Positions 1-64,000 are shown, numbered from the stretch's first letter. The stretch: DNA of 64,000 nucleotides from Lacisediminihabitans sp. (GCA_046597035.1 JBKJLH010000191.1:5790-69789); one strand, 5' to 3'. Notes: a model not told the origin generated them from the letters alone. Translations and numbers: made by a program.

Positions 1-1
1 C

Positions 2-646
2 CGTGACGGGATAGTGGTGAGCGCACCTAATCTCGAGTGGACGAATGTGCCCCTTCGGACCGTGCTGTCCGATCGGTTCGGGGTCGCGGTGGTCGTGGCG
101 AACGATGCGAATGCGGCGCTGCTCGCCGAGCACAGTTTCGGCGCTGCCGCGGGTGACCTCATGCTTGTCCGCATCGGTCGCGGCGTTGGGGCCGGACTGC
201 TGATCGGCGGTAGCCCGGTCTCTGGCAGCCGATATGCAGCGGGGGAGATCGGACACGTCGTGGTCGGAACGGATGGTGGTGAGCGGTGTGGTTGCGGAAA
301 ACACGGCTGCCTCGAGACCTGGATCGCCGCGCCCCGACTCCAGGCGAAGCTGGCGAATACCGGTCCCGGCTCAGTCTGCGACGAGATCCTCCGTGAGGCA
401 GGCGCCCGCCTCGGAATGGCCCTCGCCCCGATCGTTGGTGCACTTGATCTCGGCGAAGTGGTGTTGAGCGGGCCGGAAGAACTCCTCGCCGGGATATTCG
501 TGGAGTCGACCCTCGAAACGGTCCGCAGTCGCACGATGGGCCAGCTGCCCGGGGGGTGTGAGTTGCGCATGACGACTCTTGGCGATGACATCGTGCTGCG
601 CGGTGCCGCGGTGATGGTGATTTCGGCCCGACTCGGGGTGTCCTGA
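2..646 (+). CDS. ROK family transcriptional regulator (NagC/XylR-like), 5'-partial
   Basis: ROK motifs NDANAAL, GxGxGAG, GEIGH, CGCGKHGCLE; the frame stays open to the window start. Confidence 0.85.
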   Translation, partial: RDGIVVSAPNLEWTNVPLRTVLSDRFGVAVVVANDANAALLAEHSFGAAAGDLMLVRIGRGVGAGLLIGGSPVSGSRYAAGEIGHVVVGTDGGERCGCGKHGCLETWIAAPRLQAKLANTGPGSVCDEILREAGARLGMALAPIVGALDLGEVVLSGPEELLAGIFVESTLETVRSRTMGQLPGGCELRMTTLGDDIVLRGAAVMVISARLGVS

Positions 647-668
647 CCTTTCGCTGGAGCGGATGGGG

Positions 669-685
669 TTAGTAAGCTTTACTAA
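669..685. promoter_or_regulatory. Candidate ROK-repressor operator palindrome TTAGTAA-GCT-TTACTAA
   Basis: 7-bp AT-rich inverted repeat in a GC-rich genome, between the ROK gene and nagZ. Confidence 0.55.
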
Positions 686-719
686 CAAACATCGATGTAG
701 CGGAACGAAAGGAGTCGCG

Positions 720-2192
720 GTGGGGCCCACTGAGCTGCAGATACAGGCCGAGGCGCGAATACTCAACCCGTTGGCGGTGCTGCTGCCCGGCTTCGTCGGC
801 ACTTCCCTGCCTAGCTGGCTCGATGCCCGACTCCGTGCCGGCCTCGCCGGCGTCTGCTTATTCGGGCAGAATATCGCCTCCCCGGCACAGCTCCGCGAGC
901 TCACCGCCGCCATCCGCGCGGCGAATCCACTCGCGGTGATCGCCGTCGATGAGGAGGGTGGAGATGTCACGCGCCTCCACGACCGGGTCGGGTCGCCCTA
1001 TCCGGGTAACGCGATCCTCGGTCGTATCGATGATGAGCGCTCGACGGCGTCGGTAGCGACCATGGTGGGCTGGGAGCTGCGCCGAGCGGGGTGCACTCTC
1101 GATCTTGCTCCGGATGTCGACATCAACTCGAACCCGGACAACCCCGTGATCGGCGTGCGGAGCTTCGGCACCGATCCGCTGCTCGTCGGCCGCCACAGCG
1201 CCGCCTGGATCACAGCCCTCCAGTCCACGGGGATCGACGCCAGCGCCAAGCACTTTCCGGGGCACGGAGACACCGCACTCGACTCTCACCTCTCCCTTCC
1301 CGTGATCGATCGGTCGCGTGATCAATTGCGCGACCGTGAACTCGTGCCCTTCGTCGCCGCCATCGCGGCCGGTGTACGCACGATAATGACCTCGCACATC
1401 ATGGTGCCGCAACTCGACCCGCGGTTTCCCGCGACCTTTTCGCCCGCGGTACTTCAGGGTCTCTTACGTGACGAACTGGGCTTCGCGGGCGTGATTGTCA
1501 CCGATGCTCTCGACATGGTGGGCGCCAGTGGCGAGATCGGCATTCCGGAGGCGGCGGTACGGGCCGTGAACGCTGGGTGCGATCTTCTCTGCATCGGCAC
1601 TGAGACTACCGGCGAACTACTCGATGCCATCGAGAGAGCGCTCGCCGACGCGGTGGCCGGCGGGAGGCTCACCGAAGAGCGTCTTGGCGAAGCGATCGGT
1701 CGAGTGGAGTCCCTCGTCCGGGAAGCGTCGGTGCAGCGAGGGAACATTCCGTTATCGGAATACACGGATGATCCGAGCTTCTCCCTGGAGCGCACGACAA
1801 CCGCGTTCGATGCCTCCGCCTTCCACGCGTCCGGCCTCGGGGTCGAGAGTGGGCGATCCCTCGTCGTGTTGGACACCGCGGCGAACATCGCCGTCGGGTC
1901 GTCTCCCTGGGGTCCGTCCGCGGCCGGCGCGCAGGTCTCAATCCTTCGCGACGGCGAGACGCTCGCACTGCCGGCGGGGGTGCAGCCCGTGATTGTCGGC
2001 AGGGGTAACCACCGCAGTCCATGGGTGCGCGCCCTCATCGATGACACACGGCGGCAGCATCCGTCCACCATCGTCGTGGAGATGGGGTGGCCGGGCGACA
2101 GCCGCCAGTACGCCGATATCGCCACGTTCGGGGCGTCACGCCACGCCGGACTCGCTCTTCTTCGCTGGCTGGAGTCGGAGGCGGTCAGATGA
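720..2192 (+). CDS. nagZ: GH3 beta-N-acetylhexosaminidase (NagZ-like)
   Basis: KHFPGHG-x4-DSH signature and TDAL motif; AAAGGAG RBS before GTG at 720. Confidence 0.88.
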   Translation: MGPTELQIQAEARILNPLAVLLPGFVGTSLPSWLDARLRAGLAGVCLFGQNIASPAQLRELTAAIRAANPLAVIAVDEEGGDVTRLHDRVGSPYPGNAILGRIDDERSTASVATMVGWELRRAGCTLDLAPDVDINSNPDNPVIGVRSFGTDPLLVGRHSAAWITALQSTGIDASAKHFPGHGDTALDSHLSLPVIDRSRDQLRDRELVPFVAAIAAGVRTIMTSHIMVPQLDPRFPATFSPAVLQGLLRDELGFAGVIVTDALDMVGASGEIGIPEAAVRAVNAGCDLLCIGTETTGELLDAIERALADAVAGGRLTEERLGEAIGRVESLVREASVQRGNIPLSEYTDDPSFSLERTTTAFDASAFHASGLGVESGRSLVVLDTAANIAVGSSPWGPSAAGAQVSILRDGETLALPAGVQPVIVGRGNHRSPWVRALIDDTRRQHPSTIVVEMGWPGDSRQYADIATFGASRHAGLALLRWLESEAVR

Positions 2193-3142
2193 GGGTCGGC
2201 GTGGATGTCGGAGGCACCAAAACCGATGCTGTGGCAATCGACGACGCCGGTAAGGTCCTGCACCAGCTGAGAGTGTCGACGGGATTTGGTCCCGCCGCCG
2301 TGCTGAAAACGACCGCGGGAGTCGTCTCGGCCCTCGCCTCGGCGGTGCGCGTGTCGGTCGCCAACATGGAATCGGTAGGGGTCGGGGTGCCCGGCGCGGT
2401 CGACAGCGCGAGCGGGAGGGTGTCGCATGCGGTCAACCTCGGTCTGTCCGAGCTCGAACTCGGCGGGGAACTCGCTCGGTTACTCGGTGTCGCGGTGCGG
2501 GTCGAGAATGATGTGAATGCCGCCGCCCTTGGGGCCTTCCACCTGCTCGGGCTGCCGCCGGTATCATCCATGGCCTACCTGAACCTCGGAACCGGGGTCG
2601 CCGCGGGCCTTGTGCTCGATGGTCGACTGTGGCGGGGCGCCCGGGGAACGGCGGGGGAGATCGGGCATATCCCGGTCGATCCCGACGGCCCGCTCTGCCA
2701 GTGCGGACAGCGCGGATGCCTCGAAATGGTGGCTTCGGGATCCGCCGTGTCCCGGCAATGGCCGAGCGAGGCGGCCTCGCCCGTCCACGCGCTCTTCGAC
2801 GCGGCGGATGCGGGTGAATCGCTGGCCATCGACGTGCGTGACCGCTTCCTCGTGAATGTGGCCTCCGCGGTGCGCATACTCGCGTTGAGCATCGACGCAG
2901 AGGCGGTGGTGATCGGAGGTGGTATCAGCTCGCTCGGTGAGGCACTTCTCGCAGGAATCCGCGCCGTGCACGACGGGTGGTCGGAGTCCTCGCCGTTTCT
3001 CGCCTCACTCCGGCTGTCCGAGCGCGTGCGGCTGGTGCCGTCGGGATCCCCGGTTTCGGCAATCGGAGCCGCGCTCGTCGGTGCGACAGCGCACGACGCC
3101 AGCCACATTCAGACCAACCGGAGGACATCGACTGATGGCTGA
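2189..3142 (+). CDS. ROK family sugar kinase (probable GlcNAc kinase)
   Basis: GVDVGGTK, ENDVNAAALG, GEIGH, CQCGQRGCLE; ATGA overlap with the nagZ stop. Confidence 0.85.
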   Translation: MRVGVDVGGTKTDAVAIDDAGKVLHQLRVSTGFGPAAVLKTTAGVVSALASAVRVSVANMESVGVGVPGAVDSASGRVSHAVNLGLSELELGGELARLLGVAVRVENDVNAAALGAFHLLGLPPVSSMAYLNLGTGVAAGLVLDGRLWRGARGTAGEIGHIPVDPDGPLCQCGQRGCLEMVASGSAVSRQWPSEAASPVHALFDAADAGESLAIDVRDRFLVNVASAVRILALSIDAEAVVIGGGISSLGEALLAGIRAVHDGWSESSPFLASLRLSERVRLVPSGSPVSAIGAALVGATAHDASHIQTNRRTSTDG

Positions 3143-3905
3143 GATCGTGATCGTGGATGGCACCGAAACGGCAGGAGAATTGGCGGCGGACGCCATCCTC
3201 GCACTCGTCGCAAGGAGGACGGATGCCGTTCTCGGCCTCGCGACGGGATCGACTCCACTGGGAGTCTGGCGCGCCCTCGAGGCGCGACGGGCGGATCTCT
3301 CTCGCGTGCGCGGCTTCGCGCTCGATGAATATGTCGGCCTGCCAGAGGGGCATCCCGAAAGCTACCGCGCCGTGATCCTGCGAGAGGTGGTCGAACCTCT
3401 CGGACTGGACGAATCGCTGGTCGCCGTCCCCGGGCACCTCGGGCCGATCGAGACGGCGGGGGAGGACTACGAACGGGCGATCCGGGCGGCCGGGGGAGTG
3501 GACCTGCAGGTGCTCGGAATCGGCACCGACGGGCATATCGGATTCAACGAGCCGGGCTCCTCATTCGAGTCTCTCACCCGTGTCAAGACCCTGACACAGC
3601 AGACCCGCAAGGACAACGCCCGGTTCTTCGCTTCGGTCGCGGAGGTGCCGATCAACTGCATCACCCAGGGACTCGGTACCATCCGACGCGCACGTCACCT
3701 GGTGCTGCTCGCTTTCGGCGAGGGAAAGGCGGCGGCGATCGCGGCGGCTGTCGAGGGGCCGGTGACGGCGAGCGCTCCGGGGTCGGCAATTCAGCTGCAT
3801 CCGCACGTCACCGTAATCGTGGACGAGGCCGCGGCATCCGCCCTCGCCAACATCGACTACTACCGCTACGCCTGGGCGAACAAGCCCCAGTGGGAATCGC
3901 TGTAG
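3135..3905 (+). CDS. nagB: Glucosamine-6-phosphate deaminase
   Basis: GLATGSTP, LDEYVGL, LGIGTDGHIGFNEP motifs. Confidence 0.95.
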   Translation: MAEIVIVDGTETAGELAADAILALVARRTDAVLGLATGSTPLGVWRALEARRADLSRVRGFALDEYVGLPEGHPESYRAVILREVVEPLGLDESLVAVPGHLGPIETAGEDYERAIRAAGGVDLQVLGIGTDGHIGFNEPGSSFESLTRVKTLTQQTRKDNARFFASVAEVPINCITQGLGTIRRARHLVLLAFGEGKAAAIAAAVEGPVTASAPGSAIQLHPHVTVIVDEAAASALANIDYYRYAWANKPQWESL

Positions 3906-3915
3906 TCGCGGTCGG

Positions 3916-5049
3916 TTACAACTTCGCACCGGCGGCCCACACCTGGGTGACGCGCCAGTCGTGATCGAGCAGTACCGCGTCTGCGGCGAAGCCCGGTGCG
4001 AGGTAACCAAAACGGTGGCCGTAGCCGATCGCCGTGGCCGGCGTCGTCGTGAGGGCGGCGATCGCGTCTCGCGGGGAGACTCCGGCCGACTCGATCGCGC
4101 AGCGCAATGCGGCATCCTGGGTGAGGGTGGAACCGGCGATCGTTGAGGTTCCGGACAGCACCGCGCGGCCGTCCTGCACCGTCACGTTGAGGGATCCCAG
4201 ACGGTAATCCCCGTCATCGGCAGCGGCAGCAGCCATCGCGTCGGTGATGAGCGCAACGCGACCCGGCGCCGAACGGAACACCATCGCCGCGACATCCGGG
4301 TGCACATGGAGCCCGTCGAGGATCAGTTCGATGGTCACCCGTTCATCTTCGAAGGCGGCGATGATCGGACCCGGCGCCCGATGGTGGATGGGCGGCATGG
4401 CATTGAAGACATGGGTGAGAAGGCGCGCACCACGATCGAAGGCTTCGCGGGTGAGATCGAGCCCGGCATCGCTGTGGCCGACGGCCACTGTCACGCCCAG
4501 CTCTACGAGCACATCGATCGCCTCGAGCGCACCCTCCCTTTCGGGCGCGATAGTGATCTGGCGCAGCGTGCCGCGTGCCGATCCGAGCAGTTCTTCGACC
4601 GCCCACGGCAGCGGGTCGAGCAGAAACTGGGGGTTGTGGGCGCCGCGGCGATCCGCTGAGAGGAACGGTCCCTCGAGATGAGAGCCAAGCACAAGTGGAT
4701 CGGCTGCCGCGAGTTCGGCGATCACGCCGAGGCTCTCACGCAACTGGGCGACGGGATTCGCGACCAGGCTGATCACCGATCGGGTGGTGCCGTGGGCGCG
4801 ATGCGCGTCGAGCGCGGCGGAGATCTCTTCCCCACCGTCGTCGAAGGAGTGCCCACCGCCGCCGTGGGCGTGCAGGTCGACGAAACCGGGCACGAACCAG
4901 CGCCCGTCGACGTCGACACTGATGTCGGCCTCGGGATGCTGCGGGCCGGAGCCGACGGATTCGATCGTGTCGCCGCGCACGAGCATCCAGAAGTCGTCAA
5001 CCTGACCGTTGGCGTCGAGTTTGCGCGCCCCGTGGAAAAGCGTTGTCAT
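3916..5049 (-). CDS. nagA: N-acetylglucosamine-6-phosphate deacetylase
   Basis: PGFVDLHAHG, HLEGPFL, THVFNAM, LITDAM, IAGS motifs; start MTTLFHG. Confidence 0.93.
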   Translation of the reverse strand: MTTLFHGARKLDANGQVDDFWMLVRGDTIESVGSGPQHPEADISVDVDGRWFVPGFVDLHAHGGGGHSFDDGGEEISAALDAHRAHGTTRSVISLVANPVAQLRESLGVIAELAAADPLVLGSHLEGPFLSADRRGAHNPQFLLDPLPWAVEELLGSARGTLRQITIAPEREGALEAIDVLVELGVTVAVGHSDAGLDLTREAFDRGARLLTHVFNAMPPIHHRAPGPIIAAFEDERVTIELILDGLHVHPDVAAMVFRSAPGRVALITDAMAAAAADDGDYRLGSLNVTVQDGRAVLSGTSTIAGSTLTQDAALRCAIESAGVSPRDAIAALTTTPATAIGYGHRFGYLAPGFAADAVLLDHDWRVTQVWAAGAKL

Positions 5050-5438
5050 CGCGGTTCCCCCTCCTGTGCTGTCACTTCTCTGGCAATTTCTGCGCGGCCG
5101 GCGATCACTCCGCTGATGGCGGCGACGATGCCGAAGGCGATGCCGACCAGGGGATAGCCCACCATGAACCACACCGCAACGGCGGCACCCAGCACGAAGA
5201 TCTCAACGATCCACCGGCCGACGACATCGAGCGGGAAGACCGCCTTCGGTGAGCGGAACAGGGCCCACAGCACCGCGGCGAACAGGGGAGCCCCGATCAT
5301 GAACAGCACTCCCGGCCACGGGAACGGCCACGCCAGATAGCCCCAGAACCCGAGCGAGAACAGGGCGAAGAGTTCAAGCACGAAACGCAGCACATCGTTC
5401 GGTCCGATTCGAACCCCAACGGTTCCTGACGTTGTCAC
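5046..5438 (-). CDS. YrdB/DUF2568-like small membrane protein
   Basis: LRFVLEL...W..F.SPKA pattern and hydrophobic helices; GTG start 6 nt after TATTCT. Confidence 0.7.
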   Translation of the reverse strand: MTTSGTVGVRIGPNDVLRFVLELFALFSLGFWGYLAWPFPWPGVLFMIGAPLFAAVLWALFRSPKAVFPLDVVGRWIVEIFVLGAAVAVWFMVGYPLVGIAFGIVAAISGVIAGRAEIAREVTAQEGEPR

Positions 5439-5500
5439 TCCCCCAGAATAGCGACGCATTGACTGGCTGTCATGGAGGGGGAGAGCGTGGGCACACAGAG

Positions 5501-5524
5501 TGGACAGGTCTGAACAGGTATAGT
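5501..5524 (+). promoter_or_regulatory. Direct repeat TGGACAGGTC/TGAACAGGTA abutting a -10 TATAGT; candidate GntR operator
   Basis: 10-nt direct repeat with 8/10 identity, upstream of an operon that encodes a GntR. Confidence 0.4.
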
Positions 5525-5556
5525 GACAAAATCCACTTCAATCGAGGAGAATTCCT

Positions 5557-7032
5557 GTGAGTACGACCGAGTCCCCCCCAATCGCCCGAGGCATCGAGCT
5601 CAACGGCATCAACACGATCCAGGAGTCCGAACGTAGGGGAAAGGCATCCAGTCTGTTCTGGCCGTGGTTCGGCGCTAACGTGTCGGTATTCGGCATCAGT
5701 TACGGATCGTTCATCCTCGGCTTCGGCATCTCCTTCGTGCAGGCGACCGTCGTGAGCGTCATCGGCATCATCGTCTCGTTTCTGCTCTGTGGGATCATCG
5801 CTCTCGCGGGCAAGCGCGGCTCCGCTCCCACCATGGTGCTCAGCCGTGCGGCGTTCGGTGTACGGGGTAACCGGGTTCCCGCCGTGCTGTCGTGGGTGCT
5901 CACTGTGGGCTGGGAGACGGCGCTGACGGCGCTTGCCGTGCTCGCGACATCCACCGTCTTCCGAGAGCTCGGTTTCGATGGCGGGGTAGCGACCAAGATC
6001 GTCGCCCTGATCGTGATCGCCGCCCTCATTGTGATCGCTGGGGTCATCGGCATCGACTTCATCATGCGATTACAGGTGTGGATCACCGTGATCACGGGCG
6101 TACTCACGATCGTCTATGTCGTCCTCGCATTGCCGAGTATCGATTTCTCGAAGATCGCCGCCATTCCAGCCGGGCAACCCCAGGCGGTCATCGGCGCGTT
6201 CGTCCTCGTCATGACCGGCTTCGGGCTCGGCTGGGTCAACGCGGCAGCAGATTACTCGCGGTACCTCCCTCGATCCACTCGAAGCTCGGCGGTAATCGGA
6301 TGGACGACCTTCGGGGCCGCCGTCGCTCCGATCGTGCTCGTCGTGTTCGGCCTCCTGCTCGCCGGGTCGTCGTCCAAGCTGAGTTCCGCAATCAGCGGCG
6401 ATCCAATCGGCGCTCTCACCTCGATCCTGCCGGTCTGGTTCCTGATCCCCTTCGCGCTCGTCGCCGTGCTCGGGCTTGTCGGTGGCGCAGTGCTCGATAT
6501 CTACTCGTCCGGCCTCGCCCTCCTCAGCGCGGGCATCCGCATTCCGCGGTTCGCCGCGGCGGGGATCGACGGCGTGGTCATGATCGTCGGTGCGATCGTC
6601 GTCGTGTTCTTCGCGTCGAACTTCATCGGTCCATTCCAGGGCTTCCTCATCACGCTCGGCGTGCCGGTGGCAGCGTGGTGTGGGGTGATGGTCGCCGACG
6701 TGATCCTTCGCCGAAAGAACTACGCCGAGGCCGAGCTGTATTCGACCACAGGACGCTACGGCGACGTTCGCTGGCTGCCGATCCTGCTCATCGTCGTCGG
6801 CACCGGTCTCGGCTGGGGGCTCGTCGTCGCCACCGCCGACGTGCCGTGGCTCAACTGGCAGGGGTACTTCCTCGGCCCGCTCGGCCTCGCGAAAGACTGG
6901 TCCTACGCCAACCTCGGCGTGCTCGCGGCGCTCCTGATCGGTTTCCTCGGCACGGTCATCTTCAGTCGGGCGACCATCCGGCGCCAGGAGGCTCTGCCGA
7001 TCGAGGAGCCCGTCGAGACTGTCGTGCGATGA
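5557..7032 (+). CDS. NCS1/purine-cytosine permease family transporter
   Basis: LFWPWFGAN, SRAAFG, GWE, W...AADYSRY motifs; about 12 TM segments. Confidence 0.88.
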   Translation: MSTTESPPIARGIELNGINTIQESERRGKASSLFWPWFGANVSVFGISYGSFILGFGISFVQATVVSVIGIIVSFLLCGIIALAGKRGSAPTMVLSRAAFGVRGNRVPAVLSWVLTVGWETALTALAVLATSTVFRELGFDGGVATKIVALIVIAALIVIAGVIGIDFIMRLQVWITVITGVLTIVYVVLALPSIDFSKIAAIPAGQPQAVIGAFVLVMTGFGLGWVNAAADYSRYLPRSTRSSAVIGWTTFGAAVAPIVLVVFGLLLAGSSSKLSSAISGDPIGALTSILPVWFLIPFALVAVLGLVGGAVLDIYSSGLALLSAGIRIPRFAAAGIDGVVMIVGAIVVVFFASNFIGPFQGFLITLGVPVAAWCGVMVADVILRRKNYAEAELYSTTGRYGDVRWLPILLIVVGTGLGWGLVVATADVPWLNWQGYFLGPLGLAKDWSYANLGVLAALLIGFLGTVIFSRATIRRQEALPIEEPVETVVR

Positions 7033-7568
7033 GCAAGCCCTGGCTCGTCGTGATCGATATGCAGGTGGTATTCGGTGACCCGTCGAGCGCCTGGTTCACC
7101 CCGGGCTACTCGGCCATCGAGCCGACGGTGGCACGGCTGGTCGAACACTTCGGTGAGCGGGTCGTGCTTACGCGATTCATCGCGCCGGAGCATCCGACCG
7201 GCGCGTGGGTGCCGTATTACGAGCTGTGGCCATTCGCTCTGGTGCACCACACCGACCCGCTCTACGAATTGATGCCCGCATTCCTCGGCACCGGTCATCC
7301 GCAGATCTCGAGAACGACCTTCGGTAAGTGGGGTGACGAGCTCTCCACGATCATCGGACCGGATGCCGCGGTGGTGCTGGCCGGCGTCTCGACCGACTGC
7401 TGCGTGCTCTCGACCGCCCTCGCCGCGGCGGATGCCGGCGTGCGCGTGAGCGTGGTGGAGGATGCCTGCGCCGGCCTCACCGCCGCCGACCACCAGCGTG
7501 CGCTCGATGCGATGGCGCTCTACGGCCCGCTGATCGAGATCACGACCGCTGATACCGTGCTCTCATGA
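7029..7568 (+). CDS. Isochorismatase-family cysteine hydrolase (amidohydrolase)
   Basis: VVIDMQ and GVSTDCCV motifs; ATGA overlap with the permease. Confidence 0.85.
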   Translation: MSKPWLVVIDMQVVFGDPSSAWFTPGYSAIEPTVARLVEHFGERVVLTRFIAPEHPTGAWVPYYELWPFALVHHTDPLYELMPAFLGTGHPQISRTTFGKWGDELSTIIGPDAAVVLAGVSTDCCVLSTALAAADAGVRVSVVEDACAGLTAADHQRALDAMALYGPLIEITTADTVLS

Positions 7569-8293
7569 CACCGAGCGGTGCAAAAGTCACCGGGCTCAAG
7601 CACGAGGAGATCGCCCGCATCCTCACCGATGAGATCCGAGATGGACGGGTCGCCTACGGGCTGCAGCTTCCCGGGGAGACGACCCTCGCCGAGAGGTTCT
7701 CAGTGAGCCGTAATACTGTTCGTGCCGCGCTCATCGAACTCGGGCGCGCGGGGCTCATCAGCACGCGGTCGGGCAAGGGCTCCTTTGTCACCTACGATGG
7801 CCGACCGCTCAACGTGAGGCTCGGCTGGGCGCGCGCGCTCCAGCAGCAGGGCCTCCGGACATCGGTTCGGGTTGTGCGCGCCGAGCAAGTGGAGGATGCC
7901 GCCCTCGCTGCGGCCCTCGGTGAACCGAGTGAGCACTTCATCGCCATCGATCGCCTCCGTTCGATCGTGGATGGCCCGGTGATCTCTTACGAGAGGTCGC
8001 GAGTTCGATCGACCCCGCGGGCGGTCGACGCGGTCGCCGACGGCAAGGCCGCGGGTTCGCTCACCCGGATGCTGCTCGAGGCGGGGCTCGTCGCCTCCGT
8101 CGGCGAACAGTGGGTGGAGGTGCGGATGCTCGATGAGGCCGATGCCGACATGCTCGACCGGGCTCCCGACACCGCCTTCCTCTGGTCGCGCTGCGTCACC
8201 CGCAACACCGTCGGAGAGCTCGTCGAGCATGTGGAGAGCCTGCTCGATCCCGCACATTTCAGCCTGCATTTCCAGTTCTCGGCGCACGAGTGA
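7565..8293 (+). CDS. GntR family regulator (HutC/UTRA type)
   Basis: LPGETTLAERFSVSRNTVRAAL wHTH plus a UTRA-like C-terminus. Confidence 0.88.
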   Translation: MTPSGAKVTGLKHEEIARILTDEIRDGRVAYGLQLPGETTLAERFSVSRNTVRAALIELGRAGLISTRSGKGSFVTYDGRPLNVRLGWARALQQQGLRTSVRVVRAEQVEDAALAAALGEPSEHFIAIDRLRSIVDGPVISYERSRVRSTPRAVDAVADGKAAGSLTRMLLEAGLVASVGEQWVEVRMLDEADADMLDRAPDTAFLWSRCVTRNTVGELVEHVESLLDPAHFSLHFQFSAHE

Positions 8294-8392
8294 CGGCGCG
8301 TTGTCAGGTTTGCGCCACCCTCACGGTCACGCCGCGCTCCGGCGACCACGCCGATCGCCGCGGTCGATGCAAGCGCTCCTCGATGCCGGGAG

Positions 8393-9031
8393 CTAAGGCT
8401 GCAGTCGCTCCAGACTCCATCCGCCGTCGATGGCCGTGAAGACCAGTCGATCGTGCAGGCGCGAGGTGCGTCCCTGCCAGAATTCGATCGTGCTCGGCAC
8501 GACTCGGAATGCGCCCCACTGTTCGGGGCGCGGCACAGTCGAGCCTTCCGGATAGTGCGCCTCGAGCTCGAGCATCCGGTCTTCGAGCACCTGGCGAGAG
8601 GCGACCGGCTGCGACTGCTCGCTGGCGAGCGCTGCAAGACGAGATCCATGAGGACGGCCGGCGAAGTACGCGTCGGAGGTGGCGGCATCCGTGCGGTGCG
8701 CCACCCCGCGCACGATCACCTGCCGGGTGAGCTGGTACCAGGGGAAGAGCAGCGACACAGCCGGATGCGCGGACAGTGCCTGCCCTTTGTGGGACCGGTA
8801 GTTCGTCACGAACTCGAAGGCCGCGTTGTCGAGCCCCTTGAGTAGCACTGTGCGGCTGCTCGGCGTGCCATCGGCATCCACGGTGCTCACCACCATCGCG
8901 TTCGGCTCGAAGATCTCGGCATCCTCGGCCGCGGAGAGCCAGGCGGCGAACTGGGCCATCGGGTCGCGGAGCACCTCCGACTCGGAGAGGCCGGTCGATC
9001 CGTAGTCGGTGTGTCGTTCGAGTGAGCTCAT
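8393..9031 (-). CDS. pdxH: Pyridoxamine 5'-phosphate oxidase
   Basis: SRTVLLK, LLFPW, EFWQGRTSRLHDR. Confidence 0.95.
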   Translation of the reverse strand: MSSLERHTDYGSTGLSESEVLRDPMAQFAAWLSAAEDAEIFEPNAMVVSTVDADGTPSSRTVLLKGLDNAAFEFVTNYRSHKGQALSAHPAVSLLFPWYQLTRQVIVRGVAHRTDAATSDAYFAGRPHGSRLAALASEQSQPVASRQVLEDRMLELEAHYPEGSTVPRPEQWGAFRVVPSTIEFWQGRTSRLHDRLVFTAIDGGWSLERLQP

Positions 9032-9077
9032 GGCCCGATCCTAGGCACCTCGGCTGGAAGTACTTCCTCCCCGTTCC

Positions 9078-9171
9078 GGCATAACTCCTGCAATCCGGGA
9101 GGGATTGGGCGGCGGCCCGTGCGCGCGCGGTAAGGCGCTGGCTCCCGCCGGCAAATCGCAGGAGTTATGCC
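9078..9171. repeat. Intergenic inverted repeat, 14-bp perfect arms (REP-like)
   Basis: GGCATAACTCCTGC at 9078-9091 and GCAGGAGTTATGCC at 9158-9171. Confidence 0.75.
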
Positions 9172-9187
9172 ACGGGAAGAGGGAGCG

Positions 9188-10048
9188 TTACTTGAAGATG
9201 ATCGTGCGGGCGCCGTCGCGCAGCACGCGACTCTCGGCGAACCACTTGACCGCCTGGGTGAGGGTGCGGGATTCCTCGTCCTGCCCGATCGCCATCAGCT
9301 CGGCGGGCGTTCCGGAATGGTCGACGCGCACCACATTTTGCTCGATGATCGGGCCCTCGTCGAGGTCGCTTGTCACGAAATGAGCGGTTGCCCCGATGAG
9401 CTTCACGCCGCGGGCATGCGCCTGGCGGTAGGGATTCGCGCCCTTGAACCCCGGCAGGAAGGAGTGGTGGATGTTGATGATGCGCCCCGACAGTCGGTCG
9501 CAGAGGGCGGGTGACAGGATCTGCATGTACCGCGCCAACACCACCAGCTCGATGTCGAACTGTTCGACCGCATCGAGCACGCGGTCCTCGAACGCCAGTT
9601 TCTGGCCCTCGGAGGCCACGGGGTGCGACTCGAACGGAACACCGTAGAACTCGGCGAGACCACCAAGCGCCGGGTGATTGCTCAGCACGAGGGGGACCTG
9701 CACCGGGAGCTGTGCGGCACGCTGGCGAAACAGTAGGTCGTTCAGGCAGTGTGCGGCGGTGGAGACCAGGACGAGGGTGCGAAGGGGGCGGCCGACGATA
9801 TCCAGTGTCCAGGTCGCGTCGTAGTGCGCGGTGACCGGCACGATTGCAGCTTCAAAGGCTTCGCGGGTGACGGCAGATTGCACCTGGAGCCTCATGAAGA
9901 AGGTGCCGGTGTCGGCGCTCGAGAACTGCTGCGATTCCGTGATGTTGCCGCCGGCGGTCACGATCGCTCCGCTGATGGCGTGGACGATGCCCGGCCGGTC
10001 CGAGCAGACGAGGGTCAGCACCCAGTGGATCGATGGCAGAGAGGTCAT
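9188..10048 (-). CDS. purU: Formyltetrahydrofolate deformylase
   Basis: N-terminal ACT domain (CSDRPGIV), LARYMQILS, INIHHSFLP, GATAHFVT..LDEGPIIEQ. Confidence 0.95.
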   Translation of the reverse strand: MTSLPSIHWVLTLVCSDRPGIVHAISGAIVTAGGNITESQQFSSADTGTFFMRLQVQSAVTREAFEAAIVPVTAHYDATWTLDIVGRPLRTLVLVSTAAHCLNDLLFRQRAAQLPVQVPLVLSNHPALGGLAEFYGVPFESHPVASEGQKLAFEDRVLDAVEQFDIELVVLARYMQILSPALCDRLSGRIINIHHSFLPGFKGANPYRQAHARGVKLIGATAHFVTSDLDEGPIIEQNVVRVDHSGTPAELMAIGQDEESRTLTQAVKWFAESRVLRDGARTIIFK

Positions 10049-10181
10049 GTGCCAAGGCTATTACCTCCGTGGAGCCCCCGTGGGAGGGATGTCCCCTACT
10101 CTGGAGGGGAGGTCGCAGGAGCCGCGGCCTCCCGCGGACGGCGATACGTTCCACTCCCTCCTCGAACGGACTACCGGTCTC

Positions 10182-11435
10182 ATGACCGCGCCACGAACGA
10201 CAGCCTCCTTCCCCTATTTCGCCCTCGTGACCGTTGCGGTGGCGATCTTCCTCAGCGTGACCACAGAGATGCTGCCCACGGGTCTGCTGCCGGAGATGAG
10301 TGCGGATCTCGGTGTCAGCGAGTCCCTGATCGGAATCACGGTGTCGGTCTTCGCTTTCACCGTCGTAATCGCGACCGCGCCGCTCTCCGTTATCACCCGG
10401 CGCATCCCGCGTCACGCGCTCGTCGTGACGGTTCTGCTCGTGCTCGCGCTCAGTACCGTGCTCACCGCGAGTGCGCCGAACTACACGGTGCTCGTGGCCG
10501 CCCGTATCCTCGGAGGGCTCGCGCACGGTGTGTTCTGGTCGGTCGTCGGCGCCTATGCCGCGTACCTCGTCCCCCCTCACCAGGTGGGCCGTGCGGTTTC
10601 CATCACCCTCGGCGGTGGATCGCTCGCCTTCGTTCTCGGTGTGCCACTCGGCACCGCCCTCGGACATGCGATCGGGTGGCGGGCGAGCTTCTTCGTGCTC
10701 GGCGCACTCCTCGTCGTCGGCGCTGGATTCGTGTACCGATTCCTCCCAAGGGTCGACCACCTCTCGGGCGCTGCCGTGGTCGGAACGGCCACCGGCGGTA
10801 TCACGGTGCTCGACGAGAATTTCGACGCATCAGCTGTTCCCCGACGGGATCACTCGGTCATGGCCGTCGTCTTCGTGTGTGTGATCGCGGCCGTCATCAT
10901 GATCGGCCAATATTGTTTCTACACCTATGTCGCACCGTTCCTCGTGCGGGAGATCGGCCTCCGTGAGTCGACGGTGAGCCCGGCTCTTTTCGTGTTCGGA
11001 ATCGCCGGTGCAGCCTCACTCGTCCTCGTCGCGGTGGTGCTCGGAAAGCGTCCCCGCCTCGGGCTGATGGGGTCGCTGGTGCTGCTACTCGTGGCTGTGC
11101 TGCTGCTCGGAATCGTGCCGCGCGTATGGCCTATATCGCTCCCCGCTTTCGTGGTCTGGGGACTGGCCATCGGCATCATTCCGCCCCTGCTCCAGACGCG
11201 GATGCTGCACGCGGCCCCTGCACGTATCCGCGACACTGCGAGCGCGTTCTACACCACCGCGTTCAACGTCGGCATCGGCGGTGGGGCGCTGCTCGGCGCT
11301 GTGCTACTCGACACGCTCGGACTCGGGTCGCTCCCCGTCGTCTTCTCTGGGATCCTGGTGCTGTCGATAATGCTGGTGCTGGTGTCGGACGCGCTGCTGC
11401 GACAGCGCCCGCCGCGCCGCGTGGTCGATCACTGA
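10182..11435 (+). CDS. MFS transporter (AraJ/NepI-like, DHA1)
   Basis: TTEMLPTGLLP, ARILGGLAHGVFW; 12 TM segments. Confidence 0.88.
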   Translation: MTAPRTTASFPYFALVTVAVAIFLSVTTEMLPTGLLPEMSADLGVSESLIGITVSVFAFTVVIATAPLSVITRRIPRHALVVTVLLVLALSTVLTASAPNYTVLVAARILGGLAHGVFWSVVGAYAAYLVPPHQVGRAVSITLGGGSLAFVLGVPLGTALGHAIGWRASFFVLGALLVVGAGFVYRFLPRVDHLSGAAVVGTATGGITVLDENFDASAVPRRDHSVMAVVFVCVIAAVIMIGQYCFYTYVAPFLVREIGLRESTVSPALFVFGIAGAASLVLVAVVLGKRPRLGLMGSLVLLLVAVLLLGIVPRVWPISLPAFVVWGLAIGIIPPLLQTRMLHAAPARIRDTASAFYTTAFNVGIGGGALLGAVLLDTLGLGSLPVVFSGILVLSIMLVLVSDALLRQRPPRRVVDH

Positions 11436-11450
11436 CCCGTGCCCAGAGTT

Positions 11451-12754
11451 TCAGGGAACTGTCGCAGGATCGGCGAGTCCGAGGCGGGGGTAGAGCGACC
11501 GATACCCTTCCCGAAGCCCACCGTTGAGGGCACCGAGCACATGGCCACCGTTCGGGAGCTCGAAGTACGTCGTCTTCCATCCCGCTGATTTGGCCGCGGC
11601 TTCCACCTTTTTCGCCTGTGTCACATAGGTTCCGTCGTTGGAACCGACAGTGAAAACACCGACGGTGTCGGAATAATGGCGGCCTGCGAGAATGGACAGT
11701 GGCCAGACTGCCTGATAGTCCGATTTGTTGCCGGCGAAGGACTCCGCGAGGGTCCGATCGGACCGAGCCGATCCCGGATACTCCTCACCGCATATGTCGA
11801 GGACATTGCCCCAGATCTCGGGATGTTTGGCCCCGAGTGACAGGGCACACTGGCCACCGTTGGAGTAGCCGGCGATCGTCCAGTGCGCGGCATCCGGCAG
11901 CACATGGAGGTTCGCCCGTGCCCACGCCACCACATCCCCAACAAGGAAGGTCTCGGACTTGCCGTGGCGTACGGTATCGAGGCAGAGAGGATCCACTGTC
12001 GGATTTCCGAGTTGGTCGGCTACGAGCACAATCGGGGCGAGGCCATTGTGTCGGGAAGCGAAGGCGTCAAGGATCGGTTTTTGGAAAGACGGGTCCGGGT
12101 TGCCGGGCTGTCCCATCAGCATGATGACAAGCGGCAAAGGTGGCGCGTTCTTCACGAGGGCGGCCGGGGGCAGGTAGAGGCCAGCCGGTCGGGACCGAAA
12201 ACCAGAGAGGGTGTTGGGAATTGTCACCGAGCCGATAGTTCCTTCGGCGGGCTGACCTTTCGGCGGGATCCAATTCGCCCACAGCGGCCCCCCGGCCAGT
12301 GGTGTCCGGCTCGGGACGGGGGTCGGTGGCGGTGTCGGCAGGGCGATCGGCTTCTCCGTCGGGATGCCCGCAAGGTCCGCCACCGTGCGATCGAGACCGA
12401 AATCCGCGTTGATCCCGACGGTACCGGTGACGGCGAACAGCACGATCGCGACCGAGGCGATGGCTTTTCGCGGCCAGTGGGATTTCCACAGGTTGGCAAT
12501 CGCGAGACACACGGTCGAGAACGTCAGACAGACCCACGTCGAGGTGGTGGCACTGAGATCCACACCGAAGCATTGGTTGACCTCACGAGCAACGGCACGA
12601 GGAGGGCGATTACCGACCCGGCCAGCAGCGCGCTGGTGGCGGTGATGATCCAGCGTCGCGTTGGTCGGCGCAGAGCGAGAAAAAGCACGGCACCGACTGC
12701 GAGGGTGTAGACAACTCCGACGAATGGGCCGTCGATGATGTTTATTCTCAGCAA
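11451..12754 (-). pseudogene. Membrane-anchored alpha/beta-hydrolase (putative esterase) split by a 1-nt frameshift near 12570
   Basis: The N-terminal TM ORF 12524-12754 and the hydrolase ORF (GYSNGG) join if one base is restored (ACC AAT GC- TTC GGT GTG GAT = TNAFGVD); could be a sequencing error. Confidence 0.65.
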
Positions 12755-12892
12755 CTGATCGATGGGGTCCTCCTGTCAGTGTCGGGGGCAGGTGAGTCTA
12801 AGGGAAGCAGGTTGCGCGGGTGTCGCGGGTCGGTTTGTGCCGTCCGAGTCGTCGACACTCACCCAGACCTCGACTGAGTCGTTTACACTGGA

Positions 12893-12968
12893 AGGCGTCA
12901 CAACTGGCGTTCGGATGGGCATCCATCAGGGAGTGACCACCTCCACGTTTCGGCCGTTCGCCTGGGCC
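12893..12968 (+). promoter_or_regulatory. ZMP/ZTP (pfl) riboswitch
   Basis: GTCACAACTGGCG, GATGG/CCATC hairpin, GGGAGTGAC and 3' GCCGTTCGCCTGGGC match the pfl consensus; upstream of glyA. Confidence 0.85.
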
Positions 12969-13019
12969 GAACCGGATAACCATTTTCCCGATCCGGTCAC
13001 GCCAAGAGGAGTCATCCCG

Positions 13020-14306
13020 ATGCCCAATACTTTCAATTCACCGCTGAGTGACGTCGACCCCGAGATCGCCCGCGTACTCGAGCAGGAGCTCGACCGCCAG
13101 CGCGGCACCCTCGAGATGATCGCAAGCGAGAACTTCGTTCCGCGTGCGGTGCTCGAGGCCCAGGGCTCGGTGCTCACCAACAAGTACGCGGAAGGTTACC
13201 CCGGACGCCGATACTACGGAGGCTGCGAGTTCGTGGATGTCGCGGAGACCCTCGCCATCTCCCGGGCGAAGAGCCTCTTCGGGGCTGCCTACGCCAATGT
13301 GCAGCCGCACTCGGGTGCGTCCGCCAGCGCGGCGGTGCTCGCCGCGATCGCGAGCCCCGGCGACCGAATCCTGGGGCTGGAACTTGCCCATGGCGGTCAC
13401 CTGACCCACGGCATGAAGCTCAACTTCTCTGGCAAGCTGTATGAGGCTCACGCCTACGGTGTCGACCCGAAGACGTTCCTCATCGACATGGATGTCGTAC
13501 GTGAGAAGGCGCTCGAGATTCGTCCACGGGTGCTGATCGCCGGCTGGAGCGCCTACTCGCGCCACCAGGACTTTGCCGCATTCCGCGCCATCGCCGACGA
13601 AGTGGGAGCCACGCTCTGGGTCGATATGGCGCACTTCGCCGGACTCGTCGCCGCGGGTCTGCACCCCAGCCCGGTGCCGCACGCGCACGTCACCTCCTCC
13701 ACGGTGCACAAGACCATCGGTGGACCCCGTTCGGGTTTCATCCTCAACAACGATCTGGACCTGCAGAAGAAGATCAACTCCAACGTCTTTCCCGGCCAGC
13801 AGGGTGGCCCGCTCATGCACGTGATCGCTGCGAAGGCGACGGCCTTCAAGCTCGCCGCTGAGCCGGAGTTCAAGGATCGCCAGGAGCGCACGATCCGTGG
13901 GGCCCAGATCATCGCCGAGCGACTCACCGCCCCGGATGCCACCGCTGCGGGCATCGACGTAGCCACGGGTGGCACGGATGTGCATCTTCTGCTCGTGGAC
14001 CTGCGGAAAGCCGCGATCCACGGCCAGGAGGCCGAGGACATCCTGCACTCGGTCGGTATCACCGTGAACCGCAACGCGGTGCCGTTCGATCCGCGGCCTC
14101 CGATGACGCCGTCGGGCGTGCGCATCGGAACGCCCGCCCTCGCGACGCGCGGATTCGGCGACGAGGAGTTCACGGAGGTCGCCGACATCATTGCAGCTTC
14201 CCTCAAGCCGACTCCGGATGTCGAAGCCCTGCGTTCCCGCGTGCTGAAACTGACCGACGGATACCCCCTTTACCCGGGCCTGGTGTCCCCCGGAACCTGG
14301 TCCTGA
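13020..14306 (+). CDS. glyA: Serine hydroxymethyltransferase
   Basis: [35 protein letters not shown] (PLP Lys). Confidence 0.97.
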
Positions 14307-14324
14307 CCTCCCATCCCCTCGTGA

Positions 14325-14376
14325 GGGGTCGACTTCGCACCTTCCCGCTCGCTCCGAGCAAGTGAAGTTGACACCC
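14325..14376. repeat. REP-like palindrome, same family as 30424-30547
   Basis: GGGGTCGACTTCGCACCTTCCCG...GTGAAGTTGACACC versus GGGGTCAACTTCGCATCTTCCCG...GCGAAGTTGACCCC. Confidence 0.7.
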
Positions 14377-14431
14377 GGGGTGGGTGGAGCGGCGTGGGCT
14401 GCACGAGAGAACGCCTGAAAGGACGTGAGAC

Positions 14432-15307
14432 ATGACTGCAGTACGCATGGACGGTGTCGCCACCGCGACGGCCGTGAAGAACGAGCTCGTCGGTCGCATC
14501 GCCGCTCTGAAGGCCCGTGGCATCCATCCCGGCCTCGGAACGCTGCTGGTGGGCAGCGACCCGGGATCGCTCTCGTACGTAGCCGGTAAGCATCGTGACA
14601 GCCTCGAGCTCGGCATCGAGTCGATTCGGGTGGACCTTCCGGCAGAGGCGACCGAAGACCAGGTCCGAGACGCCATCCGTGATCTCAATGAGAATCCGGC
14701 GGTCACCGGCTACATCATCCAGCTACCGCTGCCTGCGGGCATCGACGAGAACGCGATGCTCGAGCTGATGGACCCGGCGAAGGATGCCGATGGCCTGCAC
14801 CCGACCAATCTCGGCCGTCTCGTTCTCGGCGTCGGTGGCGACCTGGACTCCCCGCTACCCTGCACGCCCGCTGGCCTCGTCGAGATGCTGCGTCGCTACG
14901 ACGTGACGATCGCCGGCAGGCACGTGGTCGTGATCGGTCGCGGCCTCACCGTCGGTCGCCCGCTCGGACTGCTGCTCAGCAATAAGGGGGTGGATGCCAC
15001 GGTCACCCTCACCCACTCGCGCACCGTCGACCTCGCCGCCGAGGTGCGCCGCGCCGACATTGTGATCGCCGCGGTCGGCGTGCCCGGACTCGTGAAGGCC
15101 GACTGGGTGAAGCCCGGCGCCGCCGTGCTCGATGTCGGAATCACTCGCCTGATCAACCCGGACACCGGCAAAGCGAAGCTCATCGGCGACATCGATCCAG
15201 GCGTCGCCGAGGTGGCTGCCTTCCTCTCGCCGGTCCCCGGCGGGGTCGGTCCGATGACCCGCGCCATGCTGATGTTCAACGTTGTCGCAGCGGCGGAACG
15301 ACTGTGA
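14432..15307 (+). CDS. folD: Bifunctional methylene-THF dehydrogenase/cyclohydrolase
   Basis: [35 protein letters not shown]. Confidence 0.96.
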
Positions 15308-15957
15308 GTGCTCCCGGTCGCACCATTCCCACTCGAATGGCCGAGAAATTCGTCTCCCCGAACCTCGACGCCCTTGCCACCCTGGTGAGGGACGCACGGG
15401 TCGGGCACTTCGCGTTCGTTGAAGACGGCCAGCCGCGTGTATTGCCGATCGCGATCGTGACGGATGGTGCGCACATCCTGCTTCACGGATCCTCGGGTTC
15501 GCACTGGCTGCGCCTACTCGCGACGGGCATCCCCGTCGCACTGTCGGTGACCGCGATCGACGCCCTCGTGGTGGCGCGTTCTGCGTTCGAGTCGTCGATG
15601 AACTACCGAAGCGCCGTTCTCTTCGGCAGCTGCACCCCGGTCGGCGACAGCCGTGCTGACACGGTGGCCGCGCTCGATCTCGTGACCGAGGGGCTGATCC
15701 CCGGCCGCGTCGCCGAGCTTCGGGCACACTCGGCGAAGGAACTCGCAGCGACCCTCGTGCTGCGGATGACCGTGGACGAATGGACCCTCAAGGTGTCCGA
15801 TGGCTGGCCCGATGACGCACCGGCGGATGTCGCAGGCCCGGCCTGGGCTGGCATCCTGCCGCTTCGCACCGGGTATACGGAAGCCCTCCCGACCCCCGAC
15901 CTCTCCCCGGGTATCCGACAGCCTGAGTCAGTTCGCAGTCTGCTCGGTACCTCATGA
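15304..15957 (+). CDS. PNPOx-like flavin-nucleotide-binding protein
   Basis: [27 protein letters not shown]. Confidence 0.8.
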
Positions 15958-15964
15958 ACAACGG

Positions 15965-16717
15965 CTATTCGCCGACGTAGCCGATCGTGCAGGAGTACCC
16001 GGTCGCAGACTGGCTCGGATCCCAGCCGGCCACGTCTGCGATGGTCGTCTTCGCGGCATCCGTGAGCGTCACCGTGCAGGCTTCGATCGTGGACTTCGAA
16101 TCCACCGGCACGCTGAAGCCGTACAGGGCATATTTCCAGCTACTGAGGTCCGGGCCAGGGTTGCCGCTCTCGAAGTCGGCGATTGCCCGACCACTGCCCG
16201 AGGTGGTCCAGGTGAAGCCGCTCGAACAGGGTCGCGCGGGATCCGTTGGCGCGATGCCCTTACCGGTGAGCGACTGGCCGAAATAGACATTGCCGAGCGT
16301 CACATCGACCGGGTATTTGAAGGCCTTACCGGTCGTACTCGATGCCAGGTCCATCGGGAGGAGGATGCTGCCGTTGGCGGCCAGGGTGGCGGCGGTGATC
16401 GGAGTCGTGCCATTCCCCGTGCCGCAGGCACTGACGAATTCGCTGACCAGGGATTTAGCTGCGCTGTCGCTGTAGGGCAGCGGCTTGTGGGCGGTGAGCT
16501 CGATCGCGATGGTGTTACCGGTCTTATCCCGCACCTTCGCCGAGATGGTGAAGAGCACATCCTTCGGCTTCGGGGCGGCGCTCGCGCTCGCTGACTTGCT
16601 CGGAGCAGTCGTCGGCGGCGCGCTCGGGGCGGCGTTCGTTGAGGACCCGCTACAGCCCGTGAGCAATGCAACGAGAATGGTACCGGTGACCGCACCGAGA
16701 ATCGATTTGGCTCTCAC
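15965..16717 (-). CDS. Uncharacterised lipoprotein
   Basis: Signal peptide with lipobox LLTG-C, Ser/Pro/Thr/Ala linker and four further Cys. Confidence 0.7.
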   Translation of the reverse strand: MRAKSILGAVTGTILVALLTGCSGSSTNAAPSAPPTTAPSKSASASAAPKPKDVLFTISAKVRDKTGNTIAIELTAHKPLPYSDSAAKSLVSEFVSACGTGNGTTPITAATLAANGSILLPMDLASSTTGKAFKYPVDVTLGNVYFGQSLTGKGIAPTDPARPCSSGFTWTTSGSGRAIADFESGNPGPDLSSWKYALYGFSVPVDSKSTIEACTVTLTDAAKTTIADVAGWDPSQSATGYSCTIGYVGE

Positions 16718-16742
16718 GGATGGCTCCTGCGTGCTTGGGGGA

Positions 16743-17909
16743 TCAGTTCTCGCGCGAGGCTCCCTGCGCGGCCCTCACGACGAAAGTATCAGGCTGGCCC
16801 CAACCATGTTCCGCGAATGCGCCGTCGATCGCAACCTGGAGGCGGGAAAGTTCATCCGAGCGGATGAGAGCGATCGCGGCCCCACCGAAGCCGCCGCCGG
16901 TCATCCGGGCGCCGATCGCGCCATTGGCCTGCGCAGTCTCGACGGCGAGGTCGAGCTCACGCACCGAAATCTCGAAATCGTCACGCATGGAGATATGCGA
17001 AGCGTCGAGCAGTTCCCCGATGCCCGCCGGTCCGATGTCGTTCAGCACATCGACAGTGTCGAGCACGCGCTGGTTCTCGGTGACAACGTGGCGCACCCGG
17101 CGGAAGGTCACGTCGTCGAGTATCTCGCGAGCGCGCGGCAGATCATCGACCGTCACGTCACGCAGGGACTCGACCCCGAGCATCCGCGCTCCGAGTTCGC
17201 AGGATGCCCGGCGCTCGGCGTACCCGCCGGTGGAGTGGTCGTGGCTCACGCCGGTGTCGATGATCAGCAGCACGAGCCCGGCGGCTTCGAGCCCGAGGTC
17301 GACGATCTCGGACTCGAGGCTGCGGCAATCGAGAAAGACCGCGCAGTCCTTCTGGCCGAGAAGCGACGCGGACTGGTCCATGATTCCGGTGGGGGCACCG
17401 ACGACCACGTTCTCGGCGCGCTGCCCGACCTGGGCGAGCACCGGCCGGGCGAGGGTGAGTCGCCAGACGTCGTTGAGGGCGATCGCCACCGCACTCTCGA
17501 TGGCGGCGGACGAGGAGAGCCCGGCTCCCACCGGCACGTCGGACTCGATGAAGATGTCGACCCCGGGAACGGCTGCCAGGTCGGCGCCGTGTTCGCTGAG
17601 CGCCCAGGCGACCCCGAGCGGATACGCGCTCCAGCCGTGCAGTGCGTCGGGGGCGAGCTCGGCGAGCGGAATCTCCACGACCTCCTCGGCGAAGGAGCTC
17701 GCTACTCGGATGATGCGATCCTCGCGCAGCCCCAAAGCGACGAAGGTGCGGCGGTTGATGGCGAAGGGCAGCACGAAACCCAGGTTGTAGTCGGTGTGCT
17801 CGCCAATGAGATTCACCCGTCCGGGAGCCGACCATTCGCCCGCCGGCTCGTACCCGTAGAGAGCGAGGAACTTCGCCTGGAGGTCGTCGCGGATATCGAT
17901 TTCGGTCAC
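16743..17909 (-). CDS. galK: Galactokinase
   Basis: APGRVNLIGEHTDYN, GAGLSSSAA, GIMDQ, GARMTGGGFGG; GTG start overlaps the galT stop. Confidence 0.95.
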   Translation of the reverse strand: MTEIDIRDDLQAKFLALYGYEPAGEWSAPGRVNLIGEHTDYNLGFVLPFAINRRTFVALGLREDRIIRVASSFAEEVVEIPLAELAPDALHGWSAYPLGVAWALSEHGADLAAVPGVDIFIESDVPVGAGLSSSAAIESAVAIALNDVWRLTLARPVLAQVGQRAENVVVGAPTGIMDQSASLLGQKDCAVFLDCRSLESEIVDLGLEAAGLVLLIIDTGVSHDHSTGGYAERRASCELGARMLGVESLRDVTVDDLPRAREILDDVTFRRVRHVVTENQRVLDTVDVLNDIGPAGIGELLDASHISMRDDFEISVRELDLAVETAQANGAIGARMTGGGFGGAAIALIRSDELSRLQVAIDGAFAEHGWGQPDTFVVRAAQGASREN

Positions 17910-19012
17910 TGGGGGTCCTTTACTCTGGTGAGGGCGTGCCGTACCAAGTCGGCCGTTTGTTCGGGGGTGACGTCGCCGATCCAGGCGCCCATGGCGGCCT
18001 CGGAACCGGCGAGGTACTTCAGTTTGCTCTCCGCGCGGCGCGGAGAGGTGACCTGCAGCATCAGGCGGATGTCGTCCCGCCCGGCGGCGACCGGCGCCTG
18101 GTGCCATGCTGCGATGTAGGGCGTCGGGGTGCCGTAGAGCTCGTCGATACCGCGAAGCAGGCGAAGGTAGAGATCGGCGAGCTCGTCGCGCTCTTCGGGG
18201 GAGGTGGCCGCGAAGTCGGGTACCTGACGGTGGGGAAGCATGTGTACCTCGATGGGCCAGCGGGCGGCGAAGGGTACGAACGCCGTCCAGTATTCCCCCC
18301 GTAGCACCACCCGCTCGGAGGCGGACTCGAACTCGAGGATCGACGCGAACAGGTCGGGCCCGAAGCGGGCGACCGAGTCGAGCAGCCGCGTCGTGCGCGG
18401 CGTGATGTACGGATAGGCGTAGATCTGGCCGTGCGGATGTCGAAGGGTGACACCGATAGCCTCGCCACGATTCTCGAACGGGAAGACCTGTTGCACGCCG
18501 GGCAGCGCCGAGAGTACCTGCGTGCGGTCGGCCAAGGCCTCGATCACCGTGCGGGCGCGGGAACGACTCACGCTGCCGAATGCTCCCTCGTGTTCGGGGC
18601 TGAAGGAGATCACCTCGCAGCGTCCGATCGACGGGAGCGTGCGGCCGAGGCCGATGGCGGTGAGTTCGGCGCTGTCGAATGCAGCCCCGATCTCGGGCCC
18701 GAAGCTCGGGGAGCGATTCTCGATGACGGCGACGTCGTAGGCATCCGGAATCTCGGAAGGGTTCGTGGTGCTTGCCGGGGCGAGCGGATCCTGGTCGGCG
18801 GGCGGAAGGAAGACCCGGTTCTGGCGGGAGGCGGCGATCGAGATCCATTCGCCGGTGAGCGGATCCTGTCGCATCGAGGCAGTGTCGGGGCGCGGATCCA
18901 GGTGCCGGGCATCCGGAGCGCGATCCGGGGGGAGCGTGGTGTCCGCATCGTCGAAGTAGATGAGCTCCCGGCCGTCGGCCAGTCGGTATTCGCGTTTGAC
19001 GATCGCGGGCAT
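17906..19012 (-). CDS. galT: Galactose-1-phosphate uridylyltransferase
   Basis: FENRGEAIGVTLRHPHGQIY (HxH), GSEAAMG. Confidence 0.95.
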   Translation of the reverse strand: MPAIVKREYRLADGRELIYFDDADTTLPPDRAPDARHLDPRPDTASMRQDPLTGEWISIAASRQNRVFLPPADQDPLAPASTTNPSEIPDAYDVAVIENRSPSFGPEIGAAFDSAELTAIGLGRTLPSIGRCEVISFSPEHEGAFGSVSRSRARTVIEALADRTQVLSALPGVQQVFPFENRGEAIGVTLRHPHGQIYAYPYITPRTTRLLDSVARFGPDLFASILEFESASERVVLRGEYWTAFVPFAARWPIEVHMLPHRQVPDFAATSPEERDELADLYLRLLRGIDELYGTPTPYIAAWHQAPVAAGRDDIRLMLQVTSPRRAESKLKYLAGSEAAMGAWIGDVTPEQTADLVRHALTRVKDPQ

Positions 19013-19094
19013 GGCTACCTCGGTCCTGGGTTATGAAATCACAGAAACGTTACCCGCCATTGACAAGAAAACACAAGTAATCGAAGATGAGCGC

Positions 19095-19904
19095 ATGATC
19101 GAACCGTTGTCTCGCCCGCCGGCTGCGGTACGGCGCGAGCAGATCCTGGCGAGCGTTGAGGAGCGCGGCTTTGTCAAAGTCGGTGAACTGAGCCGGCTGT
19201 TCGGCATCTCCGAGGTGACCGTGCGCGCTGATCTCGACACCCTCGCGAGTGCAAACGCCGTGCAGCGGGTGCACGGTGGGGCGGTGCTCGGTGGGGTTTC
19301 CGGCCGATCCCCCGGCAATGAGAGGCCCTTCGAGCAGTCACTACTCGCGCGAGCGCAGGAGAAGGGACGTATCGGTCGCGCGGCGGCGTCGCTCGTGCAG
19401 TCCCACCAGGCGATCGTGCTGGATGTCGGAACCACGACCTCCGCGATCGCCGCCGCTCTCCTCGAGCGCGACGATCTGCAGGGTGTCGTCGTGATCACCA
19501 ATGCCCTCAACATCGCCCTGCTGCTCGAACCGGTGATCCCACGCTTCACCGTGGTCGTCACCGGCGGCACCGTGCGACCGCTGCAGCATTCGCTTGTCGA
19601 TCCGCTGGCCGGGGTGGTGTTCGATCGCATCCGTGCCGACCTGGCGTTCATCGGCTGTAGTGGCGTGGACGCCGTCTCGGGAATCACCAACGTCAACCTG
19701 CCGGAGGCCGACCTGAAGAGGCGGATGCTCGGGGCTTCCGGTCGCTCCATCGTCGTGGCCGACAGCTCGAAACTGGGCATCACCCAGCAGAGCCGGGTCG
19801 CGCCGATCGGCGCGATCGACACTCTCATCACCGGGGAGGAGGCCGACGCCGACCAACTCGGACGGCTCGAGGCCACGGGATTGAGCATCCTGTTGGCTCG
19901 CTAG
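19095..19904 (+). CDS. DeoR/GlpR family regulator (probable gal repressor)
   Basis: RREQIL..VSEVTVRADL HTH, LDVGTT; divergent from galT. Confidence 0.88.
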   Translation: MIEPLSRPPAAVRREQILASVEERGFVKVGELSRLFGISEVTVRADLDTLASANAVQRVHGGAVLGGVSGRSPGNERPFEQSLLARAQEKGRIGRAAASLVQSHQAIVLDVGTTTSAIAAALLERDDLQGVVVITNALNIALLLEPVIPRFTVVVTGGTVRPLQHSLVDPLAGVVFDRIRADLAFIGCSGVDAVSGITNVNLPEADLKRRMLGASGRSIVVADSSKLGITQQSRVAPIGAIDTLITGEEADADQLGRLEATGLSILLAR

Positions 19905-19913
19905 GCTGACCGA

Positions 19914-20852
19914 ATGCGTGCCCCAACCGGAGACCAGTTCCCCCTCTCCAAGTCGACTCCGCACGGCGAGGCGATCGCCGTGATCACCGAGGTCGCCGCA
20001 TCGCTGCGCGTGCTCTCTATCGGCGGTGTCGACCTCACCGAACCCTACGAGGAGGACGTGGTGCCGCCCTTCGGTGACGGAACAGTGCTCGTGCCCTGGC
20101 CCAATCGCGTCGAAGACGGAGTGTGGATACACGAGGGGGCGGCCCAAGTGCTCGACATCACCGAACCTGCGCGTCACAATGCCCTGCACGGACTACTGAG
20201 GGACCGCCCCTATTCCGTCGTGGAGCGTAGTGCGGATGCCGTGACGCTCGCCGCGACGGTACATCCGACCCGCGGGTACCCCTTCACTCTCGATACGACA
20301 GTGCGTTACGAGCTCGTCGACGATGGCATCCGCGTGACGCACGGCGTGGGCAATGTGGGCGCCAACCGTGCGCCGTACGCGGTCGGAACACATCCGTTTC
20401 TCCGTCTTGGCGAGGTGCCGACCTATGAGCTCACGCTCGCGGTGGCCGCGGGAACGCGCTTCGAGACGGATGCCCGACTCAACCCGATCCGCGAGACGAC
20501 CGTCGACGGCACGGACTACGACTTGCGCGCCGGTCGGCTGGTGGCGGGGCTCGATCTCGACGACGCCTTCGGTGGCGTGAGTTCGGTGGACGGCGTGAGT
20601 CACCACCGGCTCACCGCGCCGGACGGCCGTTTCGTCGAGCTCTGGCAGGAGTCCGACTTCGCCTATGTGCAGGTGTTCACCACCCGCATCTTCCCGAAGG
20701 ACGGCGGTCTCGGCACGGCCATCGCCGTCGAGCCGATGACCGCTCCGCCCAACGCCCTCAACAGCGGGCAGGGCCTGCGCTGGCTCGAATCGGGCGAGAG
20801 CTGGTCGGGTTCGTGGGGCATCCGCTATTCTGGGCACAACGAAGGGGAGTAG
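19914..20852 (+). CDS. galM: Aldose 1-epimerase family protein
   Basis: LVPWPNRV, NALHG, GTHPF, AVEPMT. Confidence 0.8.
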   Translation: MRAPTGDQFPLSKSTPHGEAIAVITEVAASLRVLSIGGVDLTEPYEEDVVPPFGDGTVLVPWPNRVEDGVWIHEGAAQVLDITEPARHNALHGLLRDRPYSVVERSADAVTLAATVHPTRGYPFTLDTTVRYELVDDGIRVTHGVGNVGANRAPYAVGTHPFLRLGEVPTYELTLAVAAGTRFETDARLNPIRETTVDGTDYDLRAGRLVAGLDLDDAFGGVSSVDGVSHHRLTAPDGRFVELWQESDFAYVQVFTTRIFPKDGGLGTAIAVEPMTAPPNALNSGQGLRWLESGESWSGSWGIRYSGHNEGE

Positions 20853-20976
20853 TTCCCTCGCGCCGGGTCACGATGATCGGCGTGGTCGGGAGTATCGACA
20901 TACTGGCGGGTCACGACGACCGGCCCGGTACCCCACCGAAACGGCGAAGTCGCCCGCTTCGGCGAACGAGACCTTC
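20841..20976 (+). promoter_or_regulatory. yybP-ykoY (Mn2+) riboswitch
   Basis: 5' GAAGGGGAGTAG, internal GTATCGACATAC and 3' GGCGAACGAGACCTTC (GAAGG/CCTTC closing stem); upstream of a metal exporter. Confidence 0.8.
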
Positions 20977-21032
20977 GGTCCGACAGTAACCGCGGGAGAC
21001 TCCGGCGGATTTACGAGACCGAAAGGATCCCC

Positions 21033-22148
21033 GTGAGCGCCACGCGCCCGGACTCACCCTCCGCTCCTCCCTCAGCGTCAGACCTGCGACGCTGGCGCCA
21101 GTATCTCGCCGACGAGAAGGCCGAGGCCGCCGTCTACCGTGATCTCGCCAGCCGTCGCGCCGGGGAGGAGCGAGCGATCCTGCTCGCGCTCGCCGAGGCT
21201 GAGGGCCGGCACGAACAGCACTGGTTCGACCTGCTCGGCGACAACATCGGTAAGCCGCGCCGCGGCGACTTCCGCACCCGATCGCTCGGTCTTCTTGCCC
21301 GACGCTTCGGCTCGGTCTTCGTGCTCGCGCTCGCGCAGCGGGCCGAAGCGCGTTCTCCCTACGAGTCGGATTCGGATGCCACGGCAGCCATGGCCGCCGA
21401 CGAGCGGATCCATGCCGAGGTGGTGCGCGGTCTCGCTGAACGGGGACGCATCCGGCTTGCCGGCACCTTCCGCGCGGCCGTCTTCGGGGCCAACGACGGC
21501 CTCGTCTCGAACCTCGCCCTGGTGATCGGCATCAGTGCGAGCGGGGTGTCCCAGCAGGTCGTGCTCGTCACCGGTCTCGCGGGCCTTCTCGCGGGTGCGC
21601 TGTCGATGGGGGCGGGGGAGTACGTGTCGGTGCGGTCCCAGCGGGAGCTGCTCGAGGCATCCACCCCCGACCCGGAGAGCAACAGCGCACTCCCGAACCT
21701 CGACGTCGATGCCAACGAGTTGGCACTGGTCTACCGGGCACGCGGCATGACGCCCGAGGCGGCGGTGGCCCGGGCATCCGCCATGCTCGACACGCGTACC
21801 CGGCACGATCAGGGTCTCAACGATCACAGCCTGGCTGAGCAGAACGGCCCGGTCGACACACACGAAGCGGTCGGTACCGGATTCGGTGCCGCGATCTCGA
21901 GCTTCTGCTTCTTCGCGTCTGGCGCGGCTATCCCGGTGCTGCCGTACCTGTTGGGATTGCAGGGAATCGCGGCCCTCGTGGTCGCGGCAGTGCTTGTCGG
22001 GCTTGCCCTGCTGGGCACCGGCGCCGTCGTCGGGCTGCTCTCCGGCGGTCCGCCCTTGCGCCGTGCACTGCGCCAGCTGGGCATCGGCTACGGCGCTGCA
22101 AGCATCACCTACCTGCTCGGCCTACTCTTGGGCACGATGACCGGCTAG
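21033..22148 (+). CDS. Ferritin/rubrerythrin-like domain fused to a VIT1/CCC1 metal transporter
   Basis: E..EAAVY...EAEGRH and DERIH helices, then AAVFGANDGLVSN, SMGAGEYVSV. Confidence 0.88.
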   Translation: MSATRPDSPSAPPSASDLRRWRQYLADEKAEAAVYRDLASRRAGEERAILLALAEAEGRHEQHWFDLLGDNIGKPRRGDFRTRSLGLLARRFGSVFVLALAQRAEARSPYESDSDATAAMAADERIHAEVVRGLAERGRIRLAGTFRAAVFGANDGLVSNLALVIGISASGVSQQVVLVTGLAGLLAGALSMGAGEYVSVRSQRELLEASTPDPESNSALPNLDVDANELALVYRARGMTPEAAVARASAMLDTRTRHDQGLNDHSLAEQNGPVDTHEAVGTGFGAAISSFCFFASGAAIPVLPYLLGLQGIAALVVAAVLVGLALLGTGAVVGLLSGGPPLRRALRQLGIGYGAASITYLLGLLLGTMTG

Positions 22149-22444
22149 TGCCGAAGTCGAACGCCCGCGATGATCGTTCCTCGGCGGCGCCTGTGTGCCG
22201 CCTCGAACCGGCACAGACCTGTCGCATGGCACCAGCGTCTCGGGTCGAACAACCTACGGCTTCAGGATTGGCACCCGGCTCAGCGCGAGGACCGCAAGCC
22301 CGAAGAGTGGGCGCAGTAGCCCCAAAAGAGGTGTTTCACGGCGTTCGCCTCTCCGAGGCGTCGCGGTCCGGGCCCGCTGGAGATGGTGCGTATCACGTCG
22401 AAACGGTCTGGGAGCACCGACACCACGCCGTCGATCCGCTGGGG

Positions 22445-22765
22445 TTAAGACTTGTCCCCGCTCTCGCCGCGCGGCTCGGATTCATCGCTCAACTGGAGAC
22501 CCGAGGGTTTTCCTGCTGCCAGCAGAAGGGACTCGACCCAGGCGCGATTAATTCCGGCCGGGCGCGAGCCGCTGAAGAAGAAATGGATGCGGATTCCGTT
22601 GTCGATCCAGATGGCATGACGCCCGCTGCCACGCTCCATCGGTTGGGTCCACGACAGAAAGAAGTTCTCGCCCCGGCGCAACTTCGTGCTGATGACGACC
22701 TGGAGGTGGGTGAGGAGCCTGTCGTCGAGTTCGAATTCGCTGCCGCCGTAGTACAGAACGCCCAC
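22445..22765 (-). CDS. Small conserved Microbacteriaceae hypothetical protein (DUF7882-like, from memory)
   Basis: DDRLLTHLQVVISTKLRRGENFFLSW...INRAWVESL pattern. Confidence 0.7.
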   Translation of the reverse strand: MGVLYYGGSEFELDDRLLTHLQVVISTKLRRGENFFLSWTQPMERGSGRHAIWIDNGIRIHFFFSGSRPAGINRAWVESLLLAAGKPSGLQLSDESEPRGESGDKS

Positions 22766-22882
22766 GGAATCCCCCTTGAGGTCTCTGGCAACAGGCGAGT
22801 TCCTGCTTGTTGCAGAATAGTCGCCGGGGGGACTGTCGAGGCACGGGCGTACCCTTGACCAGCCGCCGATCGCGGCACCCTC

Positions 22883-23176
22883 GTGTCCCAAGTTAGGAAA
22901 CCAGTGATAGTGAACCGGCTCACCGTCGACGGGCGCGACTATTTCCTACCCGATCCCGTGACGGCGCTGAAGGCACGCATTCTCGAAGCGATCAAGAGCG
23001 GCGGCGGCTACGTGACCATCCCACCGCTCAAGTCGGGAACCGGTATCGAGATACTCTTCTCGCCCGGGATGCCCGTGTTGTGGACGCAGCTCGATGTCGG
23101 TGGAGACACGGCGGGCGAATCACAGCAGGGCTCCGGCGATGCCGCGGTCGGTGAGGATCTCGAGAGCACGCTCTAG
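22883..23176 (+). CDS. Small hypothetical protein; start uncertain (possibly 22904)
   Basis: ORF with plausible globular composition, divergent from the previous gene. Confidence 0.55.
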   Translation: MSQVRKPVIVNRLTVDGRDYFLPDPVTALKARILEAIKSGGGYVTIPPLKSGTGIEILFSPGMPVLWTQLDVGGDTAGESQQGSGDAAVGEDLESTL

Positions 23177-23982
23177 GAAGCCGAGCCGGGCGCCCATTCG
23201 GAGGCCCGATTCGCCGAGACCAGCTCTTCGAGAAGTTCGCCCGATGTGGGATGGGCAAAGAGAAACCCCTGCCCACGGTCGAAGCGAAGTTCACGCGCGA
23301 GCGCCAGGTGTTCGACAGTCTCGATGCCCTCGGCGACGACTCGGATATTCCGTTCGTGAACGAGCGAGACGATCGCCGCGATGAGCGCACGGGTCGAGTG
23401 GGTGCCGGACTGGATCAGAGTGCGATCGAACTTCAGCTCCGTTGCCCCCAGGCGAAGAAGCCGTTCGATAGAGGAATGCCCGGTGCCGAAATCATCGATC
23501 GAGATTCCGATACCCCTCTGACGTAACTGATCGAGGTGCTCTCGGACGGGCCCAATCCGACGGATCGCCTGGGACTCCGTGATCTCGAGGGTGAGGCATC
23601 CGGCGGGCACCGACATCCGATCGAGAGTCGACACGACCCGTTCGAAGAACTGTGGGGTGGAAAGTTGGGCCGCAGAGACATTGATCGATATCTCGAGGGG
23701 ATGACCCCGGCGCTGCCATTCGGCAGCACACCGGCAGCCCTCTTCGATCATGAGCTCGCCGATGAGGTGAATCAGTCCGGTTCGTTCCGCGAGGGGGATG
23801 AACTCTCCAGGACCGATGATGCCTCGGTGCGGATGCCTCCAGCGACTCAGCGTCTCGACGGCGACGATCTGTCCGGTCGCTACATCGATCTGCGGCTGGA
23901 AGTACGCCACGATCTCACCCCGCGCAAGCGCGTCCGCGAGGTCCGTCGCGCCCAGGGGAAACGGGACCGCTTGACTATTCAC
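23173..23982 (-). CDS. Stand-alone EAL domain protein (c-di-GMP phosphodiesterase, ETL variant)
   Basis: YFQP, VETLSRW, SINVS, EITES, IDDFGTG, EGIET, QGFLF. Confidence 0.88.
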   Translation of the reverse strand: MNSQAVPFPLGATDLADALARGEIVAYFQPQIDVATGQIVAVETLSRWRHPHRGIIGPGEFIPLAERTGLIHLIGELMIEEGCRCAAEWQRRGHPLEISINVSAAQLSTPQFFERVVSTLDRMSVPAGCLTLEITESQAIRRIGPVREHLDQLRQRGIGISIDDFGTGHSSIERLLRLGATELKFDRTLIQSGTHSTRALIAAIVSLVHERNIRVVAEGIETVEHLALARELRFDRGQGFLFAHPTSGELLEELVSANRASEWAPGSAS

Positions 23983-24134
23983 GCTGATCCCTTCCTTCGG
24001 GGCGACCGGTATCAGGCAAGGCTCACTGGTACATGTCGGGTTTGTCAAAGCCCCCTATTCCCCCCTCCGGTAAGCTATGCTCGCACGCCTTTCAGCGTTC
24101 CCAGCTTTCCGCGATCCACGACCCGAGGCCGCTG

Positions 24135-24953
24135 ATGAACCGAACCGTCAAGAGCGTCGGCGATCCCGTGATCCGTAATAATGTCCGTGTGTCGGGAAAT
24201 CCGACCGGTCGTCCCATCGTGTTCGCTCACGGCTTCGGCTGCAGCCAAGAGGTATGGCGCCACATGGTTCCGCTTTTCGAACGTGACTATCGGGTCGTGC
24301 TGTTCGATCACGTGGGAGCCGGGGGTTCCGATCTCACCGCCTACGACCGGGGCAAGTACGATTCGCTCGACGGCTATGCGCAGGACGTACTCGAGATCGT
24401 CGAGGAACTCGACCTGAGAGATGCGGTCTTCGTCGGACATTCGGTAGGCGCCATCGTCGGTGTTTTAGCAGCCAATCGCGACGGATCGCGCTTTGGCGCC
24501 CTGGTGCTCGTCGGACCCTCCGCCCGGTATGTCGACGAGGATGACTATCACGGGGGGTTCACCCGGGCCGATATCGATTCACTGCTCGATACCCTCGACG
24601 CCAACTACCTCGGGTGGTCCGCTTCCATAGCCCCGCTCATGATGGGCAACAGCGATCGCCCGGAGCTGGGGCAAGAGCTCACGGAGAGCTTCTGCAGTAC
24701 CGATCCGATCATCGCGAGACATTTCGCCCGGGTGACGTTTCTCTCCGACAACCGCCGTGACCTCTCCCGGGTGTCGATCCCCACTCTGGTGCTGCAGAGC
24801 ACCGAGGACGTGATCGCCCCCGAGCGAGTCGGCCACTACGTGCACGAGCAGATCACCGGGAGTGAACTCGTCATGCTCACCTCGAGTGGTCACTGTCCCA
24901 ACCTGTCGGATCCGGCCCAACTATCGCGTCGAATCCTCGACTTCTTCGCATGA
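24135..24953 (+). CDS. RsbQ-like alpha/beta hydrolase (KAI2/D14 relative)
   Basis: FAHGFGCSQEVW, GHSVG, RYVDEDDYHGGF, GHCPNLS. Confidence 0.88.
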   Translation: MNRTVKSVGDPVIRNNVRVSGNPTGRPIVFAHGFGCSQEVWRHMVPLFERDYRVVLFDHVGAGGSDLTAYDRGKYDSLDGYAQDVLEIVEELDLRDAVFVGHSVGAIVGVLAANRDGSRFGALVLVGPSARYVDEDDYHGGFTRADIDSLLDTLDANYLGWSASIAPLMMGNSDRPELGQELTESFCSTDPIIARHFARVTFLSDNRRDLSRVSIPTLVLQSTEDVIAPERVGHYVHEQITGSELVMLTSSGHCPNLSDPAQLSRRILDFFA

Positions 24954-26389
24954 CTGCGGACGGGCAGCTGTCAGGCCACGACCCGCTACCCGTCACGGAG
25001 TCGATTGAGGAGCTCTACAACGGTGCTCCCTGTGGGATCCTTTCGACAACTCCCGATGGTGAGATCATCGCCGTCAACGACACCATGGCGTCGTGGGTGG
25101 GAGTGCCGCCTGCCGCGTTGGTCGGGCGTACGTTTCGCCAGTTGCTTTCATCCGGTAGCCAGCTGTTTTACGAGACGCGCTATCTGCCGGTGATGCGACT
25201 ATCCGGACACATCCACGAGGTTGCCCTCACCATGCTGGGCCCCGGTGACACGGAGCTTCCCGTACTGGTGAATTCCCTCGTGGTGCCGGATGCCACGGGC
25301 TCGCCTCGCCTCATTCGAACTGCGGTCTTCGACTCGACATCCCGCCAGGACTACGAGCGGCAGCTGTTGTCGGCACAACGATCGGCCGAAATCTCAGAGT
25401 CTCGCGTTCGCATCATCCAGGAGGCCTCCACAGCCTTCGATTCGACCACGACGGAAGAAGCGCTGGCTGAGACGTTCGTCTCGGTGGCGCGGGACGCCTT
25501 CTCCGCCCCTGCAGTCGCGATACTGCTGCGGGCGAAATCGGGCACACTCCGGCTCGTTGCCGGCTCGCAGTCGGTCAACATCGCGGCATCAACGGATGCT
25601 CGTCCGGAGTTGGATGCGCTGGCCACCTCTCGCACGGTCACGCTCACCACTCTCGATGCCGCGCTGGCCCGGTATCCGTCGACAGGGGAGGCGATGTCGA
25701 TCGCGCGAGTCGAGGCACTGTGGGCTGTGCCCCTTTTCGCGGACGGTGGGGCAGTGGGTGTGCTTGTCTGCTATTTCGGCAGGGAGCGCACTATGGATGA
25801 ATCCGCCGCTCTGCTGATGGAGACCCTTGCGTGGCAAGCGATGCTGGTCTTGGGCCGGATTCGCCTGCAAAACGAGTTGGAACACCGTGCGCTCCACGAC
25901 CCGCTCACCGGGCTGGCCAACCGTCGTCTTCTCGAGGAGTACCTCACCCCTACCCTGGCGGCCGCGCACCGCCATGGCACGCCGGTCGCCATTATCTTTC
26001 TCGACCTCGATGGCTTCAAAGCGGTCAACGATGCCCTGGGGCACGGAATGGGTGACGGCATTCTGCGTGCGGTATCCGGCCATCTCCTCGGGGTCGTCCG
26101 TCAGGACGATATCGTCGGCCGGCTCGGGGGTGACGAATTTCTCATCATCTGCGCGGATACGGATGTGACAGCCGCCGAAGCGATCGCCGAGCGAGTGCGG
26201 ATCGCGGTGCGAACGCCATACGGCCCGGCGTCGACGACCCGCCCGATCACCGCGAGTATCGGGGTCGCAATCTATCGCCCCCGTCCCGGGTATCGAGCGA
26301 CGGGTGCCGATCTCGTCGCTGTTGCCGACTCCGCGATGTACGAGTCGAAGAATTCCGGTAAGGACCGAGTAACCGTCGTGCAGGCCTGA
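24950..26389 (+). CDS. PAS-GAF-GGDEF diguanylate cyclase
   Basis: RsbP-like PAS (SQLFYETRYLP), HDPLTGLANR, DLDGFKAVND, RQDD I-site, GGDEF. Confidence 0.9.
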   Translation: MTADGQLSGHDPLPVTESIEELYNGAPCGILSTTPDGEIIAVNDTMASWVGVPPAALVGRTFRQLLSSGSQLFYETRYLPVMRLSGHIHEVALTMLGPGDTELPVLVNSLVVPDATGSPRLIRTAVFDSTSRQDYERQLLSAQRSAEISESRVRIIQEASTAFDSTTTEEALAETFVSVARDAFSAPAVAILLRAKSGTLRLVAGSQSVNIAASTDARPELDALATSRTVTLTTLDAALARYPSTGEAMSIARVEALWAVPLFADGGAVGVLVCYFGRERTMDESAALLMETLAWQAMLVLGRIRLQNELEHRALHDPLTGLANRRLLEEYLTPTLAAAHRHGTPVAIIFLDLDGFKAVNDALGHGMGDGILRAVSGHLLGVVRQDDIVGRLGGDEFLIICADTDVTAAEAIAERVRIAVRTPYGPASTTRPITASIGVAIYRPRPGYRATGADLVAVADSAMYESKNSGKDRVTVVQA

Positions 26390-26590
26390 GGCACTCGGAA
26401 CTGACCGTGTAGCCAAAACGTGATGTGTCTCGCGAGGGTGCACGACCCAATGGTGGGCTGATCCAGCGCACTCGGCACACCGGGAGCAGCGTGTCAAGCC
26501 CCCGCGCACCGGTGCCAACGCCACGTAGCTTCGAACCGCTGTCCCTGAAACCGTCAGCCACCCGAACAGGCTGCCTAAAGGAGGCGAAGC

Positions 26591-27202
26591 ATGGCGATCT
26601 CACCGGGAGTCGACAGTGACTCGACGTCCGTTCTGCGAACGGCAACCAATGGCATGCTCATCAGGATCGCGGCCGGCGACCATGCGGCATTCCGCGAGCT
26701 GTACGAGTGCATGGCCCCCCGCGTCCACGGCTTGATAAGACGCACAGTGGTGGATGACGGACAGTCCCAGGAAGTGACGCAGGACGTGTTCCTGGAGGTG
26801 TGGCGGTCGGCGTCGCGTTTCGATGCCGCCCGTGGCTCCGCTGTGAGCTGGATCATGATGAAAGCGCACAGCAGCGCGGTCGACCGCGTTCGGGCATCCC
26901 AGGCCAGCCGCGATCGTGACCTGCGCATCGGGGTACGCGACAGAGACGTGCACTTCGATCTGGTCTCTGAAGCAGGTGAGCTCTCTGTCGAATCGGCGCG
27001 GGTCACCCGTGCGATGACCCGATTGACCGCCATCCAGCGCGACGCGATCTCAATGACCTACTTCGAGGGGCTGACCGGTCCCGAGTTGGCGGCTCGCCTC
27101 GAGATACCGGTAGGCACTCTGAAGTCGCGCCTGCGGGAAGCCCTCATCCGCCTTCGGGACGAACTCGGAATCGGACAGAGCCTCGAAGGGTCCCTCGTCT
27201 GA
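26591..27202 (+). CDS. ECF sigma factor, SigK-like paralog without an adjacent anti-sigma
   Basis: EVTQDVFLEVW, AVDRVRASQ, IPVGTLKSRLR; GGAGG RBS. Confidence 0.85.
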   Translation: MAISPGVDSDSTSVLRTATNGMLIRIAAGDHAAFRELYECMAPRVHGLIRRTVVDDGQSQEVTQDVFLEVWRSASRFDAARGSAVSWIMMKAHSSAVDRVRASQASRDRDLRIGVRDRDVHFDLVSEAGELSVESARVTRAMTRLTAIQRDAISMTYFEGLTGPELAARLEIPVGTLKSRLREALIRLRDELGIGQSLEGSLV

Positions 27203-27340
27203 ATGGTGAGATGGGGCAGTCTGGGGGGGACACCAGCGCTCGAAACCACCGACGCTCCGATACGCGTGTTTCGCCTCCGATCTCGACGGTGGTGTGCGCC
27301 CCCATGACACCGCATCACCAGACAACGACGAAGGAGAACG

Positions 27341-28156
27341 ATGTCACCGAAGAAGCATCTGCAGGCCCGTCGCACGCTGGCGAAGAGTGCGTACGAAACC
27401 GAACTCGAACGTCTTCAGATAGATCTCGTACAGATGCAGCAGTGGGTAGTGCAGTCGGGTGCCCGCGTCCTCGTCATCTTCGAAGGTCGCGATGCAGCGG
27501 GCAAAGGCGGCTCGATCAAACGAGTGATGCAATACCTGAATCCCCGGTCTGCACGAGTCGTCGCACTTCCCGCGCCGAGCGAACGCGAGCGAAGCCAATG
27601 GTACTTCCAGAGATATATCGAACGTCTGCCGGCGGCTGGCGAGATCGTGCTCATGGACCGGTCTTGGTATAACCGTGCCGGAGTCGAGCGCGTGCTCGGA
27701 TATTGCACCGAGGAAGAATATGACCGTTTCCTGAGGCAAGTGCCCATCCTCGAGCGGATGCTCGTCGAAGATGGCATCATCCTGGTCAAGTACTGGTTCT
27801 CGGTCTCAGACGACGAACAGCAGAAGCGATTCAAATCGCGTCTGAAGGATCCGATGAGACGGTGGAAGCTCTCGGAAACCGACCTCAAATCCATCGTTGA
27901 ATGGGAGGGCTACTCCAGGGCAAAGGACGCGATGTTTACGGTGACGGATATTCCCGAGGCACCATGGTGGACGATCGAGAGCGACGACAAGAAGTCCGCA
28001 CGAATCAATGCGATAAGCCACCTACTGTCTCAAGTTCCGTGGGAGAAGGTAGCGCCAAAACCAATAAAACTCCCCGATCGTCCGCTGGCCCACGACTATG
28101 AGCGACCCGCACGCGAGCTGCACAAGTATGTACCTGATCAGGCATCCACCCTGTGA
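27341..28156 (+). CDS. ppk2: Polyphosphate kinase 2
   Basis: FEGRDAAGKGG, DRSWYNRAGVERVLG, RRWKLS. Confidence 0.93.
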   Translation: MSPKKHLQARRTLAKSAYETELERLQIDLVQMQQWVVQSGARVLVIFEGRDAAGKGGSIKRVMQYLNPRSARVVALPAPSERERSQWYFQRYIERLPAAGEIVLMDRSWYNRAGVERVLGYCTEEEYDRFLRQVPILERMLVEDGIILVKYWFSVSDDEQQKRFKSRLKDPMRRWKLSETDLKSIVEWEGYSRAKDAMFTVTDIPEAPWWTIESDDKKSARINAISHLLSQVPWEKVAPKPIKLPDRPLAHDYERPARELHKYVPDQASTL

Positions 28157-28192
28157 ACTCGACGACCGTCGGGCGCATTCGCCCGGGACCGT

Positions 28193-29416
28193 CTACCCGG
28201 TAGGTCGAGACTCTTTTTGGATCACGGAGCCGGGACCGTCGTTGTCTGGCGCTCTCTCCTGCTCTGCGGTGATTCGGGCGAAGTAGCTGGCAATCGGAAC
28301 GTCGGTAGATGAATGGGCGACGATGGAGAGGGTGATCGCCACCACGATGAGGTGGAAGAGGTGCTCTGCGTCGGGATTTCCGCTTTCGAGTACGAGCAAG
28401 CCGTATAAAACGGAGGCGAACCCCTTTGGCCCGAACCAGGCGGCGGTCGCACGTTCCTGCCAGGGCAGTTTGCTTCCGAGGAGGGCTATCTCCACGGCGA
28501 TAGGCCTGGCGATGATCAGAGTCAGAAGAGCGAAAAGGTAGCCGGCCAGCGAAACGTCGGCGAGCACAATTGGAGTGATGAGGGCCCCGAAAACGAAAAT
28601 AGCCACCAGTTTGACGTTTTCGGCGATAAATTCGCCGTATTCCCTGAACGCGTCTCGAAGCGCGGGGGCCGCGCTGGCGATGGTGATGCCCCCGGAGAAC
28701 GCCGCCAAATAGAGGTTTGCCCCGGTCGCCTCCGCGACACCGTAGATGATGATCGCAATTGCGACGGGAGCAAGAGAGGCATAGAGCGGAGTCGTCGTGA
28801 TGAATCGGACGCGCAGTAACAGGGAAACGAGTAGCGGCACAGCAACGCCGAGTGCGATTCCCCCCACTAACTCCAGGGCTAGTACCAGTGGGTCGACTCC
28901 GGGTCCTCCCACCGCGGCGACGAGCACGAGCACGGCGGGAAGGGCGAGGCCGTCGTTGAGTCCGGACTCGACGTTCAGCAGGCCGCGTATCCGGGACGGG
29001 ATCTCGGTCCGCCCGACGATAGCGGAGGCGAACACGGGATCGGTCGGGGCAAGCACCGCCGATATGAGCAGCGCTTCGAGCAGCGGCAACCTGAGCAGTG
29101 TGACCCCGAGCACGGTGGTGATAATAAAAGTCAGCGGCATCCCGAGCAGGAGGGCTCGGCCGGGTAGACGCCACGCTCTGGCCAGGTCGCGCACGGCGAG
29201 ATGTTGACCGTCAGTGAAAAGAACGACGAACAGGGCAATCTGCGCGATCTGGGTGACCTGCGAATCTCCGGCCTTGAGGGTGATGACGCCAGCCATTCCA
29301 TCCCCGAGCAAGAATCCCGCGAACAAAAATACGACCGCAGTGGATAACACCGTCCGGTGCGCGATGCCCGAGATCAGGATTGCGGCTACCAGTACCAGGC
29401 CGAAACTGAGGATCAT
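28193..29416 (-). CDS. CPA1/NhaP-type cation:proton antiporter
   Basis: LAPTDPVFA, VESGLNDG, WFGPKG. Confidence 0.88.
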   Translation of the reverse strand: MILSFGLVLVAAILISGIAHRTVLSTAVVFLFAGFLLGDGMAGVITLKAGDSQVTQIAQIALFVVLFTDGQHLAVRDLARAWRLPGRALLLGMPLTFIITTVLGVTLLRLPLLEALLISAVLAPTDPVFASAIVGRTEIPSRIRGLLNVESGLNDGLALPAVLVLVAAVGGPGVDPLVLALELVGGIALGVAVPLLVSLLLRVRFITTTPLYASLAPVAIAIIIYGVAEATGANLYLAAFSGGITIASAAPALRDAFREYGEFIAENVKLVAIFVFGALITPIVLADVSLAGYLFALLTLIIARPIAVEIALLGSKLPWQERATAAWFGPKGFASVLYGLLVLESGNPDAEHLFHLIVVAITLSIVAHSSTDVPIASYFARITAEQERAPDNDGPGSVIQKESRPTG

Positions 29417-29567
29417 CGGGTCTGCCGGGCGGTCGGAGGTGTCAGGACCTCTTGGATCGGAGCGGTCGTCTCGCGCGGCACCCACCGGGCGGTGGCGGCT
29501 CGATCTGCACGGTGCACGGTGAGTGATCTCTCTCGTGAAATTCTTGCGGCAATATGGCCGAGAGGGG

Positions 29568-29640
29568 TGGGCCCCGTCGGGCTCGAACCGACGACCAACG
29601 GATTAAAAGTCCGATGCTCTACCAACTGAGCTAGAGGCCC
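29568..29640 (-). tRNA. tRNA-Lys(TTT)
   Basis: GGGCCTCTAGCTCAGTTGGTAGAGCATCGGACTTTTAATCCGTTGGTCGTCGGTTCGAGCCCGACGGGGCCCA; full cloverleaf, CCA not encoded. Confidence 0.96.
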
Positions 29641-29719
29641 CTTCTCTTAAATCTAGCGTGGATTGCGCGACTGGCGAACGCGCGACGGGTGAGGCATCCG
29701 CTGGCTTAGGCTTTGACGG

Positions 29720-30349
29720 ATGACCGACCAGTTCCATAAGCCGACCCAGTTCTCGGGCGCCAAGTTTGAAAGTTTCGTGGGCGGGGAGGACCCCGCGCAG
29801 ATCAGCCGCGTCGCCCATGAGACCGCGGGAGCGTTGCTCAGCCGAGTGCGGCAGAGCCCTGACCAGGGGGTGGTCGACCGGCTCGTCGCATTCACCGACG
29901 AGCATGGAATCGACGCCGTCGCCGAACTGTGGGCGCGCGCCAGTCCGCGCAGCCTGCCGGGCGCGCTCTGGCGCATCTACCTGATGCGAGCGCTCGTGCG
30001 CCAGGATGCCGAGGGCACCGCCCACCTCTTTCAACGCGGCACCGAGATCGCGACCACTATCGACCCGGTGGTGGCCGGCGCGACCGCCCCGACCGGTCCT
30101 GCAGAGATCATCGTTCTCGCCGACCAGATTCTTCGCGGACTGTTTCAGGGGGACTTCGGGGTCGCGCTCGACCGTGCAGCAGCCTTCTGCCGTATCACCG
30201 CACTGGGAGCAACGAGCGTTGCCGATGACGCGGACCTGACCTCGCCGGAGCGCGCGTCCGAACTCACCACTCGCGCCCTCCGCCTCTCGCAGACCGCGAC
30301 GGAGTTCGTCTCCTGCGCCAAACTCTGGCGAGCCGGGTCGCTCGACTAA
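29720..30349 (+). CDS. Conserved actinobacterial hypothetical protein
   Basis: Good codon usage, SLPGALWRIYL motif, TAGGCT -10 just upstream. Confidence 0.75.
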   Translation: MTDQFHKPTQFSGAKFESFVGGEDPAQISRVAHETAGALLSRVRQSPDQGVVDRLVAFTDEHGIDAVAELWARASPRSLPGALWRIYLMRALVRQDAEGTAHLFQRGTEIATTIDPVVAGATAPTGPAEIIVLADQILRGLFQGDFGVALDRAAAFCRITALGATSVADDADLTSPERASELTTRALRLSQTATEFVSCAKLWRAGSLD

Positions 30350-30423
30350 CTCCGCAAGTGCAGCCCCCGCGAATCCGCCGTACGAGGGCATCCCCGCCTC
30401 GCCCCTCCCCGCCACTCCCCTCC

Positions 30424-30547
30424 CCAGGGGTCAACTTCGCATCTTCCCGGCAACCAGAACGATGCGAAGTTGACCCCTGGCCGAAGGCGACGATGCAAAG
30501 TTGACCCTTGACCCCTGGCGATTCGGATTCAGGGGTCGACCTCGTAC
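30424..30547. repeat. BIME/REP-like cluster of about four palindromic arms
   Basis: Perfect 20-bp IR CCAGGGGTCAACTTCGCATC (30424-30443) / GATGCGAAGTTGACCCCTGG (30461-30480); degenerate arms at 30492-30519 and 30530-30547. Confidence 0.8.
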
Positions 30548-30625
30548 GATGCCCGGATCAGCTCCGCGAATGCGAATTGGTGGCGGCCAGAGCGGAAGCA
30601 TCCAGAGTCGGCCGGTACACTTGCC

Positions 30626-30775
30626 AACGGCCCGTAAGGGCCATCGCCGGGCCGCAGTAACCCCGGGCTCCAATATTCGCCGCTTCGAGCGGCCTAGCGC
30701 CGAGAGGCGTTTCTGCGGCCTGGCACCCCTTTCCGGAGGGAAATGGCCTCAACGCGACCGATTCAGGGCTGAATG
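30626..30775 (+). ncRNA. Putative structured non-coding RNA (family unknown)
   Basis: TACACT -10 at 30616-30621; GNRA hairpins, a 12-bp long-range helix and nested hairpins; strand inferred from the promoter and tetraloops. Confidence 0.55.
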
Positions 30776-30784
30776 CGCCGCAGA

Positions 30785-30811
30785 CCAATCCATTTCGCGC
30801 TCGGTGGCGAA
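30785..30811 (+). promoter_or_regulatory. Candidate SigK-type promoter CCAATCC-N16-CGAA
   Basis: Resembles the mycobacterial SigK CCATCC/CCGAA elements; upstream of sigK. Confidence 0.4.
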
Positions 30812-30967
30812 CTCCAGTTGTGACCCGCACAGACGCAACGGCATCGAACGCACAGAGAAGCTGTTACGCCTGCGTAGGTCGCACACAATTGAATATCGAG
30901 GTATTCGAAAAGTCACTCGACTCGAGTAACTTTTCGGTACCGCGTACGCTTACCCGGATTGTTTGCG

Positions 30968-31573
30968 ATGCTTAAGCTCGTGCCCCGTGAAACCGACCGC
31001 AGCCAGGACTATCAGTCCATGGATAAACCTGCGACAAAAGAGACCATGCTCGCGCAGATTGCGGGCGGGGATCAGGCGGCTTTCGGAGCGCTCTACGACG
31101 AAATCTCCCCGAGAGTATTCGGGCTGATCCGTCGTCTGCTGGTGGATCACTCGCAATCAGAAGAAGTGACCCAGGAGGTATTCCTGGAGATCTGGCAGAA
31201 CGCGTCACGGTACGAGCCGAACAAAGGCGGGGCATCCACCTGGATCCTCACCATGGCTCACCGGCGCGCGGTCGACCGCATCCGGTCTTCGCAGTCCGGT
31301 CGTGATCGTGACGTGAAGATCGGTATCCGAGATTACGTGTCCGACTACGACAATGTCGCGGACACGGTAGAAACAACTATTGAACACGAAAGGGTGAAGG
31401 AAGCCATGTCGCAATTGACCGAACTGCAGCGTCAGGCCGTCACCCTGGCGTACTACGGCGGATATAGCCACAGTGAAGTGGCGGCAATGCTCAAGGTGCC
31501 CATCGGCACCGTGAAAACACGACTACGCGACGGCATGATCCGTCTGCGCGACGAATTGGGGGTGGCATCGTGA
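30968..31573 (+). CDS. sigK: ECF sigma factor SigK
   Basis: EEVTQEVFLEIW, AHRRAVDRIRSSQ, VPIGTVKTRLRDG; followed by rskA. Confidence 0.88.
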   Translation: MLKLVPRETDRSQDYQSMDKPATKETMLAQIAGGDQAAFGALYDEISPRVFGLIRRLLVDHSQSEEVTQEVFLEIWQNASRYEPNKGGASTWILTMAHRRAVDRIRSSQSGRDRDVKIGIRDYVSDYDNVADTVETTIEHERVKEAMSQLTELQRQAVTLAYYGGYSHSEVAAMLKVPIGTVKTRLRDGMIRLRDELGVAS

Positions 31574-32439
31574 CCGATCGCGAGGAATTACATCTCCTGA
31601 GTGGCGCGTATGCGCTGAATGCACTCGACGGTGACGAGAAGGGTCGGTTCGAGGCGTACCTGCTGACATCCGAAGAGGCGCGGGCGGAGGTGGCTTCATT
31701 GTCTGACACAGCGGTAATGATCGGACTCTCGACCAACTCGGTCGCGCCTCCCGCCGACCTCAAAGCCCGACTGATGGCCCAAATCGCCGTGACGCCGCAG
31801 CTCGCGCCGCTTCCGGCGGTGCGCCCGCTGTTGACGGCGGTACCCCCGGTTTCGACCGGCACCACGTCTTCGCGGGAAACATCACAGGAGATGAAGTCAC
31901 AGCAGGATGCCGCGGCCACAGCCATCCGCACAGCGAGCCTCGGCACATCCTCACGAGCCATGACGAAGGCTGCCTCTCACTGGTACACCCGTCCGGCGTC
32001 GATCCTGGTAGCCGCGGCCGCTGCCGTCGCGCTGTTCGTCGGAGGCAACGTGCTCGGGCTGTCGGCGGCAAACGAATCTCAGCAGCAAGCCGCGGCCATC
32101 TCATCCATCGTGTCGGCGAGCGACTCCCAGCGGGCGAAGGCGGATGTCGCCGGCGGCGGCAAGGCCACGTTCGTCTGGTCCGTCGGCCTCAGGCAGTCCG
32201 CTGTGGTTATCGATCAGCTTCCGAAGCTCGCCGATAGCAAAACCTACGAACTCTGGTATATCGATAAGGCGTCCAGGGCGACTCCGGCCGGAACATTCAA
32301 CGCTGCGTCTTCCGGTACGACGGTGAAGCTGCTCTCGGGCGCGATGACCGAGGGGGATACCCTCGGCATCACAGTCGAACCGAGCGGGGGTTCTCAGGCG
32401 CCGACCACCGCACCGATCGTGGCAGTCCCGAGCGCCTGA
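31570..32439 (+). CDS. rskA: Anti-sigma-K factor RskA
   Basis: LSGAYALNALD..E...FE N-terminus, one TM, KTYELWYI, GITVEPSGGS..PT. Confidence 0.88.
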   Translation: MTDREELHLLSGAYALNALDGDEKGRFEAYLLTSEEARAEVASLSDTAVMIGLSTNSVAPPADLKARLMAQIAVTPQLAPLPAVRPLLTAVPPVSTGTTSSRETSQEMKSQQDAAATAIRTASLGTSSRAMTKAASHWYTRPASILVAAAAAVALFVGGNVLGLSAANESQQQAAAISSIVSASDSQRAKADVAGGGKATFVWSVGLRQSAVVIDQLPKLADSKTYELWYIDKASRATPAGTFNAASSGTTVKLLSGAMTEGDTLGITVEPSGGSQAPTTAPIVAVPSA

Positions 32440-32484
32440 GCCCCTGATCCCGGTTGGTCGGGCAGGTCGCCGGTGTCGCGGTGA

Positions 32485-33264
32485 TCATCCGAACTTGCCG
32501 GATACGTAGTCCTCCGTGGCCTGAACGCTCGGCCTCGAGAAGATCGTGTTGGTGTCGTTGTACTCGATGAGCTTCCCGGGCTTGCCGGTGCCAGCGATGT
32601 TGAAGAATGCGGTGCGGTCGGACACGCGTGAGGCCTGCTGCATATTATGGGTCACGATGACGATCGTGTACTCCAGCTTGAGCTCTTCGATAAGGTCTTC
32701 GATTGCGAGCGTCGAGATCGGGTCGAGGGCCGAGCACGGTTCGTCCATGAGCACGACGTCGGGCTGGACTGCGATTGCACGCGCAATGCAGAGGCGTTGT
32801 TGTTGGCCGCCGGAAAGGCCCGAACCGGGCAGGGCGAGGCGGTCCTTGACCTCATTCCACAGGTTCGCGCTCCGGAGGGATTTCTCCACGAGCGAATCGG
32901 CATCACTCTTGGAGATGCCGCGGTTGTTGAGTTTGACGCCGGCGAGAACATTGTCTCGGATCGACATTGTCGGGAACGGGTTCGGCCGCTGGAAGACCAT
33001 GCCGACCTGACGTCGCACGAGTACGGGATCGACGCCGGGTCCGTAAAGGTCGTTCCCGTCGATGAGCACCTCGCCTTCCACACGGGCACCGGGGATCACC
33101 TCGTGCATGCGGTTGAGTGTGCGGAGGAAGGTGGACTTGCCGCAGCCGCTCGGGCCGATGAATGCGGTGACCGTACGGGGTTCAATGGAGAGTGTCACAT
33201 CCTCCACGGCCTTGAACTTGCCGTAGTAGACATTCAGATCGTTGACTTCGATGCGCTTGGACAT
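32485..33264 (-). CDS. pstB: Phosphate ABC transporter ATPase
   Basis: [40 protein letters not shown]. Confidence 0.97.
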
Positions 33265-33290
33265 TGATTCCGTTCAGGGGTCGAGAGGAG

Positions 33291-34376
33291 CTAACGGCCG
33301 AGCTTCGGCGAGAAGATTCTGGCGATGGAACGGGCAATGAGGTTGAGGAGCATCACCAGCAGTATGAGGGTTAGCGCGGACGCCCACGCTCTGTCGAGGA
33401 AGTCGCTCGCAGCGGGCCCCTGGTTCGCATACTGGGTATAGGTGAACATGGGAAGTGTCATCATCTGGTTTTTGAATGGGTCATAGTTCATTCCGGCGGT
33501 GAAACCGGTGATGAGAAGCAGGGGAGCTGTTTCGCCGATGACCCGAGCCACTGCCAGCATTACACCGGTGGTGATTCCTGCGATGGCGGTGGGAACGACG
33601 ATTTTCAATACTGTCAACCACTTCGGTACTCCGAGGGCATAGGACGCTTCCCGCAGTTCATTGGGGACCAGCTTGAGAATTTCTTCCGACGAGCGCACCA
33701 CGATGGGAACCATAATCACCGAAAGCGCAACAGCGCCCCCGAATCCCGAACGGTATCCCGGGTCGCCGGTAATAAGCAGGAAAAGTGCGTAGGCGAAGAG
33801 GCCGGCCACGATCGACGGGATACCGGTCATGACGTCGATCATGAAAGTGATTGTACGAGCGAGTACACCGCGGCCGTATTCGACGATGTAAATAGAAGTG
33901 AGAAGACCGATCGGTACCGAGATCGCGGTAGCGATAAGGGTGATCTCGAGGGAGCCGACGACCGCGTGAAGTGCTCCACCCTCCGGGCCGAGTACGTTGC
34001 GCATCGAGCTACCGAAGAACGACGGCTGGAGCATTCTCGGCAGGCCGTTGAGCACCACCGTGTAGACGAGTGACACCAGCGGCAGCAGGGCGAGGATAAA
34101 AGCGGTGCCGACGAGAGAGGTGACCAGTCGATCCGTGGCCTGGCGCGCACCCTCCACCAGGCGGGACAGCGTGTAGATAAGCACGTCGAAAAGGATTGTT
34201 CCGAGGAAGAGTGCTCCGACGAGATTGAACTGTTTCGTTCCGCCCGCGAGTTGCACAAAGAGGAACACGATACCCAACACGACCCAGCTCCCCGCCAGAA
34301 CCATCCAGGCAGACCCGCGCGGCAGCCTGCCGGCGGTGAGGGAATTGCTGACCGGGCCGAGGGTCATCGTTGCCAT
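33291..34376 (-). CDS. pstA: Phosphate ABC permease
   Basis: GIPSIVAGLF, LREASYALG, ARVIGETAPL. Confidence 0.95.
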   Translation of the reverse strand: MATMTLGPVSNSLTAGRLPRGSAWMVLAGSWVVLGIVFLFVQLAGGTKQFNLVGALFLGTILFDVLIYTLSRLVEGARQATDRLVTSLVGTAFILALLPLVSLVYTVVLNGLPRMLQPSFFGSSMRNVLGPEGGALHAVVGSLEITLIATAISVPIGLLTSIYIVEYGRGVLARTITFMIDVMTGIPSIVAGLFAYALFLLITGDPGYRSGFGGAVALSVIMVPIVVRSSEEILKLVPNELREASYALGVPKWLTVLKIVVPTAIAGITTGVMLAVARVIGETAPLLLITGFTAGMNYDPFKNQMMTLPMFTYTQYANQGPAASDFLDRAWASALTLILLVMLLNLIARSIARIFSPKLGR

Positions 34377-35317
34377 TAGTTCGCTCCAGAAAAGGCTTTG
34401 CGACGGTTGACTGCAACGCGGGCGATCGCGTTCACGATAAAGGTGATGACGAACAATACGAGGCCCGTGGCAATGAGTGTGTTTACGGCCACACCGCTCG
34501 CCTCCGGGAATTGGAGGGCGATGTTCCCGGCGATGGTGTTCGGATTCTGGGTGGTGAGCAGAAAGAACGACACGACCCTCGCTGGAGAGAGCACCATCGC
34601 AACCGCGAGGGTCTCCCCGAGTGCGCGACCGAGGCCGAGCATTGTCGCGGAAATAATCCCGGCGCGTGCGAAGGGGAGTACGGCAATACGGATCATTTCC
34701 CAGCGCGTCGCGCCGAGGGCGAGGGCAGCTTCTTCGTGCAGTCGAGGGGCCTGGAGGAAGACTTCGCGGCTGACCGCCGTCATGATGGGCAAGATCATCA
34801 CCGCGAGCACTATCGCCACTGTGAGAACGGTGCGACCCGTGCCGGAGACTCTACCGTCGAAGAGAGGGAACCAGCCCACGTTGGCGCTGAGCCACGCGTA
34901 GAACGGCTGAACCAATGGTGCGAGGACGCCGATGCCCCAAAGCCCGAAGACAACCGATGGGACCGCGGCCAGCAGGTCGATGACGTAGCCGAGCACCGGT
35001 GAGATGCGACGCGGCGCATAGTGCGAGATGAAAAGAGCGACGCCGATGGAGACGGGGACCGCAATGACCAGGGCGATGGCCGCTGCCCAGACGGTGCCGA
35101 ATACCAGCGGCCATACGTAGACCCAGAAGTTGGCGGCACCGAGGGGGAGGGTTCCGGGCTTCGCCACGAACGCGGGGATACTCTCGCCGACAAGAAAAAT
35201 GGCAACAGCAGCGAGGACCAGCAGGATGATCGAGCCGGCGACGATGGTGCTACTGGAGAAGATGCGATCGCCCAGTCGGACTTTGGCCCTGATCGCCCCT
35301 GATGTCCCGGTAGTCAT
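34376..35317 (-). CDS. pstC: Phosphate ABC permease
   Basis: LLAAVPSVVFGLWG, EAALALGATRWE, GRALGETLAV. Confidence 0.95.
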   Translation of the reverse strand: MTTGTSGAIRAKVRLGDRIFSSSTIVAGSIILLVLAAVAIFLVGESIPAFVAKPGTLPLGAANFWVYVWPLVFGTVWAAAIALVIAVPVSIGVALFISHYAPRRISPVLGYVIDLLAAVPSVVFGLWGIGVLAPLVQPFYAWLSANVGWFPLFDGRVSGTGRTVLTVAIVLAVMILPIMTAVSREVFLQAPRLHEEAALALGATRWEMIRIAVLPFARAGIISATMLGLGRALGETLAVAMVLSPARVVSFFLLTTQNPNTIAGNIALQFPEASGVAVNTLIATGLVLFVITFIVNAIARVAVNRRKAFSGAN

Positions 35318-35421
35318 GATGCTGTGCGCCTACCTCACGGAATGTAAAGAAACAGTAGATTTTCCGAGCAAACCGGCTTGAGCTGTGCAATCACAGCTCA
35401 AGCCGGTTTGTGGGATTGTGA

Positions 35422-36519
35422 TTACTTGATGGTAGCGATTGATTTGGTGACCTTGGCGGCAAGGTCGCTCGCGAGAGGCGCGGACTTCGCTTGGTCGGAA
35501 CCTGCCTTCTGCCCAGCGGAACTCGCTACATAGGTCGCGAAGGCCTTGACGAGCTCCGACTGCGCCGGGTTTGCGTAGGTCTGGCACACGATCAGGTAGC
35601 TCACGAGGGCGATGGGCCATGCGCCGGCGGTGGTGTTCTTGCGGTCGATGGCGATGGCGAGATCATTGGTCGGTCGGCTGCTCTGGAGCGGCGACGCCGC
35701 TACGACGGCTGCGGCGCCCTTCGTGCTGATCTTCTCGTAGGTACTTCCTACCTTGAGCTGCGCGATGTCAAGGGTGCCGGCGGCAGACTGGTCGGCGTAT
35801 CCAATGCTGTTGGCGGCCGCAGTGACCGCTGAAACGACGCCTTGATTGCCCTTGGACGCGTCACCGATCGAGTACGGGTAGGTCTGTCCCGACGGCTTGT
35901 CCCAGACGGATCCGGCAACGGTGGCCAGATAGTCGGTGAAGTTCTGCGTCGTTCCCGAATCGTCAGAACGATGCACAACAGCGATCGCTGCGTCGGGAAG
36001 TTTCGCTCCCGAGTTTTGCGAGGCGATGGCCGGATCATTCCACTTGGTGATCGTGCCCTTGAAGATTCCGGCGATGGACGCCGCGTCGAGTTTCAAGTCT
36101 TTGACGCCGGCGACGTTGTAGATCACGCCGATCGGCGAGATGTAGACGGGCAGGTCGATCGCCTTGCTGGTGGCGGCGCAGCTGGCAAAGGTTCCGGTGA
36201 GCTCCGTGGCGTTGAGTGCGGCGTCCGAGCCGGCAAAGTCAGCCGATCCGCCGATGAAGGCTTTGCGGCCGGCGCCGGAACCCTGGGAGTTGTAGTTGAC
36301 GGTGACCTTCGGGTTGGAAGTCTGGAAACCGGCGACCCAGGCGGCCTCCGCATCCGCCTGAGCGGAGGATCCGATGCCGTTCAGCGTTCCGCTGAGCTTG
36401 CTGACCGGGGCTGCGGACCCGGATGTGGACGGTGTTGCCTCGTTTGCTGCGCACGAGGACAGGACGATGGTGGCTGCGACAGCAATGGCAGCGACGCTAC
36501 CAAAACGCGTGATGTTCAC
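35422..36519 (-). CDS. pstS: Phosphate-binding lipoprotein
   Basis: Lipobox LSSC, GSSAQ, GSGAG, HRSDDSGTT, WPIALVSY. Confidence 0.95.
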   Translation of the reverse strand: MNITRFGSVAAIAVAATIVLSSCAANEATPSTSGSAAPVSKLSGTLNGIGSSAQADAEAAWVAGFQTSNPKVTVNYNSQGSGAGRKAFIGGSADFAGSDAALNATELTGTFASCAATSKAIDLPVYISPIGVIYNVAGVKDLKLDAASIAGIFKGTITKWNDPAIASQNSGAKLPDAAIAVVHRSDDSGTTQNFTDYLATVAGSVWDKPSGQTYPYSIGDASKGNQGVVSAVTAAANSIGYADQSAAGTLDIAQLKVGSTYEKISTKGAAAVVAASPLQSSRPTNDLAIAIDRKNTTAGAWPIALVSYLIVCQTYANPAQSELVKAFATYVASSAGQKAGSDQAKSAPLASDLAAKVTKSIATIK

Positions 36520-36608
36520 AGGTTTCCCTTCGGGAGTTTGAAAACAGGACATGGGCCGGTGCCGACCCCTCAGCGAGACTACAAAGCCTCATTGACCAGA
36601 CCTTGCCC

Positions 36609-36630
36609 GGGAGGTTAACGAGGGGTTAAC
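36609..36630 (-). promoter_or_regulatory. PHO-box-like direct repeat upstream of pstS
   Basis: GTTAACCCCTC-GTTAACCTCCC, 11-nt period. Confidence 0.7.
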
Positions 36631-36651
36631 GGCACCCCAACAATCGGTGCT

Positions 36652-37602
36652 TCAGGGAAACGCGGGGCCGTGAGTCTCGACGGCCACGAGGGGGGCATCC
36701 GGATGCTCTGATGACACGTGCATCACCGTGAATTCGGAGGTCGACAGCATGCCGGCGCGGCGAAGTGGAGCATCGAGCGGAGTGTTCGTCAGGGCTGCGG
36801 TCTCGTCGATCATCTCGGGGATCACCGGACCGTGGCTGCACAGCACGACCGCGACTCCGGCGGCCAGGCGCTTGCGCATGGTCTTCCGCACCCGGGCGGC
36901 ACCGTCTTCGTAGGCGTCTTGGCTGATGCCGGAGGAGTGCTTCACCGGTAGTCCGGTGAGGGTTGCGACCGGTTCGATGGTCGCGAGACAGCGCACGGCG
37001 GTGCTGCTGATGAGTTTCGCCGGCGCCCAGGCCGCAATGGCCGGAGCAACGCTCCGGGACTGCTCGAGACCACGGTGCAGCAGGGGACGTGTCGCATCCG
37101 GTCCATCCCAGCTGGCCGGGGGTACGGCGCGACCGTGACGCAACACGATGATCGGGAAGGTACGGATGGTGCCAGCATTCACGCGCGCCGAGAACCGGTC
37201 GAGAATATCGCGGTCGAGTTCGTAGCTGAGTGCCGCCCGGGCCGCTTTGACCGATAGCCATTCGACCGCGCCGACCTCTTTGTTGGCGACGAAAGTGGAC
37301 TCGGCGACGGCCGCTTCCGACACTTCCGCCGACCAGTAGTGCACGATCTTTTCGCGCCCTCCTGGCATCGTGTACTCGGTCGTGCCGAGCGGCGCACCGA
37401 GCGCGATCGTGAGTCCGGTCTCCTCGGCGATCTCCCGAACGGCGGTTTGCGGGGGAGTTTCCCCGGGATCGACCTTGCCCTTGGGAATGGAGACGTCGGC
37501 GCGGTCGCCCCGGTGAATAACCAGCACTTCGATGCCGCTCCGGGTTTCGCGCCAGCAGACCGCTCCCGCTGCCTGCACGACCGCGGGGCCGGTGAGCGTC
37601 AC
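36652..37602 (-). CDS. NUDIX hydrolase-histidine phosphatase fusion (MutT1-like)
   Basis: Nudix box G-x5-E...REIAEETG, plus RHG and SHG motifs. Confidence 0.88.
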
Positions 37603-39776
37603 CGCACGACCCCGGTCCGCTTTTTCTGGGACACCTGTCGCATCAGCACATTCTGCATGTCCTCGAGCAGCGACCCGTCTTCCGCCCGGTAATGGCGTGT
37701 CCAGCTTCCAGTGGCCGCGAGCGTCCAGTGGGCGATGTCATCCGACATGGCGAGGTCGAACAGGTCTTCGATCTCGCGCAGATGCTCGGGGTTCGTGAGC
37801 CGCACCAGCGCCTCGACCCGGCGATCCAGGTTGCGGTGCATCAGGTCGGCACTTCCGATGTAGACCTGCGGGTCGCCGCCGTTGATAAAGGAGAAGATGC
37901 GGGAGTGCTCGAGGTAGCGTCCGAGAATCGACCGCACTTCGATGTTCCCGCTCAGTCCTTCGACTCCCGGCTTCACTCCACAGATGCCGCGGACCACCAG
38001 CTCGATGGGCACACCGGCTTCGCTAGCTCGATAGAGGGCATCGATGATTGACTCGTCGACGATCGAGTTGAGTTTGATGCGGATGCCGGAGGGCATGCCG
38101 TTGCGCGCGTTGTCGGCCTCGATGCGGATGCGTTTGATCAGGCCCTTGCGCAGGTGCAGCGGGGCCACGAGCAGTCGCTTGAATTTCTTCTCGATGGCAT
38201 AGCCCGAGAGCTCGTTGAACAAGCGAGTGAGGTCCTTGCCGACGGTGCTGCTCGCGGTGAGAAGCCCGAAGTCTTCGTAGATGCGGCTGGTCTTGGGGTT
38301 GTAGTTACCCGTGCCGATGTGGCTGTAGTGCTTGAGAACACCACTCTCCTGGCGGATCACGAGCGCCAGCTTGCAGTGCGTTTTGAGCCCGACGAGGCCG
38401 TAGACCACGTGAACGCCGGCCTTCTCGAGCTTGCGCGCCCAGGAGATGTTGGCCGATTCATCGAAGCGGGCCTTGATCTCGACCAGGGCGAGCACCTGCT
38501 TGCCGGACTCGGCGGCCTGGATGAGCGCCTCGACGATCGGGCTGTCACCGGAGGTGCGATAGAGGGTCTGCTTGATGGCGAGCACGTCGGGATCTGCCGC
38601 GGCCTGCTCGAGAAAGGCCTGCACGCTGGTGGCGAAGGACTCGTAGGGGTGGTGGAGCAGGATGTCCTGGCGCGCGATCGATCCGAAGATATCCGGTGCC
38701 GCGTTCGGTTCCAGCGGCATCAGCTGGGCCGCTGTCGTCGGCACATGTTTGCGGTATTTGAGCGTCGGGCGATCTATCTTGTTCAGTTCGAAAAGTCCGC
38801 CGAGGTCGAGTGGAGCGGGAAGCCGATAGACCTCCGAGTCGGTGATGTCCAGCTCGCGCACCAGGAGGTTGAGGGTGAGATCATCCATATCGTCAGTGAT
38901 CTCGAGTCGGATCGGGGGGCCGAACCGCCGGCGCAGCAGCTCGCGCTCGAGGGTCTGGATGAGGTTTTCCGACTCATCTTCCTCGAGCACGACATCCTCG
39001 TTGCGGGTGACTCGGAACTCGTGGTGGTCGAGTACCTCCATGCCGGGGAACAGGTCACCGAGGTGGTTGGAGATGAGGTCTTCGAGCGGGATGAAACGCA
39101 GGAGGCCGCTGCCGTCATCCGGGAGCTGCACGAAGCGCGGGAGCATCGGCGGCACCTTGAGTCGCGCGAACTCGTCCTTACCGATCTTGGGATTGCGCAC
39201 CCGGATCGACAGGTTGAGCGAGAGTCCGGAGATATAGGGGAACGGATGCGCCGGGTCCACGGCGAGTGGCATCAGCACGGGGAAGATCCGGGCGGCGAAG
39301 ATCTGGTCGAGCAAGTCACGATCGGCCTGCCCGAGGTCGGCCCAGGTCTCGATGTGGATGCCGGCGTCGTCGAGCTCCGGCTTGACGAGCTCGCGGAACG
39401 CCAGGGCGTGGCGGGCCTGCAGCTCATGCACGCGATCCTGGATGATCGCGAGCACGTCGCTTGGCGCGGCCCCGATGTTGGTGGGCACGGCGAGACCGGT
39501 GAGGATGCGGCGCTTGAGTCCCGCAATTCGCACCATGAAGAACTCGTCGAGGTTACTCGCGAAGATCGCGAGGAAGTTCGCCCGCTCGAGAAGCGGGAGT
39601 TCCGGGTCTTCGGCGAGTTCGAGCACACGGGTGTTGAACGCCAGCCAGCTCAGCTCCCGGTCGAGGTATCGCTCCGGCGGAAGGGTGCCGTCATCGACCC
39701 AGGACGACTCGTAATCGTCGTCATCGAGACTGTCGGTGGCCAAACCAGCGTCGCCAAGGTACGTCTCGTTGCTCAT
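37599..39776 (-). CDS. ppk1: Polyphosphate kinase 1
   Basis: [53 protein letters not shown]. Confidence 0.97.
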
Positions 39777-39815
39777 ACCTAAATCATTGCACCTTGCCTG
39801 TGGCGCGGATCGCGA

Positions 39816-39837
39816 GCAGTATTAACGCCGGATTAAC
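39816..39837 (-). promoter_or_regulatory. PHO-box-like direct repeat upstream of ppk1
   Basis: GTTAATCCGGC-GTTAATACTGC, 11-nt period. Confidence 0.6.
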
Positions 39838-39965
39838 GGGCGCGCCCCGGGCGAATTTCGTGACCCGAGAGTTGCGGTCTCTCCCTGCCAGGAAAACTCC
39901 CGGCGCGCCGAAGTGGGCGCCGTCGGACACGTGCCCGGCGGCAGCGTCCGGCCTCGCCCCGCGGC

Positions 39966-40041
39966 AAATGCAGGATGAATTTTCCGACACGCGGCCCGGA
40001 GCATTCTCTGCGCGGCGTGTCGTTTCACATTTCCTGCATTT
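39966..40041. repeat. Long imperfect intergenic hairpin
   Basis: AAATGCAGGA/TCCTGCATTT outer arms and CGACACGC/GCGTGTCG inner arms. Confidence 0.65.
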
Positions 40042-40149
40042 CAAACTTGGGTACGTGCAGGCGTGCAGGCGTGCAGGGGTGTGGAGGTGCACGCGGCTGG
40101 CAGCCCCCGAGCCAAGCGGGATCGTCTCTTTCCGGCGAGCGACGGCGGG

Positions 40150-40986
40150 CTACCGGCGCGCGTACTGGATGTCGACGGAGTGCTCCGTGAACCCGAGCGA
40201 GCGGTAGAGGCCGATCGCGGGCACATTATCCGACTCCACATACAGAGCTGCCGTGTGGATGCCGCGGGCGGCGAGCTGCGCGAATCCGGCATCCATGAGT
40301 CGGCGGCCGAGCCCCCCACCCTGTCGCTCCGGATCGACACCGACCACATAGAACTCGCCGATGCCCTCCTCGATCTTCAACCAGCAGTATCCGACGAGGG
40401 CATCGCCGTCTCGGCTGACGATGAAGTCGTCGGCGTCGAACCATGGCTCGGTCTCCAGCTCGGCGAGACCGGCAATCGTCACGGAACCCTGTTCGGGGTG
40501 GAATGCGAAGGCCTTCGCATTGAGGGCTACCCATGCCGCGTCGTCGGTGCCGGGGCGGAAACGTTCGAAATCGGGCGCAGTTCGCGCCATCACGGGCATC
40601 CGCAATTGCAGTAGTCGCCGCACCGGTAACAATCCGTGGCCTGCGGCGAGAGCGCGGGCGGCCGGATGATCCCCGTGCGCCCAAATTCTCACGCCAGCCT
40701 CGCATCGCTCCAGGAGTCGCTCGAGAAGCCGGGTGCCGAGACCGGCGCCGCGCTCGGACGGATCCACCACGAACTCGGCTTCAGCAGGCGAATAGATGGC
40801 TGCGGAGTAAGCGTGCGCGGCTCCGTCCAGCTCGAGCAGTTGCTTCTCGCCGGCACGCAGTTGCGCGAGCGAGCCGTCCGAGAACGGCGGTTGACCGTCG
40901 GCATCCCTTGCCCGCTCGATGAGTCGGGCGAGGGACTCAGGAATTGACGGTCTGGGCAAGGCGTTCGGTGTCGTCTTCGTACACAT
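40150..40986 (-). CDS. mshD: Mycothiol synthase (start uncertain, possibly 40959)
   Basis: Two GNAT repeats; [37 protein letters not shown]; syntenic with glnR. Confidence 0.9.
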
Positions 40987-41629
40987 TGAAGCGGTAACCC
41001 ACGTTGCGCACGGTGCCGATCAGCGATTCGAGGTCGCCGAGCTTCGCACGAAGGCGTCGCACGTGTACGTCGACCGTGCGCGTGCCGCCGAAATAGTCGT
41101 ATCCCCAGACCTCGCTGAGCAACTGCTCGCGGGTGAAGACGCGGGATGGATGTGTGGCGAGAAAGCGCAGCAGCTCGAATTCCTTGAAGGTGAGGTCGAG
41201 CGGGCGTCCTTGCACCTTGGCCGAATAACTGGCTTCGTCGATAACCACCCCGGAGGCGTGGATCTTATTGCTGGTCTTGTCGAGGGCCTGGCGTCCGACC
41301 ACCAGGCGGATGCGGGCATCCACCTCGGCGGGGCCCGCGGTTTCGAGGACCACATCGTCGACACCCCAGTCGGCGCTCACAGCTGTGAGGCCGCCCTCGG
41401 TGAGGATGAGCATGAGGGGAACGTTCACGCCGGTCGTGTTGAGGATCTTGCAGAGCGACCGCGCGCTGGCCAGGTCTTGCCTGGCGTCGACGAGGATCAG
41501 GTCGCAACTCGGCGCGGTGATGAGCGACGCCGGCGCGGCGGGAATCTGCCGCGTCCGGTGGCTGAGAAGGCCGAGGGCGGGCAAGACATCGCTGTTCACG
41601 GCGGAAGTCAGGATCAACAGCTGCGCCAA
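40937..41629 (-). CDS. glnR: Orphan OmpR-family response regulator GlnR
   Basis: Atypical receiver, [36 protein letters not shown]; glnR-mshD-pst synteny as in mycobacteria. Confidence 0.85.
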
Positions 41630-41707
41630 CGAGTCCTCCAAGTGCCGACCCACAGTCTAAACGAACTGGTGGGTTCCGTCAGGCACGGGTAGTGCAGAAT
41701 TGGGGTT

Positions 41708-41998
41708 GTGTCCATAGAACAGCCTGCTGCCCGCCTCGCTCTCACGAGTGTCGTGCCGGTCTGGTCCCTCGCTATCGTCGGCTCCGTTCTGATCGGACTG
41801 CTCGTGGCGCCAGCGCACTACCTCAACTGGTTACCCTTCGTGCTTGCGGCGGATGTGCTGCTTACTTTCTGCATCCAGCTCGCGATCGTCCAAAAGAACG
41901 GTCTCGTCGACCGCATGATGGCGTGCCTCGGTGGCTCCGTGGTGATTCTCGGCATCGCGACACTCGTGCTGGGCATTCTGCAGGTGCGCTCCCCGTAG
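41708..41998 (+). CDS. Small three-TM membrane protein
   Basis: Three hydrophobic segments. Confidence 0.65.
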   Translation: MSIEQPAARLALTSVVPVWSLAIVGSVLIGLLVAPAHYLNWLPFVLAADVLLTFCIQLAIVQKNGLVDRMMACLGGSVVILGIATLVLGILQVRSP

Positions 41999-42007
41999 AA
42001 TCGGATC

Positions 42008-42118
42008 ATGTACCTCGGTCTTGAATTGTTCTTCATCGGCCTGCTGATCCTTGCCACCCTGGCCATCGGCTATGTCTCCGTGGTGGTGCTGTTCAACCTC
42101 TTCCGCGGCCAGCGCTAG
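42008..42118 (+). CDS. 36-aa single-TM small protein, missed by the ORF track
   Basis: MYLGLELFFIGLLILATLAIGYVSVVVLFNLFRGQR; GC3-biased codons; TAGAAT 6 nt upstream. Confidence 0.7.
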   Translation: MYLGLELFFIGLLILATLAIGYVSVVVLFNLFRGQR

Positions 42119-42130
42119 TCCGGGGCCGTC

Positions 42131-42727
42131 GTGATCGATCTACCGGTCAACCTGCCCGCTGAGCTGGTACCGCTGTCCTGGCTCATCGGTGTCTGGGAAG
42201 GCACCGGGGTCGTCAATTACGTCGTCGGTGAGCAGACCCGTAACTACGAGTTCGGGCATCGCCTGAGCTTCACCCATGACGGACTCCCGCACCTCAATTA
42301 CACCTCGTACACGTGGCTTCTCGATCCGACTCTCACGCCGTTGGCAACCGAGACCGGCTACTGGCGATTGAGCCGCCAGGCCACCGAGGGCGACCCGGGA
42401 CCGGGTTTGTTGCCGGGCGTCGGTATCCAGCCGTTCACCACGGCGCGAGCAGTGGAGACGCTGCGCAACGCCTCGGATGGTTTCGACATCGAGGTGTCCA
42501 TCCTGCATCCGGGTGGGGTCAGCGAACTGTACATCGGCCAGGTCAAGGGGCCCCGCATCGATTTGGCGACGGATGCCGTGATGCGGTCCGTGACCTCAAA
42601 GGAGCACACCGCGTCCACTCGCATCTACGGCCTCGTCGACAACCACATGCTCTGGGCCTGGGATCTCGCCGCTCTGGGCCAGGAACTCGCGACTCACGCG
42701 TCCGGACGGCTGGCTCGCCTTGAGTGA
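42131..42727 (+). CDS. Nitrobindin/FABP-like (DUF1794) protein
   Basis: LSWLIGVWEG, ETGYWR, H..G.L. Confidence 0.85.
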   Translation: MIDLPVNLPAELVPLSWLIGVWEGTGVVNYVVGEQTRNYEFGHRLSFTHDGLPHLNYTSYTWLLDPTLTPLATETGYWRLSRQATEGDPGPGLLPGVGIQPFTTARAVETLRNASDGFDIEVSILHPGGVSELYIGQVKGPRIDLATDAVMRSVTSKEHTASTRIYGLVDNHMLWAWDLAALGQELATHASGRLARLE

Positions 42728-43799
42728 CCTCGTGCGGCCGGGTGCGGTGGACGGCACTGGAGCGGATGCCGGTGTAGCGGCTCACTACGGTAATCCGCTC
42801 GCGGAGCAGCGCGCGCTCGCCGCCGGCACGGCTGTGGTCGACCTCTCCCATCGTGGCGTGCTCTCCATCTCCGGGGCGGATCGTCTCACCTGGATCAATT
42901 CGCTCACCTCGCAGAGCGTCACCGGCCTGCAGCCGGGGCAGTCCGTCGAGACCCTGCTGCTCGATGCGAGCGGACGCCTCGAATACGCGGTTCGTCTGCT
43001 TGACGACGGTGCCGACCTCTGGCTCCTCCTCGAGCGTGAAGAGTCCCCGGGGCTTCTGGCCTGGCTCTCGAAGATGGTGTTCATGCTGCGGGTCGAGGTT
43101 CGGGACCGCACCGCGGAATTTGCCACCATCGGCACTCTCGGCCTGCCCCTGATTCTCGTGGCGGCTCCCAACGGCGTGCCGCTGGTCTGGAATGACCCGT
43201 GGACGACCGTGGCGCCCGGGGGCTGGCAGTATGCCACTGTCGAGCATCATCCGGCAGAGGACTGGACCTACAGCGAGGTACTCGTCCCTCGCGATTCGCT
43301 GCCCGAACTCGATCTCCCGGTCGCGGGGTTCCTCGCGCTCGAGGCGCTTCGGATCGCAGCCTGGCGCCCACGGCTCGCCACCGAGGGCGACGAGAAGACC
43401 ATTCCCCATGAGCTCGACTGGTTGCGCTCTGCCGTGCACCTCACCAAGGGGTGTTACCGCGGCCAGGAGACTGTGGCCAAGGTGCACAACCTCGGGCATC
43501 CGCCTCGGCGACTCGTGATGCTCCACCTCGATGGATCGGACTCGGTACTGCCCTCGCCGGGGGATGAGGTGTTGCTCGGTGAGAGCACGGTCGGGCACGT
43601 GACGTCTGCAGCCCGCCATTTCGAGCTCGGACCGATCGCGCTTGCGCTGGTCAAGCGCACCACTGACCCGCTGGCCGAACTTGCGGTGCTGTCGGAGGGA
43701 ATCCGGGTGCCGGCAGCGCAAGAGATCGTCGTGCCCCCGGACGCCGGCGCCGCCGCGAACGTGCCGCGACTGCCGCGTCTCGGCGCCATCAAACGCTGA
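42720..43799 (+). CDS. ygfZ: Folate-binding protein YgfZ
   Basis: KGCYRGQE signature. Confidence 0.92.
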   Translation: MSDLVRPGAVDGTGADAGVAAHYGNPLAEQRALAAGTAVVDLSHRGVLSISGADRLTWINSLTSQSVTGLQPGQSVETLLLDASGRLEYAVRLLDDGADLWLLLEREESPGLLAWLSKMVFMLRVEVRDRTAEFATIGTLGLPLILVAAPNGVPLVWNDPWTTVAPGGWQYATVEHHPAEDWTYSEVLVPRDSLPELDLPVAGFLALEALRIAAWRPRLATEGDEKTIPHELDWLRSAVHLTKGCYRGQETVAKVHNLGHPPRRLVMLHLDGSDSVLPSPGDEVLLGESTVGHVTSAARHFELGPIALALVKRTTDPLAELAVLSEGIRVPAAQEIVVPPDAGAAANVPRLPRLGAIKR

Positions 43800-43809
43800 G
43801 GATCGAGCG

Positions 43810-44910
43810 CTGAAGATACGTGCGAGTGGGCTGCACTCGGTCCCACCGCACCGGGTCACCCTGCGGGCCTCGGGGCAGCGAACCGTCGAGTCGATCGTGC
43901 CGGCCTTGCAGATCGCGATCGCGGCCTCTGGCGCCTTCGCGGTGGCGCACTACCTTCTCGGGCACGCGGTGCCCTTGATCGCCGTCACGGTCACCATGTC
44001 GACCCTCGGCTTCGCGCGGGACGCTCGCCCCATCCGGGTACTCGAGACGGCGATCGGCATCGTCATCGGAATAGCGCTCAGCGAGGCTCTACTCTTGACG
44101 GTGGGCCAGGGCCTCTGGCAGCTCGCCCTCGTGCTGATGCTGACTCTGCTGGCCGCGCGGGCCCTCTCGCCGAGCAACGCCTTCGCGGTCGCTGCCGGGG
44201 TGCAGTCGATCCTCGTGATGCTGCTGCCCGCTCCCGCGGGCGGTCCCTTCGTACGAAGCATCGACGGCGTCATCGGGGGAGCGGTCGCGCTCATCGTGAC
44301 GGCACTGGTACCCCGGGATCCGCGGCGTGTCGCTCGCAGTGAAGCCCGCCTCCTCTTCTCATCGCTCAGCAAAGCCCTTGCCTCCCTCGTCGTCGCGCTG
44401 GAAAAGGCTGATGAGACGGCCGCCGATCACGCCCTGGAGCTGCTGCGCACTACCCAACCGATCGTGGACAGCTGGGCGGAATCACTGGACTCTGCAACCG
44501 CAATCGCCCGGATCTCTCCGTTTCTCTGGCGCGGTCGCCCTGACCTGCTCGCCCAGGAGAGAGTGTTGCGTGGCATGGACTTGGCCACCCGCAATCTTCG
44601 GGTGATCGCCCGGCGCATCGACTTCCTGGTGCGTGACGGGGTGCGTCGTCCGGCGCTGGCATCGATCATGACCAGCCTCGGTACCTCGGTGGAACTGCTC
44701 GGCCAGAGCCTCGACGACCCACTCCTCGCCGACACTGTGAGGGTGGGACTCGTCGCGGTCGCCGAGCGGCTGCGCCCGGACACCGTCGTCAGGGATGCGC
44801 CGTTGACCGACTCGATCGTGATCCTGATGATGAGGCCGCTGCTGGTGGACCTCCTGACCTCTGCCGATCTGTCGGCAGAGAAAGCGCGCGCTCTGCTGCC
44901 GGAGGTCTGA
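43810..44910 (+). CDS. FUSC/aromatic-acid-exporter family membrane protein (start uncertain)
   Basis: N-terminal TM cluster, then a helical cytoplasmic tail (DLATRNLRVIARR). Confidence 0.8.
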   Translation: MKIRASGLHSVPPHRVTLRASGQRTVESIVPALQIAIAASGAFAVAHYLLGHAVPLIAVTVTMSTLGFARDARPIRVLETAIGIVIGIALSEALLLTVGQGLWQLALVLMLTLLAARALSPSNAFAVAAGVQSILVMLLPAPAGGPFVRSIDGVIGGAVALIVTALVPRDPRRVARSEARLLFSSLSKALASLVVALEKADETAADHALELLRTTQPIVDSWAESLDSATAIARISPFLWRGRPDLLAQERVLRGMDLATRNLRVIARRIDFLVRDGVRRPALASIMTSLGTSVELLGQSLDDPLLADTVRVGLVAVAERLRPDTVVRDAPLTDSIVILMMRPLLVDLLTSADLSAEKARALLPEV

Positions 44911-44923
44911 CCTGCGATTCGCG

Positions 44924-45709
44924 TTACCAGGCGAATCGCTTCGGTGCCACCGCCATCCAGTCCACGGTGAGTTCACCGAGCTTCCAGCGCGAGCGCCCAC
45001 CCTGCACGGGCCAGCCCTCGTTCGCGACGCCCTGGGCGGTGGCGATCCATCGTTGCGATGGACCGTAGACCGAGAGTGCCGCATTCCGCTGCCACTGTCG
45101 ATCGAGGTCACCCAGAAACGCGTGCACTCCCTCCCCGGGCACATTGCGATGGATCAGCACCTTGGGCAGTCGCTCCGCGACGATGGACGGCCGTTCGAGG
45201 TCGGCGAGGCGCAGACTGACGGTGAGGGTGCGGGGACCGTCGGCTGTGACATCCACCCAACTCGCCACCCGGCCCACTTCGTTGCAGGTACCCTCCACGA
45301 GTACCCCATGAGGCTCAAGCCGCGACACCATCCGGCGCCATGCGGCGAGCACCTCGGATTCGTCGTACTGCCGCAACACATTCAGCGCGCGGATGACCGT
45401 GGCCGCGCGACCACCGGGCAGCGGCACCTCGAACCCACCGAGCGCGAAGTGCACGCCGGGTCGCGCGGAGAGCGCCGCGAGTGTCACCCTGGCCGGATCG
45501 ATCTCGAGGCCGACGACCGTCACCTCCTGCCGCACCCGTGAGAGACGCTGGTGAAGCTCGAGAGTGGTCGTGGCGGATGCCCCGTAGCCGAGGTCGACCA
45601 CGAGGGGATCGTCCGCCCGGCGGAAGGCCGAAAGCTCGGCGATCCAGCGGTCGATGCGTCTCAGCCGGTTGGTGCCGGTGGTACCGCGCGTGATCGAGCC
45701 GATGGGCAT
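44924..45709 (-). CDS. Class I SAM-dependent methyltransferase-like protein
   Basis: VDLGYG, GLEID, RALNVLRQY. Confidence 0.75.
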   Translation of the reverse strand: MPIGSITRGTTGTNRLRRIDRWIAELSAFRRADDPLVVDLGYGASATTTLELHQRLSRVRQEVTVVGLEIDPARVTLAALSARPGVHFALGGFEVPLPGGRAATVIRALNVLRQYDESEVLAAWRRMVSRLEPHGVLVEGTCNEVGRVASWVDVTADGPRTLTVSLRLADLERPSIVAERLPKVLIHRNVPGEGVHAFLGDLDRQWQRNAALSVYGPSQRWIATAQGVANEGWPVQGGRSRWKLGELTVDWMAVAPKRFAW

Positions 45710-45741
45710 CCGTAAATTATCCCGCTCGCTAGAGTTGGATC

Positions 45742-46485
45742 ATGACGTATACGCTGATTCTGCTGCGCCACGGGAACTCCGACTGGAACCAGAAGAACCT
45801 CTTCACCGGGTGGGTGGACGTCGACCTGAGTGACCAGGGGCGTGCCGAGGCGGTGCGAGCGGGCGAACTTCTCGCCGAGTCCGGCATGCTGCCCGACATC
45901 CAGTACACGAGTGTGCTCAAGCGCGCCATCCATACCGCGAATATGGCGCTCGAAGTCGCCGATCGCGACTGGATCGACGTGAAGCGCAGCTGGCGCCTCA
46001 ACGAGCGCCACTACGGCGCGCTTCAGGGCAAGGACAAGGCCCAGACCCTCGCTGAATACGGCCAGGAGCAGTTCATGACCTGGCGCCGATCCTTCGACGT
46101 GCCCCCGCCGCCGCTCGATGACGACAGCGAGTTCTCCCAGGCCAATGATCCGCGCTACGCCGGACTCGGAGCGGATCTTCCGCGCACCGAGTCCCTCAAG
46201 TTGGTGATCGACCGGATGCTTCCCTACTGGTACTCCGACATCACCGTCGATCTGGCCGCGGGCAAGACGGTGCTGGTGACCGCCCACGGCAACTCCCTCC
46301 GTGCGCTCGTAAAACATCTCGACCACATTGCGGATGACGCGATCGCCCAGCTGAATATCCCGACCGGTATCCCGCTGATCTACACCCTCGACGAGACCTT
46401 CGCGCCGGTGGAGCCGGGCCGCTATCTCGATCCGGAGGCCGCGGCTGCCGGGGCCGCCGCGGTTGCAGCGCAGGGCAAGAAGTAG
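45742..46485 (+). CDS. gpmA: 2,3-BPG-dependent phosphoglycerate mutase
   Basis: [30 protein letters not shown]. Confidence 0.97.
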
Positions 46486-46507
46486 CCGGACACCGATCCG
46501 CGCACGT

Positions 46508-46535
46508 CCGCCGCCGTGCCCGAACACGGCGGCGG
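46508..46535. terminator. Hairpin between convergent gpmA and phoU
   Basis: 11-bp stem CCGCCGCCGTG/CACGGCGGCGG. Confidence 0.65.
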
Positions 46536-46560
46536 CACTAAAACTGCGGCGGGAGAGCGG

Positions 46561-47214
46561 TCACAGCTGCGCGGCGACCCAGTCACCGGTGGCGAGGTAC
46601 TGGACCTTCTTGGCAATAGACACCGCATGGTCGGCGAAACGTTCGTGGTACCGCGATGCGAGGGTGGCATCCACCGTGTCGACGGCCGCACCCTTCCAAG
46701 TCTCTCCGAGCACCTTGTCGAACACACTGAGGTGAAGCGCGTCGATCCGGTCATCGTCGTTGCGGATCTCTTCGGCCAGTCGCACGTCTTCGGTGCGAAG
46801 CAGTTCGGTGAGCTTGCGGGCGATCTGCACATCGAGGTGGCCGAGCTCGGAGAACGTGGCGCGAAGAGATTTCGGCACGACCTTGTCGGGGAATCGATAG
46901 CGCGCGAGCTGGGCGATGTGCTCGGACATGTCGCCCATCCGCTCGAGTGAGGCACTGATGCGCAGCGCACTCACAACGATGCGCAGGTCCCGGGCGACCG
47001 GCTGCTGGCGGGCCAGGATGTTGATAGCCAACTCATCGAGGGCGATAGCGGCGCCGTCGATCTTGTCGTCGTCGGCGATCACGGCTTCCGCGAGGGATAC
47101 GTTCGATTCGTTGAACGCACGGGTGGCATTATCGATCGAGATCTCCACGAGGGTCGCTATTTCGACAAGGCGCTCCTGCACCTCCGCCAGTTCCTGTTGG
47201 AATACCTCGCGCAT
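46561..47214 (-). CDS. phoU: Phosphate signalling protein PhoU
   Basis: QPVARDLR, LERMGD, RYHERFADHAVS. Confidence 0.95.
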   Translation of the reverse strand: MREVFQQELAEVQERLVEIATLVEISIDNATRAFNESNVSLAEAVIADDDKIDGAAIALDELAINILARQQPVARDLRIVVSALRISASLERMGDMSEHIAQLARYRFPDKVVPKSLRATFSELGHLDVQIARKLTELLRTEDVRLAEEIRNDDDRIDALHLSVFDKVLGETWKGAAVDTVDATLASRYHERFADHAVSIAKKVQYLATGDWVAAQL

Positions 47215-47280
47215 CGGTCACGTCCCTTTCGCTGCGAGTGTTCGATTCCCGCACAGTTCTTTTTCCAGCCTGCCCCGCGC

Positions 47281-47310
47281 AGGTGAACAGCGGGGGAACC
47301 GCACCTGAAC
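47281..47310 (-). promoter_or_regulatory. Three PHO-box-like repeats between phoU and senX3
   Basis: GTTCAG, GTTCCC and GTTCAC cores at an exact 11-nt period. Confidence 0.7.
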
Positions 47311-47383
47311 AACACGCCAAGTGCAGGAGCCGGATGTTGCACGGGCGCGAGCCGACCCTGCGAATGTAACTAATCTAGTCGCT

Positions 47384-48535
47384 ATGAACTCCGTGCTGCT
47401 GGTGCCGCTCGCGCTGGCTTTCGGCGTCGTCGTCGGCGCCGGCGTCACGGCGGTGCTTGTCGTCTCCGCCCGACGCGGACATCGCGCGGTGCAGGTCGTG
47501 AGCACCGCCGTTCCGGATGGCGTCGACCAGGTGATCGAGGCTCTCGAGTCCGCCGGAGTCGTCCTCGACCCCTCCAATACGGTTGTGAAGGCGAGCCCGG
47601 GTGCGATGGCCTTCGGGCTGGTCTGGAACCAGGCGCTGGTGCATCCGGAACTCGTGACCATCGTGGATCGCGTTCGCCGTTTCGGTGAGCCGATCACGCA
47701 GGAATTGGAGCTCGCACGCGGGCCCTTCGGCGACGCCAACATTTATCTGTCCGTGCGGGCCGCCCGCCTCGGTGGACGCTACATCCTGCTTCTCGCGGAG
47801 GACCGCACCGAGTCTTACCGGCTCGATGAGGTGCGGCGGGATTTCGTCGCAAACATCAGCCACGAGCTCAAGACTCCGATCGGTGCGGTCGGTCTCCTCG
47901 CCGAGGCGCTGCAGGCGGCCTCCGACGAACCGGATCAGGTGCGTCGCTTCGCCAAACGCCTCAGTAAGGAGGCGGATCGCCTCGCTCGCATCACACGGGA
48001 GATCATCGAGCTTTCCCGGTTGCAGGCGGCGGATGCTCTCACCAGTCCGCAGGTCGTGGAGATCGACCACGTGGTCGCCCTTGCCATCGACCAGAATCGC
48101 GTCGCAGCGGAGTCTGGCCGGGTCACCATCGTGAGCGGTGGAGATTCGGGCGCCGAGGTCTACGGTGACGAGCCGTTGCTGGCGGTCGCTCTCCACAACC
48201 TCATCGCCAACGCCATCCAGTATTCACCCGCAGGTTCGCGGGTTGGGGTTGGGGTGAGTAACGCGGACGGTATCGTCGAGGTCGCGGTCACAGACCAGGG
48301 CATCGGCATCCCCGACGAGGAACTCGCCCGCGTATTCGAGCGCTTCTTTCGCATCGATCCGGCCCGCTCCCGCCACACCGGCGGATCCGGGCTCGGACTC
48401 AGCATCGTCAAGCACGTCGTGCAGAACCATGGCGGCGATATCCGCGTCTGGTCCCAGCCCGGCAACGGTTCGACCTTCACCATCCGCCTGCCCGGGGCAT
48501 CCCATGCCGCGGCGGCATCATTGAAAGAGGCCTGA
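47384..48535 (+). CDS. senX3: Sensor histidine kinase SenX3
   Basis: SHELKTP H-box, N/G1/F/G2 boxes; gpmA-phoU-senX3-regX3 synteny. Confidence 0.9.
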   Translation: MNSVLLVPLALAFGVVVGAGVTAVLVVSARRGHRAVQVVSTAVPDGVDQVIEALESAGVVLDPSNTVVKASPGAMAFGLVWNQALVHPELVTIVDRVRRFGEPITQELELARGPFGDANIYLSVRAARLGGRYILLLAEDRTESYRLDEVRRDFVANISHELKTPIGAVGLLAEALQAASDEPDQVRRFAKRLSKEADRLARITREIIELSRLQAADALTSPQVVEIDHVVALAIDQNRVAAESGRVTIVSGGDSGAEVYGDEPLLAVALHNLIANAIQYSPAGSRVGVGVSNADGIVEVAVTDQGIGIPDEELARVFERFFRIDPARSRHTGGSGLGLSIVKHVVQNHGGDIRVWSQPGNGSTFTIRLPGASHAAAASLKEA

Positions 48536-48536
48536 G

Positions 48537-49214
48537 TTGCGCATTCTTATCGTCGAAGACGAACCCTCCCTGAGCGAACCGCTTGCCTTCCTGCTCGGTC
48601 GGGAGGGCTACGACACCATGATCGCCGCCGACGGCATCGCGGCGCTCTCGGAGTTCGACCGCAACGGCACCGACCTGGTGCTGCTCGACCTCATGCTGCC
48701 CGGTATCGCCGGTACCGAGGTGTGCCGCGAAATCCGCACCCGGTCGCAGGTACCCATCATCATGCTCACCGCCAAGGACAGCGAAGTGGATGTCGTTGTC
48801 GGGCTCGAGCTCGGCGCCGACGACTACGTCACAAAGCCCTATTCCACCCGCGAACTGCTTGCCCGCATCCGCGCGGTCATGCGCCGTCGTATCGAGACCG
48901 ATGAAGACGATACTGCGATCCTCGAGTCCGGCGATGTACGCATGGACGTCGACCGACACACGGTCGCGGTGCGCGGTGTCGATACGGCCATGCCGCTCAA
49001 GGAATATGAGCTGCTCGAGGTGCTCCTGCGCAACTCCGGACGGGTGCTCACCCGAGGTCAGCTGATCGACCGGGTCTGGGGCTCCGACTATTTCGGCGAC
49101 ACCAAGACGCTCGACGTGCACATCAAGCGCATCCGTTCAAAAATCGAGAAGGAGCCGTCAGACCCGCGGATGCTGTTGACCGTGCGAGGGCTGGGCTACC
49201 GCTTCGAACCCTGA
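48537..49214 (+). CDS. regX3: Response regulator RegX3
   Basis: LLDLMLPG, GADDYVTKP, VWGSDYFGDTKTLDVHIKR. Confidence 0.92.
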   Translation: MRILIVEDEPSLSEPLAFLLGREGYDTMIAADGIAALSEFDRNGTDLVLLDLMLPGIAGTEVCREIRTRSQVPIIMLTAKDSEVDVVVGLELGADDYVTKPYSTRELLARIRAVMRRRIETDEDDTAILESGDVRMDVDRHTVAVRGVDTAMPLKEYELLEVLLRNSGRVLTRGQLIDRVWGSDYFGDTKTLDVHIKRIRSKIEKEPSDPRMLLTVRGLGYRFEP

Positions 49215-49236
49215 TTGCCGTCGAGGCTCGAGCGCG

Positions 49237-49788
49237 CTACTTGCTCGGGGTCGGGGTCGGAACCGGGATGACCGTCGGATTCGCGGAGGGTGTCGCGGTG
49301 GGCAGCGGCGTTGGCAGCAACTTCGAGTATTCGGAGAGAGACCCGTCGAGCACCGGAACGCGCAACTGTGCTCCGGTCAGCGTGCCGTACTGCACGAAGA
49401 CGGGGAACAGTGAACCGGGCTTCGAATCGATACCGTTGAAGAGCAGCTGGCGAGTGTCTGAGGATCCGAAGGTCTTCACCTCTCCCGCGTCGAGCTGCAC
49501 GCGGGTGTCGACCTTGCCTGGGGCTCCGCTTGCCGTGGTGCCGTCGTACTGGATGAGTACGTTCACCGTTTTACTACCGTCGTTGACGAGACTCACCAGC
49601 AAGCTTGCGACATTGCCGTCTCGGGTGAGAAGAAGCGCGTTGCGTATCTTCACCTGGCCGACGGTCGTGTCGACTCCATCACTCGGGCTGTACTGCTTGA
49701 CCATCTGAGGCGAGAAGAAGCTGCAGCCCGCAGTGGAGAGCAACAGCGAAGCCGCCACTACGACGGTTGCGGCGATGCGGACTCTCAC
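49237..49788 (-). CDS. LpqE-like lipoprotein
   Basis: Lipobox TAG-C, YSPSDG, Pro/Thr tail; typical position next to carD. Confidence 0.7.
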   Translation of the reverse strand: MRVRIAATVVVAASLLLSTAGCSFFSPQMVKQYSPSDGVDTTVGQVKIRNALLLTRDGNVASLLVSLVNDGSKTVNVLIQYDGTTASGAPGKVDTRVQLDAGEVKTFGSSDTRQLLFNGIDSKPGSLFPVFVQYGTLTGAQLRVPVLDGSLSEYSKLLPTPLPTATPSANPTVIPVPTPTPSK

Positions 49789-49947
49789 AGGACCCTCCAA
49801 AACGAAACAAAGACGATGAGATTACGGCACCGGATGACACTCGAAATCCCTGTCAAGGTTAGCCTACGGTTGCGGCCTCGAAGGCCCCGCCCGCGCTGTC
49901 AGAAACGCCCTGTGATAGCGTGGCGCCACTGAAACGGAGTGTCAGCA

Positions 49948-50079
49948 ATGCTTTTCGAGGTCGGCAAGACGGTCGTCTGCCCGCACCATCGTGCGGCGAC
50001 GATAACCGAAGGGAAGACGCGCAGCGTGAAGGACGAAGAGAAGGCCTCGACTGTGCTCGATGAGGTTCTTGCGTCCTGA
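49948..50079 (+). pseudogene. carD: carD remnant (43 codons; in-frame internal deletion)
   Basis: MLFEVGKTVVCPHHRAATITEGKTRSVK fused to DEEKASTVLDEVLAS = CarD N- and C-termini; canonical position before ispD. Confidence 0.85.
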
Positions 50080-51277
50080 CTCCGAACCCGAGGTCGGCAT
50101 CATCGTTGTCGCCGCCGGTAGCGGGTCCCGTCTCGGGCATCCCGATCCCAAAGCCTTCGTCGCGGTCGCCGGCCGTCCGATCCTCGCCCATGCGCTCGAG
50201 GGCGTGTTCGGCAGTACCGAACCGGCCCAGGTCGTGGTGGTGGCCCCCGCGGACTGGATCGACGAAGCACGGGTCCTTGCTGTCGAGGTCGCCGGAGCCG
50301 CGCATGAATCGGTGACGGTCGTCATCGGATCCGACTCGCGGCAGGGTTCCGTTGCAGCGGGCCTCGCCGCCCTTGCGCCAGGTATCCGCATCGCGCTCGT
50401 GCACGACGCGGCGCGATCGTTCACCCCGTCAGCCCAGTTCGACGCGGTGATCGCGGCCGTTCGGCAGACCGGAGCAGGCGTCATCCCTGGTCTCGCGGTC
50501 GCCGACACGATCAAACGGGTGGAGGGCGGGCTTGCGATCGCAACCGTCGACCGATCGCAGCTTGTGGCGGTGCAGACCCCGCAGGGCTTCCCCCGCACGC
50601 TGCTCGCCGCCGCCTACGCGGACGCGAGTGCAGACCACACCGATGACGCGGCCCTCTTCTCCGCCGCCGGGCACGACGTGCGCGTGATCGGCGGCGACGC
50701 GCTCGCGTTCAAGATCACGACGCCGTGGGATCTGCGCCGCGCGGAATCCCTGTTGGCGGGGAATGAGAACGCGGTGAAAGAGTCGGCAACCGAGATCCGC
50801 ACCGGTCTCGGTATCGACGTCCACGCCTTCGATGCCGACAGTCCGCTCTGGCTTGGCGGTGTCTTCTGGCCGGGCGAAGTCGGGCTGGCCGGCCACAGCG
50901 ACGGGGATGCCGTGAGTCACGCTATCTGCGATGCCCTGCTCTCCGCGTGCGGCCTCGGCGACCTCGGATCGAACTTCGGCACGGCAGACCCCCGGTTCGT
51001 GGATGCCCATGGAGAGGTCTTCCTCCGAGCGACGGTCGCGCTCGTGGTGACCGCCGGGTTCGCGATCACCAACGTGTCTGTGCAGGTCGTGGCGAACCAT
51101 CCGAAGATCGGCACCCGCCGGGAGGAGATCGAGGAGCGACTCGGCGCACTCGTCGGCGGGCCGGTGAGCGTGGCGGCGACGACCTCCGACGGGCTCGGAT
51201 TCACGGGACGCGGCGAAGGTATCAGCGCGATCGCAACCTGCCTGCTCGAGCGCATTCGGTCGGGGAGCACTCGATAG
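50060..51277 (+). CDS. ispDF: Bifunctional IspD/IspF (start uncertain)
   Basis: AAGSGSRLG, VHDAAR, QTPQGF; GIDVH, GHSDGDAVSHAICDALL. Confidence 0.93.
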   Translation: MRFLRPDSEPEVGIIVVAAGSGSRLGHPDPKAFVAVAGRPILAHALEGVFGSTEPAQVVVVAPADWIDEARVLAVEVAGAAHESVTVVIGSDSRQGSVAAGLAALAPGIRIALVHDAARSFTPSAQFDAVIAAVRQTGAGVIPGLAVADTIKRVEGGLAIATVDRSQLVAVQTPQGFPRTLLAAAYADASADHTDDAALFSAAGHDVRVIGGDALAFKITTPWDLRRAESLLAGNENAVKESATEIRTGLGIDVHAFDADSPLWLGGVFWPGEVGLAGHSDGDAVSHAICDALLSACGLGDLGSNFGTADPRFVDAHGEVFLRATVALVVTAGFAITNVSVQVVANHPKIGTRREEIEERLGALVGGPVSVAATTSDGLGFTGRGEGISAIATCLLERIRSGSTR

Positions 51278-51287
51278 GCTGGTCAGC

Positions 51288-52721
51288 GTGACTGTGCGCC
51301 TCTATGATTCCCGCTCGCAGGGGCTTCTCGACCTCGTGCCGATCGTCGAAGGCAAGGTCGGCATCTATGTCTGCGGCCCAACAGTGCAGTCTTCGCCCCA
51401 CATCGGTCACCTGCGTTCCGCGCTGGTCTACGACCAGTGGCGACGCTGGCTCTGCTACCGGGGTTACGACGTCACGCTCGTTCGCAATATCACTGACATC
51501 GACGACAAGATCCTCGCAAGCTCAGCCAGCGGCACCTCCGGTGAGCAATGGTGGGCTCTCGCCTACCGCTTCGAGCTCGAGTTCAGCCGCGGCTACGAGA
51601 GCCTCGGTATCCTCGCTCCCACCTACGAACCGCGCGCGACCGCGAGCATCCCGCAGATGCAGCGGCTGATCACCGAGCTGATCGATCGCGGGCATGCCTA
51701 CGCCGCTGATGACTCCTCGGGTGACGTCTACTTCGATGTGGCCTCCTGGCCGGCGTACGGCGAGCTGACCAACCAGAAGCCGGGAGACATGGCTGTGTCG
51801 GCGGAGGCGCCGTCTTCGGATTCGGACCGGGGCAAGCGCGATGCCCGCGACTTCGCCCTGTGGAAGGGGCACAAGCCCGACGAGCCGAGCTCGGCCGCTT
51901 ACCCCTCGCCCTGGGGTGACGGCAGGCCCGGATGGCACATCGAATGCTCCGCGATGTCGCAGCAGTATCTCGGAACGCGATTCGACATCCACGGCGGCGG
52001 TCTCGACCTGCGGTTTCCCCATCATGAAAATGAGCTGGCGCAGTCATCCGCCGCCGGCCACGGGTTCGCGGGCGCGTGGGTGCACAACGGACTGGTGAAT
52101 GTGAACGGACAGAAGATGTCCAAGTCGCTCGGCAACTCGATCTTCGCCGCGGAGTTCCTCGATCAGGCCCGCCCCCTGGTGGTGCGGTACTACCTCGGTT
52201 CGGCGCACTACCGCTCAACGATCGATTATCACGATGGTGCCCTTCTCGAAGCGGAAGCGGCGCTCGATCGTATCGAGGTCTTCCTCGATCGCGCGGCCCG
52301 GCGACTCGAGGGAACCCAGTTCGAGGGCACCGGGGCCGAAACCATCCCCGAAGAATTCTCGGAGGCTATGGATGACGACCTGGCCATTCCACAGGCCATG
52401 GCGGTGCTGCATGAGCAGGTGCGCGCCGGAAACGCGGCCCTCGATGCGGAGGACCTCGGAAGTGCCGCAACCCTGCAGGGCCAGGTGCTGGCGATGACCG
52501 AAGTTCTCGGAATCAACCCGATGGCCGTAGAGTGGCAGACTGCTGCGGATGATCCGGCGAGTGTAGCGCTCGCAATTCTCGTCGAGAAATTGCTCGAGGA
52601 CAGGGACGCGGCACGTAAGGCGCGCGATTTCGTGTCCGCCGATCGCGTTCGCGACGAGCTTGCCGCAGCCGGCATCCAGATCGAAGACACCCCCTCGGGG
52701 TCGCATTGGAGTCTTGACTAA
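51288..52721 (+). CDS. cysS: Cysteinyl-tRNA synthetase
   Basis: [26 protein letters not shown]. Confidence 0.97.
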
Positions 52722-53743
52722 TGAAGAGCAGTGGAGCCAACAAGCCGCGTGCGGGTGCCGTGCGAAAGAGCAGCACCGGCAAACAGGTCGGCTCCGGAGG
52801 CCAGGGACGCCAGGCACTCGAAGGCAAGAAACCCACTCCGAAGGCTGTCGACCGTCCCTACCATCCTGCGGGCAAGCGCAAGGCGGCCAATGACCGCTTC
52901 GCTGCCGCCGGCGGCACCAAGAAGCCGTCGAGCACCGGTGCTCCGCAACGAGCTGCGGGACTCCAGCGCGCACAGCGGCCGAAGCAGACGGATGAGTTCG
53001 AGGTCGTCACCGGCCGCAACTCCGTGCTCGAGGCCCTGCGCGCGAAAATCCCGGTGACCGCTCTATACATCGCGACCCGTATCGAATACGACGACCGCGT
53101 GAAAGAGGTCATGCAGATCGCGACCAAGCGCGGTCTGCCGATTCTCGAGGTCATGCGTCCGGAGCTCGACCGCCTCGCCGGCTTCGATTCGGTGCACCAG
53201 GGGCTCGCGCTCAAGGTCCCGCCGTACGAGTACGCCCATCCCACCGACCTGCTCGACAAGATCGTAGCCAGCGGTCGCGTGCCACTGTTAGTCGCGCTCG
53301 ACGGCGTGACTGATCCTCGTAACCTCGGGGCGATCATCCGCTCGGTCGCCGCCTTCGGTGGTCACGGTGTTATCGTGCCGCAGCGTCGGTCGGTCGGTCT
53401 CACCGCCGCCGCCTGGAAGACCTCGGCGGGCGCCGCCGCCCGGACGCCCGTTGCCATGGCCTCTAACCTCACGCAGACGCTGAAGGCGTTCAAGGAGCGC
53501 GGCGTCTTCGTACTCGGTCTCGCCGGCGACGGGGACACTTCGCTGCCCGAGCTGTCCTGGTCTAAGGAACCGCTCGTCCTAGTCGTCGGCAGCGAGGGCA
53601 AGGGACTGTCGCGACTCGTCACCGAGACCTGCGATGCCGTCGTCTCGATCCCGATCAGCTCGGCGACCGAATCGCTCAATGCTGGGATCGCTGCGAGTGT
53701 GACCCTCTACGAGATTTCGAAGCAGCGCGCAAAGAAGAAGTAG
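52721..53743 (+). CDS. rlmB: 23S rRNA 2'-O-methyltransferase RlmB (TrmH family)
   Basis: [25 protein letters not shown]. Confidence 0.93.
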
Positions 53744-53777
53744 GCCGCGGGGTGTGCCCTCCCTCTCGTGCGTATTT

Positions 53778-53875
53778 CATTATTCAGGAAGGTCTGTTGC
53801 TGCTGGGGCTGGAGTGGCAGGTGGGGTGACATCCTGCCTCGGGGGCCCCATCCGTCGCAACAGTTCCTGAATAAT
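53778..53875. repeat. Intergenic inverted repeat between convergent genes (REP-like / bidirectional terminator)
   Basis: 13-bp perfect arms CATTATTCAGGAA/TTCCTGAATAATG plus inner CTGTTGC/GCAACAG. Confidence 0.7.
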
Positions 53876-53923
53876 GGATGACTGTGGGCGGGCGTTCCAC
53901 CTCGGTGAATGACGTTCTGCCGC

Positions 53924-55201
53924 TCAGACCTTCGAGCGCCAGTCGTCTTCGGCGATGACGTCGACCGGAAGGGTGATCGTGCCGGTGGCCGGTGCGATCA
54001 CGGTGGCCTCGTCGCGGCGATGGCGCAGCACGGTGTCGATGTACGAACTGACGGCCTCGGCGAGGGGGACGTCCCGGTTCTCGTTCTGCGACAGATACCA
54101 CCGGTGGTCGAGCAGCTGGTGGAACATCTCCGCGGGTTCCAGTCGTCCCTTGAGGTCACGCGGGATGGCGCGGATCACCGGTTCGAACACCTTGGCGAGC
54201 CACTCGTGGGCCACCATCTCCTCGTCGTCCCCCTGTTTGTCGAAGGTGGCGGTGTAGGAGTCGAGGTCGTTGAGCAGACGCCGCGCCTGGTTCTCCTGAG
54301 CGTCGAGTCCGGTCAGGCGCAACAGGCGACGTTGGTGGTGCCCAGCGTCCACGACCTTCGGCTGGATGCGAACCCGCGAGCCAGCGTCATCCGTTTTGAT
54401 CGCCAGCTCTTCGATATCGAAACCGAGCTCATTGAGCCGCTCAACGCGCTCGTTGATACGCCAGCGCTCGGAGGAGGAGAAGGATTCGGATCCGGTGAGC
54501 TCTTTCCAGAGGGTGCGATAGGCCGCGACGATACCGTTCGACACCTCGACCGGGTCGAGCCCCTCCTCGAGTCGCCCGCCGGCGGCGAGGTCGAGAAGCT
54601 CTCCGGCGATATTGACACGAGCGATCTCGAGGTCGTTCTCCCGCTGGCCGTTCGAGAGGCCGTTATAGAGCTGGCCGGTCTCGGCATCCACGAGGTAGGC
54701 CGCGAATGAACCCGCGTCGCGGCGGAAGAGAGTGTTGGAGAGCGACACATCACCCCAGAAGAAACCGATGATGTGCAGCCGCACCAGCAGCACGGCGAGC
54801 GCGTCGACGGTGCGGGTGGCGGTCTCGGGTCGAAGGGTTTGCGAGTACAGCGCCCGATAGGGCAGCGAGAATTTGAGGTGGCGGGTGACGAGCACGGAGT
54901 CGAGTTCGTTGCCCTCGTCATCCGACCGATTGGTGATCACCGCGAGCGGGTCGACGCAGGGCACATCGAGCTTCTGCAGGGTGCGGAGCATCTCGTACTC
55001 GCGACGGGCGAGCTCCGATGAGGTCTCTTTAATCGCGATCACGTAGCCGCTGAGGTGCACGAACCGCACGAGGTGGCGCGAGATACCCTTCGGCAGGGCG
55101 GCGATGACGCTGTCTGGCCACGTGTCCAACGGAAGGTTCCACGGAAGGTCGAGGAGTGCGGGATCGACGGTCGCCGAGGTGATGTTGAGGGATCCGCTCA
55201 T
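53924..55201 (-). CDS. DUF4032 / Kdo-WaaP kinase-like protein
   Basis: GISRHLVRF, FFWGDVSLSNTLFRRDAG, DHRWYLS. Confidence 0.85.
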   Translation of the reverse strand: MSGSLNITSATVDPALLDLPWNLPLDTWPDSVIAALPKGISRHLVRFVHLSGYVIAIKETSSELARREYEMLRTLQKLDVPCVDPLAVITNRSDDEGNELDSVLVTRHLKFSLPYRALYSQTLRPETATRTVDALAVLLVRLHIIGFFWGDVSLSNTLFRRDAGSFAAYLVDAETGQLYNGLSNGQRENDLEIARVNIAGELLDLAAGGRLEEGLDPVEVSNGIVAAYRTLWKELTGSESFSSSERWRINERVERLNELGFDIEELAIKTDDAGSRVRIQPKVVDAGHHQRRLLRLTGLDAQENQARRLLNDLDSYTATFDKQGDDEEMVAHEWLAKVFEPVIRAIPRDLKGRLEPAEMFHQLLDHRWYLSQNENRDVPLAEAVSSYIDTVLRHRRDEATVIAPATGTITLPVDVIAEDDWRSKV

Positions 55202-55230
55202 CTGTCCTGCCTAACGGTGTGGTGACGCTG

Positions 55231-55270
55231 ACAAAGAAGTGCGGGCGACGATCGAGATCGTCGCCCGCAC
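55231..55270 (-). terminator. Intrinsic terminator after msiK
   Basis: Perfect 14-bp stem GTGCGGGCGACGAT/ATCGTCGCCCGCAC followed by TTCTTTGT on the minus strand. Confidence 0.75.
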
Positions 55271-55287
55271 CGAGAGAGTTCCGACGC

Positions 55288-56382
55288 TCAGTCGACCACG
55301 GCCTTGCTGAGACGGTGGCCCGACTCGATGTCGAAGGCGTGCACGTGGGCCGGCTCCGGGAGGATGAACACCGTCTCGCCGGAGTTCGGGTGCGAGCGAC
55401 CATCGACACGAGCGACGAGATCGACGCGCGCGCCGTCGATTTCGGTGTGCCCGTACAGGTACCCGTCCGCTCCGAGCTCTTCGACGAGGTCGACATGCAC
55501 CTCGAGACCTTCGCCGGTCGAGGAGACGCGCACGTCCTCCGGCCGGACACCGATGGTGACCTTGGTGTTGTCGGTCTTGCCCATGGAGGCACGGTCGAGA
55601 GCGGCCACTGCGGTTCCGAATTTGAGGCCACCGTCGACGAGGTCCGCGGTGAAGAGGTTCATCGCGGGCGAGCCGATGAAGCCGGCCACGAAGACGTTCT
55701 TGGGGTTTGCGTAGAGGTCGCGGGGCGTTCCGACCTGCTGCAGCACACCATCCTTCAGTACCGCGATGCGGTCACCCATGGTGAGCGCCTCGGTCTGGTC
55801 GTGTGTGACGTAGACGGTGGTGACGCCGAGACGACGCTGGAGGGAGGCGATCTGGGTACGGGTCTGCACACGGAGCTTGGCATCGAGGTTCGACAGCGGC
55901 TCATCCATGAGAAATACCTGGGGCTGGCGCACGATTGCCCGGCCCATGGCGACGCGCTGGCGCTGGCCACCGGAGAGTGCCTTCGGCTTACGCCCGAGGT
56001 ACGGCTCGAGGTCGAGCAGCTTGGCGGCTTCGAGTACGCGGGTCGCGCGCTCGTCCTTGTTGATACCGGCGATCTTCAGCGCAAAGCCCATGTTCTCGGC
56101 GACGGTCATGTGGGGGTACAACGCGTAGTTCTGGAACACCATCGCGATGTCGCGGTCTTTCGGCGGCACATCGGTGACGTTGCGGTCACCGATGAGGATA
56201 TTGCCCTCGTTGACCTCTTCCAGGCCCGCGAGCATGCGAAGCGAGGTGGACTTTCCGCAGCCGGAGGGGCCGACGAGAACGAGGAACTCACCATCCGCCA
56301 CATGGAGATCGAGCGCGTCCACCGCGGGCTTGGTCGAGCCGGGGTAGAGACGGGTTGCTTTGTCGAAAGTGACAGATGCCAT
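55288..56382 (-). CDS. msiK: Multiple-sugar ABC transporter ATPase MsiK
   Basis: [46 protein letters not shown]. Confidence 0.92.
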   Translation of the reverse strand: MASVTFDKATRLYPGSTKPAVDALDLHVADGEFLVLVGPSGCGKSTSLRMLAGLEEVNEGNILIGDRNVTDVPPKDRDIAMVFQNYALYPHMTVAENMGFALKIAGINKDERATRVLEAAKLLDLEPYLGRKPKALSGGQRQRVAMGRAIVRQPQVFLMDEPLSNLDAKLRVQTRTQIASLQRRLGVTTVYVTHDQTEALTMGDRIAVLKDGVLQQVGTPRDLYANPKNVFVAGFIGSPAMNLFTADLVDGGLKFGTAVAALDRASMGKTDNTKVTIGVRPEDVRVSSTGEGLEVHVDLVEELGADGYLYGHTEIDGARVDLVARVDGRSHPNSGETVFILPEPAHVHAFDIESGHRLSKAVVD

Positions 56383-56392
56383 GGTTGTACAG

Positions 56393-56437
56393 CTCCTTCA
56401 CCGGCAGGTACGTGCCGGACGATCCGTAGTGAATGGA
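56393..56437 (-). ncRNA. msiK RNA motif (cis-regulatory leader)
   Basis: TCCATTCACTACGGATCGTCCGGCACGTACCTGCCGGTGAAGGAG directly upstream of msiK, matching the actinobacterial msiK motif as recalled. Confidence 0.75.
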
Positions 56438-56622
56438 TGGTAACGCTCCCTCATTATGTCACCGGAACGGGGCACGCCGGGAGGGTCGTCCGTCTGGATA
56501 CGCTGGACAGCAGGGCATTCTGGCTTTTTCCCAGACAGCATGTTTAGTGTTCATAAGGCTCCGCTCACGGCAAACTGCAGCGGCTGATAGCCACGGCATT
56601 GATGGATAGTGAGTGAGGTTCG

Positions 56623-57552
56623 ATGACCTACGAGAGTTCGAGTGACACGGGTCTGAGCAAAAACGAGAGGCGGGAAGCCGCGCGTGACAAGTCCCGCGCG
56701 CTCCGCGAGCAGCAGAAGAAGAAGGATCGGCGCAGCCGCGTGATCCTGCAGGGGAGTCTTGCCGTCCTGGTTGTCGCCATCGTCGCTGTGATCGGTCTCG
56801 TAATCATGAACAGCGTGCGTCCTCCTTCCCCCGGCCCGGCGAACATGCTCAGTGACGGCATCAAAATCGGCCAGGGCTTCAAGGCAGTGCCGACTCCCGC
56901 GCTCCAGCCAGACGCCACTCCGGTGCCGTCGAAGACAAACGCGCCGAACGTAATCGCCCTCCGGCTGTATGTGGACTATCAGTGCCCCCGGTGTCGAGAG
57001 TTCGAAGCGACTAACGCCTCGCAAATCAAGAAGTGGATCTCCATCGGGGCGGCCACGCTCGAGATCCATCCCGTCTCCATCCTCGACCAGGCATCGCTCG
57101 GCAACAAGTACTCCACGAGGTCTGCCAATGCGGCAGCCTGTGTGGCCAACTACTCGCCGGACCAGTTCTTCGACTTCAGCGCGCTGCTCTTCGAGAACCA
57201 GCCGAAGGAGAACAGCGATGGACTGAAGGATGAGAAGATCATCTCCCTCGCCAGGCAGGCGAAGGTGACCGGGGCAGGTTCGATCGCGTCCTGCATCGAG
57301 GACCAGAAGTTCAAGTCCTGGACTAACGCTGCGACAGCACGCGCGACGACCGACCCCCTCGCCGGTACCGACGTGAAGAAACTGGCCAGCACCCCGACGA
57401 TCATCATCAACGGCAAGAAGTACGACGGCGCGATCAACAACGCCGCGGACTTCGCCAGCGCAGTGTCGAAGGCCGCGGGAGACAGCTTCAGCGATAACTC
57501 GACGAGTTCGCCAAGTCCGAGTCCCTCGCCGTCGACCGGCGCCGGCGACTAA
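56623..57552 (+). CDS. DsbA/thioredoxin-fold membrane-anchored protein
   Basis: N-terminal TM, DYQCPRC (CxxC), STPT. Confidence 0.88.
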   Translation: MTYESSSDTGLSKNERREAARDKSRALREQQKKKDRRSRVILQGSLAVLVVAIVAVIGLVIMNSVRPPSPGPANMLSDGIKIGQGFKAVPTPALQPDATPVPSKTNAPNVIALRLYVDYQCPRCREFEATNASQIKKWISIGAATLEIHPVSILDQASLGNKYSTRSANAAACVANYSPDQFFDFSALLFENQPKENSDGLKDEKIISLARQAKVTGAGSIASCIEDQKFKSWTNAATARATTDPLAGTDVKKLASTPTIIINGKKYDGAINNAADFASAVSKAAGDSFSDNSTSSPSPSPSPSTGAGD

Positions 57553-57659
57553 GTCGGGGGCGTTTCGGCCACGCGGGTGTTCCCGCGGGACAGGACTGTG
57601 CCGGCTCGCTCCGGCCCAAACCCGTCGCCGCGGAACAGTCACGACGCTGGTTGGCCGGG

Positions 57660-59354
57660 CTAGTCGGCCAGTGCTGCCGCCCGCACTGGAGCAGTGGCGA
57701 TGATTTTGCCCGGGTTGAAGGTGTTCGTCGGGTCGGCGGACTCGAACAGTCCCTGCATCACCGCGACCCCACTGGTCGAAATGTCCTGTTCGAGCCACGG
57801 AGCGTGCTCCAGCCCGACGCCGTGGTGGTGGGATACCGTTCCGCCGGAATCGATGAAAGCCTGCTGGATGGCGCTCTTGACCACGTCGTACTGGTCGAGC
57901 GAGTCGCCGCTCGGCAGGTAGGCGAAGGTGAAGTACAGGCAGGCACCCGAGTGATACGAGTGTGACAGATGGGCCATGATCCAGCCCTTCACCCCGATCT
58001 CGTCGAAGGCTTTGTTCGCCGCGACCATCACGTTGTCGTAGAGCCCGGAGAGCTTCGACCAGGGTGCCGAGGTCTCCGAGACATCCGCTGATCCGCCGAG
58101 ATCGAGCAGAAAGTCGCGGATGTACGGAGTGTCGAACTTCTTCTGGTCGTAGAGGGCACCGGGCCCCTTGCCCACCCCGATGCCGCCGTGCCGTTTGACG
58201 ATACGTCCGACCAGCTTCTCGTTGCGGGCGACGTGCTCGACGCTGCCCTCGTAGCCGATGAATGACAGGCACATCCTGTCGGTGTCCCAGCCCTTCGCCT
58301 TGAGGAAGACACCGAGTCCCTTGGTCACGAGGCTGGAGATGCCCGTGCTCTTTTTGCTGGTCGCGAATGAGAACACCGTTTCGCGTCCGTCGGAAACACG
58401 GGTGACCGAGGGGGTCGCATCGCTCTCCGAGATCTCCTTCATCGCCGCGAGGCCATCGGACCAGGTGGGGTAGAGGTACGCCTGGATCTCTCGCTTAGCC
58501 GGGATGCGGTGCACCTGCACCGTCACCTCGGTGATCACACCGAGCCGACCCTCGCTGCCGAGGATCATCTCGCGAACGCTCGGACCGGTGGAGGCGCTCG
58601 GCACGGCACGGATCACCAGCACGGTTCCCGGGCGCACGACACGAAGCCCCTTGGCGATGTCTGCGATATCGCCATATTTGTCGGACTGCATGCCCGACGA
58701 GCGAGTGGCAACCCATCCTCCGACCGTGGAGTGCGTGAAGCTGTCGGGGAAGTGGCCGATCGTCCAGCCGCGCTTCTCGAGCTGGGCTTCGAGGTCGGGG
58801 CCCTGGGCTCCGGCCTCGATGCGGGCGAGGCCGGAACTTTCGTCGATGTCGATCACTCGGTTGAGGCGACCGAGATCGAGCGAGATCACGGTGCGGGTCT
58901 CTTCGGCGAGCGGCTCGAGGCTGCCCACGATATTGCTTCCGCCGCCGAACGGGATGATCACGGCATCGGCCGCGACCGCGGCATCCACCACCTGCTGAAC
59001 CTCGAACTCGTCGGCCGGATAGATGACCACGTCCGGGGTGCGGGCAAGGGATCCGGCACGAACGCGGATCAGGTCACGGATGCTTTTGCCGAAGGTGTGC
59101 ACAACGCGGCTGTGGTTATCCGTAGTCACGTGCTCGTCGCCAGCGATGGCAGTGAGCCGAGCAACGAAGTCCGCGCTCGCTCGGCTGGCTGGCACGTCGA
59201 GATCGTCGAACGAGGGAGGAGCCTCTGTTGGTGCTCCCGGCTCGACCCCTAGGGCGAAGGTGAGGAAGGGCGCGAACCCGGGCTTGTCGTCGTGATGAAA
59301 TGCGACGCCATCCCGTCCCCAGCCCCACCACTTCATGTGCTGAACATCGGTCAC
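57660..59354 (-). CDS. FAD-linked alkyl-dihydroxyacetonephosphate synthase (AGPS-like)
   Basis: MKWWGWG, PFGGGSN, GHFPDS..HSTVGGWVATRSSG, GSEGRLGVIT, SGACLYFTF, SHHHGVG. Confidence 0.85.
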   Translation of the reverse strand: MTDVQHMKWWGWGRDGVAFHHDDKPGFAPFLTFALGVEPGAPTEAPPSFDDLDVPASRASADFVARLTAIAGDEHVTTDNHSRVVHTFGKSIRDLIRVRAGSLARTPDVVIYPADEFEVQQVVDAAVAADAVIIPFGGGSNIVGSLEPLAEETRTVISLDLGRLNRVIDIDESSGLARIEAGAQGPDLEAQLEKRGWTIGHFPDSFTHSTVGGWVATRSSGMQSDKYGDIADIAKGLRVVRPGTVLVIRAVPSASTGPSVREMILGSEGRLGVITEVTVQVHRIPAKREIQAYLYPTWSDGLAAMKEISESDATPSVTRVSDGRETVFSFATSKKSTGISSLVTKGLGVFLKAKGWDTDRMCLSFIGYEGSVEHVARNEKLVGRIVKRHGGIGVGKGPGALYDQKKFDTPYIRDFLLDLGGSADVSETSAPWSKLSGLYDNVMVAANKAFDEIGVKGWIMAHLSHSYHSGACLYFTFAYLPSGDSLDQYDVVKSAIQQAFIDSGGTVSHHHGVGLEHAPWLEQDISTSGVAVMQGLFESADPTNTFNPGKIIATAPVRAAALAD

Positions 59355-59385
59355 TTCTGAACTCCTTTTGATTCGGGTACCGCGG

Positions 59386-60138
59386 TCATTTCTGCCGGGG
59401 CCGTAGGTGACGGCCGAGGATATCGGCCGAATGCAGGTCTCGCAGGCGCACGATCTCCAGGCGGGTGCGCTCGGCGAATTCTCCCTTGGACTCACCTTCC
59501 GCGACTCGCAGCGGGTCTCCGAAGACTACGCCGACGGGTAACCGGCCGGGTCTCGGCCAGTTGGTGCCACGGGGATGCGCGATGTGCGCTCCAATGAGGG
59601 CCACCGGGATGCAGGGGACGTCGCAGGCGGCGGCCAGGGCGGCGGCACCCGGCTTGAACCGACCAAGCTCGCCGTCTTTGGACCTGGTACCCTCCGGGAA
59701 AATCAGTACCGGGATGCCCCGCATCAGCAGGGAGCGCGCGCTGGTCGAGGAGGTCTCCGTGCCGGTTCGACGCACCGGGAAGGCGTTGAAGAACAAAGCG
59801 GTCAGACCGCGGCGCCACCACACGTTGAAAAAGTAGTCCGCCGCGGCTCCCGCGGCGAGGTACCGGGCAAGCGGGCGGGGGAGCGACCCGACGATCAGCG
59901 GCGTGTCGAGGTGGCTGGAATGGTTGGCAACGACCACGAAGCCGCCTTTGACGTCCTTGAGCTTGTCGCTTCGAACCACGGTGACCCGGGTGAGCGACCA
60001 GATGAGAGGCTTCAGCAGCGCACGCTGCGCGAGAAAGCGGGCAACGGCCTGATAGGGCGAATTGAAACGGTCGTGAAGTCGCTTGGCAGCGGAACGCGGC
60101 CCCGCGGGGCGAGGCCGCGGAGGCATCCGCACCGTCAC
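59386..60138 (-). CDS. PlsC-family lysophospholipid/DHAP acyltransferase
   Basis: NHSSHLD (Hx4D), IFPEGTRS; GTGA overlap with the SDR stop. Confidence 0.88.
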   Translation of the reverse strand: MTVRMPPRPRPAGPRSAAKRLHDRFNSPYQAVARFLAQRALLKPLIWSLTRVTVVRSDKLKDVKGGFVVVANHSSHLDTPLIVGSLPRPLARYLAAGAAADYFFNVWWRRGLTALFFNAFPVRRTGTETSSTSARSLLMRGIPVLIFPEGTRSKDGELGRFKPGAAALAAACDVPCIPVALIGAHIAHPRGTNWPRPGRLPVGVVFGDPLRVAEGESKGEFAERTRLEIVRLRDLHSADILGRHLRPRQK

Positions 60139-60914
60139 CGCACCACGGGCTTCCGCCGCGACGACGAAATCGCGCCGGAGAATGAACGGATGGCACTCTT
60201 GGGGGCAAGGCCGGCCAACCCGATGAGAGCTCGGTAGCGAAGAGTAGGTATGGAAATCACTTTGCCTCGATCGACGTCGCGCAATGCTGCGCTCACGAGT
60301 TGTTCGGCGTCGAGCCACATAAAGTTTGGGATACTTCCCGAACGGATGCCGGCTCGCTCATGAAACTCTGTCCGCACCCAACCCGGGCAGAGTGCCGTGA
60401 CGCTGACGCCGGTGCCCCGCAGCTCCACCGCGAGCCCCTCGGTGAAGGACGTGACCCAGGCCTTGATCGACGAATAGGCGCCCATGGTGAGGAATCCGGC
60501 CGTACTCGAGACATTGACGATCTTGCCGGACCCTCGCGCAACCATCCCACGTGCCGCGGCTCCGCTCAGCACGTACACCGCGCGGCCCATCACCTCGAAT
60601 CCACGATCGAATTCCGAGACATCCGGATCGAGTGGCGACACATGCATTCCGAAACCGGCATTGTTCACCAGAAGGTCGATCGGGCGAGCGGAATCGCTCA
60701 GTCGATCGGCCACTCGTGTCACCGCGTGGCGGTCCGCGAGATCGGCCGGCAGCAACTCAACGGTGCGGCCAAGGGCTCTCAGCTCGATCGCCATCTCCTC
60801 GAGCCGCTCGGTCGACCGAGCGACGAGCACGAGATCGAATCCTCGCAGAGCGAGGAGACGAGAGAACGCGGCACCGATGCCAGACGTCCCGCCGGTGACG
60901 AGAGCTACAGCCAT
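60135..60914 (-). CDS. SDR family oxidoreductase
   Basis: TGGTSGIG, NNAG, YSSIK (YxxxK). Confidence 0.9.
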   Translation of the reverse strand: MAVALVTGGTSGIGAAFSRLLALRGFDLVLVARSTERLEEMAIELRALGRTVELLPADLADRHAVTRVADRLSDSARPIDLLVNNAGFGMHVSPLDPDVSEFDRGFEVMGRAVYVLSGAAARGMVARGSGKIVNVSSTAGFLTMGAYSSIKAWVTSFTEGLAVELRGTGVSVTALCPGWVRTEFHERAGIRSGSIPNFMWLDAEQLVSAALRDVDRGKVISIPTLRYRALIGLAGLAPKSAIRSFSGAISSSRRKPVVR

Positions 60915-60988
60915 GCCGTTAGGTTACGCTGCTCAGGGGGCAGGAGTTGCCTAAACGGGGGCTCCGATGGCAGCAAAGGCTTGAAATC

Positions 60989-61855
60989 ATGACATTCGCG
61001 AACAGCGATTCCACCACCGATTCCGCGGCGGGTTCGGGCGACGCTTCGACCGAGACTGGTGGCACGAGATTTGATGTGCGCGGCTTTGCCCGCACGGCGC
61101 AGGGCAACCACCGCGGGACACTGCATCTCTCTGACTTCGGGACCGAGCCACTCTCGGCCGAAAGCATCCGCTCCGTGCGTTATCTCGCTCGCCTCGAGAG
61201 CGGCACGATGGAGCAGCTGCGTAATCTGTTGGTAACGGCCACCCATAAGGACGCGCGTATCACCGCATTTCTCGTGACCTGGGCTTTTGAGAAATTCTGG
61301 ATCGCGGATGCCCTCGACGCCGTGCTCGAGGCGAACGGCCAGTCGAAGTCGCATGACGCCGCCGAGGGGTCCGCACGCCACTCCCGCACTGAGACTGTCG
61401 AGCGCCGCGGTCCCATCCGGCGGGCCATCGCCGGGCTCATCCAGGGGGTGCCGATCATCGGCGCTCATGTCACCACCGGCCTCGTAGACGAATGGGTCAC
61501 CCGCGCGGCATACGACCGGCTGGATGTTGCGAGCGCGAGCCCGGCGCTATCGTCGACGATTGCCACGATCGTCGCGGTGAAGGAACGCCACCGTGCCTTC
61601 TTCGACGACGAGGCAAGACGGCGACTGGCGGAAGATCCGCGCGCGGTGTCGCTTACGCGCCGCTCGCTGGAGCGCCAGGCCTGGCCGCTCGGTGCCATCG
61701 ACCGCGCGGGCGAAGACCGTTCCTTTTTTGAACACGCCGTATTCGGTGGGGACGAGGGTCGCGCGCGGGCCGCTGACATCGGGTATCGCGTCGCCGATCT
61801 GCCCGGCATGGACTCCCGCATCGGCGATGCCGTCACCCGGAAGCTGCGCGCGTGA
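60989..61855 (+). CDS. Ferritin-like fold protein with degenerate diiron ligands
   Basis: Helical; FLVTWAFEK and KERHRAFF occupy the positions of the WxxEExxH / DExRH motifs of acyl-ACP-desaturase-like proteins. Confidence 0.6.
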   Translation: MTFANSDSTTDSAAGSGDASTETGGTRFDVRGFARTAQGNHRGTLHLSDFGTEPLSAESIRSVRYLARLESGTMEQLRNLLVTATHKDARITAFLVTWAFEKFWIADALDAVLEANGQSKSHDAAEGSARHSRTETVERRGPIRRAIAGLIQGVPIIGAHVTTGLVDEWVTRAAYDRLDVASASPALSSTIATIVAVKERHRAFFDDEARRRLAEDPRAVSLTRRSLERQAWPLGAIDRAGEDRSFFEHAVFGGDEGRARAADIGYRVADLPGMDSRIGDAVTRKLRA

Positions 61856-64000
61856 GCACCCCCGAGGATGAGGTGAAGAAGGCGCCGGTTCGCACGGCTT
61901 CCGTGCGAAAGTCGCGGGCGAAGCCGAAGGCCGCCCCCGCGACGGGCCTCGGCTCCTCTCACATCTTCCTCACCGGTGGCACCGGGTTCGTCGGGCAGGC
62001 GATTCTCGAGCGGTTACTCTCGTCGCATCCGGACACCACGATCTCGCTGCTGATCCGCTCCAAGGGCAGCACCAGCGCCACCGATCGCCTCCGCACGCTG
62101 CTGCGTAAACCGGTCTTCCGCCTCTGGAGAGAGCGCGTTGGCGATGATGAGGTCGAGCGCTCCGTGCGCGAGCGCTTGCGGGTCATCGAGGGCGACCTCG
62201 GTTCGGTTCCCGCGCTCCCGGCAGACCTGGATATCGTCATCCACAGTGCCTCCTCGGTCTCCTTCGATCCGCCGATCGACCAGGCATTCGAGACCAATCT
62301 CGGGGGGGCGGTCGCGCTCTACACCGCGCTCCGCGACAGCGGTGCCGATCCGCACGTCGTGCACGTCTCGACGGCGTACGTCGGCGGCATCCGCAAGGGA
62401 ATCGTGCCAGAAGCGCGTCTCGCCCACTCCGTGCACTGGCGCAGTGAGTTCGACGCCGCCCGTGATGCCCGCGTGCGCGTCGAGATGGCCTCACGCCAGC
62501 CCGAGACCCTTCGTCGCTTTCTGGGCGAGGCCCGCGCCGACCACGGCAAGGAAGGTCCGCAGGCAGTCGCGAAAGCGTCAGAAGCCGCACGCGTGGAGTG
62601 GGTGCGTGCCCGTCTCGTCGACTACGGCCGCACCCGCGCGGAGAGCCTCGGCTGGACCGACGTCTACACGCTCACCAAGGCCTTCGCCGAACGTGCAGCG
62701 GAAGAGATGTGGGGCGATGCCGGTCACCGACTGTCTGTCGTGCGCCCCGCGATCATCGAGAGCGCGCTGCAGCATCCGTTCCCCGGCTGGATCGACGGCT
62801 TCAAGGTTGCCGATCCGCTGATCCTCGCTTACGGTCGCGGACTTCTGCCCGAATTCCCCGGTCTTCCCGATAGCGTGCTCGATGTGATCCCGGTCGACTT
62901 CGTGGTCAACGCGATCCTGGCGATCGCCGCACGCCCGTCGCCGACCGCCCAGTATGTGCATGTGAGTTCCGGCGCGAGCAACCCGCTGCCGATCCACCGA
63001 ATGCTGCAGAACATGAAAGAGTTCTTCACGGCTAACCCGATGCCGCACGTCAGCGAAGGCCAGGTGCGCGTGCCCACCTGGAGTTTTCCGGGTGATCGCA
63101 AGGTTGAGCGAGCCTTGCGCAATCAGGAGCGCTGGAACGATCGGCGCGAGCAGCTCCTCGAACGATTCCCGTCCACGGAACGCACGCGCGCTCAGATCGC
63201 GAAGGTGACGAGCCGGCGCAGTGATCTCGAGTCGCTGCGTAACTTCGCCGAGCTCTATCGCGCCTACGTGCAGACGGAGATCATCTTCGATGATCGGCAG
63301 CTGCGTGCTCTCGGCGAGTCCTTGGGGCTGAAACCCGGTGACGATACCGGGTTCGACGTGACGACGATCGACTGGGAGGACTACCTCCAGCGCGTACATT
63401 TCCCGGCCATCACCACCCTCACCCGCGCGTTCGCAGTGCGTCCGGCGGCGTCGGAAAGAGTGGAAAAAGCGCTTCCGGTCCGCACGGATGTCGTGGCCGT
63501 CTTCGATCTCGAAGGCACCGTCGTCGACTCGAACATCGTCGAGCAGTATCTCTGGGTGCGTTCGGCAGGATTCCGCAAGGCGGCCTGGCCCGGCGAAGTG
63601 GCGAGCCTGCTCGGCTCGCTCCCCGGCTACCTGAGTGCTGAGCGCCGAGACCGTGGCGAGTTCATCCGGGTGTTCCTCCGTCGTTACAGCGGGATGCCCG
63701 TCGCGAGGCTCGAGAGCGTCGTCTCCGGCGGCTACCGCGAGACCCTGCTGCGCCACACCATGCCGGCGGCGATCGCGCGTATCAAGGAACACCGCGCTGC
63801 CGGTCATCGCACCGTTCTGGTCACCGGGTCCATCGGTACGCTCGTGGCCCCCCTCGCCGATCTCTTCGACGAGGTGGTCGCGGGGTCGATGCACGAACGC
63901 GACGGCGTGCTCACCGGCTATCTCGCCCAGCCGCCGCTGGTGGATGAGGCGCGTGCAGCCTGGTTGCTTCGTTACGCCGAGACGAATGGATTCGATCTGT
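61852..64000 (+). CDS. Fatty acyl-CoA reductase (eukaryote-like FAR) fused to a HAD-IB hydrolase, 3'-partial
   Basis: Hand-translated open frame to the window end: LTGGTGFVG, HVSTAYV, YTLTK, PFPGWIDG, DVIPVDFVVNA, IDWEDY, then FDLEGT (63502) and LVTGS. Confidence 0.88.
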   Translation, partial: MSTPEDEVKKAPVRTASVRKSRAKPKAAPATGLGSSHIFLTGGTGFVGQAILERLLSSHPDTTISLLIRSKGSTSATDRLRTLLRKPVFRLWRERVGDDEVERSVRERLRVIEGDLGSVPALPADLDIVIHSASSVSFDPPIDQAFETNLGGAVALYTALRDSGADPHVVHVSTAYVGGIRKGIVPEARLAHSVHWRSEFDAARDARVRVEMASRQPETLRRFLGEARADHGKEGPQAVAKASEAARVEWVRARLVDYGRTRAESLGWTDVYTLTKAFAERAAEEMWGDAGHRLSVVRPAIIESALQHPFPGWIDGFKVADPLILAYGRGLLPEFPGLPDSVLDVIPVDFVVNAILAIAARPSPTAQYVHVSSGASNPLPIHRMLQNMKEFFTANPMPHVSEGQVRVPTWSFPGDRKVERALRNQERWNDRREQLLERFPSTERTRAQIAKVTSRRSDLESLRNFAELYRAYVQTEIIFDDRQLRALGESLGLKPGDDTGFDVTTIDWEDYLQRVHFPAITTLTRAFAVRPAASERVEKALPVRTDVVAVFDLEGTVVDSNIVEQYLWVRSAGFRKAAWPGEVASLLGSLPGYLSAERRDRGEFIRVFLRRYSGMPVARLESVVSGGYRETLLRHTMPAAIARIKEHRAAGHRTVLVTGSIGTLVAPLADLFDEVVAGSMHERDGVLTGYLAQPPLVDEARAAWLLRYAETNGFDL

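What the first reader, a model, noticed from the sequence alone, without database searches (positions are those of the whole stretch)
57660..64000. Candidate complete ether-lipid (alkylglycerol) biosynthesis cluster in an actinobacterium
Seen: five genes on both sides of a 75-bp divergent intergenic region. SDR>acyltransferase>AGPS lie on the minus strand, with a GTGA coupling between the first two. Ferritin-like>FAR-HAD lie on the plus strand, also GTGA-coupled. The oxidase keeps the AGPS-type SHHHGVG and GxCxYFxF motifs, and the reductase has the PFPGWIDG motif of eukaryote-type FARs. Established: the peroxisomal route uses a DHAP acyltransferase, a FAR making fatty alcohol, AGPS exchanging acyl for alkyl, and an SDR reducing alkyl-DHAP. 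Inference: every step has a candidate here, and the HAD could dephosphorylate the product. Ether lipids are known from myxobacteria and some anaerobes, but I know of no description for Microbacteriaceae.
Basis: partly seen in the sequence, partly recalled or inferred. Interest (0 to 1): 0.88.

Follow-up and report, generated by a model that had tools for sequence, protein, structure and literature searches.

The report
Actinobacterial AGPS ether-lipid (plasmalogen?) gene cluster
This aerobic soil/freshwater actinobacterium carries a conserved six-gene cluster that very probably makes ether-linked membrane lipids by the flavoenzyme route animals use in peroxisomes. The cluster includes an unstudied pair of di-iron proteins that may form the plasmalogen vinyl-ether bond in a new way.

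Summary
SDR>acyltransferase>AGPS lie on the minus strand and ferritin-like>FAR-HAD on the plus strand, around a 74-bp divergent gap. Both GTGA overlaps and all quoted motifs are present.

The oxidase is a true AGPS-family member: 406 bits to Dictyostelium AGPS against 81 bits for the next flavoprotein, with the catalytic Arg/Tyr/HHH invariant in 80 orthologues.

The cluster has six genes. Just past the window lies a second ferritin-like gene (FER2) with a complete di-iron site and an acyl-ACP-desaturase-like fold. The in-window FER1 is its degenerate paralogue.

The six-gene block is conserved in 41 of 151 sampled Microbacteriaceae genomes and in Streptomycetaceae. Propionibacteriales keep SDR-AT-AGPS, with FAR-HAD unlinked.

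Genera carrying the cluster (Subtercola, Frigoribacterium, Agreia) are reported to yield dimethyl acetals, the plasmalogen signature. No CarF/PEDS1 and almost no PlsA-type genes were found in the family.

Best reading:
- AGPS-route ether-lipid synthesis (~0.75).
- FER2/FER1 as a new vinyl-ether desaturase (~0.3, weakened because distant FER2 homologues occur without AGPS).

Nothing was tested biochemically. This scan has already met the same cluster on two other genomes.

The parts
57660..59336 (-). AGPS homologue (alkylglycerone-phosphate synthase type FAD enzyme), 558 aa from ATG 59336. The ORF is open up to 59495.
   Evidence: Pfam FAD_binding_4 and FAD-oxidase_C. phmmer against PDB gives Dictyostelium AGPS 2uuu E 1.9e-120 (406 bits) and guinea-pig AGPS 4bby E 8.8e-91; the next flavoprotein scores 81 bits. 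The equivalents of R419, Y578 and H615-617 are R313, Y468 and H503-505, invariant in 80 of 80 orthologues.
59386..60138 (-). PlsC/AGPAT-type acyltransferase, 250 aa. It is the candidate DHAP (or sn-2) acyltransferase.
   Evidence: Pfam PF01553, E 2e-21. HX4D (NHSSHLD) and FPEGTR are invariant in 78 orthologues. The only PDB relative is T. maritima PlsC 5kym. The GTG start overlaps the SDR stop as GTGA.
60135..60914 (-). Classical short-chain dehydrogenase, 259 aa. It is the candidate acyl/alkyl-DHAP reductase.
   Evidence: adh_short, E 2.8e-44. TGxxxGxG, NNAG and S-YxxxK are conserved in 78 orthologues. It is always the first gene of the SDR-AT-AGPS triad.
60915..60988 (.). 74-bp divergent intergenic region between the two operons; presumed shared promoter region.
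   Evidence: Read directly. No sigma-70 consensus match was found; this is uninformative in a high-GC actinobacterium.
60989..61855 (+). FER1: a degenerate ferritin-like paralogue of FER2, 288 aa, and the probable non-catalytic partner subunit.
   Evidence: No Pfam hit. It is about 31% identical to FER2 over its full length. The FER2 ligands H80 and E171 are replaced (EKFWI, KERH), and H174 is Q in some orthologues. It is paired with FER2 in 43 of the 44 FER2-positive genomes of the family sample (a second genome of G096's genus showed FER2 only), and fused to it in frame in G096.
61852..64000 (+). FAR-HAD fusion: an alcohol-forming fatty acyl reductase plus a HAD-IB domain. It is 778 aa and runs 188 bp beyond the window (L001:353-2689). 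FER2 follows, outside the window: 264 aa, L001:2714-3508, window-equivalent 64213-65007. Then comes a tRNA-Thr that bounds the cluster.
   Evidence: NAD_binding_4 E 2.8e-46, Sterile and HAD PF12710 E 7e-23. PDB fatty acyl-CoA reductase 7eoz, E 1.4e-44. TGGTGFVG, YxxxK and PFPGWIDG are conserved; HAD motifs FDLEGT, LVTGS and GDSHAD are conserved. FER2: six di-iron ligands invariant; Pfam FA_desaturase_2 at threshold; AF2 pLDDT 88.5; top Foldseek hits are acyl-ACP desaturases. tRNA-Thr.

Best explanation
The locus is a six-gene, two-operon cluster for oxygen-dependent ether glycerolipid synthesis by the AGPS (acyl-DHAP) route.

Inferred mechanism:
1. The FAR domain reduces a branched-chain acyl thioester to a fatty alcohol.
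2. The PlsC-type acyltransferase makes 1-acyl-DHAP.
3. AGPS exchanges the acyl group for the alcohol through its flavin, giving 1-O-alkyl-DHAP.
4. The SDR reduces the ketone to 1-O-alkyl-sn-glycerol-3-phosphate, which enters ordinary phospholipid or glycolipid assembly.
5. The HAD domain fused to FAR probably acts on a phosphorylated ether intermediate, or docks the reductase to the pathway.
6. FER2, an intact di-iron protein with a soluble-desaturase-like fold, together with its degenerate partner FER1, most likely tailors the chain.

The leading sub-hypothesis for step 6 (about 0.3 on its own) is Δ1' desaturation of the alkyl ether to the alk-1-enyl (plasmalogen) ether. That would explain the dimethyl acetals reported from cluster-bearing genera.

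Shown here: gene content, family membership, intact catalytic motifs, co-inheritance. Inferred: every substrate and product.
For: - AGPS membership: 406 and 308 bits to solved AGPS against 81 bits or less for other VAO-family enzymes. Arg, Tyr and HHH are invariant in 80 orthologues.
- The FAR, AT and SDR motifs are intact and invariant.
- The order FER2<FAR-HAD<FER1 | SDR>AT>AGPS is conserved in Microbacteriaceae, Streptomycetaceae and Jiangellaceae loci, and in Frondihabitans.
- In 151 family genomes, AGPS orthologues (41) and FAR-HAD (41) occur in exactly the same genomes, 2.5-4.5 kb apart.
- Five Propionibacteriales and related genomes with only SDR-AT-AGPS linked all encode an unlinked full-length FAR-HAD.
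- FER2 has six invariant di-iron ligands. Its best structural matches are plant acyl-ACP desaturases, M. tuberculosis DesA2 and lipid-binding R2lox.
- 40 of 44 family genomes with the FER pair also carry the AGPS cluster.
- Subtercola species give 20-30% dimethyl acetals (PMC5945732). F. faeni and F. adelgis give anteiso-15:0 aldehyde/DMA (PMC12823222). S. lobariae, F. faeni and Agreia pratensis genomes carry the cluster.
- No PF10520 (CarF/PEDS1) was found in 151 family genomes, and PlsA-type HGD-D in only 4. Neither was found in S. lobariae, F. faeni, A. pratensis, Subtercola Z020 or G. tibetensis.
- The housekeeping membrane desaturase is in 142 of 151 genomes, so it does not track the cluster.
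- M. xanthus has an AGPS operon with genetic support. A HAD protein (ElbB) sits in its other ether-lipid operon, elbA-E (PMC9131029).
Against: - There are no lipid data for this organism. Its nearest described genus type (L. profunda) shows only a trace of the MIDI peak that seems to stand for DMA (PMC7033078).
- The acyltransferase is PlsC-like, not GNPAT-like.
- HAD motif I is DxE.
- Four family genomes (Humibacter, Leifsonia or Agromyces-like) have the FER pair without AGPS or FAR-HAD.
- Distant FER2 homologues (37-45% identity) in other actinobacterial families are single genes with no lipid neighbours. Two sit behind GGDEF-EAL genes. Only 3 of 30 FER2-positive genomes in the phylum sample have an AGPS homologue.
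- Frondihabitans is said to lack DMA, yet it has the cluster (PMC5945732).
- The CarF search had no positive control.
- In M. xanthus the AGPS route is only a minor contributor (PMC9131029).
Confidence: 0.75

Rival explanations
1. The cluster makes saturated 1-O-alkyl ether lipids only. The FER1/FER2 pair does something else: chain desaturation or hydroxylation elsewhere on the lipid, oxygen or iron sensing, or protection. The dimethyl acetals of relatives would come from an unidentified enzyme or from free aldehydes.
For: - The FER pair occurs without AGPS in 4 family genomes.
- Distant FER2 homologues are unlinked to lipid genes, and some sit next to GGDEF-EAL genes.
- The AGPS triad occurs without any FER2 in 3 of 5 Propionibacteriales-type genomes.
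- The DSMZ label is 'aldehyde/DMA' (PMC12823222).
Against: - No other candidate vinyl-ether enzyme was found.
- FER2's nearest folds are fatty-acyl desaturases.
- FER2 is the most conserved protein of the plus operon (62-95% identity) and is translationally packed against FAR-HAD.
- DMA at 20-30% of the profile is too much to come from stray aldehyde (PMC5945732).
Confidence: 0.4
2. It is a fatty alcohol, wax ester or hydrocarbon cluster. FAR makes alcohols or aldehydes, and the di-iron protein acts like an aldehyde-deformylating oxygenase or a desaturase. The AGPS-like flavoprotein would be an alcohol or hydroxy-acid oxidase.
For: - FAR next to a ferritin-like di-iron protein recalls the cyanobacterial reductase/ADO pair (from memory).
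- Fatty acyl reductases in bacteria often serve wax ester synthesis (PMC11948995).
Against: - The flavoprotein is AGPS by a margin of more than 300 bits and keeps the AGPS-specific residues.
- No WS/DGAT domain was found in the genome (no positive control).
- An acyltransferase and an SDR are always co-transcribed with AGPS.
- ADO was not among FER2's top 50 fold matches.
Confidence: 0.07
3. It is a catabolic or salvage cluster for exogenous ether lipids from plants, animals or prey. AGPS would run in exchange mode and the di-iron protein would cleave ethers like an alkylglycerol monooxygenase.
For: - HAD and kinase domains serve ether-lipid salvage in animals (ACAD10, PMC13596139).
- Many hosts of the cluster are plant- or lichen-associated (titles).
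Against: - A reductive, alcohol-forming FAR is biosynthetic.
- There is no transporter, lipase or kinase in the cluster.
- DMA chain types in Subtercola (iso-16:0, anteiso-15:0, anteiso-17:0) match the cell's own branched fatty acids (PMC5945732).
Confidence: 0.04

Closest known systems
Myxococcus xanthus MXAN_1676-1675-1674 operon (AGPS; FAR-GNPAT fusion; NAD-epimerase-family protein)
   Same: It is a bacterial, aerobic, AGPS-centred operon with a FAR and an acyltransferase. Deleting MXAN_1676 lowers alkyl and alkenyl ether lipids (PMC9131029, PMC13012113). A HAD-family protein (ElbB) is linked to ether-lipid synthesis in the same organism.
   Different: - Here FAR is fused to a HAD-IB domain instead of to the acyltransferase.
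- The acyltransferase is a small PlsC type.
- A classical SDR replaces the epimerase-family protein.
- Two ferritin-like genes are added.
- No CarF/PEDS1 was found in the family.
Eukaryotic peroxisomal ether-lipid pathway (GNPAT, FAR1/2, AGPS, DHRS7B/PexRAP, then PEDS1/TMEM189)
   Same: AGPS shows strong sequence similarity to Dictyostelium and guinea-pig AGPS over the whole catalytic region (E 1.9e-120 and 8.8e-91), with the same active-site residues. The FAR is eukaryote-like (NAD_binding_4 plus Sterile, PFPGWIDG). The alkyl-DHAP reductase candidate is an SDR, as DHRS7B is (PMC13200781).
   Different: There is no GNPAT-type acyltransferase and no PEDS1. The genes are clustered and translationally coupled. 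The HAD fusion and the di-iron pair have no counterpart.
Soluble di-iron acyl-ACP desaturases (castor Δ9, Thunbergia Δ6, ivy) and M. tuberculosis DesA2; R2-like ligand-binding oxidases
   Same: FER2 shares the four-helix di-iron core and the E/ExxH/E/ExxH ligand set. It gives a borderline Pfam FA_desaturase_2 hit and Foldseek TM scores of 0.5-0.65.
   Different: Identity is only 15-18%. FER2 is about 80-100 residues shorter than the plant enzymes. It comes with an obligatory degenerate paralogue (FER1), which suggests a heterodimer. The substrate is unknown.
PlsA/PlsR (Ger) anaerobic plasmalogen synthase
   Same: It would yield the same class of product, a vinyl-ether lipid that gives dimethyl acetals.
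   Different: The chemistry is unrelated (reductive, oxygen-sensitive). HGD-D domains were found in only 4 of 151 family genomes, and in none of five named cluster-bearing genomes; T. maritima rang as the control.
Mycobacterium tuberculosis AgpS (Rv3107c), annotated but uncharacterised (from memory)
   Same: It is an actinobacterial AGPS-family homologue. Homologues of 31-39% identity occur in 79 of 401 sampled Actinomycetota genomes.
   Different: It belongs to a different subfamily. To my knowledge it is not in this six-gene cluster. The 36-38% identity paralogue seen in six Microbacteriaceae genomes comes without FAR-HAD.

Membership tests
AGPS (alkylglycerone-phosphate synthase, VAO/PCMH flavoenzymes) | FAD_binding_4 plus FAD-oxidase_C architecture | tested here: met
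   E 4e-33 and 1.6e-34.
AGPS (alkylglycerone-phosphate synthase, VAO/PCMH flavoenzymes) | Closer to experimentally solved AGPS than to D-lactate, glycolate or 2-hydroxyglutarate dehydrogenases | tested here: met
   406 bits (2uuu) and 308 bits (4bby) against 81 bits or less for all others. NCBIfam GlcD scores lie far below their cut-offs.
AGPS (alkylglycerone-phosphate synthase, VAO/PCMH flavoenzymes) | Active-site Arg419, Tyr578 and the His615-617 loop (guinea-pig numbering; the roles are recalled from Nenci 2012 and Razeto 2007, not re-read here) | tested here: met
   They align to R313, Y468 and H503-505 and are invariant in 80 of 80 orthologues.
AGPS (alkylglycerone-phosphate synthase, VAO/PCMH flavoenzymes) | Catalyses the exchange of acyl-DHAP plus fatty alcohol to alkyl-DHAP | not testable with these tools
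   Needs an enzyme assay.
AGPS-dependent ether-lipid pathway (peroxisomal / M. xanthus type) | Alcohol-forming fatty acyl reductase present and linked | tested here: met
   It co-occurs with AGPS in 41 of 41 family genomes and in 5 of 5 genomes where only the triad is linked.
AGPS-dependent ether-lipid pathway (peroxisomal / M. xanthus type) | GNPAT-type DHAP acyltransferase | tested here: inconclusive
   An acyltransferase with HX4D is present and co-transcribed, but it is a 250-aa PlsC/AGPAT type. Its acceptor is unknown.
AGPS-dependent ether-lipid pathway (peroxisomal / M. xanthus type) | Acyl/alkyl-DHAP reductase | tested here: inconclusive
   A classical SDR with an intact triad is always first in the triad. 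Its specificity cannot be read from sequence.
AGPS-dependent ether-lipid pathway (peroxisomal / M. xanthus type) | O-alkyl or alk-1-enyl glycerolipids produced | not testable with these tools
   The support is indirect only: DMA in Subtercola, Frigoribacterium and Agreia (PMC5945732, PMC12823222), whose genomes carry the cluster.
PEDS1/CarF plasmanylethanolamine desaturase | Lipid_desat (PF10520) membrane domain | tested here: not met
   0 of 151 family genomes and 0 of 5 named genomes. Caveat: no control genome rang.
PlsA/PlsR anaerobic plasmalogen synthase | HGD-D (PF06050) dehydratase-like domain | tested here: not met
   Absent from G000. Present in 4 of 151 family genomes, and in 0 of 5 named cluster-bearing genomes, with T. 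maritima, E. coli and M. jannaschii as positive controls.
Soluble acyl-ACP desaturase family (FA_desaturase_2), for FER2 | Six-ligand di-iron site E, ExxH, E, ExxH | tested here: met
   E45, E77, H80, E141, E171 and H174 are invariant in 32 orthologues. FER1 fails this test.
Soluble acyl-ACP desaturase family (FA_desaturase_2), for FER2 | Profile and fold membership | tested here: inconclusive
   Pfam scores 22.7 bits, exactly at the cut-off. The top Foldseek hits are acyl-ACP desaturases but with E 7e-4 and TM 0.5-0.65.
HAD phosphatases (for the C-terminal domain of FAR-HAD) | Motif I DxDx(T/V) with the Asp+2 general acid | tested here: not met
   It reads D552-L-E554-G-T, and E554 is invariant in 58 of 58. 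Motifs II (T658) and IV (D724, D728) are canonical.
Myxobacterial Elb pathway | Multidomain ElbD (acyl-CoA synthase-ACP-FAR-AGPAT) | tested here: not met
   No such architecture. FAR is fused only to HAD.

The most novel reading that the evidence does not exclude
FER2, with its degenerate partner FER1, is a soluble di-iron plasmanyl Δ1'-desaturase. It would be a third, independently evolved way to make the plasmalogen vinyl-ether bond, after membrane-bound PEDS1/CarF and the anaerobic PlsA/PlsR. Many strictly aerobic actinobacteria (Microbacteriaceae, some Streptomyces) would then be genuine plasmalogen producers. This would contradict the current view that aerobic bacterial plasmalogens are essentially confined to Myxococcota.
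Probability: 0.3. Interest if true: 0.9.

Novelty: new variant of a known kind. Interest (0 to 1): 0.72.

Why it matters
Recent reviews and a 2026 PNAS survey place aerobic bacterial plasmalogen synthesis almost wholly in Myxococcota. They define the capacity by PEDS1 plus AGPS plus GNPAT plus FAR (PMC9131029, PMC13012113), and they do not mention actinobacteria.

Taxonomists have reported dimethyl acetals in aerobic Microbacteriaceae since 2000. No genetic explanation appears in the literature I could search.

This cluster supplies a concrete and easily testable explanation for the ether bond. It also supplies a candidate for a PEDS1-independent vinyl-ether desaturase. It offers a compact, soluble-enzyme gene set for engineering ether lipids. 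It also bears on how the AGPS pathway spread among bacteria.

Tried and rejected
- The oxidase as a D-lactate/glycolate-type enzyme: rejected by score margin and active-site residues.
- Known vinyl-ether enzymes in these genomes: CarF was not found, and PlsA-type genes are rare and do not track the cluster.
- A membrane FA desaturase as the cluster-specific oxidase: rejected, because it is present in 142 of 151 genomes.
- Wax ester synthase: none found, but there was no control.
- Sequence search of FER1 and a FER2 profile against PDB: only a weak DesA2 hit and a designed helix bundle.
- Promoter scan of the divergent gap: nothing.
- Context of distant FER2 homologues, looking for a common lipid theme: none found; GGDEF-EAL, an anti-sigma factor and an ABC ATPase instead.
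- Frondihabitans as a named negative control: it backfired, because the genus carries the full cluster. The 'no DMA' statement may reflect MIDI mislabelling (see Noticed in passing).

Full report
OBSERVATION

ORF listing and direct reading confirm the layout.
- Minus strand: SDR 60135-60914, acyltransferase 59386-60138 and AGPS-like gene 57660-59336. The AGPS ORF is open to 59495; ATG 59336 gives MKWWGWG...
- The SDR stop and an in-frame acyltransferase GTG overlap as GTGA at 60138-60135.
- A 74-bp gap (60915-60988) separates the SDR start from the ATG of a 288-aa ferritin-like gene, FER1 (60989-61855).
- The FER1 stop overlaps the GTG of the FAR-HAD gene as GTGA (61852-61855).
- Pfam assigns FAD_binding_4 and FAD-oxidase_C, Acyltransferase, adh_short, nothing for FER1, and NAD_binding_4, Sterile and HAD for the last gene.

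THE WINDOW CUTS THE CLUSTER

The window is G000:C57:5790-69789. On the contig, FAR-HAD is 778 aa. It is followed after 24 bp by a 264-aa gene, FER2 (L001:2714-3508), and then by a tRNA-Thr on the other strand. On the other side, a convergent DsbA-like gene ends the minus operon. The unit therefore has six genes: FER2<FAR-HAD<FER1 | SDR>AT>AGPS.

WHAT THE PROTEINS ARE

AGPS
- It scores E 1.9e-120 (406 bits) to Dictyostelium AGPS and 8.8e-91 to guinea-pig AGPS. The next VAO-family protein scores 81 bits.
- NCBIfam GlcD and lactate dehydrogenase models score far below their cut-offs.
- The residues aligned with guinea-pig R419, Y578 and H615-617 are R313, Y468 and H503-505. They are invariant in 80 orthologues. 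The roles of these residues are from my memory of the structural papers.

Acyltransferase
- It has invariant HX4D and FPEGTR motifs.
- Its only solved relative is T. maritima PlsC. It is therefore AGPAT-like, not GNPAT-like.

SDR
- It is a classical SDR with an intact Ser-Tyr-Lys triad.

FAR-HAD
- The FAR half matches a solved fatty acyl-CoA reductase over residues 31-520 (7eoz, E 1.4e-44). It keeps TGGTGFVG, YxxxK and PFPGWIDG.
- The HAD-IB half has motif I FDLEGT. Glu stands at the Asp+2 position in 58 of 58 orthologues, and motifs II and IV are canonical.
- The DxE reading was also noted earlier in this scan on another genome (e1-4388855).

THE FERRITIN-LIKE PAIR

FER2
- It hits Pfam FA_desaturase_2 exactly at threshold.
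- Six di-iron ligands (E45, E77, H80, E141, E171, H174) are invariant in 32 orthologues.
- It folds confidently (pLDDT 88.5, pTM 0.88).
- Its best PDB fold matches are plant acyl-ACP desaturases, M. tuberculosis DesA2 and the fatty-acid-binding R2-like oxidases.
- Databases call it 'ferritin-like domain-containing' or 'hypothetical'.

FER1
- It is about 31% identical to FER2 but has lost H80 (to I/L/V/M) and E171 (to K/R). In some lineages H174 becomes Q.
- It also evolves faster: 39-86% identity against 62-95% for FER2.

The two as a unit
- The two genes came together in 43 of the 44 FER2-positive genomes of 151. A further genome of G096's genus showed FER2 only.
- In G096 they form one 549-aa in-frame fusion.
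- I read them as a catalytic and non-catalytic heterodimer.

CONSERVATION AND CO-INHERITANCE

- A scan of named genomes shows the window to be Lacisediminihabitans/Frigoribacterium-like. The best match is 95% to Lacisediminihabitans sp. H27-G8.
- The six-gene order recurs in Frigoribacterium, Agreia, Subtercola, Herbiconiux, Glaciihabitans, Galbitalea, Rhodoglobus, Salinibacterium and others. It also recurs in about ten Streptomycetaceae and one Jiangellaceae genome.
- In an even sample of 151 Microbacteriaceae genomes, 41 have the AGPS orthologue and the same 41 have FAR-HAD a few kb away.
- Six further genomes have only a 34-38% identity AGPS paralogue and no FAR-HAD.
- Propionibacteriales-type loci keep only SDR-AT-AGPS together. 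All five such genomes that I searched have a full-length FAR-HAD elsewhere. Two of the five have FER2.
- The AGPS tree puts Streptomycetaceae inside the Microbacteriaceae diversity and Subtercola with the Propionibacteriales group. The cluster has therefore moved laterally. I did not test the direction.

LINK TO A KNOWN BUT UNEXPLAINED PHENOTYPE

- Subtercola species yield 20-30% dimethyl acetals (iso-16:0, anteiso-15:0, anteiso-17:0 DMA) by GC-MS. Agreia yields a little (PMC5945732).
- F. faeni and F. adelgis yield 'anteiso-15:0 aldehyde/DMA' (PMC12823222).
- DMA arise from vinyl-ether lipids on acid methanolysis. This is established lipid chemistry.
- S. lobariae, Subtercola sp. Z020, F. faeni AS3.2 and Agreia pratensis carry the cluster.
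- The plasmalogen literature calls myxobacteria 'exceptional among aerobic bacteria' (PMC9131029). It places aerobic capacity 'mostly within Myxococcota', requiring PEDS1 (PMC13012113). Neither paper mentions actinobacteria.
- A search for 'plasmalogen' together with 'Microbacteriaceae' found nothing relevant.

ARE KNOWN VINYL-ETHER ENZYMES PRESENT?

- PF10520 (CarF/PEDS1) gave no hit in G000, in 151 family genomes or in five named cluster-bearing genomes. No control genome carries it, so this negative result is qualified.
- PlsA-type HGD-D domains are absent from G000 and from the five named genomes. They were found in 4 of 151 family genomes, two with the cluster and two without. Proper controls rang, including T. 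maritima.
- The genome's membrane FA desaturases belong to a family present in 142 of 151 genomes, so they do not track the cluster.
- The FER pair is the only oxygenase-like component whose distribution follows AGPS and FAR-HAD: 40 of 44 genomes.

WHAT WEAKENS THE DESATURASE IDEA

- Four family genomes have the FER pair alone, with no lipid neighbours.
- Across 401 Actinomycetota genomes, FER2-family genes of 37-45% identity occur in 30 genomes, and only three of those have an AGPS homologue.
- Six such loci show a single gene with no FAR, AGPS or acyltransferase nearby. Two lie directly behind GGDEF-EAL genes.
- The wider family therefore has other roles. I put the vinyl-ether function at about 0.3.

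A NEGATIVE CONTROL THAT DID NOT BEHAVE

- Frondihabitans is said to lack DMA (PMC5945732), yet F. cladoniiphilus has all six genes.
- The same genus is characterised by 'C14:0 2-OH'.
- In four Subtercola type strains the MIDI value for 'C14:0 2-OH' is 15.6, 9.9, 10.4 and 3.9 (PMC9287328). The GC-MS value for iso-16:0 DMA is 17.0, 13.3, 11.9 and 6.9. The GC-MS studies found no 14:0 2-OH in three of the four strains (PMC5945732).
- F. faeni gives 17.0% of the same MIDI peak, G. tibetensis 4.2% and L. profunda a trace (PMC7033078).
- I infer that the MIDI label often hides a DMA. This is an inference from tables, not a test.
- The trace value in L. profunda warns that carrying the cluster need not mean abundant product under standard culture.

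COMPARISON WITH KNOWN SYSTEMS

- The nearest bacterial precedent is the M. xanthus MXAN_1676-1674 operon: AGPS, a FAR-GNPAT fusion and an epimerase-family protein. It has genetic support but makes a minor contribution (PMC9131029).
- The present cluster differs in four ways: the FAR-HAD fusion, the small PlsC-type acyltransferase, the SDR and the di-iron pair. It also differs in the apparent absence of CarF.
- A HAD protein (ElbB) is needed for normal ether lipids in M. xanthus (PMC9131029).
- A HAD domain of ACAD10 dephosphorylates an alkyl-glycerophosphate in animals (PMC13596139). These two cases are analogies only.

PRIOR WORK IN THIS SCAN

- The same cluster was followed up on two other genomes: e1-4130798, and e1-3741228, which already suggested the vinyl-ether role. 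FER1's degeneracy was noted on this window (e1-5281100).
- I reached the same gene-level conclusions independently.
- I add these points:
  - the dimethyl-acetal link;
  - the family-wide absence tests for CarF and PlsA;
  - the FER1-FER2 fusion;
  - the unlinked FAR-HAD in triad-only genomes;
  - the counter-evidence from distant FER2 homologues;
  - the Frondihabitans case.

VERDICT

The cluster is a new variant of the AGPS ether-lipid pathway. It is not described in the literature I could search, and it carries a testable candidate for a new plasmalogen desaturase. No biochemical evidence exists yet.

Noticed in passing
L096:7868-9517 (-) = G096:C1, a Microbacteriaceae genome without AGPS or FAR-HAD: FER1 and FER2 are fused in one 549-aa open frame (FER1-like residues 18-280, FER2-like residues 287-549, no stop). 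This is a Rosetta-stone hint that the two proteins work as one complex.
   Followed up: yes
Literature tables: PMC9287328 Table 2, PMC5945732 Table 2, PMC7033078 Table 2: The MIDI peak called 'C14:0 2-OH' tracks GC-MS iso-16:0 dimethyl acetal across four Subtercola type strains. It is also high in F. faeni. It may be a mislabelled DMA, so ether lipids in Microbacteriaceae (for example Frondihabitans) may be under-reported.
   Followed up: partly
L094 (G024), L095 (G066), L096 (G096); also G119: Four family genomes carry the adjacent FER1-FER2 pair with no AGPS, FAR-HAD or other lipid gene nearby. Contig lengths and annotation names suggest Humibacter, Leifsonia or Agromyces.
   Followed up: partly
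L099:7217-10014 and L103:8834-11674: Distant FER2 homologues (about 44% identity) lie immediately downstream of GGDEF-EAL signalling genes in two genomes of another actinobacterial family. This suggests a different role, perhaps sensing, for that branch.
   Followed up: partly
AGPS tree of loci L014-L093: Streptomycetaceae AGPS nest inside the Microbacteriaceae clade, next to Schumannella. Subtercola AGPS group with Propionibacteriales. The cluster has spread laterally among actinobacterial orders.
   Followed up: partly
G013, G034, G076, G077, G092, G126; phylum sample: A second, divergent AGPS-family paralogue (34-38% identity) occurs in some Microbacteriaceae without FAR-HAD. AGPS-family homologues are found in 79 of 401 sampled Actinomycetota genomes, and often there are two per genome.
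   Followed up: no
G041:C1:627782-630115: FAR-HAD matches as two abutting pieces (residues 10-363 and 357-765). This may be a frameshift or a split gene in that genome.
   Followed up: no
G047:C86:262-2568: One family genome has a second, 40%-identical full-length FAR-HAD paralogue on another contig.
   Followed up: no
L047 and L050 (Subtercola), about 2000-2600; L034, about 1683-2243: In Subtercola and Phytoactinopolyspora an extra acyltransferase-like gene (31-34% identity to AT) and about 2 kb of other DNA lie between FER2 and FAR-HAD or beside them. This is a lineage-specific insertion in the cluster.
   Followed up: no
L001:3603-3673 (window-equivalent about 65102-65172): A tRNA-Thr (TGT) on the minus strand directly follows FER2 and marks the end of the cluster.
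   Followed up: yes
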